From Candidatus Heimdallarchaeota archaeon (lineage in GTDB: Archaea > Asgardarchaeota > Heimdallarchaeia > Heimdallarchaeales > Heimdallarchaeaceae), in contig JAEOSZ010000026.1 of NCBI GenBank assembly GCA_016840095.1, positions 1 through 64,000 of the forward strand: a DNA stretch of 64,000 nucleotides. Reading direction: 5' to 3'. Within the stretch, counting starts at the first letter, position 1; every line of letters begins with the position of its first letter. The position numbers and the translations under genes are program-made. The notes beneath the pieces were generated by a model. That model worked only from the letters and a program-made list of their open reading frames with translations, ran no database searches and was not told the origin of the DNA. This document shows positions 1-64,000 of the stretch, in pieces.

Positions 1-393
1 TAATTCCTCAAACGAATAACCTCTTGGTGGAATAGCTTTGTTTAATTTCCTTGCAAGAGTGCTAACTATGAGGTAAGGACTTTTGTAAATTCTACAATTA
101 ATATAGACAAGTAAGAAATTTTTGTTCTTATCTATGTTCTCTAAAAGCTGACCAAAACGTTTAGCAAGGGTAGTTTTACCAGATCCTGTAGGTCCGGTTA
201 TACAAATCTTTCTCAACGGTTCGTCTTGTGCCTCGAAAATTGTCTTGAAATATTTAGCCAATGTCCTGAGTTCTTCCTCCCTATGTGGAAGATATGGAGG
301 GGTGTATGTAACAGACAAACAACCAATGTTTTTGAAGACAGTTGGTTTTTTGATTAGTGAATTAAAATATTCTTCATCTGATGAGTGCATCAT
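1..393 (-). CDS. cdc6: Cdc6/Orc1 replication initiator, N-terminal part (runs off the window start)
   Basis: Manual translation (not in the ORF track): MMHSSDEEYFNSLIKKPTVFKNIGCLSVTYTPPYLPHREEELRTL...ICITGPTGSGKTTL...LVYINCRIYKSPY. It has the Y-x-P-x-x-LPHRE motif, Walker A and YINC typical of Orc1/Cdc6. Confidence 0.92.
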   Translation of the reverse strand, partial: MMHSSDEEYFNSLIKKPTVFKNIGCLSVTYTPPYLPHREEELRTLAKYFKTIFEAQDEPLRKICITGPTGSGKTTLAKRFGQLLENIDKNKNFLLVYINCRIYKSPYLIVSTLARKLNKAIPPRGYSFEEL

Positions 394-664
394 ATCGTCT
401 CTAAGATAGTCAAGGGAATTTACTATTTATACTTAATAGAGAGACATCTCTGAAAGTGAACTCTTGTTGAAAAAAGCTCTTCCCCCTAATCTGGTTTTTG
501 TTGGGTTTAAAATAGGGTTTTGGAAAAATAGCCTTTATCGAAACTATCTGTAAGTGTTGAATGTAAAAAGTGAATTGTCTTCGTTCTTTATTTGTCAGTT
601 TTTTCTTCTTGTGTTTATGTACGCTCTTTCAGATAATATAATAGCGTTTTCCACAAGTTGAAAC

Positions 665-736
665 ATGATGTACGAACCAAAATATGATCCTGGTGAAGGA
701 GACGGCGACATTATGCCACCCGCATGGTGGCCCTAA
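665..736 (+). CDS. Small peptide 1, MMYEPKYDPGEGDGDIMPPAWWP (23 aa)
   Basis: ATG to TAA ORF, paralogous to 839-907 (15/22 identical residues, 7 synonymous codon differences), followed by a T-rich tract. Confidence 0.75.
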   Translation: MMYEPKYDPGEGDGDIMPPAWWP

Positions 737-750
737 TCGTTAGAACCTCC

Positions 751-781
751 TTTTTTCTCTTTTTCTGTCATCTTTTTCTTT
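751..781 (+). terminator. Archaeal poly-T terminator after peptide 1
   Basis: TTTTTTCTCTTTTTCTGTCATCTTTTTCTTT begins 15 nt after the stop codon. Confidence 0.55.
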
Positions 782-838
782 GGGGTGTTTTAATAGTTTT
801 ATTCTACTTTTAGAATAACCTTTCCAAAAGTGAGATAT

Positions 839-907
839 ATGTTCAAACTAAAATATGATCCTGATGATGGAGATGGCGATATACTCCCTCCAGCTTGGCA
901 TCCGTAG
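839..907 (+). CDS. Small peptide 2, MFKLKYDPDDGDGDILPPAWHP (22 aa)
   Basis: ATG to TAG ORF with a GTGA RBS-like motif just upstream; paralog of 665-736. Confidence 0.75.
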   Translation: MFKLKYDPDDGDGDILPPAWHP

Positions 908-918
908 TGAAGTTGCCA

Positions 919-938
919 TTTCTTTTTTCTATTTTTCT
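919..938 (+). terminator. Archaeal poly-T terminator after peptide 2
   Basis: TTTCTTTTTTCTATTTTTCT shortly after the stop codon. Confidence 0.55.
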
Positions 939-1064
939 AGCTAAACCGAATTTCCCTAGTTTAAATATGAAAGTTCGGATTAGATTATGAGATGTTTTCT
1001 ACTTTGTAGAATCTTCAACATCAAAATAATTGCCAAAAGTAGAAAATAGGAAATGGTGAGTTAA

Positions 1065-2645
1065 ATGAAGTTAACTGAGATTAAGCAAAAATTAAATTCT
1101 GTAAATTCAAAGATAGAGTTAAGGAAACTGTTATCTGAATTGAAGCTTCAAGCTTCTAACAATAGATCAAATGAAGATGCTATAAAATTAGTTGAAGACT
1201 TCATAGTAAAAGCAGAAAAATATGCAGATTTAGAATCTCTAGTTGTTTTGTACGGTCTTCTTATATTACAATTAGAGCACGATATTAAGAATCTGATCTT
1301 AGTGACTGAGATATTAGATAAAATGCAAAATTTATCTATAAAAATTGATTACAAAGAGGGTTTAGCTTTTTCATTTTCTTTCTCTTGGTACATTGAGAGA
1401 ATGAAAGGAAATAAGAAATTAGCTCGAAAACATATTGAAAAGTCTTATTTCTTATTAAATCAGTTAAAACAACCTGATAGTTTCATCTATCACTTCATTA
1501 GGTATTCTTACGCGATTCAAGATTGGTTAGACAATCACAATTTTCATACAGCAGAAATTTTCGAAGATTGTTTTGATTATTTTTGTAGAAATAATCTATA
1601 TCATAGTACTACAATGGCATTAGGCATATTAATCATAATCTACCAACAAGAACAAAATAAGGAAAAAACAATGGAACTAACAAGAAAGATTCTCAGTAAT
1701 AGAGAGCTTTTGACAAAAATACCTAAAGAAATGCAGTCAATTATCAATTACTTTATTGGTGTAGGTCACAAATTATCTTTTAATCTTGATGAAGCAAAGA
1801 ACTATCTACAACTTTCGCAGAAAATTCTAGAACCAATCCACAAAAGAAGTATATATTCAGGCTATTATCTTACAACTCTTTCTCACTTAACAGCTGTTTT
1901 TGCTCTACAAGGAGAACTAGAAACAGCTCTAAAAAAAATGATAGAGGTAGAAGAATCAATCAAAAAGGGTTATACAACAAAGAACCTTGATTCATTTAGT
2001 AGAAAACAAATAGAACACGACTTCAACTTAACAAAATTCTATATTAGTTCTAGATTCCAAAATTTTCAAATTGAAAGCTTATCTGATTTGGTTCAGATTA
2101 TTATAGATAATATTGGAAAACAAAACAGTAATGCGATTTTATTTAGTGAGTTTCTCTTAAATGCAAATCTTACTGAAGAACAGTTAAGGGGGATTAAGAA
2201 CTTAAATAATCCAAGCACAAGAAGAGTTGAACACATTATTAATTTTCTTATTGAGAAAACGATCAATTATGGTGAAATTCAGGTTTTGAACAGCATATCT
2301 AGGCTAAAAGGAAGACCAGTTGAAGAAAGAATGACTTTCACAGAGAAAGCTTTTGCTGATTTACTCGCTGCTCAAGAATATTATAAAATCAACCGTTTTG
2401 CAGAAATTTATCCATTGTTAAAGAAATATGAAAACCATCTTCATAGAATAGAAGTTCTTGAAATGCGTGTTTTTATGGAAGCGTTTATTCAAGTAGGAGC
2501 ATTTAAGAACGGTGATCCACTAGGACCCGCTCTGCAGTATATATCCATTAAGAAATGTAAACTATATGGTTTTAGCAGATTGGAAAATAAGTTATCAGAT
2601 TATCTCACAACTCAAGGAACCGACATAATTAGAATGATGATGTAA
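1065..2645 (+). CDS. Helical-repeat (TPR-like) protein, 526 aa
   Basis: GGTGA RBS. Amphipathic helical segments with TPR-like patterns (e.g. INYFIGVGHKLSFNLDEAKNYLQLS, TLSHLTAVFALQGELETALKKM). No catalytic motif or TM segment recognised. Confidence 0.65.
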   Translation: MKLTEIKQKLNSVNSKIELRKLLSELKLQASNNRSNEDAIKLVEDFIVKAEKYADLESLVVLYGLLILQLEHDIKNLILVTEILDKMQNLSIKIDYKEGLAFSFSFSWYIERMKGNKKLARKHIEKSYFLLNQLKQPDSFIYHFIRYSYAIQDWLDNHNFHTAEIFEDCFDYFCRNNLYHSTTMALGILIIIYQQEQNKEKTMELTRKILSNRELLTKIPKEMQSIINYFIGVGHKLSFNLDEAKNYLQLSQKILEPIHKRSIYSGYYLTTLSHLTAVFALQGELETALKKMIEVEESIKKGYTTKNLDSFSRKQIEHDFNLTKFYISSRFQNFQIESLSDLVQIIIDNIGKQNSNAILFSEFLLNANLTEEQLRGIKNLNNPSTRRVEHIINFLIEKTINYGEIQVLNSISRLKGRPVEERMTFTEKAFADLLAAQEYYKINRFAEIYPLLKKYENHLHRIEVLEMRVFMEAFIQVGAFKNGDPLGPALQYISIKKCKLYGFSRLENKLSDYLTTQGTDIIRMMM

Positions 2646-2702
2646 TTCCACTAGTTGTTCTTTTTTTCGAAATCTAGCCGAAGAGAAAAAAGACGAAATG
2701 TG

Positions 2703-2736
2703 TCTTACCACACAAAATAAATATTACGTGGTAAGA
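2703..2736. repeat. Palindromic element TCTTACCAC-N16-GTGGTAAGA, copy A
   Basis: Perfect 9-bp arms with an AT-rich 16-nt spacer; second copy at 28560-28593. Confidence 0.8.
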
Positions 2737-2835
2737 TTCTCCCATTTTAGTTCGAAATTAGTTTGAAACTCTTATAACAAAAATCATATGCCGATAAAGT
2801 TAAAAATCAGTAGGTTGGGTCTAATACATACTTAA

Positions 2836-2920
2836 GCGGAGATTGCCGAGTGGTCAAAGGCGCTAGAATGAGGATCTAGTCTTTAGTAGTCCGGGAGTTC
2901 GAATCTCCCTCTCCGCACCA
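2836..2920 (+). tRNA. tRNA-Leu(GAG)
   Basis: GCGGAGA/TCTCCGC acceptor stem, CTAGA-ATGAGGA-TCTAG anticodon arm, long variable arm, GTTCGAATC T-loop, encoded CCA. Confidence 0.95.
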
Positions 2921-2929
2921 CTTCTTACT

Positions 2930-3115
2930 TTAACCAAATAGATTTTCAAAAGAAACTTGAGACCAATCTATCAGGCTCATTATAATCCCAAAGATTATAG
3001 CAAAAATCAATATAGCTATGCCTATTAATAGAATTTCTTCTAATATAGGTCCTCCTCTTTTCTTTTTGAAAAGTAATTCCTTTATCCCTTGTAATAACAT
3101 TAACATAATTCTCAT
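2930..3115 (-). CDS. Class III signal peptide protein (Flp-like mini-pilin)
   Basis: KKKRG/GPILEE followed by a ~20 aa hydrophobic helix, with Glu at +5. The real start may be a downstream Met. Confidence 0.65.
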   Translation of the reverse strand: MRIMLMLLQGIKELLFKKKRGGPILEEILLIGIAILIFAIIFGIIMSLIDWSQVSFENLFG

Positions 3116-3259
3116 TATTTGTATTAATGTCGATATTTAAACTCCACAAAACGATTTGTAACACTCTAGAGTACTCTAGCCAGCTTTTAGTTGATGCTCA
3201 AAACACTTGAAGATGGAAAACCTTTTTTAGTAATATCATTGGGTCGGATATAGAATCCT

Positions 3260-4105
3260 TTGCCGGGTGTGTCTATGGATATTGAACTTATAGAGTTATT
3301 TCCAAATTCGATAAAATTTGTATTGTCAGATGTGACATTAGCATTTGCTAATGCAATCAGAAGAACAGCTTTAGCTGAAGTTCCATCATTGACCATTGAA
3401 GATGTATATGTTTTGAAGAACACATCTCCTTTGTTTGATGAATTTATAGCACACAGATTAGGATTGATACCATTAAAGTTTGATATTGATGCTCTTGAAT
3501 TAAACTTCAGAGATGAATGTGACTGTGGGGGAATAGGGTGTAACTTATGCACAGTAACATTAACTCTCTCAAAAGAAACAGACGCTCAAGGATCAACTTT
3601 CGTTTATAGTTCAGATTTGATTTCAACCCAAGCTGGCGTTGAACCTATCAGTCCTACAATTCCTATTGTGAAACTAGGACCAAATCAATCTCTAGAACTA
3701 GAGTGCATGGCACAATTAGGCAAAGGAAAGGAACATGCAAAGTGGCAACCTGTTTCTGCCATGGGTTACCAAGCATTTCCAGTACCAAAAATAGATAAGG
3801 AAAAATGTACCAATTGTTTAGAATGTATAGATGCATGCTATAGGGGAGTTTACCAAAAGTCAGGGGATAAAGTAGAAGTCGCTAATCCTTTAAATTGCAC
3901 ACTGTGTGATTACTGTCTAGAGAGTTGCGAACCAAATGCAATAACTATAGGCAAAGATTCTTCAAAAGTTATTTTTTCCTTTGAAACAAATGGAGGATTA
4001 GATCCATCTACAGTATTAACTAAAGCTGGAGAATTAATTCTCTCTAAAATCGACGAATTCAAAAAGACTCTTGAATCAACATTGGCAGAGAAAAAAGAAT
4101 CATAA
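3260..4105 (+). CDS. rpoD: RNA polymerase subunit D (Rpo3) with ferredoxin-like insert
   Basis: FANAIRR, FDEFIAHRLGLIPL, GKEHAKW; two CxxCxxCxxxC motifs. Likely start is MDIELIE at 3275. Confidence 0.96.
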   Translation: MPGVSMDIELIELFPNSIKFVLSDVTLAFANAIRRTALAEVPSLTIEDVYVLKNTSPLFDEFIAHRLGLIPLKFDIDALELNFRDECDCGGIGCNLCTVTLTLSKETDAQGSTFVYSSDLISTQAGVEPISPTIPIVKLGPNQSLELECMAQLGKGKEHAKWQPVSAMGYQAFPVPKIDKEKCTNCLECIDACYRGVYQKSGDKVEVANPLNCTLCDYCLESCEPNAITIGKDSSKVIFSFETNGGLDPSTVLTKAGELILSKIDEFKKTLESTLAEKKES

Positions 4106-4116
4106 AGTGAACTAAG

Positions 4117-4482
4117 ATGCCTAAAAGAACAGGAACTACTGATCCAAATGTGCAGGAACTTATTCATAGTTTAAAGAAGAAAACCTCAGAAACAAAAGCT
4201 GCACTATGGAAAACCGTAGCCGAAAAAATAGAAAAACCTCGAAGACAAAGAGCTACAGTTAATCTCAGTAAGATTAGTAGACATTCTAAAGCAAATGATG
4301 TAATCGTTGTTCCCGGTTCTGTTCTAAGTGCCGGAAATCTCAATCATAAAGTTACAATTGCGGCCTTAAAATTCTCAGAAGGAGCAAAAGAAAAAATCGC
4401 TATTAGTAATGGCAAGCACATAACCATAACTGAGTTAATGGAATCAAATACTGAGGTAAGTAAAATTAAGATTATTGTTTAA
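4117..4482 (+). CDS. rpl18e: 50S ribosomal protein eL18
   Basis: VNLSKISR, VVPGSVL, VTIAALKFS; follows rpoD. Confidence 0.95.
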   Translation: MPKRTGTTDPNVQELIHSLKKKTSETKAALWKTVAEKIEKPRRQRATVNLSKISRHSKANDVIVVPGSVLSAGNLNHKVTIAALKFSEGAKEKIAISNGKHITITELMESNTEVSKIKIIV

Positions 4483-4494
4483 TTGGTGTGAAAA

Positions 4495-4971
4495 ATGTCA
4501 AAAACCGCTACAAAAACAGAATCCCCGGTAACTGTTACCAAAATAAATATTGATGCAGATAATGCAATTTTAGGAAGAATGTGTACAGAAGTAGCTAAGT
4601 ATCTATTACAAGGTTATGCTGTAAATATTCTCAATTGTGATAAGGCTGTTATCTCTGGTAAAAAACACTCTATTTTAAGAGAATATAGAGATATGCACAA
4701 GATACATACTCATACCAATCCTAGACGTGGTCCTTTCCATCCAAAAAGACCTGACCGTTTAGTTAGGAGAACAGTTAGAGGTATGCTTCCTTGGAAGAAA
4801 CCTAGAGGAAAACAAGCATATCATAGATTATTAACATATATTGGAGTTCCAGAAGAATTTGCCAAAAGTGAAATTATTAAACCTAAACATGCAGATGCAA
4901 GCAAATTAGATTGTAAGAGAATCACTGTCGGTGAATTATGTAAAGAATTTGGATGGCAAGATCATAGGTGA
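4495..4971 (+). CDS. rpl13: 50S ribosomal protein uL13
   Basis: IDADNAILGR, GPFHPKRPD, RTVRGMLP. Confidence 0.96.
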   Translation: MSKTATKTESPVTVTKINIDADNAILGRMCTEVAKYLLQGYAVNILNCDKAVISGKKHSILREYRDMHKIHTHTNPRRGPFHPKRPDRLVRRTVRGMLPWKKPRGKQAYHRLLTYIGVPEEFAKSEIIKPKHADASKLDCKRITVGELCKEFGWQDHR

Positions 4972-5381
4972 TGATAATGGCAAAGGTAATCGTATCTTCA
5001 GGAAAAAGAAAAACAGCTATCGCACGAGCTACTATAAAACAAGGCAAAGGTAGAATCAGAGTTAATGGTGTGCCTTTAGAAGTAATGCCTAACGAATTAA
5101 GTAGAATAAAAATCAGTGAAGTTTTCATTATTGCAGGAGAGGAAGTAAGAGAATCCATTGACATAAGAGTCAATGTAAGAGGAGGAGGGTATATGGGTCA
5201 AGCAGAAGCAATCCGAACTGCAATTGCACGAGGACTAATAGAATATTTTGATGATATGACCATGAAAGAAAAGTTCACTGTTTATGATAAAACAATAGTT
5301 TCTGGTGATCCAAGAAGAACTGAACCAAAGCATTTTGGTGGAAGAAGTTCTCGATCAAGATTCCAAAAATCCTATCGTTAA
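4968..5381 (+). CDS. rps9: 30S ribosomal protein uS9
   Basis: GKRKTAIARA, VRGGG..GQAEAIR, C-terminal QKSYR. Confidence 0.97.
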   Translation: MMIMAKVIVSSGKRKTAIARATIKQGKGRIRVNGVPLEVMPNELSRIKISEVFIIAGEEVRESIDIRVNVRGGGYMGQAEAIRTAIARGLIEYFDDMTMKEKFTVYDKTIVSGDPRRTEPKHFGGRSSRSRFQKSYR

Positions 5382-5413
5382 AACTACTTCTTTCTTTTCT
5401 TTATATTTTTAAG

Positions 5414-6445
5414 ATGACTTTCAATTTAGATTGTTCTATGGGAGAAGGGGGAGGATCCATAGTAAGAATAGCTTCTGCTTTAGCAGCGGCTACAAAAACA
5501 GATTTGAGTCTTTCTAACATTAGAGCTAACAGATCAAATCCTGGTTTAAGAGCTCAACATATTGAAGCGATTAGTGCTATCAAACAGCTTTCTGGATATG
5601 AATCAGAAGATTTGAATGTGGGACTTAAACAGCTTTCATTGAAGCAAAAAAGTGAAAAGTCAAACAAAGCTTATGTAAAAGTTGGAACAGCAGGAAGTAT
5701 TGGTTTAGTTGCGCAAGCAGTTCTATTTTATGCCTTTTCTCAGGAAAGAGTGTTGGAACTAACAATAAATGGTGGTGCTACTCATGGAAAATGGGCTCCA
5801 TCTGTGGATTATATCCATAATGTTACACATGCATTTACTAAATTGATGGGTAAAGAAATTAAAACCAAAACTATGAACTATGGTTTTTATCCAAGAGGAG
5901 GAGCAAAATCTGTGATTAGTTTCAGTAGTCATGATAATCTCTCCCCACTGCAATTAACAGAAAAAGGAGAATTAGAAGGTGTGGAAATCTTTTCTACAGC
6001 ATCCCAATCATTGAAGGAAAGGAATGTGGCAGAAAGACAAGCAAATGCTTTTACAAAGAAAGCTAAATTGAAGGTTGATGCAAAGAAGCATATCAACTAC
6101 TGCAATACATTGAACCCTGGTTCAGGTTTGACTGTTGTTGGTATTTATTCCTCAGGAAGTAGAATTGGTAGTTTTGTTCCTGGTGAAAGAAGAATAACTG
6201 CAGAACAAGTTGCAGAAATGTGTGTAAAAATATGGGAAAGAAACTCTCACCATTCCGTAGCTGTTGATGAATATGCTGCAGATCAATTAATTGTTCCAAT
6301 GTTTCTAACTGAGGGAAAGTCAAAAATCTCTGTGCCAATAATAACCAGCCATACCAAAACAAACATAGATTTAACTCAAAAATTCATTAAAAGAAAGGTT
6401 GACATTGAGAAAAAAGAAGCTTACTATACCATTATTATTGGTTAA
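5414..6445 (+). CDS. rtcA: RNA 3'-terminal phosphate cyclase
   Basis: GEGGG, RxxRxxPGLRAQH, GFYPRGG, ADQL, catalytic His in TSHTKTN. Confidence 0.92.
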   Translation: MTFNLDCSMGEGGGSIVRIASALAAATKTDLSLSNIRANRSNPGLRAQHIEAISAIKQLSGYESEDLNVGLKQLSLKQKSEKSNKAYVKVGTAGSIGLVAQAVLFYAFSQERVLELTINGGATHGKWAPSVDYIHNVTHAFTKLMGKEIKTKTMNYGFYPRGGAKSVISFSSHDNLSPLQLTEKGELEGVEIFSTASQSLKERNVAERQANAFTKKAKLKVDAKKHINYCNTLNPGSGLTVVGIYSSGSRIGSFVPGERRITAEQVAEMCVKIWERNSHHSVAVDEYAADQLIVPMFLTEGKSKISVPIITSHTKTNIDLTQKFIKRKVDIEKKEAYYTIIIG

Positions 6446-6504
6446 TATTGGTAAGCTACATTTGATTGCTATTATTTGTAATTTCTTTCTTAACGACATC
6501 TTTA

Positions 6505-6600
6505 TATGATGCTAATGAAGTCGGAGTACGACGTCAAACCGCAGTTTCGTATTCTGCAACATTAGTAAAAATGGCGTCAAAAATCAAAATTAGCAACATA
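6505..6600 (+). promoter_or_regulatory. Structured leader / nested inverted repeats upstream of rpl3
   Basis: Nested complementarities: 6505-6516/6589-6600, GACGTCA 6530-6536/TGGCGTC 6572-6578, GCAG/CTGC hairpin 6541-6557. Confidence 0.4.
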
Positions 6601-6602
6601 AA

Positions 6603-7613
6603 GTGATAAATATGGGGCATAGAAGGGTAAGTGCTCCCCATCGGTCATCACTAGGATATCGAAGGGTAAGAGCAAGACGAGTTATCCCTGCACCTCGCGC
6701 ATGGCAACAATACGAGGGTGCTCCCAAGCTGTTAGGATTCTTAGGAATCAAAGCAGGGATGACGCATTGTGCATATATAGAAGATCGACCAAGGAGTCAC
6801 TTGGCGAATAGAGAAGTTACTGTAGCAGTAACTTGCATCGAAACACCTCCAATTGTAATTTTTGGATTACGTGGTTATGAAAAATCAGCTTATGGTCTCA
6901 AGATTGCTGCTGATTTATTATCAATAGAAACCAAAGAGGAATTGAAGCGTAGGCTAAAACCTCCCAAAGAATATGATTTTGACAAAGCTAAGAAGAAATT
7001 CGATGATAAACTTGATAAGATTGTTGAATTGAGAGCTGTTGTTCATACACAACCTTACCTAACCGGTATAGGAATGAAAACACCTCAAATAGCAGAAATC
7101 AAAATCGGATGTAGTGATATAAAGGAAGGTTATGAATATGGTCTTTCTCTTCTTGGAAAAGAACTGTTGATTAGGGATGTGTTCAAAGCAGGAGAATTTG
7201 TTGATTCAATTGGTGTAACTAAAGGTAAAGGTTTCCAAGGACCAGTCAAAAGACATGGAGTCAAAATACTTCAACACAAGTCCAAAGGTACCAAACGTGG
7301 TGTTGGATCAATAGGACCATGGAATCCATCTAGAACTATGTGGACTATTCCACGATATGGACAAATGGGTTTCCATGTGAGAACTGAATACAACAAAAGA
7401 ATAATGCAGATAGGATCTGATGGAGCTCAAATTGTTCCAAAAGGTGGATTTGTAAAATATGGTTTTGTAAAGAACAACTATGTTTTGGTTAAGGGATCTA
7501 TTCCAGGGCCCAAAAAGCGTACTGTAATGATTAGAGATCCAATGAGAAAAGCTCCACAACCAATCAAAGAACCTCAGATTTTGCATATCTCAACAAAGAG
7601 TCAACAAGGTTAG
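6603..7613 (+). CDS. rpl3: 50S ribosomal protein uL3
   Basis: GIKAGMTH, GVTKGKGFQGPVKR, GQMGFHVRTEYNK. Likely ATG start at 6612. Confidence 0.97.
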   Translation: MINMGHRRVSAPHRSSLGYRRVRARRVIPAPRAWQQYEGAPKLLGFLGIKAGMTHCAYIEDRPRSHLANREVTVAVTCIETPPIVIFGLRGYEKSAYGLKIAADLLSIETKEELKRRLKPPKEYDFDKAKKKFDDKLDKIVELRAVVHTQPYLTGIGMKTPQIAEIKIGCSDIKEGYEYGLSLLGKELLIRDVFKAGEFVDSIGVTKGKGFQGPVKRHGVKILQHKSKGTKRGVGSIGPWNPSRTMWTIPRYGQMGFHVRTEYNKRIMQIGSDGAQIVPKGGFVKYGFVKNNYVLVKGSIPGPKKRTVMIRDPMRKAPQPIKEPQILHISTKSQQG

Positions 7614-7615
7614 GT

Positions 7616-8410
7616 GTGAGAAAAATGAATGTAACAAAATATTCAATCAAAGGACAAAAAATGAGTGAAAAAGTAGAACTTCCTGAAGTTTTCAGCACCA
7701 CATTCCGACCTGATGTAATTAAGCGTGCAGTTTTAGCTGAACAAACCTGGAAAAGACAACCTAAAGGTGTTAGTCCTCTAGCCGGCCGTATGGTTTCTGT
7801 AGAAAACTGGGGTCCTGGAAGAGGAGCCGCACGTGTACCACGTATTAAAGGTTCTAGAACACATAGTGCTCAAAGGACAGCTTTCATTCCTCAAGCTAGA
7901 GGTGGACATAAAGCACATCCTCCAACAGCAAAGAAAAAGATCATAGAGAAAGTAAATAGAAAAGAACACTTGCTTGCTCTTAAGTCTGCTATAGCTTATA
8001 CTGCATCTAAAACTGCAGTAGGAGATAGAGGACATAGATTTGAAGATAAAATGGAATTTCCTATTGTTGTAGAATCAAAAGCTGAAACCATAGAGAAAAC
8101 ACAAGATGTAGTTAGATTCTTAGGAAATCTTGGTTTGTCTTTAGAGCTCATGAGAATTAAATTAGGTAAAAAAGTTCGAGCTGGTAAAGGTAAAGGAAGA
8201 GGACGAAAATACAAAGTTCCTGTTGGACCATTAATTGTTGTAGGCGATAAAGAATGTGCATTATCCAAAGCAGGAAGGAACATTCTTGGAACCAAAGTTA
8301 TTTCAGTTAATGAATTATCAACAGAGGCTTTAGCCCCAGGAACTTATCCCGGAAGACTTACTATTTGGACTGAAGATGCAATTAAATCTTTAGGAGAAAG
8401 GTTTGGGTGA
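7616..8410 (+). CDS. rpl4: 50S ribosomal protein uL4
   Basis: RPDVIKRAV, WGPGRGAARVPR, LAPGTYPGRLTIWT. Confidence 0.97.
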   Translation: MRKMNVTKYSIKGQKMSEKVELPEVFSTTFRPDVIKRAVLAEQTWKRQPKGVSPLAGRMVSVENWGPGRGAARVPRIKGSRTHSAQRTAFIPQARGGHKAHPPTAKKKIIEKVNRKEHLLALKSAIAYTASKTAVGDRGHRFEDKMEFPIVVESKAETIEKTQDVVRFLGNLGLSLELMRIKLGKKVRAGKGKGRGRKYKVPVGPLIVVGDKECALSKAGRNILGTKVISVNELSTEALAPGTYPGRLTIWTEDAIKSLGERFG

Positions 8411-8416
8411 TGAAAA

Positions 8417-8677
8417 ATGGATCCGTATAAAGTTATAAAGAAACCACTTATCTCAGAAAAAGACTTTGAGTTAATAGAAAAAGAAAACAAATTGGTTCTA
8501 TGGGTTGATCTTAGAGCAACTAAGAAGCAAATTAAGGAAGCAATTGAAATCCTTTACAATGTCAAGGTAGATAAGGTTAACACACTAATAACTCCCAAAG
8601 GAACAAAGAAAGCATACGTAAGACTAAGTGAATTTGATGATGCCGCAGACATTGCATCACGAATGGGATTATTCTAA
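8417..8677 (+). CDS. rpl23: 50S ribosomal protein uL23
   Basis: [17 protein letters not shown]. Confidence 0.97.
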
Positions 8678-8688
8678 AGGTGATATGA

Positions 8689-9423
8689 ATGGGTAAAAAA
8701 ATATTAGTTCAGAGACGCGGAAGAGGAACATCACAGTTCAGAGCAGCATCTCATAAGAAGAAAGGTAGCGTGAAATACAGGAAAGTTGCTAAAGTCGAAT
8801 ATTCAGGAAAGATTATTGGACATGTCAAGGATATTGTTCATGACCCTGGTCGAGGAGCACCTGTAGCTAAAGTTCTTTTTGAGGATGGTCTCAAGAAAAT
8901 TATACTGCCTTCTGAAGGTGTTCGAGTAGGTCAACAAGTTGAATATGGAGCTGGAGCTGCAGTTCAACTTGGTAACACTATGCCTTTACAATCAATTCCT
9001 GATGGTTCTCCAGTTTTCAACATTGAATTGACACCAGGAGATGGTGGACGATTAATAAGAGCTAGTGGTGGTTATGCAACTATCTTAGGACGTGACAAAG
9101 GTAAAGTTACTGTACAGCTTCCTAGTGGAGAAATGAAAGAAATTCCTCAAAGATGCAGAGCCACAATTGGAATTGTTGCAGGAGGAGGAAGGACAGAGAA
9201 ACCCTTTGTCAAAGCAGGAAATATGCACCATCATAAGAAAGCTAAAGGTCATTACTATCCTAAAGTAAGAGGTGTAGCAATGAATCCAGTTTCACATCCA
9301 CATGGTGGTGGTGCTCATCAAAGTCCTCCACGTTCAACTACTGTTTCCAGACATGCTCAGCCTGGTAGAAAAGTAGGTTTGATTGCTGCAAAAAGAAGTG
9401 GTAGAAGAAGAGGTAAGAAATAA
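8689..9423 (+). CDS. rpl2: 50S ribosomal protein uL2
   Basis: HDPGRGAP, VRGVAMNPVSHPHGGG. Confidence 0.97.
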   Translation: MGKKILVQRRGRGTSQFRAASHKKKGSVKYRKVAKVEYSGKIIGHVKDIVHDPGRGAPVAKVLFEDGLKKIILPSEGVRVGQQVEYGAGAAVQLGNTMPLQSIPDGSPVFNIELTPGDGGRLIRASGGYATILGRDKGKVTVQLPSGEMKEIPQRCRATIGIVAGGGRTEKPFVKAGNMHHHKKAKGHYYPKVRGVAMNPVSHPHGGGAHQSPPRSTTVSRHAQPGRKVGLIAAKRSGRRRGKK

Positions 9424-9594
9424 TACCTCATTCCTTTTTATTTTTTATTTGTTATTTTTCAGTTTTAACATCCTATGTATTATCAGATAACAATACCAAA
9501 GGATGACATATCTATATAAACAAACTCAACTTGATGTACAAAAAATAGTCATTATAAAGTCTATATCAATTAGATATTTAGGAGATAACTTAAG

Positions 9595-10338
9595 ATGGAT
9601 GATAAAAAAGAAAGTGTGCAAGTTGAATTTATTTTCAATGAACCTCAGAATTTTGAAGGTTGTACATTATTGAATGGATGGCATGGAATAGGTGAATGTG
9701 GGTTTATCTCAATGAGTCATCTTGTTGACAACCTCAAGGCTGAAAGAATTGGTTTTATAATTACAAATAATATTCCACAATTTATTACAATAAAGAATGA
9801 GAAAATTACTTTTCCCTTTGAAATATATAGAAAGGATAACTTGGTAGTTGTTCTACCAATATTTGAACCAATAAAATCTGAACATCTAGCTTTTACAAAA
9901 ACAATAGTTGAATGGTCTGTAAAAGAGAAATTCAAGCAATCGATTCTAATTGGAGGATTGGATAGAAGATTAAAAGATGATAATGAATTGAAAGCGATAT
10001 ACACTCAAGCATTTAAAGAAAAGAGACCAGAAGTAGAAATTCCAGTCTTAGATGAAGGATTATATGTGACAGGACCTTTGGCATATATGTTAATGTTCTA
10101 TGAATTAAACAATTTTCCAACAATAGCTATTTTACCTTATGCTGAACGTTCAAGACCAGATCCAATAGCAGCTAGTGTTGCTGTCAATGCTATCAATGAA
10201 GTACTTGATATCGAAATCAATGTTCAAGAACTTTTAGAAGAAGCAGAAAGAATTGAGAAGGAAATTGAATCATTGTTACAGGCTAGTAAAACAAGAAAAG
10301 AAACAAGCACAGATTCTGATAAAGGAATGTTTGTTTAA
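9595..10338 (+). CDS. Proteasome assembly chaperone, PAC2/PbaA-B family
   Basis: GWHGIGECGFI, PDPIAA, LLEEAERIE, C-terminal HbYX-like GMFV. Confidence 0.85.
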   Translation: MDDKKESVQVEFIFNEPQNFEGCTLLNGWHGIGECGFISMSHLVDNLKAERIGFIITNNIPQFITIKNEKITFPFEIYRKDNLVVVLPIFEPIKSEHLAFTKTIVEWSVKEKFKQSILIGGLDRRLKDDNELKAIYTQAFKEKRPEVEIPVLDEGLYVTGPLAYMLMFYELNNFPTIAILPYAERSRPDPIAASVAVNAINEVLDIEINVQELLEEAERIEKEIESLLQASKTRKETSTDSDKGMFV

Positions 10339-10363
10339 ATTCCTTTTATCAAATTCTTTATTT

Positions 10364-11488
10364 CTAGAATGTGTAATCTATTTTTTCTTCATCAGATTGT
10401 AAGAACTCATCTGATATCGTTAGTTTTAGTATTTCCTTGAATTTTTCAGATTGTAGTACTGAGTTTTTAACAACATGTTCTATTTCTTCTATTAGTGGTT
10501 TTAGTGAATTTATATCTGTAATTGTAATCTGGAACTCTGTTTTTAGATTATTTTTACCTTCAACTATTTCTTTTTCGGATAAAAGATCAATCTTATTCAA
10601 TACTCGTATAATTGGTACATTAGGAAATTCTCTTTCAATATCCTCAAAGAGATTGAATTGTTCTTCAAGAGAAATGGTTGCATCTTCTGATATGTCAAAC
10701 ATAAAGAGAATAATGTCTGAGATATGTCTAATTGATACTATGCTTTGTCTTTCAATCAGATTTCTCTCACGAAATGGTCTGTCTAGAAGACCTGGAGTAT
10801 CAACAACTTGTATATTAGTCATTCCTATGTCTCTATGACCAAAAACAATTTCTTTTGTTGTAAAGGGATATTCTCCAACTTCAGGCTTCCCTGTGGATAT
10901 CTCTCGAACTAACGATGATTTTCCAACATTTGGGGCTCCTGCTATAACAACTGTAGGATAATCTACATTGAAATCAGGAACTGTTTTGAGTTTCTTTATG
11001 CTCCTAATAAGATAATTAATATCTCCCCTTGCTTTCTTAACTAAAGATGCCATTCTTCCATTTGCTTGATTTCTGATCTCAGCCATTTCTTCAGGATGAT
11101 CAGTTTCTTTTAACCTAGCAATATGATCTCGTTCCATTTCCTTTATTTGTTTCTCAATACCACCTAATCGGCCTAAGATTCTTCTAATATCATCAATATT
11201 ACTTAATAAGTCACAAATCTCTCCGTAAAACGGATGAAGACTTTCAATCCAAGGAAATTGATTAATGATTCTTTCTAGTTTTTCTGTAATAATAAATGCT
11301 AAACTAGAAATTTTTTCTCTTTCAAAATTAGCTATTTTTTCCTCTCTTGAAATTCTTCGCTTTTTTGTTTTCATTCTAAGATTTGAGGTTTGTTTAAAAG
11401 CAACTGATAATATCTCATCTGCAGGAGAGATATAACTAACCCTTCTAAATGGATTCCCACTGTATCGTTGTTTTGACAAACAAATCAC
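10364..11488 (-). CDS. NOG1-family GTPase
   Basis: LHPFY, GAPNVGKSS, YPFTT, DTPGLLDR, NKID. Confidence 0.92.
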   Translation of the reverse strand: MICLSKQRYSGNPFRRVSYISPADEILSVAFKQTSNLRMKTKKRRISREEKIANFEREKISSLAFIITEKLERIINQFPWIESLHPFYGEICDLLSNIDDIRRILGRLGGIEKQIKEMERDHIARLKETDHPEEMAEIRNQANGRMASLVKKARGDINYLIRSIKKLKTVPDFNVDYPTVVIAGAPNVGKSSLVREISTGKPEVGEYPFTTKEIVFGHRDIGMTNIQVVDTPGLLDRPFRERNLIERQSIVSIRHISDIILFMFDISEDATISLEEQFNLFEDIEREFPNVPIIRVLNKIDLLSEKEIVEGKNNLKTEFQITITDINSLKPLIEEIEHVVKNSVLQSEKFKEILKLTISDEFLQSDEEKIDYTF

Positions 11489-11492
11489 TCTC

Positions 11493-12602
11493 TTAATCTA
11501 ATACTGATAAATCAATTTCGTGTTCGAAATATTTATCCAAATTCTTTATTACTTCTTCTTTTCTTCTGTTGAACTCTTCTTGATATTTCAATACCATATC
11601 TATCAGATTTGGCTTGCAATCAAGACCACAGATAAGATCTCCACCTCTACAATCAACCTCAATCTTGTCGAGTTCATCATCATCTTTGACGAAGTATTTT
11701 GTGAACCAATCAAAAACTGTGCAAATCTCTGGATTAGCCCCTAATTCTCTCTGTTCTTTAATTGTAGTTCTTCCCCCAGTTAAGGCATTCATGATTTTTT
11801 TCTTAATTTTCTCGGGTTTATCTCTTAGAAAAACACAAGTTTCCTCAATAGATGATGACATGGGTCCTCCTGTTAAACCTTTGAGATATTTTATGTATAA
11901 GGAAGAAGGAAGGGTAATCTTTCTCTTTCTTGCAACATCTCTTGTTAATCTCATATATACATCTTGATCCAAACCAATAGGAACTACTACTGGAAGATCA
12001 AAATCTGTAGTTGGATGAAGGATGTGTGCTGCTTGTATATTAGTATAATTAACAATTCCTGTGTTTTCTTCTCCAGTTAATCCAAGTGCTGCTTTAACTG
12101 CATTGAAGGTTTGATTCACAGAAAATATTAGCGCTAGCTCATGATATCTTGGTGTTTTACTTGAGATATAAGCTTGTACGTTCTCAGGTTTGAATCCAAT
12201 GGCAAAGATATCAATTGCATTTTGTAAAGAAAGTTTGTATGTATCCTCTAGTGATTTTATTTTCCGAAAAACATATTTTTCATCATCAGAGAATGGCAAA
12301 AAATATGTGCAATCATATTTATCTTGTAAATATCTAATTAGATCATATAGGATTAGATGACCGAAATGCAGATCATTTGAGGGACCTCTACCACTAATAA
12401 TCGCAAAGGATTTCTTCTGTTCTACCCTATTAAGAATTTTATCGAAATCTCTATGAGCAAAAACTACTCCTCTTCTGAAAAAGAGATTTTCAGTTCCTAT
12501 TCTTGGAAGTATCTTGTTTACTTTAGCTATTCCAAATTCTGATAGAATCTTTTCATAATCTTCTCTTTTTTCAATATCGTGGGGTTCTATATTCTGATTC
12601 AT
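11493..12602 (-). CDS. trpS: Tryptophanyl-tRNA synthetase
   Basis: GRGPS..LHFGH, DDEK, PIGLDQD, MSSS, ALTGGR. Confidence 0.93.
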   Translation of the reverse strand: MNQNIEPHDIEKREDYEKILSEFGIAKVNKILPRIGTENLFFRRGVVFAHRDFDKILNRVEQKKSFAIISGRGPSNDLHFGHLILYDLIRYLQDKYDCTYFLPFSDDEKYVFRKIKSLEDTYKLSLQNAIDIFAIGFKPENVQAYISSKTPRYHELALIFSVNQTFNAVKAALGLTGEENTGIVNYTNIQAAHILHPTTDFDLPVVVPIGLDQDVYMRLTRDVARKRKITLPSSLYIKYLKGLTGGPMSSSIEETCVFLRDKPEKIKKKIMNALTGGRTTIKEQRELGANPEICTVFDWFTKYFVKDDDELDKIEVDCRGGDLICGLDCKPNLIDMVLKYQEEFNRRKEEVIKNLDKYFEHEIDLSVLD

Positions 12603-12776
12603 CTTTACACCTCTTAAATAAAAAATGATTATTAAAAGCTTGATTATATGGAAGTGGATTATACTCTACTACACTGTTTTTTGAACAAAACCTAGTAGAA
12701 GCTATTTCCAGTCCAAGTTACCACACTCAATTGTTTTTCTAGAAAAATACTTTATAAGACTATCGTATAAATAGAA

Positions 12777-14198
12777 TTGGCAATGAATAATTGGAATGAA
12801 TTGTATTCTAAGACGTTGGAACAAATATCTAAAGAGGATATAAGAAACAAAAAAACAATCGTTGGTTTTAATGTTAATGTAGATAAAATAATTGAAATCA
12901 GACCAGAATCATTTAACAAGATATTGCTTGAGGGAATAAATCTAGAATTAAAAGACGGTAAGATAGAACTACCTACTAGAGTCAATTCTATAGAGGATTT
13001 CTTCTCTTTTCTTGTGTTCTCTATTATGGAGGGTAAAGCACTTGAAATAGTATTTTCATCAGAAGCTATTGCAAACTGGATTGAAAATAATTTTGAGATT
13101 AAAAATGACCAAATAGGTGGTCAAGCAGGCATAATTGCTAATTTATTCAAAAGTATTGAAGTAAGTGATGTATTGCTAAGTATGCCAACATTTGATCCTC
13201 AACTTGCTAATTTACTTGATCCTTCACTTCTAACTATTGTCGAAGAAGATAATTCATATTCAATTCAAGAAATAAGTAAACTAGAATTCAAAGATAAAGA
13301 ACCTCTTTCTCATTATATTTTTGAGTTCAAAAAAGGTAATTATGAATTTAAATCAATGAAATTTAACTGTTCAAGAGATAATCGGTTTATTTTTACCTAC
13401 GATGAAATTAATACTCTAGTTAAGTTTAATAGAGGTTTTCATGAATTTAGTCCTAATTTTGTTAGTAGCTATTCTCTCGCAATACTTTCAGGTTTTTGCT
13501 TAGCAAATGAAAAATTAGGTTCATTTGAAGAGATATTCCACCCAGCAATAAAAATGATAAAGAAATGGAAACAGATTAATCCTGATTTATTCATCCATGT
13601 AGAATTATCTTCTAGCTTTAATGCTAAAAAAAGAAATCATATCAAAGAAAACATCTTTCCATTGGTAAATTCAATAGGTGTGAATGAACAAGAAATACTG
13701 CTCTTCTCTTCAATTGATGAAGATCATAAAGAATTAAAACTTGATCAGAAGAACACTTCCATCTCTTTTTTCCAATTACTACACAAGTTATTTTCACAGT
13801 ATCCTCACTTAAGAATACATCTCCATTATCTTGGATATTTTCTTGTGATATCTCCAGTAATGGAGAAAAAAGAAGCAGAAAGAGCTAGAACAGCTCTTAT
13901 TATGTCGTCCATATTTACTGCTTCAAAAGCAAAAGAAGGTACAATTGAATCATTTGAAGATATATATGAACTTGACCTAAATCTATCCTCCAGAGGTTTT
14001 GAAGAACTTAAGAAACTCAACACTTACCTAGAATCAAAGTATGATGTAATAGGAAGCTTACATGATACAGGTATAGTAGAAACCTCTTCCTTTTCCTTAA
14101 TTGGAATACCAACAATTCTAGTGAAAAATCCTCAAAAGTTAGTTGGTCTTGGTGATACAATTTCGTCCATAGCTGTTCTTTTTGATACAAATGATTAG
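12777..14198 (+). CDS. ADP-dependent glucokinase/phosphofructokinase
   Basis: GFNVNVD, IGGQAGIIAN, NRFI, SIGVNEQE, VGLGDTISS. Confidence 0.88.
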   Translation: MAMNNWNELYSKTLEQISKEDIRNKKTIVGFNVNVDKIIEIRPESFNKILLEGINLELKDGKIELPTRVNSIEDFFSFLVFSIMEGKALEIVFSSEAIANWIENNFEIKNDQIGGQAGIIANLFKSIEVSDVLLSMPTFDPQLANLLDPSLLTIVEEDNSYSIQEISKLEFKDKEPLSHYIFEFKKGNYEFKSMKFNCSRDNRFIFTYDEINTLVKFNRGFHEFSPNFVSSYSLAILSGFCLANEKLGSFEEIFHPAIKMIKKWKQINPDLFIHVELSSSFNAKKRNHIKENIFPLVNSIGVNEQEILLFSSIDEDHKELKLDQKNTSISFFQLLHKLFSQYPHLRIHLHYLGYFLVISPVMEKKEAERARTALIMSSIFTASKAKEGTIESFEDIYELDLNLSSRGFEELKKLNTYLESKYDVIGSLHDTGIVETSSFSLIGIPTILVKNPQKLVGLGDTISSIAVLFDTND

Positions 14199-14292
14199 AT
14201 TAACCTTATAAGTAAATTTTACTTCTTGAAGAATTCTTGTGCTTAAATATCTTCTTTTTACTAGAATATTGATTAATAAAAAAATTGAATAA

Positions 14293-15705
14293 ATGAGTAG
14301 ATATCCTATGAATACTGTCTTTTCTGCTAGTGATGGAAATAACAATTTGAACTTAAATCAAAACCACAATGAAAATGTTATCCTATTTGAGCTCTCAAAT
14401 AGCGATATAGGCGCAAAGATATTCAATTTAACTAATGAACTAAATTCAAGAGGAATAATGTTTTCCTTCTGGATAACAAAGAAAAGAAAATATCTACTCA
14501 TTTACAAAATAAGTCAAGTTTCATTAAGCAAAGAAACACTTGAAAACTTGTTAAAGCACCTAAAATCAACTTATTCTCTAAGAATCGAGACAAATCTTGC
14601 CAATTTCTTTATACCTACTATTAAGAAAATTGAACAAGATGGAAAAATCATAACTTTAACTCATGAAGATAATTCAAAACAACATGTGTTAGCATGCCAA
14701 TTAGTAAGTTTGGATTTGGAAGCTGACACAATAGTTAAGAGATTTACACAATTTACTAACGATTTGGTTGAAGCTGATGTATTTTCTATTAATATCTCTC
14801 AATTTGCTTCGAATGAAAGAAATCAGCAAAACATCCCAACATTGGGAGTTTTCTTCATAGCAAGAAGCCATGATAAAAATTCAATAAAGGAAAAGGAAGC
14901 AATTCTACTAAGATATCTTAAAGCGAGTACAGTCAAGCTAAACGGACAAATAGCTTTTCTTACAAAGCGTGATATCGTAAGACACAAAACAAATTTTCAA
15001 TATTTCGTTCCTTGGATCAAACACAATGTATTCATCAACGATTTAGTAAATATAGTAAGATTGTTGCCACCAATTAAGATAGAAGTTCCAAAGAAAACAA
15101 TCAAGGCTGATACTAAGGAAAAGAAAAAGGAAATAGAAAGGAAAATAACAGTTCCAGAACAAAATCAGAAAAATGTAGTTTCCCTTCCATTTCCAAATGC
15201 TAAAAAGCCTTTTCCAAGCATCAGAAGAGAAGATTTCAAAATTCCAAAAATCATCAATGCAAAGGATTTACCTAAAGAGGATATAGAAAAATATGTTCCA
15301 AGTCAAATTGATGATCTTTCAGTTCCTGTTCCAAGAACAATGAATCCAGTTTTTGATGCAGAATATTTGAAAGTTAGAATAAGCAAAACATTCAAGGATT
15401 TTGAATTCAAAGAATCCCTAATATTTGAGGAAAACTTTGATTTAGTCTTGCGTAAGGGTTCTTCTTATGTTTTTGTGAAATTTTTTCAAGATATACTAAC
15501 TCAAAATCATGCATACAAAATAATTGAAAATTTGAGTTCTATAGCTGGATTAAGAAATCAATTCCTATGCATTGTTGTAGCAGATGTAGTGGATGAAATA
15601 TCAAGAAAACTCCTGAGTGAATATAATGTATTGCACCTAACCGTTACTGATGTACTTGTTAGTGATAAGCTGAAAGCAAAAATATATGGGACAATTTTAG
15701 CATGA
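14293..15705 (+). CDS. Hypothetical protein with a Pro/Lys-rich linker and a C-terminal restriction-endonuclease-like domain
   Basis: Long ORF. The C-terminal FDLVLRKGSSYVFVKF...CIVVAD resembles an Mrr-type PD-(D/E)xK fold without the ExK residues. Confidence 0.5.
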   Translation: MSRYPMNTVFSASDGNNNLNLNQNHNENVILFELSNSDIGAKIFNLTNELNSRGIMFSFWITKKRKYLLIYKISQVSLSKETLENLLKHLKSTYSLRIETNLANFFIPTIKKIEQDGKIITLTHEDNSKQHVLACQLVSLDLEADTIVKRFTQFTNDLVEADVFSINISQFASNERNQQNIPTLGVFFIARSHDKNSIKEKEAILLRYLKASTVKLNGQIAFLTKRDIVRHKTNFQYFVPWIKHNVFINDLVNIVRLLPPIKIEVPKKTIKADTKEKKKEIERKITVPEQNQKNVVSLPFPNAKKPFPSIRREDFKIPKIINAKDLPKEDIEKYVPSQIDDLSVPVPRTMNPVFDAEYLKVRISKTFKDFEFKESLIFEENFDLVLRKGSSYVFVKFFQDILTQNHAYKIIENLSSIAGLRNQFLCIVVADVVDEISRKLLSEYNVLHLTVTDVLVSDKLKAKIYGTILA

Positions 15706-15866
15706 AGCAACTTTTTATCGATTGATTTTCATGAAATCTTGGTGTAAAAAGGCTTGATGTACTGATAGAAAACAACTGTAATTTTTTTTCATGGTTTGTT
15801 TAAAGAATTAGATAAAAAGCTTCAGTATTACAGAGACTTTTTATTAGTGCAAAGAAGTTAACCAAT

Positions 15867-16259
15867 ATGGGGGACCCAAATAAGAAGATTGCTTCATATA
15901 TTGTGAGTTTTGTAGAAAAATTTTTCCCAAAGCATGAAGAATCGATACACAGTGGCCTATTTCTGCTTTCTAATGAAAACGAAGCACTAAAAATACTAGA
16001 CTGGTATTTTAATGGATATTCAGTTATTTCTGAAACAGTTTCATCTCACATTCAAAACTTGTGTAAGGATAAAACAGTTCAGTTTACTCAGGGTGGAAAG
16101 TATGAACTAGTGGACGACTATGGTGAAGTATCAGACTATGACTTAAAAGAAATTACAAAACATCTTGAGGATGCTTTAGCTGAATATGATTCGGGAATGC
16201 AAATTGTACAAAGTGCTCAAAAGCTTTACTCAGCAAAAAATATAGGAATTGGTTGCTGA
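15867..16259 (+). CDS. Hypothetical protein (possible winged helix)
   Basis: 130 aa ORF filling the gap, convergent with the HD gene. Confidence 0.6.
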   Translation: MGDPNKKIASYIVSFVEKFFPKHEESIHSGLFLLSNENEALKILDWYFNGYSVISETVSSHIQNLCKDKTVQFTQGGKYELVDDYGEVSDYDLKEITKHLEDALAEYDSGMQIVQSAQKLYSAKNIGIGC

Positions 16260-16264
16260 GCAAC

Positions 16265-17641
16265 TCAGTATGAAGTCACTGAAACATCCTTGTCTTTAGA
16301 TGATGTTTGTGGTCTTATCTTTTTCCAAATTTTCTTAATTTTCTCTGCATCATTTGGATGAGCATAAACTCTTACTAGTGTAAAAAGAGATCTATAGGCT
16401 CTTGGTCCTGCAAAAGTTGTTATATAAGATGTTGTGTTTAAGGCTTCATTAAGTGTGAATGATTTTGAACCAGGTCGAATCTTTTCATAAGGGTCGTAGA
16501 TGTAGATATTTGAAGCTTGGAATTCTTGTTCATTTATTGTGGATAATTTGTATGTAGAATCTATTTTCATATCATATTTCAATGAAATTTTATTTTCCTC
16601 AGCATGACTCAGAATCTTCTTAATGAAAGATTCCTGTGCGGTTATATTACAAAGATCTTCTACACCTACACCTAAATTATCAGCAGTTGATTCATCAATG
16701 ATCTTTTCCCAAACGGACTTGTAGAGCCTACGATCGAATAAATCCTTGACTAATGATTTGGCAACAGCTAAATCAGGGGAATCTTTAGAAAATATTTCAC
16801 CAACAAGAGTATATTCGTTTAAGTATGTATACTCAGCCAAGTCATTTGTTCGTTCAATGAGATTTAGTGGCTCACAAGCTTCTCTTAGCATTTCATGAAT
16901 TGTTATATCAGCAGCTCTTGATGTTTTGTGGAAATAGACATTCTTATACTCAAAGAATCGACCGATTAGCGATGAGTAAATATCATCTAAACATTTCCAG
17001 TTATAGTGAATTGCATCCTTTCTGAGGTGCTTTTGGATTGTTGTATTGTTAATTATTCGATTAACAGCAATTATACCAAAATGTAGTGTTCCAGCAAAGA
17101 AAGAATCTCTAAGCATGAAATCTAGTCTGTCTGCTCCAAGCGCTCCTTGAATAAGAGGATGCATAATGAAGTTTTCTCCATCCCAGATTTTCATAAGTTC
17201 TTCAGGAGAGGTAAATTCTTCAATGAAGGGTTTGAGAAACTCTGAATTAATGATTTTATCTCGATGAACATCATGTCCATGAGGTGCGTCAGGATATACT
17301 CGTTTGAAAACTACATCATCATATGTGTGACTAAAAGGACCATGACCTATATCATGTAAAAGCCCTGCTAAACGCGCTAATTGAGTTTTCTCTACTACAT
17401 CATCAAATTCTCTATAAACTTCTTCTGCATATTTACCAGCTAGATGCATAACACCCACACTATGGGTAAATCTAGAATGAATAGCTGAAGGATAAACTTG
17501 TCTAACTCCTGATAGTTGGCTGATCCATCTTAATCTTTGAAAGATGGGACTGTCTATGATTTTGTTCTCAATATCTGTCATGCGTATTTCATCGTAGATG
17601 GGATCTCGAATTGTACGTGTAAAATTCAGCACTTTTGTCAT
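16265..17641 (-). CDS. HD-domain dNTP triphosphohydrolase (SAMHD1/YwfO-like)
   Basis: IRDPIY, FQRLR.I.QL, RFTHSVG, LLHDIGHGPFSH, DRLDFMLRD, VYFHKT. Confidence 0.92.
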   Translation of the reverse strand: MTKVLNFTRTIRDPIYDEIRMTDIENKIIDSPIFQRLRWISQLSGVRQVYPSAIHSRFTHSVGVMHLAGKYAEEVYREFDDVVEKTQLARLAGLLHDIGHGPFSHTYDDVVFKRVYPDAPHGHDVHRDKIINSEFLKPFIEEFTSPEELMKIWDGENFIMHPLIQGALGADRLDFMLRDSFFAGTLHFGIIAVNRIINNTTIQKHLRKDAIHYNWKCLDDIYSSLIGRFFEYKNVYFHKTSRAADITIHEMLREACEPLNLIERTNDLAEYTYLNEYTLVGEIFSKDSPDLAVAKSLVKDLFDRRLYKSVWEKIIDESTADNLGVGVEDLCNITAQESFIKKILSHAEENKISLKYDMKIDSTYKLSTINEQEFQASNIYIYDPYEKIRPGSKSFTLNEALNTTSYITTFAGPRAYRSLFTLVRVYAHPNDAEKIKKIWKKIRPQTSSKDKDVSVTSY

Positions 17642-17800
17642 AGAAATTCCTCACAATACTTATTGCTTATTTAATAATACAACCTTTTAATCTTTTTGCT
17701 TTTAAATAAAACTACGACAAAATTAATTGTGCGGCGTCTAGCGGCATTTCTAGCTATTTTAGCTTAAAATAAATGGGTAGAATGTCGATTTTAAACATGA

Positions 17801-17877
17801 TGGTGGACCGACCGGGATTTGAACCCGGGGCTACCTCATTGCGAACGAAGCGATCTGCCAGGCTGATCTACCGGCCC
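17801..17877 (-). tRNA. tRNA-Ala(CGC)
   Basis: Reverse complement GGGCCGGTAGATCAGCCTGG...CTTCG-TTCGCAA-TGAGG...GTTCAAATCCCGGTCGGTCCACCA, with the G3:U70 identity pair. Confidence 0.95.
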
Positions 17878-17981
17878 GAATGTTATACCTTCAAATATGA
17901 CAATTAATAAATTTTAGTTCGTAAATAGAATACTGCATTTACGACTTAGAAAAAGATTAACTAGGATGAATAAGCAATATT

Positions 17982-18395
17982 CTATCCAGAGCTCTTTATT
18001 CTCATAATCTTGCTTTTACCAATAGCTTTCCAATATTCGACTTCTGCTCCTTCTTGAATTTGAGCTTTCATCTCTTCATCATCTGGTAGTGCTGTCTCAA
18101 ATGTTTCATATGATTCAAGATCCATTATTTGAACACTATCTCCACCAACAGAAATAACTTGGGCATTTCTTTTATCAATAATAGGAGATTGGAGCTTTAA
18201 GTCACCAGGAATGGAGATTTCAGTTTTACTTCCTGTAAATATATTCTCAATTTTCATCCTACATTTAGTGTGTCCATGTTTGCCACTTTTTGATTTTTCA
18301 ATCGAACGTACAAGGAATACTTCATCATTTTGAATTATATGATTGCCTTCCTTTATTTGGCTAGCTCTAACAGGTGTAATATCAAATTCTGACAT
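17982..18395 (-). CDS. eif5a: Translation factor aIF5A/eIF5A
   Basis: Hypusine loop SKSGKHGH, QIMDLESYETFE. Confidence 0.96.
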   Translation of the reverse strand: MSEFDITPVRASQIKEGNHIIQNDEVFLVRSIEKSKSGKHGHTKCRMKIENIFTGSKTEISIPGDLKLQSPIIDKRNAQVISVGGDSVQIMDLESYETFETALPDDEEMKAQIQEGAEVEYWKAIGKSKIMRIKSSG

Positions 18396-18574
18396 TTTTT
18401 GATCCTCTTTGAAAGTTCTATTCTAATTATATGTATGTTCATTTGATGTTCTATATTTAAAGGATTTTGGTAACCAATTTTGTTTTAATTGATGCACATA
18501 GTAGTTTAATGTAAAAACCAACTAAAAACTAAAAGTATGTATAAAGAATAAAAAGAAGAACCAATCAAGAAAAT

Positions 18575-19018
18575 TTATCTTTGTGGTTTTGGCTTCCTAC
18601 CGATGACAATCTGTTTTAAGGCAACTCCATTAACATGAGTAACTTGCCATTTAACACCAGGAATGTCTCCCATAGCTCCCTTCTGAGCTCCACCAATACT
18701 GCAAACAATAACTTCATCATGTTCGTCAATGTATAATAACCCACCATCGTGAGGGACAAAAGCACCTACTTGTTTACCATTCTTAGCAAGTCTGACTCTT
18801 ACACATTTTCTCAAAGCTGAATTTGGTTGTTTGCTCTCAACACCGTATTTTTCAACAACAATACCTCTTGCAGCTGGAGCTCCCTCTAATGGATCTGTTT
18901 TCTTATCCAATCTTAACATTCGTCTTTTATACTGCATATCTTTCCATCTGAAGTGTTTTCTCTTATTCTTCAGTTTTCTTGCAGCGAATTCGCCTTTCGG
19001 ACTTTTTGAACCTGTCAT
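18575..19018 (-). CDS. rps12: 30S ribosomal protein uS12
   Basis: [23 protein letters not shown]. Confidence 0.97.
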
Positions 19019-19239
19019 TTAATCACTTTGATTTGTTAATACTTCAAAGGTAAACCCGAAGTAAGTCATTTCTTCAAGTGTTTCCTCTTGGATTTCATTA
19101 AAAAACTTTTGATGTTAAACATCATTTGAATTTATTGGGTTTACTTGATTATTAACTGCTTTTATGAGAAAATAGAGTGTGTTTGATGAAGGATATAATT
19201 TCTGTGGTGTATATAAGTTATATTTTCTTTAAATGAGTA

Positions 19240-20460
19240 ATGGGGAAAAGAGCTCTGCTGGTATTAGTACTAGCTATTCTGTTTGCAAGTCAAATTGCAG
19301 AAGGATCGGTAAACGAAATAGAAATAGATGAAATTAGGGTATTAGAAAGAGAAAAAGAAGTATTTGTATATCTAAGAAACCTACCAAGACCATTAGGTTT
19401 TCGTGTATGGATAAATAGTGAGGAAGTAACAGAAAATTGTAGAGTACGTTTCGATTCCAAACTATTAAATACGGAAAGTATTTTATTAATAGGTTTACCT
19501 CAGAATGTTCTAAATACATCTAATGAGCTGTTCATCACTTTTTATGATGAAACGTTCTCTAAGAATTTCACGGAAACATTTGACTTCTTACCAAAGAAAT
19601 GGTTTGATATGAATTGGCCTTTAACAATTGGTGTTATTGTTGGATTAATAGTTTTATTCTTTGTTGGTTCGCGAAAAATGATCAAAAAAGGAAAATCAGC
19701 TGATGGTATAACTGCAAACCCAATAACAAAAACAACAACTTATAATGAAATGATGGTAAAAACAGTTTTAGTTCTCATAATTTCTATAGGTTTATTCATT
19801 TATGTTTCGTACCATCCATATTTCCGTTATCCTCAATTAATTTCTTCTAGCTGGGGATTATTCTATGATATATTACATTTCTTTTCGTTAGGGTGCTTTT
19901 ATGTTGCCATTGCTGGTTTTTCCTATCATGTTCTTCGTTTTGCTTTTGGTTTAGAAAGAAAACCAGCACCTAATTCTTCAATTAAACAGATTGGATCTTT
20001 TCACTATTATTTTAGGAAGATATTAGGTGGAACAGATCAGATTAATGAAAAATTGAATAAAGAGAAACATCCATCAATTGTAGTTATAAGTAAAACACTA
20101 CTCATTATCACAGTATTCTTTACACTGCGGATTATACTATTGTTGCTTCTAAATACTCTCTACACATATTACCCATCAAATTTCATGTTAGTATTAAATA
20201 ATGAAGGAATCAATACACACTCAATATATGGATGGCTAGGAGTACTTCTTCAGGTTTTAACTATAGTCTTTCTAATAAGTATGGCAATAAGCTTCTTTGT
20301 TTCTTTAAACACCATATATACCATTTATTTCAGAAATACATCAAAGAAAAAGAAAACCAAGAGATATAATCAGATTTTCCGGATAATTCTACCATTGATA
20401 TTCTATGGTCTTTATCAATTAACGGAGACTATTCTCTCGAATACTAATTTTCAGATTTAA
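19240..20460 (+). CDS. Multi-pass membrane protein with an N-terminal signal peptide and small extracellular domain
   Basis: Signal-like N-terminus and about six hydrophobic segments. Confidence 0.7.
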   Translation: MGKRALLVLVLAILFASQIAEGSVNEIEIDEIRVLEREKEVFVYLRNLPRPLGFRVWINSEEVTENCRVRFDSKLLNTESILLIGLPQNVLNTSNELFITFYDETFSKNFTETFDFLPKKWFDMNWPLTIGVIVGLIVLFFVGSRKMIKKGKSADGITANPITKTTTYNEMMVKTVLVLIISIGLFIYVSYHPYFRYPQLISSSWGLFYDILHFFSLGCFYVAIAGFSYHVLRFAFGLERKPAPNSSIKQIGSFHYYFRKILGGTDQINEKLNKEKHPSIVVISKTLLIITVFFTLRIILLLLLNTLYTYYPSNFMLVLNNEGINTHSIYGWLGVLLQVLTIVFLISMAISFFVSLNTIYTIYFRNTSKKKKTKRYNQIFRIILPLIFYGLYQLTETILSNTNFQI

Positions 20461-21544
20461 TTACTTTAACCTTCTTAATATACTGATTAGTATGTTTCTT
20501 GCTTTCTTCTACATTTTCTGGTTGTATTGCATCAGCTACCTCAATAAGAAACTTTTCATTAGCTTGTTCTGACATTTTATTTCTTTTCTTTCTGTAAAAT
20601 ACGCCATAAAGTGCAAATAGAAAAGTAAAAACAGCCATACCTACGATTATATAATCTGTAGCACTCCCGAAAATACTATTATCAGGAACTTCCTCATTCT
20701 CATTTGCTATTTGATTGTCATAACCAACCGATTGATCCAAATTTTCTATTTCTAGATGGTAATAACAGATCTCATGAACATCTTCTTCAATACTAGAAGT
20801 AAAATTGTAGTAATAATCGATATCATAAGTATATAAGTATAGTAATCCTTTTTCTATATCAAAAACTGATTTAGTTACAAACTCAAGAGTCTCAAGTAAG
20901 CTTTCTTCTTCATTGATGAATCTATTATCCTCAATGAATCTAAATTCGTTATAAGTTATAGTTACAGTAAAGAGTTTATCACTCAAGAAGTATCTACGAG
21001 ATTCAGTGTTATTGACAATGATTGAATAGTTATCCCCCATATCTGTATAATAATCAATTACGTTAAAGTACTCTTCTACTTCCCTTGCATACTTATAATA
21101 TTCTTCTAATGTAATGAATAGACCTGTACTATTTTCAAAAAGAGCAGGAAGTGTAAAAAAATCACCATAATGAAGATTTTTCTGCCCTAAATAGATATCA
21201 TCCAAATTATAAATAATTGAGTCGTTGTTTAAAATGATATCAAACCAGTCTCCATCAGCTCTATAATTAATTTCAAAGTCATTCGGATTATTGGTAACTT
21301 TAAGTTGAACTAAATCTCCTTGAGAAACGTTTATTTCTCCGATTCGTGAATTATAATAATATTCAGGTTTATTACCCTTCCACTCAAGAGTGCTTACTTT
21401 CCAGTCAACTGTTGTTCCTACAGAGAAAAAGTCTGAATAAAGCAAACCTTCCGATAAACTATAAGCTTTACTAGAAGGTGTAAAAGCTAAAAGTGCAATA
21501 ATAAATAATACTGATAGTTCCCCATTTTTTTGAGTGAGTACCAT
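20444..21544 (-). CDS. Secreted, C-terminally membrane-anchored glycoprotein-like protein
   Basis: Signal peptide, Tyr/Asn/acid-rich ectodomain with several N-x-S/T sequons, TM helix followed by YRKKRNK. Confidence 0.7.
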   Translation of the reverse strand: MVLTQKNGELSVLFIIALLAFTPSSKAYSLSEGLLYSDFFSVGTTVDWKVSTLEWKGNKPEYYYNSRIGEINVSQGDLVQLKVTNNPNDFEINYRADGDWFDIILNNDSIIYNLDDIYLGQKNLHYGDFFTLPALFENSTGLFITLEEYYKYAREVEEYFNVIDYYTDMGDNYSIIVNNTESRRYFLSDKLFTVTITYNEFRFIEDNRFINEEESLLETLEFVTKSVFDIEKGLLYLYTYDIDYYYNFTSSIEEDVHEICYYHLEIENLDQSVGYDNQIANENEEVPDNSIFGSATDYIIVGMAVFTFLFALYGVFYRKKRNKMSEQANEKFLIEVADAIQPENVEESKKHTNQYIKKVKVIKSEN

Positions 21545-21679
21545 TTAACCACCCACTCTCTTCTTATCAAAACCATCCTATTTATAGCTAACAAAAATCT
21601 GAAGACTATCTAAACTTAAAGGGTTAAATAATGCTCTTTGATAAAAACAAACGAAAAATAGAAGTGAGATAAAGAATAA

Positions 21680-25608
<3,929 letters not shown>

Positions 25609-25798
25609 ACTAATGTGATTACTCTTTACTCAATGCATTTTGTAATTGATAAAAAGCTTTTGATTACAAACCAATTCTTACAAGCTGAAATTCCATTCTA
25701 GATGTGTTTAATTAAGTTGAACAGAATTCTGTAAATCCTCATAATTTATTAAGTCATTTAAAAATTATTACACAAGAAAGTGAAACAAGAAAATCACG

Positions 25799-26734
25799 GT
25801 GATATTCATGATTATTGATGGAAGAAAGTTTTCGCAAGAGTATACTGATAAAGTGCTTAAACCTCGTTGTGATATTTTCAAAGAAAAATACAAAAAAGTA
25901 CCAAAGTTATCTACAATAATTGTAGGTGAAGATCCTGCTTCAGAATCTTATCGAAGAATAAGAGAGAAGTTTTTTGCAAACCTTTGTGTTGATTCTCCTG
26001 CTCTTCAACTGCCAGAAGAAACAACAGAGAAGGAGCTTTTAGATATTATAGATAAACAGAATAACGATGACAGTATAGATGGAATACTTGTCCAATTACC
26101 TCTGCCTAAACACATGGACGAAGATAAGATAATAGAAAGTATCTCTCCAGATAAAGATATTGAAGGTTTGTCTCCTGGAAATGTATATGCTTGGACAAAA
26201 TCTACCCCTAACCTAATTCCCGCAACAGCTCTTGGCGCACTTGCCCTCTTGAAACATTACCAGATTCCTTTACATGGTAAGCATGCTGTTGTAGTTGGAA
26301 GAAGCATGATAATTGGCAAACCTATAGCACATCTTCTTTTGAGAGAGCATGCTACAGTAACAATTTGTCATTCAAGATCAAAACCACTTGAGAAATATAC
26401 TAAAGAAGCAGATATACTCATTGCAGCTGTTGGTCGTGCTCATCTGATCAAGAAGGGTATGGTGAAAAAAGATGTTGCAATTATTGATGTGGGAGTTAAT
26501 TTTGAAGATGGTAAACTAATGGGAGATACAGACTTTGATGATTTAAAAGATGATGTAGACTATATTTCTCCTGTACCTGGAGGAAGTGGTCCCGCAACTG
26601 TAGCTATGTTAGCAAGCAATTTACTTCTAGCTTTTGAACTTAAACAAGCAAAGGATGATGTCAATCTTCAGAAGTGTTTGAGAGAATACTACGCTGATTA
26701 TGAGGCAAAAGGAGACAAAGATACTTGTATTTAG
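25799..26734 (+). CDS. folD: Methylenetetrahydrofolate dehydrogenase/cyclohydrolase family
   Basis: DGILVQLPLP, VVGRS.IIGKP, ATVTICHS, PVPGG.GP. Confidence 0.92.
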   Translation: MIFMIIDGRKFSQEYTDKVLKPRCDIFKEKYKKVPKLSTIIVGEDPASESYRRIREKFFANLCVDSPALQLPEETTEKELLDIIDKQNNDDSIDGILVQLPLPKHMDEDKIIESISPDKDIEGLSPGNVYAWTKSTPNLIPATALGALALLKHYQIPLHGKHAVVVGRSMIIGKPIAHLLLREHATVTICHSRSKPLEKYTKEADILIAAVGRAHLIKKGMVKKDVAIIDVGVNFEDGKLMGDTDFDDLKDDVDYISPVPGGSGPATVAMLASNLLLAFELKQAKDDVNLQKCLREYYADYEAKGDKDTCI

Positions 26735-26775
26735 TACAAGAAAACTATTTAGAGGAAAGCATCTAGATTATAGCA

Positions 26776-27126
26776 ATGAAAGAGCCTACACTCACTACCA
26801 CTCTCGAAGTAGATGGTCAAGAGTATCATATAACTGCAGTTTTTTTGGAAAATGCAGTTTCTATTTTTATTTATGATGAAACTCCTAGACTGGGGACTTT
26901 GGCAATTTCTGTACCGGGTACAGATATTATGCAAGCTTCAACGCTTTATGTTACTGGATCATCAGATGCACATTTTGTAAGAATGTTGGGTGAAAGATTT
27001 GCTTCACGAATTCAGAAATTAGTTTTAATATCAATTAGTTTGAAAGAAATTTCAAACGATTTAATTCTGAAAATAATGCAACAAACAGAACAACTTCTTT
27101 TTGAAGAAAAAAGTGAAAAAGAGTAA
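26776..27126 (+). CDS. PAC3/PAC4-like proteasome assembly chaperone fold protein
   Basis: LGTLAISVP ... LGERFASRIQKLVLISISL pattern, similar to the eukaryotic PAC4 family. Confidence 0.55.
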   Translation: MKEPTLTTTLEVDGQEYHITAVFLENAVSIFIYDETPRLGTLAISVPGTDIMQASTLYVTGSSDAHFVRMLGERFASRIQKLVLISISLKEISNDLILKIMQQTEQLLFEEKSEKE

Positions 27127-27145
27127 AGGAAAAAACCCTTTACGA

Positions 27146-28474
27146 TTATTTTAGTATAGATAAACCCGGATACAATGGGAATTGCTTTGTTAGTTCAAGA
27201 ATGTCTTCTTTAACTTTGTGAGCTACTTCTACACTTCCTTTTGCTTTAATTACCTTTGAAAGACCTTCTGCTATTACTTTCATTTCTGATTCTTTCATTC
27301 CTCTGGAGGTAATTGCAGGGGTTCCAAGTCTTAATCCAGATGGATGGAATGGACTTGAAGGTTCATATGGAACTGTATTCTTGTTTAAGGTTATACCTGC
27401 TTCATCTAAAGCTGTTTGAATAGGGCCACCTTTACCAGTTAGGTCTTCAGGACGCAAATCTATGAGAATAAGGTGGTTATCTGTTCCATTTGTTACTAAT
27501 TTTATATCAAGAGCCATTAGTTCATCTGCTAGTACAGCTGCATTCTTCACGATTTGTTTAGCATAATCCTTAAATTCGGGTTTCATGGCTTCTGCAAATG
27601 CAACAGCTTTTGCTGCAGTAGCATGGTCATGAGGTCCTCCTTGAAGACCAGGAAATACAGCTGAATCTATTAATCGAGCTAGAGTAAATGGTTCTCCTGC
27701 TTTGGTTTTCTTCTCAGGATGGTGAATCTCGTGCAACCTATCTTCTATTTTACACATTATAATTGCACCACGTGGTCCTCTTAGACTTTTGTGGGTTGTA
27801 GTTGTTACAACATCAGTAAAAGGAAAAGGACTTTCATGAACACCACCAGCGATCAAACCCGAAATATGTGAAATATCAGCAAGTTGGTAAGCATCAACTT
27901 CTTCTGCAATTTCTTGGAAAGCTTTGAAGTCTATCTTTCTAGGATATGCAGTTAAACCGGAGATAATCATTTCTGGATTCTCTTTTTTAGCTAGCTCATG
28001 AATAACTCCCATATCTAGCATTTCTGTCTCTTTATCAACATCATAGCTAACACAAGTATAGTTCTTACCTGAGAAATTCACATGGCTTCCATGGGTAAGA
28101 TGACCACCTGATGTGAGGCTAAAACCTAGGAATTTATCCTTTAGGTTTAACAAAGCGAAGAAAACGGCCTGATTAGCTGGAGAACCAGAATAAGGTTGAA
28201 CATTGACATGTTCAGCACCAAAGAGTTTCTTAGCACGTTCTATTGCTAGAATCTCTACTTCATCAACAATTTCATTACCACCATAATATCTCTTCTTAGG
28301 ATAACCTTCAGAGTATTTATTGGTAAAAACGCTACCCATGGTCTGAAGAACGGACCGATAGGTGTAATTTTCAGAAGGAATTAGTTCTATACCTTCTTCT
28401 TGTCGCTTTAGTTCTCGTAGAAGCATATCAGCTATTTCTGGATCGGAATTAGCAACATCATTCATTAAATTCAT
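27146..28474 (-). CDS. glyA: Serine hydroxymethyltransferase (bacterial/THF type)
   Basis: NKYSEGYP.KRYYGG, GGHLTHG, TTTTHKSLRGPRG, FPGLQGGP. Confidence 0.96.
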   Translation of the reverse strand: MNLMNDVANSDPEIADMLLRELKRQEEGIELIPSENYTYRSVLQTMGSVFTNKYSEGYPKKRYYGGNEIVDEVEILAIERAKKLFGAEHVNVQPYSGSPANQAVFFALLNLKDKFLGFSLTSGGHLTHGSHVNFSGKNYTCVSYDVDKETEMLDMGVIHELAKKENPEMIISGLTAYPRKIDFKAFQEIAEEVDAYQLADISHISGLIAGGVHESPFPFTDVVTTTTHKSLRGPRGAIIMCKIEDRLHEIHHPEKKTKAGEPFTLARLIDSAVFPGLQGGPHDHATAAKAVAFAEAMKPEFKDYAKQIVKNAAVLADELMALDIKLVTNGTDNHLILIDLRPEDLTGKGGPIQTALDEAGITLNKNTVPYEPSSPFHPSGLRLGTPAITSRGMKESEMKVIAEGLSKVIKAKGSVEVAHKVKEDILELTKQFPLYPGLSILK

Positions 28475-28559
28475 AATTTATCCTCAGAAGAACAACAAAG
28501 CGTTTTCTTTAAATATCTTTTTCAATCGCACTACAACGCGAAAAAATAGTTTCTGAAAA

Positions 28560-28593
28560 TCTTACCACAAGAATTTATTTTTGTGTGGTAAGA
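28560..28593. repeat. Palindromic element TCTTACCAC-N16-GTGGTAAGA, copy B
   Basis: Same arms and spacer length as 2703-2736; here the arms extend to 12 bp (AATCTTACCACA/TGTGGTAAGATT). Confidence 0.8.
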
Positions 28594-28699
28594 TTCCCAC
28601 ACCCTATGTCGCTTTGTTCATCTATTCTGGTATTCATTTCTTTCTTGAATGACTCTTTTATTCTTTCTTTCTTCTCTTTTCTTACCTTAGAGTGATATT

Positions 28700-29524
28700 A
28701 TGAAAATTTACGTTGTTTGTGATTTAGAAGGTGTTGCTGGTGTTATTGATCACCGCTTGCAATGCTCTTGGGAACCCGAATCTTTTGTAGCCTTCAATGG
28801 TGAATACTATAAACAGGCTCGAAAGTTAGCTACTCTGGAACTCAATGCACTTATAGAAGGAGCATTGGAAGGAGGAGCTAAGGAAGTAGTTGCTTGGGAT
28901 GGGCATGGACCTTTCCCTGGAGGACTAGATGTAGAACTGATACATCCTGAATGTAAACTGGTAATGGCAGCAGGAGATGGAGGACCAGAAGGACTAGATG
29001 AGAGTTATGATGCACTGTTCATGTGTGGACTACACGCAATGGCAGGTGTAGAAAAAGGAGTAATGGCACACAGTTTCTTTGGAGGAATAGAAGAGGTAGT
29101 AATAAACGGGATAAAAGTAGGAGAAGTAGGAATGAACAGCGCATTAGCAGGATCATATGGAGTACCAACAGTGTTTATAAGTGGAGACAAAGACGGAGCA
29201 GAGGAAGCAAAAGAACTAATTCCGAATATAGTAACAGCAGTAGTGAAAGAAGGTATGAAACCAGCAGGAAAGAAACTGGGAAATATACCAACACTATCAT
29301 TGACACCGCAGAAAGCAAGAGAAGTGATAAAGGAAAAGGCAAAGGAAGCAATGGAGAAGATAAAGGAAATTGAACCATTTGTAATAAAAGGTCCATATAC
29401 AGTAAGAACAAAGTATGCGAAAAAGGAATTTGCTGACTGGAGTGCGAAAAAAACCAATATCAAGAGAATAGACGAATATACAGTGGAAGCAAAAGGAAAG
29501 AGCTTAGAAGAGCCTTTATTCTAA
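28700..29524 (+). CDS. M55 family D-aminopeptidase (DppA-like)
   Basis: DLEG, DGHG, GLHAMAG, MAHS, ISGD, VKEG. Confidence 0.9.
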   Translation: MKIYVVCDLEGVAGVIDHRLQCSWEPESFVAFNGEYYKQARKLATLELNALIEGALEGGAKEVVAWDGHGPFPGGLDVELIHPECKLVMAAGDGGPEGLDESYDALFMCGLHAMAGVEKGVMAHSFFGGIEEVVINGIKVGEVGMNSALAGSYGVPTVFISGDKDGAEEAKELIPNIVTAVVKEGMKPAGKKLGNIPTLSLTPQKAREVIKEKAKEAMEKIKEIEPFVIKGPYTVRTKYAKKEFADWSAKKTNIKRIDEYTVEAKGKSLEEPLF

Positions 29525-29530
29525 GAAAAA

Positions 29531-30811
29531 TCAGAAGGGTATGACGCGGTCATATCCTGTCTTATCCCTTTTTTTGGTAGCATCAATGATCACTTTGATG
29601 GAAGTATTGTCCCCTCTACGTCGAGAAGGATCAAGAGAAGAACCACGCATGTTATCGAGAATAGTTATGTCGTTGGCCCCGGCTCTGGTTATTCTAGCCC
29701 ACTCAACAGCTTTACTGTCACAGATATCTATGTCTTCATCAACAACAGTGACCCATTTAAGAGAAGGATGAGCTTCAAAAGCTGTTAAACCCACTTTATG
29801 ACCATCAACATCAGAATGGGTAGTAACAGAAATAACAGCACTTAACCAACCACACCCACTAGGGGTAAGATAGACACCATGAACCTTGGGTACAACCTTA
29901 CTCACACGATTGTGAATCTCTGCTTCGCGAGGAAAACCCATAAGGATAAAATGCTCCTCATAAGCAGGAAGAATTGTTTGGAAAATAGGATCATCCCGAT
30001 AAAAGATGTTTTCGAATTGAACGATAGGTTGGGACCGAACATCATCAGGAGTACCAGTAATATCAACAAATGGTCCTTCATCAACCTCTTCATTAGCAAG
30101 GATTTTTCCTTCCAAAATAAATTCAACATCAGATGGAACAGGGATACCATAACGAGGAGTTCGTGCAATGGATAGATTACCTCGCAGAAGAGAATTCGCA
30201 ATAGAGAGTTCAGATTTACCAGACGGAGTAGGAGAAGAAGCTGCTAATGCAAGAACAGGATGATAACCATTAACTACTGCAATAGGAGTATCCAAACCAT
30301 TCTCTTTGTTTTCATGAAAGATTTTATACAGATTTCTAGGAACAATACGAATAGCTCCTTGTTGATTATTGAGAACCATGATTCTGTGAATACTCATGTT
30401 AGGAGCTTTGGTATCTGGAAACTGTGCAATAACGATTCCGGAAGTAAGGTACTTTCCCCCATCTACAGGAAAGAATTTTGGAATAGGGAGTTTAGAGAGA
30501 TTGACTGAATCTTTGTTGGAAAAGGTTAAGCTGGATTCAACTGGTTTGGGTTGTTGAGGATTGAGAAGGGATTGTTGAAAGAAGTTGTAATAATTTTTAT
30601 CTTTATTCAAAACAAGTTCAAGTTGATTTCGAGAAGAAAGACAGTTACCAAGTAAAGGAAAAGTAGAATCTTCTACATCTGAAAACAGAACAGCTTTGTT
30701 ATGGTTTATTTGAAGATGTTCAGTAATCTCATATTCAAGCTTAACTTTATCCTTAATTTCCACAAGTAAATTCGATTGTTTGAGTGTATCAAGATAGGGT
30801 CTTAAACTCAT
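29531..30811 (-). CDS. UbiD family prFMN-dependent decarboxylase
   Basis: DGGKY, SIHR, EGPF.D.TG, VVDEDIDI, GSSLDPS, IDAT. Start reset to MSLRPYLD because the longer ORF overlaps a tRNA. Confidence 0.9.
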   Translation of the reverse strand: MSLRPYLDTLKQSNLLVEIKDKVKLEYEITEHLQINHNKAVLFSDVEDSTFPLLGNCLSSRNQLELVLNKDKNYYNFFQQSLLNPQQPKPVESSLTFSNKDSVNLSKLPIPKFFPVDGGKYLTSGIVIAQFPDTKAPNMSIHRIMVLNNQQGAIRIVPRNLYKIFHENKENGLDTPIAVVNGYHPVLALAASSPTPSGKSELSIANSLLRGNLSIARTPRYGIPVPSDVEFILEGKILANEEVDEGPFVDITGTPDDVRSQPIVQFENIFYRDDPIFQTILPAYEEHFILMGFPREAEIHNRVSKVVPKVHGVYLTPSGCGWLSAVISVTTHSDVDGHKVGLTAFEAHPSLKWVTVVDEDIDICDSKAVEWARITRAGANDITILDNMRGSSLDPSRRRGDNTSIKVIIDATKKRDKTGYDRVIPF

Positions 30812-30903
30812 AAAATCACAGTTTCCATAGAATACAAAAGACATAAGATACAATGATTTAAATATCTTGTTAGAGAGAAAACGATAGAAAATCTGATTGT
30901 TGT

Positions 30904-30988
30904 GCGGGGATTGCCGAGTGGACAAAGGCGCTAGATTCAGGTTCTAGTCCTTAGTGGTTCGGGAGTTCGAATCTCCCTTCCCGCACCA
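30904..30988 (+). tRNA. tRNA-Leu(CAG)
   Basis: GCGGGGA/TTCCCGC acceptor region, CTAGA-TTCAGGT-TCTAG anticodon arm, long variable arm, encoded CCA. Confidence 0.95.
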
Positions 30989-31019
30989 ACTAATCCCTTT
31001 TAGCAAAAGATAGGTGTAA

Positions 31020-31529
31020 TTGATGAAAATAGGAATCATGAGTGATAGTCATGATCACAGACCAAACATACAAAGAGCTTTGGAATTGTTCAAGGAAAAA
31101 GAAGTTGAAGTGATTATACATGCAGGGGATTTAATATCTCCTTTCTGCGTAAAGATGTTTGAGGAATTTAAAGGAAAATTCTACTTATGTACCGGTAACA
31201 ATCTAGGAGACACTGGAGTAATAAGTAATATGATGAAAGAGGTGGGATTTTTTTATGAGGATGTAGGAGAGTTTGAAATAGAAGGGAAAACATTTGCCTT
31301 ATATCATGGAACTGATGAGCTGCAGCTGAATTCCCTGATTTACTCAAAAAAACCTTATGACTACATTATAACTGGTCATACTCATAAAAAACTCTTGAAG
31401 AAGATAGACAAAACAATTCTAATTAATCCCGGGGAGACATTTGATTTATACGAAGATCCAACTGTAGCTATCCTTAATCTTGAAAATAGAAAGGTAGAAT
31501 TTCATTCATTGAAATACAAAGAGATTTGA
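31020..31529 (+). CDS. YfcE/MJ0936-family metallophosphoesterase
   Basis: SDSH, HAGD, GNN, YHG, GHTH, INPGE. Confidence 0.9.
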   Translation: MMKIGIMSDSHDHRPNIQRALELFKEKEVEVIIHAGDLISPFCVKMFEEFKGKFYLCTGNNLGDTGVISNMMKEVGFFYEDVGEFEIEGKTFALYHGTDELQLNSLIYSKKPYDYIITGHTHKKLLKKIDKTILINPGETFDLYEDPTVAILNLENRKVEFHSLKYKEI

Positions 31530-32710
31530 GAACAATGTTAGATTCTCTTCCAGTACCTCTGATTACTTCAGAATTGAGAAAATATCTAGAGGAGCTCCTT
31601 GGAAAAGAAACAGCTGAAAGTTACTTAAGAGCAATTTGTACACCAATGGAAGAATATACACTCCATATATTTAGGAAACAAGAACTTGCAGAAGACATTA
31701 TAGAACACATTAAGAAATTTACTTTCAAAGCTTACCAACATTCTACTTTTACCAACTTAATAATTACAGAACCTAAAGGTCCTTTTGAAATAGATTTTAC
31801 GGAAGAATTGAAGGAAATTGTAGTGGATAATGTTGCAGCAGAGATGATTTATCAAGGATCTGATGTTTTTGTTCCTGGAATTAAACGTGCAAATAAAGTA
31901 AAGGAGAACGATTTAGTAATTGTAAAGAACCAGAAGGGAATTCCAGTGGCTAAAGCCAAAGCATTGATGAGTCATAACAAGATTTTGTCAAAGAAAAAGG
32001 GTATTGCAGCAATCAATTTGGAGTCAACATATAGGGTTCCCAGTGTTCCTCAATTGGGATTATATGAGTTTCCAGTTTATTTTCATAGTATGCCTGCTTA
32101 CCTAGCAAGTTTAAATCTAGACCCTCAACCTGGAGAGAAAGTGTTGGATTGTTGTGCTGCACCAGGAAACAAAACTATACACTTGAGTGAACTAATGGGG
32201 AACAGAGGAGAGATAATAGCAATAGATAGATCCAAAAGAAGATTACAGAGTCTGGAAGAGAAGATAAAGAAATTTGAAATAAAAAACATCAAAACTGTTG
32301 TAGGAAGTATCATTGATTTGAGTAAGGAATGGAATTTGAAATTTGATAAAATACTAGTTGATCCCCCTTGCACTGCTCTTGGTTTGAGACCTAGACTTAC
32401 TCTTGAAGTTAATCGCAGAATAATTGAATCATCTGCAGATTACCAAAAAGCTATTCTATTTGCATGTAATAAATTATTGAAACCTAGTGGTGAATTAGTT
32501 TATTCTACCTGTACAATTACAAAAGAAGAAAATGAAGATGTTGTAAATCATGCCTTGAAATTTGGCTTAGAAATAATTCATCAACCAAATAATGTTTCAA
32601 CAATGGGATCTATTGGTACTGAAATACCTATACCTGTGCAAAGGTTTGTTCCTGGACAAGATAAGACTTTGGGCTTTTTTATAGCCAAATTAAAGAAACC
32701 TGGGAGTTAA
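31526..32710 (+). CDS. RsmB/NOP2-family RNA m5C methyltransferase with PUA domain (NSUN6-like)
   Basis: PUA (GSDVFVPGI), DCCAAPGNKT, DPPC, YSTCT. Confidence 0.9.
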   Translation: MRTMLDSLPVPLITSELRKYLEELLGKETAESYLRAICTPMEEYTLHIFRKQELAEDIIEHIKKFTFKAYQHSTFTNLIITEPKGPFEIDFTEELKEIVVDNVAAEMIYQGSDVFVPGIKRANKVKENDLVIVKNQKGIPVAKAKALMSHNKILSKKKGIAAINLESTYRVPSVPQLGLYEFPVYFHSMPAYLASLNLDPQPGEKVLDCCAAPGNKTIHLSELMGNRGEIIAIDRSKRRLQSLEEKIKKFEIKNIKTVVGSIIDLSKEWNLKFDKILVDPPCTALGLRPRLTLEVNRRIIESSADYQKAILFACNKLLKPSGELVYSTCTITKEENEDVVNHALKFGLEIIHQPNNVSTMGSIGTEIPIPVQRFVPGQDKTLGFFIAKLKKPGS

Positions 32711-32751
32711 TACCGAACCTTTTTTAATTTCTGCACTTTCTTTTACATGAA

Positions 32752-33606
32752 ATGAGTTTTTTGAAGAAAGACGCATGTATTTTGATTACTAGTTCAAGAC
32801 ACAAGGATAGTATAGAACTAGCTTTATCTTTTCATGAAAAATTATTGGAAAAGGGGTATACTTCATTCCTAGATATATTCCTAGCAGAGAAAATTAAGAA
32901 ACCTGAGTTTGCATGTTCTGATGAAGAACCCACAATAATCTTCGTTTTTGGAGGAGATGGAACTATTCTCAAAACCCATGAGTTGTGGAGAAATTCTCCT
33001 ATTTTTGGGATTAATTGTGGAAAAGTTGGTTTTCTTACAGAAATTGATCCGGAGGAAATTGATCAAGCATTGGTTTCTCTCGAAAAAGGTGAAGGTTTTG
33101 TTGAAAGTTACAGCACAATTAAGATATCCTCAAAGAACTCATCAACAACCTCAGCAGTCAATGATGTAGTTGTAACTGCTGATAAAATAGGTCAATCTAT
33201 AAGCCTGAAACTGCATGTAGATAATCAGTATGTCTACACTCTTGATGGTGACGGTCTAATTGTAGCAACTAGTATAGGATCAAGTGCTTATGGTCTTTCA
33301 GCAGGGGGTTCATTAATCGTTCCAGCAGTTGAAGCAATAATAACAGTTCCAATATGTCCTTTTTCTAGAAGAGTGGTTCCCATGGTTTTTCCTTTAAGCT
33401 CTAAGTTGGAAGTAACAAATCTGAGCAAATCCAAAAATGGGAGTGTTGTAGTAGATGGAAAAGTAATCTATGAGATTGGGTATAAAGAATCAATCGAGAT
33501 TGAGAAATCGGAAGAAAAAATAAATTTCATTCGATTTTCAGAGAATTACATAACTAGAGTTAGAGAAAAACTTCTACGATTCAATCCTGATGATACAGAT
33601 GAATGA
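32752..33606 (+). CDS. NAD(+) kinase
   Basis: GGDGT, GINCGKVGFL, DGLIVATSIGSSAYGLSAGG. Confidence 0.9.
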   Translation: MSFLKKDACILITSSRHKDSIELALSFHEKLLEKGYTSFLDIFLAEKIKKPEFACSDEEPTIIFVFGGDGTILKTHELWRNSPIFGINCGKVGFLTEIDPEEIDQALVSLEKGEGFVESYSTIKISSKNSSTTSAVNDVVVTADKIGQSISLKLHVDNQYVYTLDGDGLIVATSIGSSAYGLSAGGSLIVPAVEAIITVPICPFSRRVVPMVFPLSSKLEVTNLSKSKNGSVVVDGKVIYEIGYKESIEIEKSEEKINFIRFSENYITRVREKLLRFNPDDTDE

Positions 33607-34117
33607 AGACAATAACAATAAAAAGCTAAATTATTTCATAGTTGATTCTACTGCGATAATTCATCATTTTGTACTTGAAAATGAGCTACAGAATAACGAT
33701 ATTCTTCTTATTCCTGAATTATTGGTAGATGAATTAAAATCATCAGTTTCAAAAGCAGTTTTAACAGTATTAGAAGCAGAGGATAAGATAATACACATTG
33801 ATCCATCTTCGAAATCTATTGAAAAAATTACCGGAATAGCAAAAGAAACTGGGGATTTTACAGCATTATCTGAAATTGATCTTCAAGTACTAGCTTTATC
33901 ATTAGATTTTCCTGGTTCTGTAATCTATAGTGATGATAATGCAGTTCAAAATGTTTGTAAGAAGTTAGATATAAAATTTGAAACCTTTCAATTCAAAATA
34001 AAACATCAACGTGAATACTTTTGGAAATGTACTGTTTGTAAAAGTAAATTTACACGTAAATTTGAAAACTGTCCTGATTGCGGGAGTCCCATAAAACGAT
34101 ATTTCAAGAAGAAATGA
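33590..34117 (+). CDS. nob1: Nob1-like PIN endonuclease with Zn ribbon
   Basis: VDST, TGD..LS.ID, SDD.AVQN, CTVC...CPDCG. Confidence 0.88.
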   Translation: MIQMNEDNNNKKLNYFIVDSTAIIHHFVLENELQNNDILLIPELLVDELKSSVSKAVLTVLEAEDKIIHIDPSSKSIEKITGIAKETGDFTALSEIDLQVLALSLDFPGSVIYSDDNAVQNVCKKLDIKFETFQFKIKHQREYFWKCTVCKSKFTRKFENCPDCGSPIKRYFKKK

Positions 34118-34134
34118 AGGAAAAGCTATTTTTC

Positions 34135-35247
34135 TTAATGCATGGTTTCTAGAGCTTCTATTATAGCTAGTATAAATCTCTCATTTGTAGGTGTGTCCCC
34201 TAAAGTAACAAGAAAAGATTTTTTCCTATCCTTGAAAGTATGGCCTTCTCTGAATATTTTAACTATTATCCCCTTACTACAAAGCTGTTCAAAAAGATCA
34301 GTTATATCCTCCTTGTATCTTATGAAAAGGAAGTTGGCATCTGTTCGGAAAACTGTTAATCCGTTAACCATCTTCAAATGTTCAATTACTCGTTTTCTTT
34401 CTACAATGAAGTTGTTTATTAATTCAACAAATTTATACGGTGCTTGAAGGATATGAGTAGTTGCTAAGATGTGGATTGGGGGGATCTCTTCCAAAATATA
34501 TTGTTTCTTCAGCAAATTAATATATTTTGAATCCGATACAAGATAAGCAGAAGAGGTTGCTCCTAGTCCCCATGCTTTTGCAAAAGATCGAATAACTGTT
34601 AGATTATCAAAGTACTTAACTTGATTTATCAGACTATATTTTCCAAATTCAACGTACGATTCATCTACAATAATAGGTATTTTGAGTTCTCTTGTAAGTG
34701 TAAGAACATCTCCTTCATCAAATTGATTTGCAGTAGGATAGTGTGGCGAAGAAAAAACAATAGCCTTTGGAGATATTTCCTCTGTTAGTTCTATTATAGC
34801 ATTCACATCTAGTTCAAAATTATCAATCAAACTGACTTTGTGAATGTTAAGTTTCTGATTTTGAGCGATTTCATCATAAATACCCTTATCAGGAGAAAGT
34901 AGAATGATATCGTTTTTTCTCTTTGTTGTAATAGATATAATTCTTTGTAGGAGTTGAGTATGGGTCACTCCAGGATAGATTGTAGATGCTTCAACACCTG
35001 CAAATCGTGAAATTTCTTCGATGAAGGAATAATAATCTATTGGATAACTGTCTCTTGGATCTATGGAATCAATTGTTTTTGTTATGATTTTCTGAACATG
35101 AGAAGGAGGAACAAATAAATTATCACCTAAACTAAGGTCAAGTATTTGATCAATGTTTAAATCGAATTTTTCAACAATTTCCTGATGTCTCTTCAAACGA
35201 TCAAGAGCATTCTTAGTTATGGAAATCCTGTTAGACAGTTGTTTCAC
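34135..35247 (-). CDS. HisC-like class I/II PLP aminotransferase, degenerate
   Basis: VDESYVEF, RSFAKAWG and ANFLF are present, but several catalytic motifs are altered. Confidence 0.75.
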   Translation of the reverse strand: MKQLSNRISITKNALDRLKRHQEIVEKFDLNIDQILDLSLGDNLFVPPSHVQKIITKTIDSIDPRDSYPIDYYSFIEEISRFAGVEASTIYPGVTHTQLLQRIISITTKRKNDIILLSPDKGIYDEIAQNQKLNIHKVSLIDNFELDVNAIIELTEEISPKAIVFSSPHYPTANQFDEGDVLTLTRELKIPIIVDESYVEFGKYSLINQVKYFDNLTVIRSFAKAWGLGATSSAYLVSDSKYINLLKKQYILEEIPPIHILATTHILQAPYKFVELINNFIVERKRVIEHLKMVNGLTVFRTDANFLFIRYKEDITDLFEQLCSKGIIVKIFREGHTFKDRKKSFLVTLGDTPTNERFILAIIEALETMH

Positions 35248-35405
35248 CTATTTTTCTCACAATAAATAGTTAAAGTTGAGAAATAGAAAAATTCACTCAT
35301 TATAAAAGTATCCTTCAAATTTGAGTTAATATTTTTGGGGAAAACTAAAAAAGAAAGATAGAATAAAAGAGTTACATAGAGAATTTGCTAAGATGGTGAC
35401 AGAAA

Positions 35406-36296
35406 ATGGTTCACAAATTTACAGTTGAATTCCCAGAAAGAATATGGAATGCTATCCAAGAAAAGAAAGGAGCTGGCTCAATAAAGGATTTTTTAATTAG
35501 ATTAATAGAAAAGGAATTTGAATTGAGAAAAAACAAAGTTCTGATATTAGCTGGTGGTGAAGGAGCTCGTTTAAAACCACTAACAGAAACCATTCCAAAA
35601 GCAATGATTCCTGTAGGATACCGACCTTTACTAGAATACAATCTTGACTTAATTGCTAAAAGCGGAATAACTGATGTTGTTTTGTTGATAGGAAAATTAG
35701 GTAGCAGAATTATGAAACACTTTGGTCAAAACTGGAATGGTGTGGATATAAGCTATGTAAGTGAATCTGCAAATTTAGATACAGCAGGGGCAATATATAA
35801 TGCTCGAAATCTTGTTTCTGATACTTTTGTTGTTATGAATTCCGATATTTTAACAGACATAAATCTAGTAAACTTAATTGATTATCATAAGAGCCACAAA
35901 AAAGATATAATTGCAACAGTTTGTGGAATTGGAGTAAATGACTACTATCAAGCAATGGGAAAAACTGCAGATAAAGGACTTTTTTCTGATTATGGAGTGT
36001 TCTATATAGATGATGCAATTAACAAACAGGTCATAAGATTTGAAGAACCTCCTACAAAATCACAACAAAGTGGTTATATTAATACTGGAATTTATGTTTT
36101 TGAACCAGAGATTATTGATTATCTCTCTGAATCAGAAGGCAAATCAATTTCAGGAGATACATTACCATTTCTGATAGATGATAATAAAGTGAAAGCTTTT
36201 CTCTGTCCTAAGAATGTGTTTTGGATAGATGTTGCACATCCTGAACGATGGAGCAAAGCATGGGATGTCTTATTTTCTGGAGCATTTGAAATATAG
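35406..36296 (+). CDS. Sugar-phosphate nucleotidyltransferase with an N-terminal ribbon-helix-helix-like segment
   Basis: LAGGEGARLKPLT..PKAM, NSDI, INTGIYVF, WIDV; N-terminus MVHKFTVEFPERIWNAI. Confidence 0.85.
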   Translation: MVHKFTVEFPERIWNAIQEKKGAGSIKDFLIRLIEKEFELRKNKVLILAGGEGARLKPLTETIPKAMIPVGYRPLLEYNLDLIAKSGITDVVLLIGKLGSRIMKHFGQNWNGVDISYVSESANLDTAGAIYNARNLVSDTFVVMNSDILTDINLVNLIDYHKSHKKDIIATVCGIGVNDYYQAMGKTADKGLFSDYGVFYIDDAINKQVIRFEEPPTKSQQSGYINTGIYVFEPEIIDYLSESEGKSISGDTLPFLIDDNKVKAFLCPKNVFWIDVAHPERWSKAWDVLFSGAFEI

Positions 36297-36384
36297 ATTG
36301 AGGTATAAAGAAAGAAAACTCAAAAGTGCAAATCTTTAATAATTTGAGTTGAAAGACAGCACAAGTAATAAAGGTGACTGACTT

Positions 36385-36687
36385 ATGGACCTTAATCGAA
36401 GTATTAGAATAGCAGTAGACACTGGTAAAGTTTCTTATGGCGCAGACTCTGCAAGAACAGCACTATTAAACAAACAAGCTAAACTAGTAATATTATCAAA
36501 CAACGCTCCTCAAGATATTAGAGACGATGTATATACATACGCAAATCTTTCTGAAATACCAATTTTGGAATTCACAGGTTCATCATTAGATTTAGGTGCA
36601 ATTTGTGGGAGACCACACTTTGTTGCAGCTGTAACAATCTATGAGATGGGAGATAGTGATATACTCAAAGCAGTTAAAAAGAAATAA
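36385..36687 (+). CDS. rpl30e: 50S ribosomal protein eL30
   Basis: AVDTGKV..G, SLDLGAICGRP, GDSDIL. Confidence 0.96.
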   Translation: MDLNRSIRIAVDTGKVSYGADSARTALLNKQAKLVILSNNAPQDIRDDVYTYANLSEIPILEFTGSSLDLGAICGRPHFVAAVTIYEMGDSDILKAVKKK

Positions 36688-36696
36688 ATACTAGTG

Positions 36697-36816
36697 ATTG
36701 ACGTAGAAGAGTATCTCAACTTATGTTTAAATAGACTTTTAAACATTCAAACCATAAAGATTACTTGAATCGCACTGAAAGACGAATTAAGTCTTTCGAG
36801 ATAAAATCATGTCAAT
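36697..36816 (+). ncRNA. Candidate multi-branched structured RNA between rpl30e and nusA
   Basis: Five nested or adjacent stems; see findings. Confidence 0.5.
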
Positions 36817-36853
36817 AAATACAAACACGACTTCACAAATTGGATGAAATAAA

Positions 36854-37288
36854 ATGCCTTCAGTAAAATTATCACAAACAGAAATGCAATATATAACTAT
36901 CCTTCAAGGAATTGTTAACGTAACTATAAAAGACTGTATTGTTGATGAAGATGATAACAAAGTCGTTTTTGTTGTTTCTGAGGGACAAGCAGGAATGGCT
37001 ATTGGGAAAAGAGGGATGAATATTAACAAGTTAAAGGAAATGATCTCAAAAGATGTTGAGATAATTGAACATTCATCAGATCCTGCTAAATTCATTAGAA
37101 ATTGTTTCCTACCCATTATCATAAGAGAGATTATCTTTCTAGATAGAAAAAATGGAAAAGCCGCAACAGTTGAAGTTGATAACAAAGACAAAGGACGAGC
37201 TATTGGAAGAAATGGAAAAAACATTAACAAAGTGAAAAATCTTGTTCTTCGTCAATTTGATATCATAGATGTTATGATTAAACAATAA
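36854..37288 (+). CDS. nusA: Archaeal NusA (two KH domains)
   Basis: AIGKRGMNI, AIGRNGKNI; follows rpl30e. Confidence 0.95.
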   Translation: MPSVKLSQTEMQYITILQGIVNVTIKDCIVDEDDNKVVFVVSEGQAGMAIGKRGMNINKLKEMISKDVEIIEHSSDPAKFIRNCFLPIIIREIIFLDRKNGKAATVEVDNKDKGRAIGRNGKNINKVKNLVLRQFDIIDVMIKQ

Positions 37289-37380
37289 TAATCAAACATT
37301 CCTAAATTTCTATTTTATACTTAATTTTGGAAAAAATTAAAGTAGAATATTAAATACAAAGAATTAGAGAAAGTGATAGC

Positions 37381-37788
37381 ATGTTGAACACATCAATATC
37401 AGATGATGATAAATTGAGCAAACTGCTTAAGTTGATTAAAGCAGAAGGAAATTTATCTGAAATTGCAGAAAATGAAATTATCTCATCTTTTGAATCTCGA
37501 GGTGAAAAAGCCGCAAAAACTTTACGTGAGAATAAATTGCATAAATTGATTCTTAATGAAAGAATTGCAATATGGGAGGTTGAGGGAACTAGTGGTAGTT
37601 ATATCTTGATTGATAATAATTATTGTGAGTGTAAAGATTTTCAAATTAGAGTTCTAAGGAGAGGAGAAAAAACACTATGCTATCATTTATTAGCGAAAAT
37701 AATAGGGGAAGAATTACAACTTTATAACCTAAGGAAGATCTCTAACGAGGATTATGATAACTTAATAAAATCTAAAATCTCAGATTAG
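37381..37788 (+). CDS. SWIM zinc-finger protein
   Basis: YCECKDF...LCYH. Confidence 0.8.
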   Translation: MLNTSISDDDKLSKLLKLIKAEGNLSEIAENEIISSFESRGEKAAKTLRENKLHKLILNERIAIWEVEGTSGSYILIDNNYCECKDFQIRVLRRGEKTLCYHLLAKIIGEELQLYNLRKISNEDYDNLIKSKISD

Positions 37789-37817
37789 TTTTAAAAATAA
37801 TAAAATGGAAGAAATTG

Positions 37818-40800
37818 CTACGCAATGTCTTCAAGTTCTATATGTGGTGCAATTCCCAAACTCATTAATTCTTGTAAAAGAAGTTTGAATGCATAACTAA
37901 TAATTACTCTAGCTACAGTAGTTTCCTCTTTGCAAATTGGACAATGATACCTGTCTCTATTTCTATCATACATGGCTAAGAAACCACATTTTGAGCAGAT
38001 TAAAGCATCAGTTTTATCAGATTCATCAAGTAATCTCTCTTTAAGTAAAATAGATGTTCCATGTCCAATAAGACAATCTCTTTCCATTTCACCAAACCTT
38101 AATCCTCCTTCTCTAGCTCTTCCTTCAGTTGGTTGCCTTGTAAGCATTTGAATTGGACCTCGAGCTCTAGCATGGATTTTGTCTTGTACTAAATGGTGAA
38201 GTTTTTGATAAAATTGAGAACCTACAAAAATTGTCCCTTCTAATCTTTTACCTGTTTTACCATCATACATAACTTCCCTACCCAGAGGATGCATGCCTTG
38301 AGTTTTTAATGTATTATGCAAATCAGTTAAACTAGTTTTACTGAATGCTGTACCATAAATTGATTCTCCTGCATAAGCAGAAACCTTACCCGCTAACAAT
38401 TCCATTAACATTCCTATTGTCATTCTTGAAGGAACAGCATGAGGATTGATAATGATATCAGGAACAACGCCTGATTCTGTGAAAGGCATATCTTCTTGAG
38501 GAATAATTAGACCAATAACACCTTTTTGTCCATGTCTTGATGCAAATTTATCTCCAATTTCAGGAATTCTCTCTGATCTAACTTTAACTTTTACAAGTCT
38601 ATTTCCTTCGTTTGTGTCAGTTAAGATAACAATATCAGATAATCCGCTTTCTCCATGTCTCATAGCTTTACTAGTTTCTCTTCTGTTTTGAGGTGGCACA
38701 TCGAATTCTGTATATTCCTCTAAAAATCTAGGAGGACTAGTTCTACCAATTAAAACCTCTCCTCTATTTCCATCAACAGCAATTTCTGGTTCAATGATTC
38801 CATCTTCACCAAGATGAACATATTGAGATTCGTCCTTATAACCTCTAACTGTGTCGTCAGGTATTTCAAAGGTATCTTCTTGACCATTTGGATACTTTCT
38901 TTCTTCAGCATCATAGGTTCGGTAAAAAGTACTTCTTCCTAAACCTCTTTCAATAGCAGCTTTATTTATTAGAAGAGCATCTTCCATATTGTAACCTTCA
39001 TAAGATAGCACTGCAACAATGAAGTTTTGCCCTGCTGGACGACTCTCAAAACCAATGGAATCCATTCCATGAGTTTTAACTAAAGGCTTTTGTGGATAAT
39101 GTAGGACATGTGCTCTAGTATCCATTCGGTTTCTAAAATTAGCAGCAAAAATTCCTAGTGCTTGCTTTGCCATTCCAGCTTCGTAGACGTTACGATCAGA
39201 ACGGTTGTGTTCAGGGAACGGAATTAATGAGGCACATATTCCAAGAATTGTACTTGGAGTAATTTCCATGTGAGTTATATCAGGATTTAAAGCATCTTCA
39301 TCAATGGCAATATAGAGATTTTCTTCTTCTTCTGCATCAACATATTCAACAACTTGATTTCGAACCAAATCGCTCCATGTCCACTTCCCGCTCTTAATCC
39401 AAGAATACATTTCCTTGGTGAGTTGTGGTTCTCCTTCTTTGACAATGATAAGAGGACGACGCACTCTACCTGCATCACAATTGACCATAATTTCATTAGT
39501 ATCGTCATAATAGGAAACGTTAACCTTGTTATCAAGTTCTCCTAATCTTCGTTTTTCAATTAGTTTTTCTTTGAAATCTACAGCGTCTTGAATTACTCCT
39601 AAGAAACTTCCATTTAAGAATACTTTGCAGTATTTTGGATCAGCAACTTGCTTTGCGAGAACAGAAGTAGATTCCACTAAATCTGCGGGTTTAATCTTAT
39701 TTAATCCTAAACTTTGAACAAGTTTTTTCTCCACATCTTTACTATTCAAATCAACACTAATATAGGCTTGAAGGGCAAGATTTTTTACTAGACCACAATT
39801 TGGTCCTTCTGGAGTTTCATTTGGACATATCTTACCAAAATGAGTGGGGTGCAAATCTCTTGCTTCGAAGTGAGGTTGACTTCTACTTAAAGGACTTACA
39901 ACTCTTCGTAAATGGCTTAAGGCTGACATATAATTTGTTCTATCTAGAAGTTGACTTACTCCTGATTTACCTCCAGTCCAGTTTCCAGTTGCTAAAGCAT
40001 GACGAAGTCTTTCTGTTATTAAGTCTGCGCGGACAGCTGTTTTAAGATTTGGTTTTCGACCTCTAACAGTAACTCTTTCAAGTTGGTATTTGATGTCTCT
40101 GCAAAGAGCATGAAATGCAACACGATACAGCATTAGAATGAGATCTCCTGCTAATTTCAATCTTTTATTAGCATAATGATCTTTATCGTCTTCTGGTCTA
40201 ATTCCAGCTTCTAATTCAAGAAGTCTTTGAGCCATTCTAGCTAAGAAGAATGCTTTCTTTAATCGTGATTCCTCATCACTTCCAAGATGAGGTAATAGAT
40301 ATTTATCCAGAACTTGCATAGCTCTGTTTATACGATATTCCTTGGTTTGTCCAACAGCTACTCTTTTACCAATGTAATCTAGAGATTCTTCTGTAGTATC
40401 AATTTCTGAAGATTCACGCATTAAGATTGACATTACTCGAGCACGTAGTTTGGGGGTTGGACTTATGGCCATTGCAATCATATCATCTCTTTCTATACCT
40501 AATGCTCTCATTAGTAAGATGAGTGATATTTTTCTTGGCATACTTGGAAAACTAACTCTTAATTGACCATCATTGGTGTGTTCAACTGTAACTGGTGCTC
40601 TAAAACCATGAATAACACTGAAAACTTTAGCCTCACTAGTTACGTTTCCTTTACTTGTTAGTTTTTCAATCAAAATTCGATTTGGAGCTAAATCCTCTTG
40701 AGTGACTATTACTCTTTCACTTCCATTAACTAGGAAGTAACCACCAGGATCTCTAGGATCTTCACCTAGTTTAACAAGCGATTCTGGAGATTGATTATAT

Positions 40801-41216
40801 AATTGACACTTTTTAGATTTCAGCATCACAGGAAGATACCCAATAAAGACGCTTATAGGTTCTAGAGGAATTTCAACTCCATCTTCCCCACCTTTTCTAA
40901 TTGGTTTCATGTGAAGATTTAACCTTGAAGCGTAAGTAAGATTTCGAATTCTTGCTTCCATGGGATAAATAGTACTTTGAGAACCATCAGCTTCTCTGAT
41001 TGTTGGTTCTTCTACCTCAACTTTTTCAAGTTTAACATAAAATTCAGAATCTTCTGGCTCAATAACTTTGATTTCTTCAATTACTGATTGAAGACCCTTT
41101 TCAATAAAATCATTGAAAGAATCCAAATGTTGGCGAACTAATCCTAATTCATCAAACATAGAATTGACTAGTATCCACCGACTATTAGCATCTGCTTTAC
41201 CTTTTTTCTTGGCCAT
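37818..41216 (-). CDS. rpoB: RNA polymerase subunit B (Rpo2, unsplit)
   Basis: GGYFLVNGSE, ETPEGPNCGL, GDKFASRHGQKG, GGLRFGEMERD. Confidence 0.98.
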   Translation of the reverse strand: MAKKKGKADANSRWILVNSMFDELGLVRQHLDSFNDFIEKGLQSVIEEIKVIEPEDSEFYVKLEKVEVEEPTIREADGSQSTIYPMEARIRNLTYASRLNLHMKPIRKGGEDGVEIPLEPISVFIGYLPVMLKSKKCQLYNQSPESLVKLGEDPRDPGGYFLVNGSERVIVTQEDLAPNRILIEKLTSKGNVTSEAKVFSVIHGFRAPVTVEHTNDGQLRVSFPSMPRKISLILLMRALGIERDDMIAMAISPTPKLRARVMSILMRESSEIDTTEESLDYIGKRVAVGQTKEYRINRAMQVLDKYLLPHLGSDEESRLKKAFFLARMAQRLLELEAGIRPEDDKDHYANKRLKLAGDLILMLYRVAFHALCRDIKYQLERVTVRGRKPNLKTAVRADLITERLRHALATGNWTGGKSGVSQLLDRTNYMSALSHLRRVVSPLSRSQPHFEARDLHPTHFGKICPNETPEGPNCGLVKNLALQAYISVDLNSKDVEKKLVQSLGLNKIKPADLVESTSVLAKQVADPKYCKVFLNGSFLGVIQDAVDFKEKLIEKRRLGELDNKVNVSYYDDTNEIMVNCDAGRVRRPLIIVKEGEPQLTKEMYSWIKSGKWTWSDLVRNQVVEYVDAEEEENLYIAIDEDALNPDITHMEITPSTILGICASLIPFPEHNRSDRNVYEAGMAKQALGIFAANFRNRMDTRAHVLHYPQKPLVKTHGMDSIGFESRPAGQNFIVAVLSYEGYNMEDALLINKAAIERGLGRSTFYRTYDAEERKYPNGQEDTFEIPDDTVRGYKDESQYVHLGEDGIIEPEIAVDGNRGEVLIGRTSPPRFLEEYTEFDVPPQNRRETSKAMRHGESGLSDIVILTDTNEGNRLVKVKVRSERIPEIGDKFASRHGQKGVIGLIIPQEDMPFTESGVVPDIIINPHAVPSRMTIGMLMELLAGKVSAYAGESIYGTAFSKTSLTDLHNTLKTQGMHPLGREVMYDGKTGKRLEGTIFVGSQFYQKLHHLVQDKIHARARGPIQMLTRQPTEGRAREGGLRFGEMERDCLIGHGTSILLKERLLDESDKTDALICSKCGFLAMYDRNRDRYHCPICKEETTVARVIISYAFKLLLQELMSLGIAPHIELEDIA

Positions 41217-41310
41217 ATGAACACCTATACAGCAAATAAAAATTAATGTCCTCGCATTATGAGGGTTTTATGATATATTAAAAAGCTTATGAATCACGAC
41301 TAACAATCAT

Positions 41311-42720
41311 CTACTTTTTCTTATCTTTGACAAAGAAAATTAGAGACCAAGGATAGCGAACTGCAATTTTGTCAATAACACCTTTGACTTTTGTTTTTTC
41401 AGAAGTATCATCATAAAAAAGAAGAACAACCTTTCCCCCTCGTCCTCTTCTCATCTTTTGGTAGACTGTTTTTGGAGAATTAACTAAGTCGTAAACAATT
41501 ATTGCTTCAGTGTGGGGAATATCTATATCTCTCTCTCCAACAGGAGACATGACAAGAACAGATCGTTTATCTGTCAACTTAAAGTTTTCAAGAATTTCAC
41601 CCTTATTCTTGATCTTACCTGTTATATTGAAGATTTCAAAACCTTCCTTTGTTAAGAGTTGAGATAATGTTTCAACTGTAGAAAGAAACGAACATAGAAC
41701 AGTGGTTTTCTGGTGTTGTTTTGCTATACTAACGACTTCTAATTCTTTGCCACTGATTTCTGGGAGACTATCTAGTTCATTTTTTTCAATTCCATATCTC
41801 ATCAAGTAGTTGCGATAAGTGTGTGCAGGCATAGAATAAACATATTTTCGAAGAAGAAGGAGTCTGTTTAGTTTTTCAACAAGTTCTGTTTCAACAGAAA
41901 GTAGAGGAAGATTATGGTAGAAGTTCTCTTTTAACTTATTAACATCTTTAGGTGATGTTTCACTTACATCTTGAATGATTTGTTCCCTAATCTCTTCAAT
42001 TTTTCCGGTTAATAGATTGATTATCCTTGCAGTTTTTTCATCTTCTACAGGCTGAATGATGACTTCTGTTTCTTGTATATGGTCCTTGATATCGGTATCA
42101 ATGAAGTCTTCAATAGTAATAACCTCACTATCTGGAATAAATTCTGTAAGTGTTTTCAGCTCATTCCTTAATTGCAGTTGATTGTCATCAAGAACCAGAT
42201 GTTCATCTCTTAAAGTACCACTCATTCCAATTATCTTAGCATTTTCTAGGTTTGGTATTAGTTTACTCCATGGAACACATAAAATTCTTCGGTGAGATAC
42301 TCTCTTTACAATTTGATCGACTTCATTAATTATGATAATATCAATCTCTTCACCTATTTCAGGAAATTTCTGAAGCGTATTCTGAAAAACGATAGGAAGA
42401 GACAAAACTACTCTACTGTTCTCAATGAGATATTTTCTGTATTGGGAATTAGATCCACTTTTGATAATACCTAATCCGTCAATCCCACCGTATTCTTTTT
42501 CGATGTACTTGGCAGTTTCTTCCAATGATGAGTGGGTTTGTAGGAAAACAACTACTTTTTGCTTGTCGAAAATCTCCGTAAGAAGACGGTACATTAAAAC
42601 TCGTTTGCCCATTCCACAGTCTAGCTCTAGAATAACACTGTGATTTGATTCAATTAGTGATGATATTTTATCAACAATGAAATTCTGATACTCTCGTGAT
42701 TCTATGGCCAAACCAATCAC
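41311..42720 (-). CDS. Superfamily 2 helicase-like protein with degenerate motifs
   Basis: Motif remnants: LDCGMGKR (I), IINEVD (II), GMSGT (III), ERDIDIP (V), QKMRRGRG (VI). Confidence 0.7.
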   Translation of the reverse strand: MIGLAIESREYQNFIVDKISSLIESNHSVILELDCGMGKRVLMYRLLTEIFDKQKVVVFLQTHSSLEETAKYIEKEYGGIDGLGIIKSGSNSQYRKYLIENSRVVLSLPIVFQNTLQKFPEIGEEIDIIIINEVDQIVKRVSHRRILCVPWSKLIPNLENAKIIGMSGTLRDEHLVLDDNQLQLRNELKTLTEFIPDSEVITIEDFIDTDIKDHIQETEVIIQPVEDEKTARIINLLTGKIEEIREQIIQDVSETSPKDVNKLKENFYHNLPLLSVETELVEKLNRLLLLRKYVYSMPAHTYRNYLMRYGIEKNELDSLPEISGKELEVVSIAKQHQKTTVLCSFLSTVETLSQLLTKEGFEIFNITGKIKNKGEILENFKLTDKRSVLVMSPVGERDIDIPHTEAIIVYDLVNSPKTVYQKMRRGRGGKVVLLFYDDTSEKTKVKGVIDKIAVRYPWSLIFFVKDKKK

Positions 42721-42776
42721 TTTCTTATCAAGATATTAGTATTTAAAGGGATGATTAACTTACCTATAAATCGAAT

Positions 42777-43592
42777 TTAGTAAAGCATGTTATCCTTAAT
42801 CTGTTGTTGAAGACCATTAATTAGTTTCGATGAAGAATCCGATGTAGCATGCAAATTCAAACCAATAGGCGTGATACTGATACTGTTTTGATTAACCACG
42901 GCCCAAGTATCTGTGTTCTCTGGAAAAGATTCCTTCTTTTCTCCCCATAACCAGAAATATGTTAGATTACGTGGATCTTTCTTCTCAACCATGAAATTAT
43001 TGTATTTGTAAAGAGCCGGTGAGGTTATGAACACTTTAGTTTCTTCTGTAATCTGCTGTGGATAATTAACATTAAGAAAAGCTAAATCCTCTGGCCATTC
43101 TAATTCTAGAACAATATTGGCAATTGCAGATGAGATTTTAGCCATTTTATCGAAATTGATACCTTTTTGAATAAACATCTGTGTATCATCTGCAAGATCA
43201 GCAGAGAAAGCTATGGCAGGAACTTTGTTAAAATACGCTTCAAATGCAGCAGCGCATGTACCACTAGTGAGAATAGAATGTATTGAGGAATTATCACCAT
43301 AGTTTATACCACTAACAACGAGATCGGGTTTTCTTTTTAGTAAATGAAACCCAACTAATACATTATCGGCCGGAGAACCAGTTGTACTATATCCCTTTGT
43401 ACCATCTTCATAAGCTACAGTAGAGTAAGTAATTGGTTTATGAAAAGTTAGAGCTTTTGAAATCGCTGAACTAGCCTCAGCAGGAGCAAAACATACAACT
43501 TTCGCAATTTGGCTTAATTCAGATCTTAATGCATTTAGTCCTACAGATTTTATGCCATCGTCGTTTGTAAGTAAAATAAGTTTGTTTTTCAC
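42777..43592 (-). CDS. surE: 5'/3'-nucleotidase SurE
   Basis: LLTNDDG, GSPAD, VVSGINYG, SGT.AAA.EA. Confidence 0.93.
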   Translation of the reverse strand: MKNKLILLTNDDGIKSVGLNALRSELSQIAKVVCFAPAEASSAISKALTFHKPITYSTVAYEDGTKGYSTTGSPADNVLVGFHLLKRKPDLVVSGINYGDNSSIHSILTSGTCAAAFEAYFNKVPAIAFSADLADDTQMFIQKGINFDKMAKISSAIANIVLELEWPEDLAFLNVNYPQQITEETKVFITSPALYKYNNFMVEKKDPRNLTYFWLWGEKKESFPENTDTWAVVNQNSISITPIGLNLHATSDSSSKLINGLQQQIKDNMLY

Positions 43593-43703
43593 ATTTTTGT
43601 TTTTGTTAGATATTTGTTAAATTTTGTCCTTAAGGGGAAATTTTGATAAATGATAAGGTTAAAAATGTGAACGTTCGAAGTTTATGACGAAGGTGTCAGT
43701 TCA

Positions 43704-46406
43704 ATGACAGAAAAATACGTTTACAAATTTTTCAATAAAGAAGTCTGCGAAGGAAGCGCAGATATGAAGAACTTACTTGGAGGTAAAGGTGCTAATTTAT
43801 CAGAAATGACCTCATTAGGTTTACCAATACCCCCAGGATTTGTTGTTTCTACCCAAGCTTGCCTTCATTATTTAGATAATAATGAAGAATACCCTCAAGG
43901 ATTAAAGGAAGAAGTAGATGAAACATTAACTGCTTTAGAGAATCTTATGGGTAAAAAACTGGGAGATAACGAAGACCCATTACTTGTATCTGTTAGATCA
44001 GGAGCAAGAATTTCAATGCCAGGTATGATGGATACAGTACTAAATCTAGGTCTCAATGATGACTCTGTTGAAGGATTAGCAAGAGTATCTGACGATCCAA
44101 GGTTTGCTTATGATTCTTATAGACGATTCATGTATATGTATGCGGATGTTGTAAAAGGTGTAAGTAAAGAGTATTTCGAAAAAGAATTACAAAAGCTCAA
44201 ACATGAGCTTGGTATAGAAAATGATACTGAGATACCAGCTGAAGAGCTTAAGAAACTAATACAGAAATACAAAGAAATTTACAAAGAACACATGGGAGAA
44301 GAATTTCCTCAGGACCCAAGACAACAACTAGATGATGCTATACGTGCTGTTTTCAGAAGTTGGAATACAAAAAGAGCTATAGATTACAGAAATCATCAAG
44401 GTATAGCTCATGATTTAGGCACTGCTGTAAATGTTATGACAATGATTTATGGTAATCTTGGAGAGACATCAGCTACTGGAGTTGCATTCACACGAAATCC
44501 ATCTGACGGAGAGAAAAAACTTTACGGTGAATATTTAGTTAATGCACAAGGGGAAGATGTTGTAGCTGGAATTCGAACTCCCGAACCAATAGAAAATCTG
44601 AAAGCTACAATGCCAGAATTGTATAATGAATTGGATAAAATCTCTCTACTATTAGAAGATAGATACCGTGATATGCAAGATACAGAATTTACAATTCAAC
44701 AAGGAAAGCTCTACATGCTTCAAACAAGAAATGGTAAAAGGACAGGTATTGCTGCAGGTCAAATTGCTTATGATTTAGTCCAAGAAGGAGTAATTACAAA
44801 AGAAGAAGCAATTCTCAGAATAGGACCAAGTGATGTAGAGAATGCTCTGTTCCCATCAGTAGATTGGGGACAAATAGATCCAAATGCACCAGTTAAACAA
44901 ATCAAGGAACATCTAAAAGATAAGTTTCTTGGGGCAGGATTACCTGCTGGAGCTGCTGCTGCAACAGGCAAAGCAATATTTAATGCTGATAAAGCAGAAG
45001 AAGTTGCTAAACAGGGTCAAGATGTGATTTTGGTAAGAGTTGAAACAACTCCTGAAGATTTCCATGGGATGGCAGCAAGTAAAGGTATCCTAACAATGAA
45101 AGGTGGTTTAACCAGTCATGCTGCAATTGTTGCAAGACAAATAGGTAAAGCCTGTATTGTAGGCAGTGAAAAAGGTGGAATTTCTGTTGACGTAGAAAAG
45201 AAAGAGCTTTCTGCTAATGGTTTGATAGTAAATGAAGGAGATTGGATTACAATAGACGGAGAAGATGGATCAGTTTATGCAGATAAATTGCCAACACGTC
45301 CAGCAGAATTGCCTGAATCAATGAGGACTATTTTAAACTGGTGTGATCAAACTGCAAAAATTGGTGTCAGAGCTAATGCTGATAAACCAGATCAATTCAA
45401 AAAAGCACTTGAGTTTGGTGCAAAAGGAATTGGTTTGTGTAGAACAGAACATATGTTCTTTGACAATCTAGATTTGGTAAGAGGTATGATCTTAGCTAAA
45501 AACGATGAAGACCGTAAGCACTATGTTGATCAACTTGAACCTGTTCAACAAAAGGATTTTGAAGGTATTTTTGATGTATCAGAAGGTCACCCTGTCATTA
45601 TTCGATTGATTGACCCACCACTTCATGAGTTCTTACCAAGTGAAGAGGAACTGCTGATTGAAATCTACGAAGAGAAATTACAAGGAAAAACTGATGACGA
45701 TTTGAAAGAGCAACTAGACATGCTAGATGTTGTTCGTGAAATGAAAGAACAAAATCCAATGCTTGGTCTCAGAGGTTGTAGATTGGGTATCACTATGCCT
45801 ATTGTAACTGAAATGCAAGCTCGTGCAATATTCAAAGCATCTGCTAAAATTCTAAAGAGTGGCAAACCAGTTTATCCTGAAGTAATGGTTCCACTTGTTG
45901 GATTTGAGAAAGAATTTCTTAATCAAAGAGTAATTATTGATCGTGTAGCTAAAGAAGTAATGCTCGAAGAGGCTATTGATTTCAAATACCTTGTTGGAAC
46001 AATGATAGAAGTTCCAAGAGCATCTCTAACAAGCAAGGAGATTGCTGGTGGAGATCAAGGGGCACAATTTTTCAGTTTTGGTACAAACGACCTTCATCAA
46101 ATGACACTTGGTTTTAGTAGAGATGATGCTGGACCATTCATTTCAAAATATATGGAAATGGGTATTCTAAAGTCAGATCCATTTGTTTCCATTGAAGAAA
46201 CAGGTGTAGGTCGTCTGATGAAGATGACTGTAGATGAAGGGAAAGAAGCAAATCCAAACCTTGAATTGGGAATTTGCGGAGAACAGGGCGGGGATCCCAA
46301 ATCTATTGATTTCTGTTACAGAATTGGTTTAGACTATGTCTCTTGCAGTCCATTTAGGGTGCCAATAGCTCGTTTAGCCGCAGCTCACGCTACACTGAAG
46401 AACTAA
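43704..46406 (+). CDS. ppdK: Pyruvate, phosphate dikinase
   Basis: LGGKGANL, SMPGMMDT, TSHAAIVAR, GLCRTEHMF, SFGTNDL, GICGE. Confidence 0.97.
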   Translation: MTEKYVYKFFNKEVCEGSADMKNLLGGKGANLSEMTSLGLPIPPGFVVSTQACLHYLDNNEEYPQGLKEEVDETLTALENLMGKKLGDNEDPLLVSVRSGARISMPGMMDTVLNLGLNDDSVEGLARVSDDPRFAYDSYRRFMYMYADVVKGVSKEYFEKELQKLKHELGIENDTEIPAEELKKLIQKYKEIYKEHMGEEFPQDPRQQLDDAIRAVFRSWNTKRAIDYRNHQGIAHDLGTAVNVMTMIYGNLGETSATGVAFTRNPSDGEKKLYGEYLVNAQGEDVVAGIRTPEPIENLKATMPELYNELDKISLLLEDRYRDMQDTEFTIQQGKLYMLQTRNGKRTGIAAGQIAYDLVQEGVITKEEAILRIGPSDVENALFPSVDWGQIDPNAPVKQIKEHLKDKFLGAGLPAGAAAATGKAIFNADKAEEVAKQGQDVILVRVETTPEDFHGMAASKGILTMKGGLTSHAAIVARQIGKACIVGSEKGGISVDVEKKELSANGLIVNEGDWITIDGEDGSVYADKLPTRPAELPESMRTILNWCDQTAKIGVRANADKPDQFKKALEFGAKGIGLCRTEHMFFDNLDLVRGMILAKNDEDRKHYVDQLEPVQQKDFEGIFDVSEGHPVIIRLIDPPLHEFLPSEEELLIEIYEEKLQGKTDDDLKEQLDMLDVVREMKEQNPMLGLRGCRLGITMPIVTEMQARAIFKASAKILKSGKPVYPEVMVPLVGFEKEFLNQRVIIDRVAKEVMLEEAIDFKYLVGTMIEVPRASLTSKEIAGGDQGAQFFSFGTNDLHQMTLGFSRDDAGPFISKYMEMGILKSDPFVSIEETGVGRLMKMTVDEGKEANPNLELGICGEQGGDPKSIDFCYRIGLDYVSCSPFRVPIARLAAAHATLKN

Positions 46407-46436
46407 CACTCTTCTTTTTTCCTATTTTTTTAATTT

Positions 46437-47387
46437 TCAAAGTGAAATTATTCTATCAATACTGTCTAAGAAGAATCCTACATCTTCAATAAATTCGAAT
46501 AAAAGTCTTACAAGATCTGATTTCAGTGATGTTCTATGCAGTGCAATAAGTTCATCTAGCATTTGGATATTGGTTTTAGTATTAGAAAACTCTGTGTAAA
46601 TGCCAATAATATCTTTTTCTTGAAGAGTGCTAAGTAGAGTTTCAAGAATTTCTAAAATGAAATATATCTTGTTATTGATGTCCCCTGATTCACCATAACT
46701 CTCCAACATTATTTTTGTAGATATCTCTTGAGCTTTTGTTGCTATGTCTTCATAAGCAATATCTAGCATTTCAACAACTAGATCATCAATTAGGAGTTCA
46801 TCTGCTTTCTCCTCAGTAGGAACGTCTGAAACATCAAGTCTTTTTGTGGTTTCTTTAATTTCCTCATCTAACCATTTAACAAAAGAAGGAGTGATAATTG
46901 GTTTTCTCTCAAGGAGTGTATCTGCAGAAGTGAAATCTTCTTGTTTTGGTTTTAGATTAAAATATTCTTCTTTGATTTGAGAATGAGTTGTATATTCAGG
47001 ATAATTATCATACACATATTCAATTAATTGACGTAAACTGTAATTTTTGAAATCATAGCAAAGATCTTGAATAACTTGATCATATATCTCTCCAAAGTCG
47101 TTTTCAAGCAAATATTGTTCTCCATACTCAGTAATTTGATAACGGTGGAAAACCTCTGCACTTGCTTTTTCAACTTCTTCGTGTTCAATGTACCCGTAGT
47201 CTATAAGGTGCTGAATGTCTTGTTGTACAACTTGACAATAAGGACCAAATTTAAACGGAATGAAATCATATTCTGTTTTGATGTGGTAATTCTTTTCTAA
47301 AAGGAAGATTAATTTTTGAAACTGTACTCTCCCATTAACGAATCCCATGTGTTTTAACAGCAGAAGCAACGTTGCATAACGGGACAT
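46437..47387 (-). CDS. YwgA/DUF4065 (Panacea/SocA)-like domain fused to an acidic helical C-terminal region
   Basis: GRVQFQKLIFLL, YDF.PFKFGPY, LIEYVYDNYP. Confidence 0.65.
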   Translation of the reverse strand: MSRYATLLLLLKHMGFVNGRVQFQKLIFLLEKNYHIKTEYDFIPFKFGPYCQVVQQDIQHLIDYGYIEHEEVEKASAEVFHRYQITEYGEQYLLENDFGEIYDQVIQDLCYDFKNYSLRQLIEYVYDNYPEYTTHSQIKEEYFNLKPKQEDFTSADTLLERKPIITPSFVKWLDEEIKETTKRLDVSDVPTEEKADELLIDDLVVEMLDIAYEDIATKAQEISTKIMLESYGESGDINNKIYFILEILETLLSTLQEKDIIGIYTEFSNTKTNIQMLDELIALHRTSLKSDLVRLLFEFIEDVGFFLDSIDRIISL

Positions 47388-47459
47388 CTTAATATATTAA
47401 CTTGAAATTAGTATTTAAACTCATAAAAACATAAAGGACATGATTTTGAGGTCTATTTT

Positions 47460-48575
47460 TCAAGAAATTACCCTATAAACAATGCTTTCATGATATCCTG
47501 TGATGACAACGACATAACCACTTAACAGCTGATTTATTTCGTTTTCTCCTGAATCTACCAATAGGGGGGCACCATATAGTGAGTTTATTTTGTGGCTTGT
47601 TGCGATTATAATTATATTCTCTCTTCCAACTTCTCTAATTATCTCTGGGCTTATTTGTTGATTACCTCTTCCAAACAAAAAACCTTGTCCCCCAATTGGG
47701 GTAACTATTATCTTAGTTTTCTTTCCTCTTATATGTTCAAGTAATTTCTCTTCATTTAGATCCGCCCCTAGTAAGTTTCTTCCATATAGAAGATCTACAC
47801 CTAATAGTGAAAAATCAAGTTGTAATTTCTCCATGATGGTTCTAGTTGTTGTTCCAGGACCTAAAATGTAGAAGCATTCTTCCTCTAACTCATCAATTAT
47901 TTTTTGAGCTATTGCTTCTTGATAGTATCTCTCAGTTGGAGGACTCCCCATTTTCAACCCTTGAACGTGTCTTCTAGCAAAAGGTACTTTCAAATAACCC
48001 AATAGTTTTGCAGAAACAAATCCTTCTCTAAAAGCTTCTTCATCAACATCCATAACTTCAGCCTCTCTTAGCTCTCTTGTTCTACCTTGAAGATAAAGTA
48101 AAGATAAGTCACCAGCCCTCATTGGATTTTGAGCAAAAACAGCCGAATGGATTTTAACGCCAGTTGGAATTCCTAAAACGACCATTTCATCTCCAATAAT
48201 ATCATAGATGTCTTTTGCTGTGCCATCTCCTCCTGAGAAAAGAAGGAGATCTATTTTCAAACTGAGTAAATCTCTACAAGCTTGTTTGGTGTCTTCACCT
48301 GTGGTTTTTCCTGTAACTATAGTACCTATGACCTTTGTATTAAACCCACATTGTTTTGCTACATCCTCCCCCATCTCCTTGGGGTAAGTTATTATTTCAA
48401 TAAAATCCTTGAATGAAGTGAGTCTTTCTAAAGCCTCAAGTGTACGTTGGGGTGATTCTTGTTCTGCACCTAATAATTTAGCTTTCTCTAATATTGTCTG
48501 ACCATCAGTTCCTTTAAGTCCAACTTTTCCACCCATACCCGCAATAGGGTTTACTATCAAACCAACTTTTTTCAT
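47460..48575 (-). CDS. ATP-NAD kinase / AcoX-family protein
   Basis: IVNPIAGMGG.VGLKGTDG, GGDGT, IPTGVKIHS, GQGFLFGRGNQQ. Confidence 0.88.
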   Translation of the reverse strand: MKKVGLIVNPIAGMGGKVGLKGTDGQTILEKAKLLGAEQESPQRTLEALERLTSFKDFIEIITYPKEMGEDVAKQCGFNTKVIGTIVTGKTTGEDTKQACRDLLSLKIDLLLFSGGDGTAKDIYDIIGDEMVVLGIPTGVKIHSAVFAQNPMRAGDLSLLYLQGRTRELREAEVMDVDEEAFREGFVSAKLLGYLKVPFARRHVQGLKMGSPPTERYYQEAIAQKIIDELEEECFYILGPGTTTRTIMEKLQLDFSLLGVDLLYGRNLLGADLNEEKLLEHIRGKKTKIIVTPIGGQGFLFGRGNQQISPEIIREVGRENIIIIATSHKINSLYGAPLLVDSGENEINQLLSGYVVVITGYHESIVYRVIS

Positions 48576-48591
48576 TCAAACCAACCATTTG

Positions 48592-50145
48592 TTATTTCTT
48601 TTTATTTTTCCTTAAATGTGCTCTCCAAGTTATAGCCCATCTGTCTGGATCATCTAGTGGTTCATAGTCAATTTTATGTACTACACTTCTGTGAGGAGCG
48701 GTCTTAACTAACTCTGGATTTTCATATGCTTCATTTACGACCTTCTTCAAGCCTGCAATATATTCATCAATCTCAGCTTTGGAATAAGATTCTGTAGGTT
48801 CTAGAGTGAAAGGTTGAGGAACAATGAAAGGATGATGACTAGACCACATGTGAAAACCGAAATCAACCATTCGACATGTTACATCTTCTGTTGTAATTCC
48901 TGTTTCTTTGTAAAGTTCCTCCCAACTATAACGAACTTGTTCAATTCTGTGTCTTCCTTCTGCATAAGGTGCACTAGCACCTCGAAGTTCTAGAACTTTC
49001 TTTAAAAGATAATTATTGTTGAGTACAGCGATTTCAGCTACTTCTCGTAATCCTTCACCACCTAAACTCATTATCCATGAATAAGCTTTCAGAATAGCTG
49101 GAACAACTCCATGAAAAGCTCTAACTTTACCAATGCTTTTTGGAACTTCATTATTCAGGTAGTATTTATCTCCATCAAACTCGACTAAGGGTATTGGAAG
49201 ATATTTTACAAATTCCTCTGTAGTTCCAAGAGCTCCCGCAGACGGACCACCGCATCCATGAGGGGAAGAGAATGTTTTATGTAGATTGAAGAAACAGAGA
49301 TCAAATCCAGCTTCTTTTGCTCTAGTAATTCCTAAGATGCCATTAGCATTAGCTTGATCATAACCACAAACACCACCAGCTTCATGAACTATTCTTGTAA
49401 ATTCCTTTATCTTAGGATTGAAAATACCTGTGTCTTCAGGATTGGTAATCAATAGTCCTGCAGTACGCTCTGAAATAGCTGTTTCTAGGGCTTCTACAGC
49501 AGGTAACCCATCCTCATTTGGATAAATGTTAATTATCTTATATCCTTTTACAATTGGTGCAGCAGCATCTGAAGGATGAGAAAACATGGTAGTTATGATT
49601 TCATTGCGTTTTTCAGCTTCACCATTAACCTCATGATGAGCATGTATAATAGAAGCAATAGCAAATATTGCTTGACTTCCGCTAGCTGGTTGGAAAGAGA
49701 ATTTATCTAAGCCTGAAATTTCTCTTAGATATAAATCTAACTTGTAAATTATTTCTAGAATTCCTTGAACTGTAGATTCATCTTGTGAAGGGTGAAGCTC
49801 TGTAAACCTTAAATCTGTAGCAAATTTTTCATTTATTTTAGGGCTATACTTCATTGTACATGTTCCTTGACCAATATCAACATTGAAGTCGGCACCTAAT
49901 GTTTGTTGTGACATTCGGAGGTAGTGCTTGAGTACTTGCATTTGAGAGAGTTCTGGGAGTTTAGGAGGTTGATCTCTTATCATATTTTGGGGAAGACTAG
50001 ATATTCCGTCACCCACAAGTTCTTCTATTTCTTTTTCAATCTCAGGAAATAGAATACCTCGTTCTCCTTTGTTACTTAATTCAAAAATTACTGGTTCGTC
50101 CCATTTAGCTTGATGGAAATTTCTTACTTTGATCTCCCTACTCAT
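48592..50145 (-). CDS. gcvPB: Glycine cleavage P-protein beta subunit-like (divergent)
   Basis: CTMKYSP, TNP..TG.F, NLHKTFSSPHG.GGP, EPTES. Confidence 0.85.
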   Translation of the reverse strand: MSREIKVRNFHQAKWDEPVIFELSNKGERGILFPEIEKEIEELVGDGISSLPQNMIRDQPPKLPELSQMQVLKHYLRMSQQTLGADFNVDIGQGTCTMKYSPKINEKFATDLRFTELHPSQDESTVQGILEIIYKLDLYLREISGLDKFSFQPASGSQAIFAIASIIHAHHEVNGEAEKRNEIITTMFSHPSDAAAPIVKGYKIINIYPNEDGLPAVEALETAISERTAGLLITNPEDTGIFNPKIKEFTRIVHEAGGVCGYDQANANGILGITRAKEAGFDLCFFNLHKTFSSPHGCGGPSAGALGTTEEFVKYLPIPLVEFDGDKYYLNNEVPKSIGKVRAFHGVVPAILKAYSWIMSLGGEGLREVAEIAVLNNNYLLKKVLELRGASAPYAEGRHRIEQVRYSWEELYKETGITTEDVTCRMVDFGFHMWSSHHPFIVPQPFTLEPTESYSKAEIDEYIAGLKKVVNEAYENPELVKTAPHRSVVHKIDYEPLDDPDRWAITWRAHLRKNKKK

Positions 50146-51548
50146 TTTAATCCCTCCTTATTCAATATCACGTTTATCGTCTGAACAAGTCTGTCAATGT
50201 CTTCTTTAGAATGAACTTCAGTTATACAGTAAACAGCACAGTTTCCTAAATCAGGAAAGTCTCTAGAAATATCTTTTCCACCAAAAATCCCCTTTTCTAG
50301 TAAATCTTTGTTCACTTCTTCAATTGTTTTTCCAGTGCTACTAAAATCTACAACAAATTCCTTAAAATGAGATGAATTAGCAAACGGAATGTTTATCCCT
50401 TCGATTTCTGAAATTCTTTTGATTGCATATTGAGATTTTTGTAGAATTAATTGACCTAAGTCTTTCATTCCTTGTGGACCAGTAAGAGCCAGATATACAC
50501 CAGCAGTTATTCCCCAAAGTGCTGCAGCAGTACCAACAAATTCTTTACCTTCAATTCTATCATGAAAAGATGTTCTGTCATAAGTAACATCGCCAAATCC
50601 ATGTTCTCCCTCAACAGCTGTTGTTGTTATACCAAAAAGACGTGAAGGGTACTCCATTACATATTGCTCTTCATCTCTAGTAGCAATAAAACCTGCTAAG
50701 CTTCCTCCATATTGCATATGCATACCTAATCCTTGGATATCACCACAGACAATATCTGCACCATAGTTGCTTGGAGGAGTTAATACCCCTAAGGAAACAG
50801 GATCAATTCCTACAATACTTAGAGCACCATTTGTATGAGCAATGTCTGAGATAATCTTGCCTTGGTCTTCTATACAACCAAGATATGAAGGATTCTCAAA
50901 ATAGATGGCAGCTGTATTAGATGATATCTTTTCCTTTAAATCATTGATATCAATCTTTCCAGTTTCTTTATCAAACTTAATCAACTGAACTCTGATTATA
51001 GGTTTACAATAGTTTCTGATTATAGAAAGTCTATCAGGTGAGATAGATTCTGCGATTAATACTTCTGTACGTCTTGTAATTCTAGCTGCCATTCTCATTG
51101 AAGTGCTAGCAGCTTGACCCCAATCATATGTTGGCACATTGACTACATCCATTTCTAGAAGTTCTCCCATCATACTTGCATACTCAAATAATGCTTGAAA
51201 TCTTCCATGATCTTCATAGGGTTCTCCCGCATAAGCAGTTAGAAATTCTGAACGTTGATTAATTTCATCACATATTGCAGGAACAAAGTGTTGCCAACAA
51301 CCCCCTCCTAAGAAACTTAAATTCTCTTGGCAAGTTTGGTTTTTTGCAAGAATTTGGTCAACATGTCTTTTGAGCTCATATTCTGAGAGCAGAGGTTCTG
51401 GTAAATTCAGCTCACCCTTAAATCTCAAATCTTCAGGAATGTCTTCATATAATTCTTCTATACTACTTACTCCGATTTCATCTAGCATTTGTTTTTTTAT
51501 TTCTGGAACTGAATTAGGAATGTAAGGATGAACTGTTTTTTTGCTCAT
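50142..51548 (-). CDS. gcvPA: Glycine cleavage P-protein alpha subunit-like (divergent)
   Basis: SFLGGG...HFVP, RSEFLTAY, QALFEY, GADIV.GD.Q.LG, TEVH.KEDID. Confidence 0.85.
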   Translation of the reverse strand: MSKKTVHPYIPNSVPEIKKQMLDEIGVSSIEELYEDIPEDLRFKGELNLPEPLLSEYELKRHVDQILAKNQTCQENLSFLGGGCWQHFVPAICDEINQRSEFLTAYAGEPYEDHGRFQALFEYASMMGELLEMDVVNVPTYDWGQAASTSMRMAARITRRTEVLIAESISPDRLSIIRNYCKPIIRVQLIKFDKETGKIDINDLKEKISSNTAAIYFENPSYLGCIEDQGKIISDIAHTNGALSIVGIDPVSLGVLTPPSNYGADIVCGDIQGLGMHMQYGGSLAGFIATRDEEQYVMEYPSRLFGITTTAVEGEHGFGDVTYDRTSFHDRIEGKEFVGTAAALWGITAGVYLALTGPQGMKDLGQLILQKSQYAIKRISEIEGINIPFANSSHFKEFVVDFSSTGKTIEEVNKDLLEKGIFGGKDISRDFPDLGNCAVYCITEVHSKEDIDRLVQTINVILNKEGLK

Positions 51549-52339
51549 TAAGCTATTCCTCCTCCATCAACAACAATTGATACACCCGTTACCCAACTTG
51601 AAAGATCACTAGCTAAGTAAAGAACTGTTTTAGCTACATCTAATGGTTCACCTACACGATTGAGAGGACGATCTGCAGCTTCTTTCATGAACTCTTCTTC
51701 ATCAACACCTAATTGCTTTGCTTCTCCTCTTAGAAGTGGAGTATCTATATCTCCTGGACAAACACAATTGACTCTAATTTCATGTTTTCCATGATCAATA
51801 GCCATTGCACGAGTCATATTTACAACGCCACCTTTAGCTGCACAGTAAGCTACTGCATCTGGACCCCCCTTGATTCCCCAGCCAGATCCTGTATTAATTA
51901 TACTCCCTCCGTTCCCTTTAATCATTATTGGAATAACATATCGTGAAAGAAGATAAATTGATTTTAGATTAACATCAATTGATAAATCCCATTCTTCTTC
52001 TTTCAAGTCCAAAACAGTTTTTCGACGAATTACACCTGCATTATTGAATAGAATATCTATTCTCCCATATTCCTCATAAACTGCTTCAACTGTACTCTTA
52101 CATGCAGAATCAGAAGTAACATCACACAAAAAGAATTTAGCTCTTCCTCCAGAATCATTAATATCTTCTGCAGCTTTAGCACCTTTTGCTTCATCAATAT
52201 CTATCATTGCTATACTTGCTCCTGCATCTGACAACAATTTTGCAGTAGCTAAACCAATACCTGATGCTGCACCTGTGACTAGTGCAACTTTATTCTCCAA
52301 CGAAATCATATTTATGATATTATTTTTTACATTAACCAT
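51548..52339 (-). CDS. Short-chain dehydrogenase/reductase
   Basis: TGAASGIG, NNAG, YCAAK; stop overlaps the gcvPA start. Confidence 0.93.
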   Translation of the reverse strand: MVNVKNNIINMISLENKVALVTGAASGIGLATAKLLSDAGASIAMIDIDEAKGAKAAEDINDSGGRAKFFLCDVTSDSACKSTVEAVYEEYGRIDILFNNAGVIRRKTVLDLKEEEWDLSIDVNLKSIYLLSRYVIPIMIKGNGGSIINTGSGWGIKGGPDAVAYCAAKGGVVNMTRAMAIDHGKHEIRVNCVCPGDIDTPLLRGEAKQLGVDEEEFMKEAADRPLNRVGEPLDVAKTVLYLASDLSSWVTGVSIVVDGGGIA

Positions 52340-52359
52340 ATTATTCTACATCCTACTGG

Positions 52360-53202
52360 TTACTCCTCTAGAGGTGAATAAGGTCCTGCTGTTTCTCCAC
52401 CATCAATGGCTATTGCTTGCCCTGTAATATATGCTGCTTCTGATGAAGCGAGGAAAGCAAACAGACTAGCAACTTCTTTTGGTTCTGCATGACGATTCAA
52501 TGGTATTTTTGAATTAACCTCTTCTAGCATTTCAGGAGTATATTCTGCTTTTTGCATAGGTGTAAGAACATAACCTGGGCAAATAGCATTTACTCTTAAC
52601 CATGGAGCAAATTCTAGAGCTAATGATTTAGCTAATAAAATGACGCCTGCTTTAGAACTGTTATAGTCTGTATATAGAGGATGACCTTCAATACCATTTG
52701 TTGATGCTGTTAAAAGAATTACTCCCGACTGTTGTTCTATCATTCTTGTTATTGCTTCCTTAGCACAAAGAAACATACCATCTAGATTTACTCGAAGAAC
52801 TTTAGACCATTGTTCATAATCAATTTTCAAAAATGGGTTTCGAAAGCTGATTCCTGCATTGGAGATTAAAATATCTAAACCACCTAAAATAGAATCAATT
52901 TCTTCAAAAACAGCTTTAACATCTTCTGGTTTACTAACATCAGCATAAATACATCCTTTGAACTCCGGATTATTTGAAAGTACCTTGTTTAACTCTTCTT
53001 TGTTCCAGTCAATAATGAGGACCCTTGATCCTTCGTTAACAAAACGTTGAGCTGTAGCTAAACCAATACCACTAGCTCCTCCAGTAATAACAACTCTCTT
53101 ATCTTCAAGATCTTTATACATGCCCATTTTGATCACTGTTCTGTACTTTAGATAATCATATTTTATCTTTTCCCACAAATAATTATGCTCAAAAGTGAAC
53201 AA
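52360..53202 (-). CDS. Short-chain dehydrogenase/reductase
   Basis: TGGASGIG, NAG, YNSSK. Likely start is MGMYKDL at 53127. Confidence 0.93.
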   Translation of the reverse strand: MFTFEHNYLWEKIKYDYLKYRTVIKMGMYKDLEDKRVVITGGASGIGLATAQRFVNEGSRVLIIDWNKEELNKVLSNNPEFKGCIYADVSKPEDVKAVFEEIDSILGGLDILISNAGISFRNPFLKIDYEQWSKVLRVNLDGMFLCAKEAITRMIEQQSGVILLTASTNGIEGHPLYTDYNSSKAGVILLAKSLALEFAPWLRVNAICPGYVLTPMQKAEYTPEMLEEVNSKIPLNRHAEPKEVASLFAFLASSEAAYITGQAIAIDGGETAGPYSPLEE

Positions 53203-53283
53203 ATGGATTGAAGTCTGATTCTTAATTTAATCGTTTGATAAAAGCAGAGAAAAAAGCTACCAGAAGCTCCAACAAAAATATAT

Positions 53284-53331
53284 ACGGAAATAATGTCGGA
53301 AAATATATCACGAAAATAATACGAAAATAAT
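53284..53331. repeat. Four imperfect ~11-nt direct repeats (ACGAAAATAAT)
   Basis: ACGGAAATAAT, TCGGAAAATAT, ACGAAAATAAT, ACGAAAATAAT in a divergent promoter region. Confidence 0.55.
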
Positions 53332-53389
53332 GCGTTTATTATAATGATTGCATAAAGTTTAATTATATCTATACATCTAATTACGCATT

Positions 53390-54385
53390 ATGAAAAAGCG
53401 AAATTTAATTGCAATCATAATGTCAGTAATAGGTGTAGCTTTCATTATTGCAGCAATGGTGCTTGTCTATGTCTACGGAAGAGGAGCTACAACTATTGAT
53501 TACATGATATCTGACTTCTTCTTGAATAATAGTTCGAGTACAGGTAATACTATTTTTGGTATAATTACGTATTTGGGAGAAGCAATAATTTACATCGCAA
53601 TTCTAGTAATATTGTATTATGTATGGGATAAGAAGAAAGCATTTAGAGCAATTGTTGCATTGGTTTCAGCAACAGTAGTAAATGCTTCAACAAAAGCAGC
53701 TTTCAAATTACCACGACCAGATGATACATTTGGACATACAATAGATGAAACAAGCTATGGTTTACCAAGTGGACACACTCAAATAAGTACAACCTTCTGG
53801 GGTGTTCTTGGATCCTTTGTTGTTAAATGGGGAATGTTGATCGTTTCCATTGTGCTTCCATTGTTGATTGCATTCTCTAGAATTTATCTAGTTGTTCATT
53901 GGTTTACTGATGTTCTAATGGGATTTGGAATAGGATTAATAATATTGGCTATTTTCCTAGTAGTTCTCAAACCCATAGAGAATTATTTTGAGAATAAATC
54001 AACAACAGCAAAAATAGTATGGAGCATTATAACTGGTATAGTATTTGCAACCCCTATAGTATTACTGCAGCTATTTCCTGTTCTAGAATTGGAAGCAATG
54101 TTTAGTAATCTGAGATACATTGTTGTTTTCATAACTGTTTCAATATCTTATGCAATAGAAGGTAAGGTTGTAGACTTTGATAACAAAATGGACAAATGGT
54201 GGAAAGGAATACTAAGAATTCTATTGGCAGTAATTGTTCTTGCAGGAGTTTTTCTATATGATATGTTCTTTGATCCTGATCCAGTAACAAATCTGAAAAT
54301 GATACTAGATTTAGTTGTTTATGCATTACTTGGACCAATAATTGTTCTATTACTACCTTGGATTATGAAGAAACTTAACCTATAA
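53390..54385 (+). CDS. PAP2-family membrane phosphatase
   Basis: K-x6-RP, PSGH, SRIYLVVHW..D; multiple TM helices. Confidence 0.9.
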   Translation: MKKRNLIAIIMSVIGVAFIIAAMVLVYVYGRGATTIDYMISDFFLNNSSSTGNTIFGIITYLGEAIIYIAILVILYYVWDKKKAFRAIVALVSATVVNASTKAAFKLPRPDDTFGHTIDETSYGLPSGHTQISTTFWGVLGSFVVKWGMLIVSIVLPLLIAFSRIYLVVHWFTDVLMGFGIGLIILAIFLVVLKPIENYFENKSTTAKIVWSIITGIVFATPIVLLQLFPVLELEAMFSNLRYIVVFITVSISYAIEGKVVDFDNKMDKWWKGILRILLAVIVLAGVFLYDMFFDPDPVTNLKMILDLVVYALLGPIIVLLLPWIMKKLNL

Positions 54386-54429
54386 TTCTAAATTTTCTCT
54401 TTTTTTTTTCTTTTCTTATTTTTAGAAAA

Positions 54430-55440
54430 TCAATCTTCAGAAGCTGATGTTTCTTCTTTAGTTTTTTTCTTTGGAAATATTCTGGGAAACCATGGAACCA
54501 TAGCACTAACTTCTTCCATAACTTGCTTGTAATGAGGTCTTCTTTCAAGTGAGCGAACATCCATAAGCCATGAACTGAAACGGAAAAAAGCAGCCATGAA
54601 TGCAGGTCCAACAAAAACGAGAACAACGGTTGGATACGATTTGTGAAAGCCTGCTGAAATGCCGAAGAACATAATGCCTATCCAGAACAAAACTTCTCCA
54701 AAGTAATTTGGGTGTCGAGAATATTTCCAGAGACCACCGCGAAAAATGCCACCCTTCTTGTATTCTTCTGTTGAGCGAAATCTTTTCAGTTGGATATCTG
54801 CAAAGAATTGAATTACAACAGCTGAAAGCGCTGCAATAATACCTAGAACGTCAAAGACGGAGAAAGGATTCTGTAGTCCTGCAGGAACATTAAGAGCAAG
54901 AATTCCAGGTGCCAAAGCAAAATAAACGAGAACTGTAGGGAATAGATGCATACCGAGGAGAGAATTTAACCAATAAGGTACTGGAAAGTCGCGCATTTTT
55001 TCATATCGCCAGTCTTCATGTTGTAATCCTGTACGCCATCCAGTCCACCTGTAGAAAATGTGATAACGAGCAGCCCATAAGAACAGACATACAACAATGA
55101 TTATGTGCCTGAAAGACCAAGGATTTGTAACTCCACCAGAGAACATTATTCCTAAAGCTAGTAAGGGCGGTGCAATGACCCAATAAGGATCATAAATTGA
55201 TGAATTGTTATTAATAATGGAGAAAATCCATATTACTGTGGTAGCTATGCAATTGGCAATTAAAGCAGTGTAAAAAGGGTTCGAAACCAGATTGTATCTC
55301 TGGAACAACCACCAAGTTAGTATTCCTACTGCAAGAGCTGAGATATAAGCACCATAACAATGAAGTGCAGAAACCTGTCTTACTGGAGGTTGCTTTAAAC
55401 TATGGTTTATTTCTGATGAAGTCATATAGGACTTTTTCAA
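54430..55440 (-). CDS. DUF1295 (steroid 5-alpha-reductase-like) membrane protein
   Basis: NSSIYDPYW, EDWRY, ADIQL, GLWKYSRHPNYFGE. Confidence 0.88.
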   Translation of the reverse strand: MKKSYMTSSEINHSLKQPPVRQVSALHCYGAYISALAVGILTWWLFQRYNLVSNPFYTALIANCIATTVIWIFSIINNNSSIYDPYWVIAPPLLALGIMFSGGVTNPWSFRHIIIVVCLFLWAARYHIFYRWTGWRTGLQHEDWRYEKMRDFPVPYWLNSLLGMHLFPTVLVYFALAPGILALNVPAGLQNPFSVFDVLGIIAALSAVVIQFFADIQLKRFRSTEEYKKGGIFRGGLWKYSRHPNYFGEVLFWIGIMFFGISAGFHKSYPTVVLVFVGPAFMAAFFRFSSWLMDVRSLERRPHYKQVMEEVSAMVPWFPRIFPKKKTKEETSASED

Positions 55441-55590
55441 TGTGTGCTGTATAAAAAACTTAAGTGCACAGAATCTGTTAAACTTTAGAATAGTAAATAC
55501 AAATTTTTAGAAATACTTGGGATTTCCTTTTAAAACCAATTTACAAGTTAAACACTTAATTCTAATTCAAGTTTTCTCCCGTTTTCCTTT

Positions 55591-56655
55591 TTATGTTTGC
55601 ACTACTTCCAATCCTCTATCCTGTTTGAGAATGTAAGCTTCGCCTCCCCCATCTTTAATGGCTTTTGCAACTTCTATCTCTTTTCCCGGAGAATAAGCCA
55701 AGAATGACCCTCCGTTACCACTCCCTAAAAGTTTACAACCTAATGATCCTGCATTCCTTGCTATTTGGATTAAGTCTTGCATTTTCTGTGTAACATTTTC
55801 AAAATAATTTTGTTGAAAGTGATGATGACGATTAATCAAATCAGCAAACCCTTCTGTTTTCAATACATGATTTTTCATTTTGTGATATCCACTTCTTACT
55901 ATATCTCTAATGCCCATTATTGCAACAAGCTTCTGTAATCCTGTATCTTTAGATTCCTGAAATACTTGAAGTACATCATTAAAAGGTGAAGATTTCAAAT
56001 CAAATGAATTATCTCTCTCTTTCATTATCCTTATCCCTAAATATATTTCTTCCTTCCTTCTTCTAATTGTTTGAAGAGTTTCCTTCTTTGTCAGAGTATC
56101 CCCTATTACTATTCCTTGTAATTTAGAACTAAGTCTTTCCAAGTTGTAAGGTTCTCTGCATTCAAGATAAAGCATTTCTCCAAAAACACTTGCATATTGA
56201 TCCATCATTCCTCCTGGTTCTCCTAAATTAACAACTTCTGCTAGATAAGCATTCCATGCTAGTTCATTAGTTTTTAAATTTAGATTTGCAGCTTTATCAA
56301 AAAAGCCAACCAAAGCAGAGCAAAAGGCTGAAGAGGAAGATATTCCTTTTCCAATTAGTATATCAGAAGTGACTTTAATATTTGCACCAAAATCTTTGGG
56401 CAAGTGTTCTTGAAACAAATTGAAAACAGAACGGATATAATCTCTTTTTTCTTTTAGTAGTTGTTTTTCATTCTTAAAATGTAATTTTTCTTGTAAATCA
56501 ACCAAATCAAAGTAAATTGATCCACTATTATTTATCTCTCCTTTAACTTCTATTCTCTGGTTGATTGCAATTGTGATAACTTCCAGATTCATATAATCTA
56601 CATCCTCACCAAAAAGGCAGACTCGTCCTGGTGAAGAAGAAATTATCTCTTTCAT
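55591..56655 (-). CDS. GHMP kinase (galactokinase-like)
   Basis: SPGRVCLFGE.VDY, GKGISSSSA, GGMMDQ, GSGNGG. Confidence 0.88.
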   Translation of the reverse strand: MKEIISSSPGRVCLFGEDVDYMNLEVITIAINQRIEVKGEINNSGSIYFDLVDLQEKLHFKNEKQLLKEKRDYIRSVFNLFQEHLPKDFGANIKVTSDILIGKGISSSSAFCSALVGFFDKAANLNLKTNELAWNAYLAEVVNLGEPGGMMDQYASVFGEMLYLECREPYNLERLSSKLQGIVIGDTLTKKETLQTIRRRKEEIYLGIRIMKERDNSFDLKSSPFNDVLQVFQESKDTGLQKLVAIMGIRDIVRSGYHKMKNHVLKTEGFADLINRHHHFQQNYFENVTQKMQDLIQIARNAGSLGCKLLGSGNGGSFLAYSPGKEIEVAKAIKDGGGEAYILKQDRGLEVVQT

Positions 56656-56657
56656 CC

Positions 56658-57998
56658 CTATTCATTCCATTTTTTCTGATATTTTACTGCTGCTCTCTTT
56701 ACCTTCTCAATGTCAATAGTTAGATAGTTACCATCTTGATATACGATCTTTCCATCTATCATGGTCATGGTTACATCTTTTCCACTGGCTGAATAGATCA
56801 AATGAGAAATTGGGTTGTAAAATGGATATGAATTAACTTCATTGGTATCAACCAAGATTAGATCAGCTTTCTTACCTACTTCGACAGAACCTATTTCGTT
56901 TTCCCAATTTATAGCTTGGGCCCCTTCAATTGTAGCCATTTTTAGAACCTTCTCTGCAGGAAGAGCAAGTTCATCTAGATGTTTTACTTTCTGCAAGAAT
57001 GTAGCTAAACGCATATCGTGAAACATATCAAAATTATTATTGCAGGGAGGTCCATCAGTTCCAATTCCTACAATGACTCCCATATCTTGATATCTTAACA
57101 CATCACATATTCCAGATGCCAGTTTACAATTGCTACTTGGATTATGTGTTATCCTAGTTTCTGTTTGTTTAACAATTTCATATTCTTCATCATCTAACCA
57201 AATTCCATGAGCTAGAATGGTTTCAGGACCTAATGCATTTAGTTTTTTTAGAGATCTGAAATAGCTTTCTCCGTACATCTTTACAACTGCATCACATTCC
57301 GCTTGTGATTCAGACGCATGAGAATGAATCATTAAGTCGTCATATTCGTCTCTAGTTTCAACAATCATTTTCATTAATTTGGGAGAACAAGAAAGGAGAA
57401 ACCTTGCATTCAATGTATATTTTATCCTACCATTTTGTGTTTGATGATATTCATCTATCTGCTTTCTAGTGCTTTCAATGACAGTTTCAGCATCTTCACG
57501 AACAATCTCAGCAAAATCATTATTATAATCCATTAGCATTTTTCCAATTCTTGCTCTAATTCCAATTTCCTTTGCTGCTTTAATTCCCTTAATTGAATCA
57601 TGAGTTGTAAGCATATCATTTGTAGTAGTTGTACCAGTTCTTATCATCTCTGCAAAACCAAGAAGTGATGAATTATATACCTCTTCAGAAGTGAAACGTG
57701 CTTCTCCAGGTAAGACCACTTTTTTTAACCAATCTAGTAGTGCATAATCATCAGCTTTACCTCTCAAAAATGTTTGAATACTGTGACTATGAGTATTAAC
57801 TAAACCAGGAAGTAATATTTTGTTTGAACCTTCTATTATCTTTGAAGCTGAATAATCTTGGTTTATTTCTTTCTTTGTTCCTACGCCTTGAATTATACCG
57901 TTGGAAATGAAAATTGCTGCATCTTTGATAACCCTATTTGAAGGGTCACAAGTAACTAATGTATCTGCTTCTAAAATAGTATCTTTCAACTTGACCAT
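56658..57998 (-). CDS. Amidohydrolase (MTA/SAH- or guanine-deaminase-like)
   Basis: PGLVNTHSH, HASE, LAHG, GTDG, GKKADL. Start reset to MVKLKD. Confidence 0.9.
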   Translation of the reverse strand: MVKLKDTILEADTLVTCDPSNRVIKDAAIFISNGIIQGVGTKKEINQDYSASKIIEGSNKILLPGLVNTHSHSIQTFLRGKADDYALLDWLKKVVLPGEARFTSEEVYNSSLLGFAEMIRTGTTTTNDMLTTHDSIKGIKAAKEIGIRARIGKMLMDYNNDFAEIVREDAETVIESTRKQIDEYHQTQNGRIKYTLNARFLLSCSPKLMKMIVETRDEYDDLMIHSHASESQAECDAVVKMYGESYFRSLKKLNALGPETILAHGIWLDDEEYEIVKQTETRITHNPSSNCKLASGICDVLRYQDMGVIVGIGTDGPPCNNNFDMFHDMRLATFLQKVKHLDELALPAEKVLKMATIEGAQAINWENEIGSVEVGKKADLILVDTNEVNSYPFYNPISHLIYSASGKDVTMTMIDGKIVYQDGNYLTIDIEKVKRAAVKYQKKWNE

Positions 57999-58057
57999 TT
58001 TTTTAATAGGGCATAGCTTAATAAATCCTCTTTTTTTTGTATTTTTGTAGAAAAAAA

Positions 58058-58699
58058 ATGTTAGATGATGAATTAGCAAAACTGACTGAGGAAATCATCA
58101 TATGTGAATCTTGTCATCTTAAAGACAGCCGAACTAAAGTTGTTCCAGGTATCTATGGTCCAAAGAATGGACTTTGTATTATAGGGGAAGCACCTGGGTT
58201 TAATGAAGATAAACAAGGAGAACCTTTTGTTGGTAGATCAGGAAAACTGTTAGATAGTATGCTGACAGATATTGGTCTAGAAAGAAAAAGAGACGTCAGT
58301 ATTCTTAATGTAGTTAAATGTCGACCAACAACAGAGAATAAAGAAAACAGAACCCCCACAAACTCTGAATTGAAATTTTGTGGTGAGAGATGGTTGTTTA
58401 AGCAACTGAAGTTGCTCTCGCCTAAATTAATTGTAACAATTGGGTCTATAGCTTTGAGATTTTTCATTCCTTCAGCTGCAGTTACTAAATACGTTGGAAA
58501 ATCTTATGACACTGATTATGGAATAAAATTATTTGTTACTTATCATCCTGCATATATTCTGCGCAATTATAATCTAATGGAAGTTTATAATCAACATTTT
58601 GAAGATATGAAGAAAATCTACATTGATATCTTAAACCAAGATGGGATAACCTTTAAGGAAAAACCAAGTGAACAAAAATCTTTGACAGACTTTCTGTAG
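58058..58699 (+). CDS. udg: Family 4 uracil-DNA glycosylase
   Basis: CxxC, GEAPG..ED..G.PFVG.SG, NVVKCRP, YHPA. Start reset to MLDDE. Confidence 0.93.
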   Translation: MLDDELAKLTEEIIICESCHLKDSRTKVVPGIYGPKNGLCIIGEAPGFNEDKQGEPFVGRSGKLLDSMLTDIGLERKRDVSILNVVKCRPTTENKENRTPTNSELKFCGERWLFKQLKLLSPKLIVTIGSIALRFFIPSAAVTKYVGKSYDTDYGIKLFVTYHPAYILRNYNLMEVYNQHFEDMKKIYIDILNQDGITFKEKPSEQKSLTDFL

Positions 58700-58772
58700 A
58701 TTTCTTTGAGCTTCACACCGATTTTTTTCAAAGAGAGAATCATTTATAATTAGAATAAAGACCAATTAAGTA

Positions 58773-60161
58773 ATGAGTAAAAAGTCTAAATTATTTGGGA
58801 CTGCTGGAATAAGAGGTCGTTTTGGAACCAAAGTTACTGCTGGGCTTGTCATTCAAGTAAGTCAGGCAGTTGCGCAAATCTATTCTTCAGAGGGAATTCT
58901 TGTTGGTCATGATGCAAGGACTTCATCTGAAGCTTTAAGCCAATTTGCTACTGCGTCTCTTTCATTAGCAGGAGCTAAGGTTCATAAAATTGGTTTGTGC
59001 ACATTTCCTGTTATTGCCAACTTAACATTAAGCACTAAACATACTGTAGCTATCTATATTACAGCATCTCACAACCCACCAACTGATAATGGAATTAAGG
59101 TACTTAGAAACGGGAGAGAATTTACTCTTCAAGAACAAGATCAAATAGAAGAATCAATTTTCAAAAGTGGGAAAAGTTTAGATCGAATCAATCACGAAGA
59201 GTGGAATAAAATTATTCCACAATTTGGAGTACTTGATGCAAACAATCAATATTTCAAGAGAATCACTCAAAAGATTAAAATGGATGGAAGCGGAAGAAGA
59301 GTAATTCTAGATTGTGCAAACGGTCCAATGGCAGAGCTTGCACCACTAATATTAACACATTATGGCTTTTCACCAACAACGATTAATTCACATATAGACG
59401 GTTCTTTTCCAGGAAGGCTTGCAGAACCTAGTCCAGAAAATCTTACAACACTAATAGATCTTTGTAAGAAAGAAAGGGTTCTGGGAGTAGCTTTTGACGG
59501 TGATGGCGATAGGTTAGCTATTATAGATGAATTAGGTCAATTTGTTGAACTATCAAGAATCAACGCTCTATTGGCAACTTATGCTATTGAAGAAGAAGGA
59601 CCAGGAAAAGTAATTGTTAGTATTGATTCATCAACTACAATTGATAAAACTGTTGAAAAAATCGGGGGAGAAGTCATAAGAACAAATTTAGGTGAGCTTC
59701 ACACAAAAGGTAAAGAACTTCTTGAAGCTAATGAGAAAGTTGTTTTTGCAGCTGAACCCTGGAAACCTATTTTTCCTAAATGGGGTTTTTGGATAGATGG
59801 TTTATATTCACTAATTAAAATTTTGAAAGTGATTACAAGTGCTCAAACTACTGTTTCTGAAATAATTAAAGCTATTCCATTACATATTGCAAAGAGAACA
59901 GCATATATGGTAGATCAGGAAAGAGCTGAGGTTATTTTTGATGAATGTAAAGCTAAGCTCAAAGTTTCTCTTGAAAATGAAAGAAAAAGAGAACTAACCA
60001 TTGATGGTTTGCGCTATGATATGGATGACAGCACATGGGTCTTGATAAGAAAGTCAGGAACAGAACCTAAGATTAGAATTTATTATGAAGCTCCTACTGA
60101 AGAACGTTTTGAGTGGATTGAAAATATTGTTAAAGACTTAGAGAAAATAATCAAAGATTAG
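58773..60161 (+). CDS. Phosphohexomutase (PGM/PMM family)
   Basis: LFGTAGIRG, TASHNP, FDGDGDR, RKSGTEP. Confidence 0.93.
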   Translation: MSKKSKLFGTAGIRGRFGTKVTAGLVIQVSQAVAQIYSSEGILVGHDARTSSEALSQFATASLSLAGAKVHKIGLCTFPVIANLTLSTKHTVAIYITASHNPPTDNGIKVLRNGREFTLQEQDQIEESIFKSGKSLDRINHEEWNKIIPQFGVLDANNQYFKRITQKIKMDGSGRRVILDCANGPMAELAPLILTHYGFSPTTINSHIDGSFPGRLAEPSPENLTTLIDLCKKERVLGVAFDGDGDRLAIIDELGQFVELSRINALLATYAIEEEGPGKVIVSIDSSTTIDKTVEKIGGEVIRTNLGELHTKGKELLEANEKVVFAAEPWKPIFPKWGFWIDGLYSLIKILKVITSAQTTVSEIIKAIPLHIAKRTAYMVDQERAEVIFDECKAKLKVSLENERKRELTIDGLRYDMDDSTWVLIRKSGTEPKIRIYYEAPTEERFEWIENIVKDLEKIIKD

Positions 60162-60547
60162 TGAGATATATGGTATCAGAAATAATAAACGAGGAATTGA
60201 GACTAACTTATGAAAGGCTTAGAATGACTTTAGTAATTCTGTTCTTTTGGGTTATTCTAACTACTTTGGATATAACAGGAATAATAAACTTAGAAGGAAA
60301 CGGAAATAACTTTCTGGTCTATGCTATTATGGCAGCTTCAGCTATCATTTTCCTAATACTTGCTTTAGGTATCCAAGCAGAACCACTTATCAAACAAGTG
60401 ATAAAAAATAGAAAAGAAATCGATAAGTTTTGGGAATCTGAAGAAAAACTAAAACCAAGTATAGAAAAGCGAACAAAAATTAGTGAAATAATTTTGATTT
60501 TTGCTATATTAATAATGATGGTATCTTTACTGTTTATAACAGTGTAA
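60161..60547 (+). CDS. Small membrane protein (3 TM)
   Basis: Three hydrophobic segments; abuts the mutase stop codon. Confidence 0.65.
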   Translation: MRYMVSEIINEELRLTYERLRMTLVILFFWVILTTLDITGIINLEGNGNNFLVYAIMAASAIIFLILALGIQAEPLIKQVIKNRKEIDKFWESEEKLKPSIEKRTKISEIILIFAILIMMVSLLFITV

Positions 60548-60796
60548 ACTCGGTAATCTTTACCTATCAAGGTGAGGCGATTCTAGCTAAACAAACCAAC
60601 TTTTTTTCCTTTAAAGAGTCAATCAATTAATTAATAAACCACCTTCTTGGAAGTTCTAGTAAATCTTCCAGTCGAAAAAGAGGGGTTTTGAAAGAACCAG
60701 AGGTCACTGAAAGTATTTAGCACCTTATTAGAAGGATTTATTGTGACCTAGGTGAAGGAAATATCTTTATTTACTATTAGATTTTGATATACTTGA

Positions 60797-61558
60797 ATGG
60801 CTAAAAATAATCCCTCAGATTTTGCTATTTTTTTTGATGATGGAGGAGTAATGAATGATAATAAATTACGAGGTATTCAATGGCAAAAGCTAGTGGGAGA
60901 ATATTTCTCACCCAAGTATAGTGGTGAACCACATAGGTGGGCTGAAGCAAACTTCGTATTTATTACTGATTTTATTGCTGAGGAAAGTATCTCTATTGAA
61001 AAAGGAGAGATAACTGACTACAATGATTATTATTCCAAATTTCAAAGCAGATGGGTAACTAACATGTTTGATTATGTAGGTGTAAAAATACCTCCTAAAG
61101 AGATCCACTCAAAAATTTATTTCGAAGCTATTAATTTTATTACTCCAAATGTAAAAGCTTCTTTTCCAGGAGTTGTTGAAGTTATTAAGCATCTGCACAA
61201 ACTTGGATTTAGACTATTTACAGCTTCAGCTGAACATTCAACTGAGCTAAAAGGATACCTAAGGGGGATGAGAGTAATAGACAATTTTGAAAACTACTAT
61301 GGACCAGATTTGATAAATACTCACAAAAGTATGGATAATTTCTATAAGAACATGTTCGCTGACATCAACCTAGATCCCAACAAAGCAATAATTATAGAAG
61401 ATAATCCTAGATATTTGGAAACTGCTGAACAAAGTGGTGCTAATGTGATTCAAGCATGTTTGGCAAGGGAGTATGAACCAAAATACCAATATTTCTTTGA
61501 ATTTATGCAAGAATTACCAGAATTAATAATAAAAATAATCAAAAAAATAAAAAAATAA
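60797..61558 (+). CDS. HAD-superfamily hydrolase
   Basis: FFDDGGV motif I, FPGV, TAS, IIEDN. Confidence 0.85.
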   Translation: MAKNNPSDFAIFFDDGGVMNDNKLRGIQWQKLVGEYFSPKYSGEPHRWAEANFVFITDFIAEESISIEKGEITDYNDYYSKFQSRWVTNMFDYVGVKIPPKEIHSKIYFEAINFITPNVKASFPGVVEVIKHLHKLGFRLFTASAEHSTELKGYLRGMRVIDNFENYYGPDLINTHKSMDNFYKNMFADINLDPNKAIIIEDNPRYLETAEQSGANVIQACLAREYEPKYQYFFEFMQELPELIIKIIKKIKK

Positions 61559-61568
61559 AGAAAAGGAA

Positions 61569-63038
61569 TTATTCTTTATCATAAATTCCTGTGTAAGGTG
61601 CTCTTTCTCCTTTCATATATCTCTCATGAGGATCCTTGATAAACAGGGTAATAATTATACCTAATGAGAAAAGTACCAGCAGACTAGCAAGAGCGACTCT
61701 CATTGGATTAGGTGGAACTAGTCCTTCAGCTAGAAAGATCACCAAGCCAAATAGGAGGGGAGATACTATTGCACTTACTCTCCCAGCTATTTTTTGAAAA
61801 CCACCATACTGTGCGAGTCGTGAAGGTGGAGCCAAAACCATAATAAATTGCCTTCCTACGATCCATATTCCTCCAAAACCTAAACCAATGAATATTGCAC
61901 CAAACCATATTATCCAGGCAGGAATTGTGATTGAACCAACTGTCCATCCTCCTAGAACAAATATAACTATTGCAATAAACCAAGATATACCAATCATAAG
62001 GAACAGTTTCTTAGGACCGTATTTGTTTATGAATTTTCCAATTATGATTCCAGATATTATTGAGAATACTATACCTCCTAGAATAACATATTCTACTATT
62101 CCTTCAAACATTGAACCGCCTACTGTTGAAATCACAGGTACCATATAGAGAATCGTCGTATTTGCTGCATCAGTTATGAAAAACCAAGCTAAAAAGAATA
62201 ACCAGGAATTTCTATCTAGAACAATTGCTTTCAAGGATGTCTTAAAATCACCCAATGAAGCTTTCCAATAATCTCCTGCAGTCATCTTTTCTGCAGGTGG
62301 ATTTTCTACTTCTTTGTGGAACAGATATGGAATGCTCATTAATATTATGATTATTGCAGATATTAAGAATAGCCATCTCAGACCACCAAAATTAATATCC
62401 CCTGGATTAATAACTACTTCACCTACTTGCCAAATTCCTGTGTCTACATGAGTTGCCTTTCCGAATAGAGAATCAAGACCTACAACAATACTTAGAACTA
62501 CTGCTATTATTGATCCAAGAGGTGCAAGAGCACCACCAAGGGCTTGAATAAATCCTCTATCTTCTGTTTCTGTGATGAAAGGAATTTGAGCGTCGTAAAA
62601 CATTCTTCCTGCTTGATAGCAGAAATTTGCAACAACGAATAGTATGCATGCCCACCAGAAGTTTTGCCAAATTGTAATCATTGCTGTTGTAGTTACCATT
62701 ATTCCAGCAACTATCAGTACAGCTGGTTTTCTTTTCCCAGCTCTATCCGAAATAGCACCAAGAATTGGTCCGAAAATAGCAATTAAGAGATTTGAACCAG
62801 CCATGAAAACTGACATTACAATAAAAACTGTTGAGAATTTCCATCCCATTTGAACACCTAAAAGTAACACAAATGGAGTAAATGCTAAGCTTATAACAGA
62901 TTGTGAGAAGAAGGTATCTGCTGCATCATAGCTGTACCACAGCCATGCATTTCTTCGATTTGATACTTTTGATTCTAATGAAATTTCTCTAGCATCATCT
63001 TTATCTAAAATTTCTTCTAATTTTGACATATTTTTCAC
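61569..63038 (-). CDS. MFS transporter (UMF1/Atg22-like)
   Basis: WYSYDAAD, GAISDRAGKRK, about 12 TM helices. Confidence 0.88.
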   Translation of the reverse strand: MKNMSKLEEILDKDDAREISLESKVSNRRNAWLWYSYDAADTFFSQSVISLAFTPFVLLLGVQMGWKFSTVFIVMSVFMAGSNLLIAIFGPILGAISDRAGKRKPAVLIVAGIMVTTTAMITIWQNFWWACILFVVANFCYQAGRMFYDAQIPFITETEDRGFIQALGGALAPLGSIIAVVLSIVVGLDSLFGKATHVDTGIWQVGEVVINPGDINFGGLRWLFLISAIIIILMSIPYLFHKEVENPPAEKMTAGDYWKASLGDFKTSLKAIVLDRNSWLFFLAWFFITDAANTTILYMVPVISTVGGSMFEGIVEYVILGGIVFSIISGIIIGKFINKYGPKKLFLMIGISWFIAIVIFVLGGWTVGSITIPAWIIWFGAIFIGLGFGGIWIVGRQFIMVLAPPSRLAQYGGFQKIAGRVSAIVSPLLFGLVIFLAEGLVPPNPMRVALASLLVLFSLGIIITLFIKDPHERYMKGERAPYTGIYDKE

Positions 63039-63137
63039 CTTAAATCGTTTCTTAAAGAGAATTTTGCTTAAAACTGTACTGGTTTATTTTAAAGATTCAC
63101 CTAAAAATCGAAAAAAGAAAAGGTTTTTCACTATTTT

Positions 63138-63998
63138 CTAACGAGGAATATTTACTTCAAATTCTCTTAGAGATGGAGGAACACTATCGATTTTTGTGAT
63201 TTTGCTGAATTCTAATCCAATTAAACCCATTAACCTTTCTCTTCTAGATTCATCTGTTTTCATGAAAATAAACCTTCCATTAGGCAATTCTGAAGCTATT
63301 TTTGGATATGTAATTTGATTATGAACTTTATCTTTAGTGCCATTTGTTACAAATATTTCCTTTGTTATTCCAGAAACATTACCAAAGAGTTCAAAATCAA
63401 TCACTGAATCTGCAACCCTCTTCCATTTCCAAAGTTCAGCATCAACCACAACATCTTCTGCTCTTCTTCTTTGGACTTCTTCATTCATACCTCTTAGTTG
63501 TAGTCTTTTAAGTATAGGTTTAATCATTTTAACTACAAATACAGGTAGTATAGGGGACACGTACCTTAGAAACCACTTTGGAAACCATAGTGTGTGCATA
63601 GGATCATGTGCAATTATTGTTGGAGCATCAATTACCTCTTCAACCAAACCTTGTAATATTATTGCACTTCCCCAGCAAGTTCCTTGAAGAACAAAGTCTT
63701 TTTTATCCAATTCAAAATAATTAATAACATCCTGGATATCCTTGGCTTTTTGATACATCCCCATTTTTGCTCTTTTTCTATCCAGTTTACTACTACTCTT
63801 CTCACGGGTTTCTACATAATAACACTCGACTTTATCATGGATAACTTCGTAGAAATCCACAAAACCAATTCCACTTGTTCCCCACCCTGGAATAAAAACT
63901 AAAGGTCGCTTTGAAACAGGATTTTGGGGTTTGATGTGATATACTTTAATTTCTCCATCATCAACCGGAACGTAAAAGCTCTCTGTTGTATCAATCTC
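63138..63998 (-). CDS. Alpha/beta-hydrolase fold protein (5' end beyond the window)
   Basis: Frame open to the window end; PLVFIPGWG and a GTCWG nucleophile elbow. Confidence 0.75.
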   Translation of the reverse strand, partial: EIDTTESFYVPVDDGEIKVYHIKPQNPVSKRPLVFIPGWGTSGIGFVDFYEVIHDKVECYYVETREKSSSKLDRKRAKMGMYQKAKDIQDVINYFELDKKDFVLQGTCWGSAIILQGLVEEVIDAPTIIAHDPMHTLWFPKWFLRYVSPILPVFVVKMIKPILKRLQLRGMNEEVQRRRAEDVVVDAELWKWKRVADSVIDFELFGNVSGITKEIFVTNGTKDKVHNQITYPKIASELPNGRFIFMKTDESRRERLMGLIGLEFSKITKIDSVPPSLREFEVNIPR

Positions 63999-64000
63999 CC

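Follow-up and report, generated by a model that had tools for sequence, protein, structure and literature searches.

Short acidic peptides and a TPR-superhelix protein as probable matched partners in the Heimdallarchaeaceae

What might connect two very short open reading frames with the much larger gene that follows them, close to one end of the window (as we call the entire stretch of 64,000 nucleotides of Candidatus Heimdallarchaeota DNA that was analysed)? On the plus strand, ORFs at 665-736 (23 aa) and 839-907 (22 aa, or 25 aa if the in-frame GTG at 830 serves as an alternative start) are followed at 1065-2645 by an ORF of 526 aa. An earlier note on this DNA had described a peptide pair followed on the same strand by a soluble, all-helical, TPR-like protein, and had likened the arrangement to the RRNPP receptor-peptide systems of bacteria and phages. 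Our analysis confirms the ORFs, and an AF2 model confirms the TPR superhelix. The features of the locus are the following:

1-393, minus strand: 5' part of an orc1/cdc6-type AAA+ gene, the divergent neighbour (Pfam AAA_16/AAA_22; the version in relatives has 407 aa)
593-621, plus strand: promoter-like module of peptide gene 1, with TGTCA at 593-597 and a TATA-like box at 614-621 (putative promoter, from sequence)
656-661, plus strand: weak SD-like site AGTTGA of peptide gene 1 (from sequence)
665-736, plus strand: peptide gene 1, 23 aa, ending in PPAWWP; Trp-type, predicted to be non-cognate for the adjacent protein
751-795, plus strand: T-rich, terminator-like tract overlapping the promoter-like module of peptide gene 2 (from sequence and repeat families D1/D2)
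within 751-795, plus strand: promoter-like module of peptide gene 2, with TGTCA at 766-770 and TTTTAATA at 788-795
829-834, plus strand: SD-like site AGTGAG of peptide gene 2 (from sequence and family conservation)
839-907, plus strand: peptide gene 2, 22 aa, ending in PPAWHP; His-type, predicted cognate ligand of the 526-aa protein
919-938, plus strand: T-rich tract 3' of peptide gene 2, a putative terminator of the archaeal kind (from sequence)
1055-1060, plus strand: SD-like site GGTGAG of the TPR gene (from sequence)
1065-2645, plus strand: gene for the 526-aa soluble TPR-superhelix protein (ORF, AF2 model, structure searches)

Over 60 nt the two short ORFs share 78% identity, and they belong to a tandem repeat unit of 171-173 nt that includes the DNA upstream of each of them (families D1 and D2). 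The gene at 1-393 lies on the minus strand, divergent from this module, as the earlier note had said. It has an identical start in loci L001, L003, L008 and L010 and, from its known N-terminal motif, we take it to be a cdc6 gene. It probably marks one of several slots that the cassette can occupy, and stands outside the system proper.

The encoded peptides are members of a conserved family of acidic peptides of 18-25 aa with the motif YDP..GD..IxPPxWxP. The 3.44-Mb genome contains this motif four times, while three shuffled versions of the genome lack it, and all four copies flank a member of the same protein family (the remaining two are beside a distant 561-aa paralogue on contig C117), which argues against a chance occurrence. 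The full range of synonymous codons is used for the invariant residues (Asp, Pro-Pro, Trp and Pro) in 120 distinct copies of the family, and 42 disjoint pairs of peptide genes yield a dN/dS of 0.096, with 46/32/197 differences at the three codon positions. Of 100 nearest-peptide genes, 94 have an SD-like motif in front of them. TGTCA is present in 109 of 170 upstream regions of the family, nearly always 70-99 nt before the YDP codon and followed by a TATA-like box (the looser TGT[CTG]A is found in 15% of other upstream regions), and throughout the family the T fraction is 0.55-0.70 at 12-30 nt past the stop codon. Judged by these characteristics of their sequences, the short ORFs are real genes under coding selection, and each peptide gene would have its own promoter. 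A scan for sigma-70 promoters and intrinsic terminators, which is unsuited to archaea, gave results at chance level. The reading of the peptide DNA as a non-coding repeat or transposon end was discarded because the differences fall at third codon positions and the lengths differ by whole codons. In 117 family peptides (mean GRAVY -1.09, mean net charge -3.9, highest 7-residue hydropathy 1.54) no secretion signal was detected by hydropathy and charge, in agreement with the earlier note; a Ca/Mg-binding motif is not supported, with Dx[DN]xDG in just 5 of the 117.

The AF2 model of the 526-aa protein (106 homologues; pLDDT 92.8) is a TPR superhelix of 28 helices, and the highest 19-residue hydropathy of the sequence is 1.28, with no transmembrane stretch. 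Structure searches, which had been proposed as a check for a TPR fold and for an N-terminal HTH, returned the TPR superhelix and no HTH: the N-terminus is made up of long repeat helices, alignable with TPRs from residue 13-20 onward, without a match to any HTH family. The best structural matches are APC5, APPBP2, the Rap protein of phage phi105, NprR, RapI, LGN and MalT (Z 16.6-19.6, rmsd 4-8, 9-14% identity). The match to phi105 Rap (VIA Z 18.5, rmsd 6.3, 326 aligned, residues 20-382) is within about 1-2 Z of those to APC5, APPBP2, NprR and RapI, and this close tie means that the fold is clear and the family is not. Pfam found no TPR match in the single sequence, and searches of Pfam, NCBIfam, PADLOC and PDB sequences assigned the protein to no HTH, enzyme or defence family; the earlier description of a protein lacking an enzyme motif is thus borne out, by the fold as well. 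When 1.84 billion representatives were searched with a profile, 102 matched; ten weak matches were examined and proved to be either relatives without annotation or generic TPR_12/MalT-type proteins. A fold search of the ESM Atlas led to generic TPR_12 clusters. No relative was recognised by these patterns on viral contigs, and the matches in BFVD were to generic TPR/Sel1 proteins only. Two parts of the protein can be distinguished: a variable groove at residues about 16-440, which co-varies with the peptide, and a conserved helical module at residues about 420-525 (mean identity 56-74%, compared with 23-48% elsewhere). The latter is a candidate output or dimerisation part; folded alone, it matches generic helical repeats only (best Z 11.8).

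The protein family is limited to the family of the window's genome, in which 27 of 30 genomes carry it, as compared with none of 16 genomes from other families of the order. Single genomes have up to 11 protein matches (counts that are lower bounds, since a genome search with the 526-aa protein misses some copies of the 560-aa clade) and up to 19 peptides, in tandem arrays at a few slots. Matches to the peptide model occur in 25 of 400 Asgard genomes, from two Heimdallarchaeaceae genera, and the same 25 genomes carry the peptide-linked protein clades. Three groups of proteins can be recognised. In the 525-aa core clade an intact peptide gene lies upstream of 79 of the 79 intact genes for which upstream DNA is available. 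In the 560-aa clade, which adjoins a gene for a membrane HerA-type ATPase (with a weak match to CedD), the peptide gene is usually downstream and convergent, 30-60 nt from the stop codon, and often this downstream copy is the only one. The deeper homologues of 550-575 aa have no peptide gene. The earlier note had reasoned that its proposal would fall if homologues of the large protein generally lacked adjacent peptide ORFs; the two peptide-linked clades do have them. Two closed genomes of the family contain no peptides; the genomes behind our best explanation are incomplete metagenome bins, the assembly that holds the window being 89% complete. The cdc6 slot accommodates 12 of 84 core pairs, with different alleles in different species and former peptides retained, and other slots adjoin pyrophosphatase, M42 peptidase, ABC transporter, rpl3/rpl4 and HerA genes. 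Among the slots compared, no extra gene, and in particular no transporter or protease gene, is a constant member of the cassettes, and no mobile-element or viral context was seen at them. A further 39 stacked and 13 stand-alone peptides are present in other loci. Peptide-only slots exist, whereas intact core proteins without a peptide do not.

Co-variation across paralogs, which the earlier note had proposed to look for, was found when 84 core proteins were each paired with the nearest peptide and overall identity was removed. With peptide positions counted from the Trp of the motif, W+3 tracks protein residues 31/68/109, W+1 tracks 64/68/71/102/105/106/109, W-1 tracks 180/181/184, W-4 tracks 267/268, W-6 tracks 229/233/274 and W-7 tracks 316/319, while the peptide residues after YDP track protein residues 385-439. 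Altogether the co-variation involves about 15 peptide positions and runs antiparallel (rho -0.91) along residues of the A helices that line the groove. A helices account for 20 of the top columns and B helices for 1, and none of 300 neutral-character simulations on the protein tree reached this rho or this A/B count. The position of the groove was deduced from TPR register and secondary structure, without use of coordinates. Where the register is clear, columns 102/105/106/109/112 and 226/229/233/236/237 represent TPR positions 2, 5, 6, 9, 12 and 13, which are those that contact ligand (PMC1261162).

When columns were picked in training only and whole 65%-identity clusters were left out, four protein residues gave the right post-Trp residue of the peptide in 73 of 84 pairs, compared with 23/84 for the nearest whole protein and a proper W+1 baseline of 15/84. 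At loci with two peptides the pocket predicts the nearest peptide in 32 of 37 cases and the second one in 4 of 37. The individual pairings, E71 with Arg or His (19/21), K/R68 with C-terminally extended peptides (33/37), S64 with Trp (8/8), D319 with Gly (10/10) and N267 with Thr (23/23), fit chemically, as for example the small S64 with Trp, and N32 is kept in 96-100% of the peptide-linked proteins as compared with 30% of the peptide-less homologues. Taken singly, positions W-1, W-4, W-5 and D+3 fail the tree null (p 0.06-0.29), and whole-protein similarity predicts them equally well. With these relationships drawn from the sequences of both partners, the peptide and the TPR protein of the two Asgard genera are very probably matched lock-and-key pairs.

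As for the locus in the window, the protein has the signature G64/L68/E71/S105, of which G64/L68/E71 accompanies all nine His-type nearest peptides, that of 839-907 included, and by this signature 839-907 is the predicted ligand. D319 fits the Gly at W-7 and H180/S181/M184 fit the Ala at W-1; the weaker column pair R386/Y439 fits peptide 665-736 better. All eight proteins whose nearest peptide is Trp-type have Ser64, where the window protein has Gly64. The idea that both peptides are ligands of the 526-aa protein is therefore not supported, the one encoded at 665-736 being Trp-type and the pocket His-type. In the 89%-complete assembly no Ser64 partner protein for it was found, and by the code it would be a non-cognate spare or the relic of a displaced paralogue. 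A complex prediction for the protein with a 30-residue frame at 815-904 (8 non-peptide upstream codons included, and controls not folded) scored 0.31/0.11/0.20 against a mark of 0.32, and was given no weight for or against binding.

To what extent does the pair resemble known peptide-receptor systems? As in Rap-Phr, a cytosolic TPR superhelix without HTH is encoded next to a small peptide gene, there are many paralogous matched pairs per genome, and whole peptide genes are duplicated (PMC5199041). Unlike Phr, the Asgard peptides have no secretion signal, would not be processed and would make an acidic, Pro/Trp-containing contact of about 15 residues in place of a mature peptide of 5-8 aa. Their genes are upstream of or convergent with that of the archaeal receptor, which has an extra conserved C-terminal module and just 13% identity, with no RRNPP protein among its annotated profile matches; and loci occur here with the peptide only, as against the receptor only. 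NprR-NprX, PlcR-PapR, AimR-AimP, Rgg-SHP and ComR-ComS likewise combine a TPR receptor with a neighbouring peptide gene; NprR (Z 17.1) and AimR (Z 15.0) are structural matches of the 526-aa protein, and language-model features place its C-terminal part close to ComR_TPR/Rgg_C (0.94-0.95), while the fold of that part is similar to PlcR/Rgg2, at a Z of about 11 that generic helical repeats also reach. Those receptors, however, carry an HTH and use exported, processed peptides, neither of which was found here. RopB-SIP also has a peptide gene without signal sequence, missed by gene callers, beside a TPR receptor (PMC10518010), but SIP has 8 aa and RopB is an HTH transcription activator, as compared with strongly acidic peptides of 18-25 aa and no HTH in our case. 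An RRNPPA propeptide is defined by a hydrophobic secretion signal and by processing to a signal of 5-8 aa (PMC10518010). The Asgard cassette has the cytosolic TPR receptor and the adjacent cognate small peptide gene of such systems; it lacks the secretion signal with processing to 5-8 aa and the N-terminal HTH, the latter being optional and absent in Rap. The Bacillota receptors, at 9-14% identity in structural alignments, are tied with unrelated TPR proteins. The system works like Rap-Phr but fails RRNPP membership, since the secretion and processing features are missing and any common descent is conjectural. Of the analogy drawn in the earlier note, the archaeal peptide-TPR pair is strongly supported, through co-occurrence and groove co-variation, and the two equivalent peptide variants are not, as only 839-907 fits.

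Similar scaffolds are known from eukaryotes, namely LGN (Z 16.8) with Inscuteable/NuMA, the C-degron reader APPBP2 (Z 18.8), APC5 (Z 19.6) and KLC. These proteins hold long extended or C-terminal peptides in their grooves, although their ligands are motifs in other proteins and not dedicated, adjacently encoded micropeptides. The common fold is not evidence of descent.

Our overall best explanation, which we hold to be reasonably probable, is a two-gene lock-and-key cassette in which the peptide serves as an intracellular, allele-specific off-switch. The binding itself is highly likely: the whole acidic Pro/Trp peptide would lie extended and antiparallel in the groove of its cognate protein, with its C-terminus near N32/64/68/71/105/109, its PPxW core facing the invariant Y147/W154/Y193 and the acidic YDP..GD portion directed to residues 315-440. 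We lean, if only slightly, toward a peptide that is neither processed nor exported and acts in trans inside the cell as the allele-specific off-switch. Without its ligand, the protein would use the conserved C-terminal module to act on a common partner in the cell; bound to the matching peptide it would be held inactive, as Rap is by Phr, so that peptide supply and turnover would set the output. Cassettes would be swapped and recombined among a few chromosomal slots, with old peptides kept when a protein allele is replaced or lost. Action in trans is suggested by those members of the 560-aa clade that have only the downstream, convergent peptide gene, and the off direction, weakly, by the survival of peptides alone, as against intact core proteins, which never lack a peptide. 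Broken genes comprise 11 proteins compared with 1 nearest peptide beside an intact protein; this asymmetry is roughly what the 22-fold difference in gene length would lead one to expect, and adds nothing to the case for an off-switch. More tentatively, the cassettes might represent an independently evolved archaeal system of self/non-self or cell-to-cell recognition, a combinatorial micropeptide code read by a TPR groove, in which alleles would be swapped at fixed slots and spare peptides would be the memory of, or a signal to, other alleles.

In the literature that we searched, with incomplete coverage, no paper deals with an archaeal TPR receptor that has a dedicated peptide, and the Asgard cassette is undescribed there. 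If the binding holds, more than 80 natural matched peptide-receptor pairs with a specificity code readable position by position would become available, directly testable in vitro with no need of a cultured host. They would provide a model for the evolution of TPR specificity and a source of orthogonal peptide-binding parts. Allele-specific control in Asgard archaea would then also involve micropeptides that annotation has missed, which would raise the question of signalling to, or discriminating among, kin; were the recognition reading true, such a system would exist in close prokaryotic relatives of eukaryotes.

Two serious rivals to the off-switch have to be weighed, an exported pheromone and a poison-antidote pair. 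For the former, which we consider rather unlikely, the peptides would serve as leaderless pheromones that leave the cell by some export route and are taken up again, with the proteins as kin-specific receptors similar to the Rap-Phr pherotypes. The multiple, fast-diversifying matched pairs are what one might expect of such signals, as is the single promoter-like module common to all peptide genes. Peptide duplications are known for phr (PMC5199041), with L006 resembling an intermediate of that kind, and leaderless signals exist in Firmicutes (PMC10518010). The peptides, however, are strongly acidic and hydrophilic with no signal sequence, and their co-variation spans about 15 residues as compared with the 5-8 aa of processed signals. 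No transporter or protease gene is constant in the cassettes, and slots with only a peptide are more numerous than those with only a receptor, in contrast to B. subtilis with its orphan receptors.

In the poison-antidote or self/non-self alternative, to which we give a similarly low probability, the unliganded TPR protein is harmful and the peptide is its immunity factor. Spare non-cognate peptides would then protect against relatives' alleles that arrive by DNA transfer. It amounts to a strong form of the best explanation, and it resembles type II toxin-antitoxin and polymorphic toxin-immunity systems in having the small partner first, matched alleles, orphan partners that are retained and alleles swapped at fixed slots. 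In its favour are the antidote-first gene order, the species-specific alleles at one slot with retention of former peptides, the surplus of 7 peptides over 2 proteins within 80 kb at G009:C12, the HerA-type ATPase next to the 560-aa clade, and the conservation of spare peptides described in the last paragraph. Unlike in those systems, no toxin domain was recognised by Pfam, NCBIfam, PADLOC or fold (a new one could escape such searches), and harm is conjectural. The cassettes lack a mobile-element or viral context, and the HerA ATPase is found family-wide, in 27 of 30 genomes, peptide-less ones included, and was rejected as a dedicated third component.

The remaining alternatives are all very improbable. 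In a RiPP-like pair the peptide would be the precursor that the large protein modifies or chaperones. A conserved short peptide with variable positions does adjoin a dedicated protein, and H318, H390, E362, E427 and R387 are invariant in the core clade. These residues, however, are not kept in the 560-aa clade, the protein matches no enzyme family or catalytic fold, the peptides show no leader/core split, and no exporter or other gene is constant in the cassettes.

Equally improbable is that there is no interaction at all and that the co-variation reflects no more than genetic linkage, the antiparallel pattern having arisen from nested tracts of recombination. The proteins are in fact mosaics (identities at residues 20-135 and 255-400 are uncorrelated, r 0.02), for which reason linkage was tested: with the A helices removed, the same N-terminal region still predicts 44/84, and linkage blocks supply part of the signal. 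The signal is nevertheless concentrated on the groove face, with 73/84 obtained from 8 columns as compared with a mean of 25 and a maximum of 35 for random non-A column sets. The same pocket-peptide pair recurs on separate branches, single swaps occur within clades (E71 to I with His to Leu; N105 to Y with Arg to Thr), and linkage leaves the retention of the peptide in 79 of 79 cases unexplained.

A regulator of replication initiation through Orc1/Cdc6, the link to replication control raised by the earlier note, has just as little probability: although the slot in the window is divergent from cdc6 and the main array region is near a second cdc6, only 12 of the 84 core pairs adjoin the window's cdc6, the other slots are next to other genes, and the second-cdc6 region of the window's own genome is without a cassette. 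Least probable, and largely refuted, is a peptide (PPxWxP-stop) that would act in cis, as a leader or by arresting the ribosome, to govern read-through into the TPR gene, as its upstream position, its Pro-Pro-x-Trp-x-Pro end and the T-rich tract in the core clade might suggest, since the downstream-only convergent copies of the 560-aa clade cannot act in cis on the same transcript and rule out a purely cis-acting leader, and the peptide-only slots and groove co-variation are left unexplained.

The spare peptides may be left over from deleted alleles, may be transient duplicates by which shifts in specificity are eased, or may be retained antidotes. Whole-gene phr duplications accompany such specificity shifts (PMC5199041). 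The non-cognate peptides have a dN/dS of about 0.1, although most of these pairs may have diverged while they were still cognate. G015 and G009 share a distal peptide whose genes differ at 7 nt and in no amino acid, a single case that hints at continued selection.

Within the genome that carries the window, the 526-aa TPR protein has two further homologues, only the first of which belongs to a cassette of peptide gene and TPR-protein gene:

L011 (G000:C117), 1868-1930, + strand: peptide gene, convergent
L011, 1973-3658, - strand: 561-aa paralogue
L011, 3781-3837, - strand: peptide gene, upstream
G000:C159:32364-34178, - strand: weak third homologue (E 1.8e-10, broad profile)

The two peptide genes that flank the paralogue are near-identical, and this second cassette is divergent from a membrane HerA-type ATPase. 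A search of the genome with the peptide model matched no peptide gene near the third homologue. Homologues of 550-575 aa at L063, L065, L067 and L068 are likewise without a peptide and occupy a fixed position behind the gene for a 706-aa beta-CASP metallo-beta-lactamase; they are possible ancestors of the peptide-linked clades.

The cassette adjoins a membrane-anchored HerA/DUF87 ATPase of ~945 aa (L049:14587-16998; also L154-L165) in 9 of 12 loci. This ATPase is kept across the family, 5' of a 213-aa gene, and its match to CedD is weak (E 6e-16), far below the cut-off.

The co-variation between groove residues of the TPR protein and residues of its nearest peptide has two exceptions:

L006, 3665-3894: the protein fits the second peptide and not the nearest one
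L054, 4192-4356: the peptide matching the protein has lost its stop codon

Both are candidate transition states. At L055, the 3' end of an M42 aminopeptidase gene is present in three copies (5428-5469, 7516-7557 and 7732-7773), every one of which continues into a peptide gene's TGTCA element, a pattern such as tandem duplication or insertion would leave.

The homologue P0095 is labelled Thorarchaeota by NCBI but appears to correspond to G029:C16, placed by GTDB in the genus of the window; the label probably reflects a mislabelled bin.

Three features follow the TPR gene in the window:

2836-2920, + strand: tRNA-Leu(GAG), shortly 3' of the TPR gene
2930-3115, - strand: 61-aa ORF, next after the tRNA
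3260-4105, + strand: RNA polymerase subunit D, carrying a 4Fe-4S dicluster insert, first of a run of ribosomal-protein genes

The 61-aa ORF has a basic stretch, Gly, Glu at +5 and then a hydrophobic run, a pattern like that of class III (pilin-type) signal peptides. The subunit D gene and the ribosomal-protein run are ordinary.
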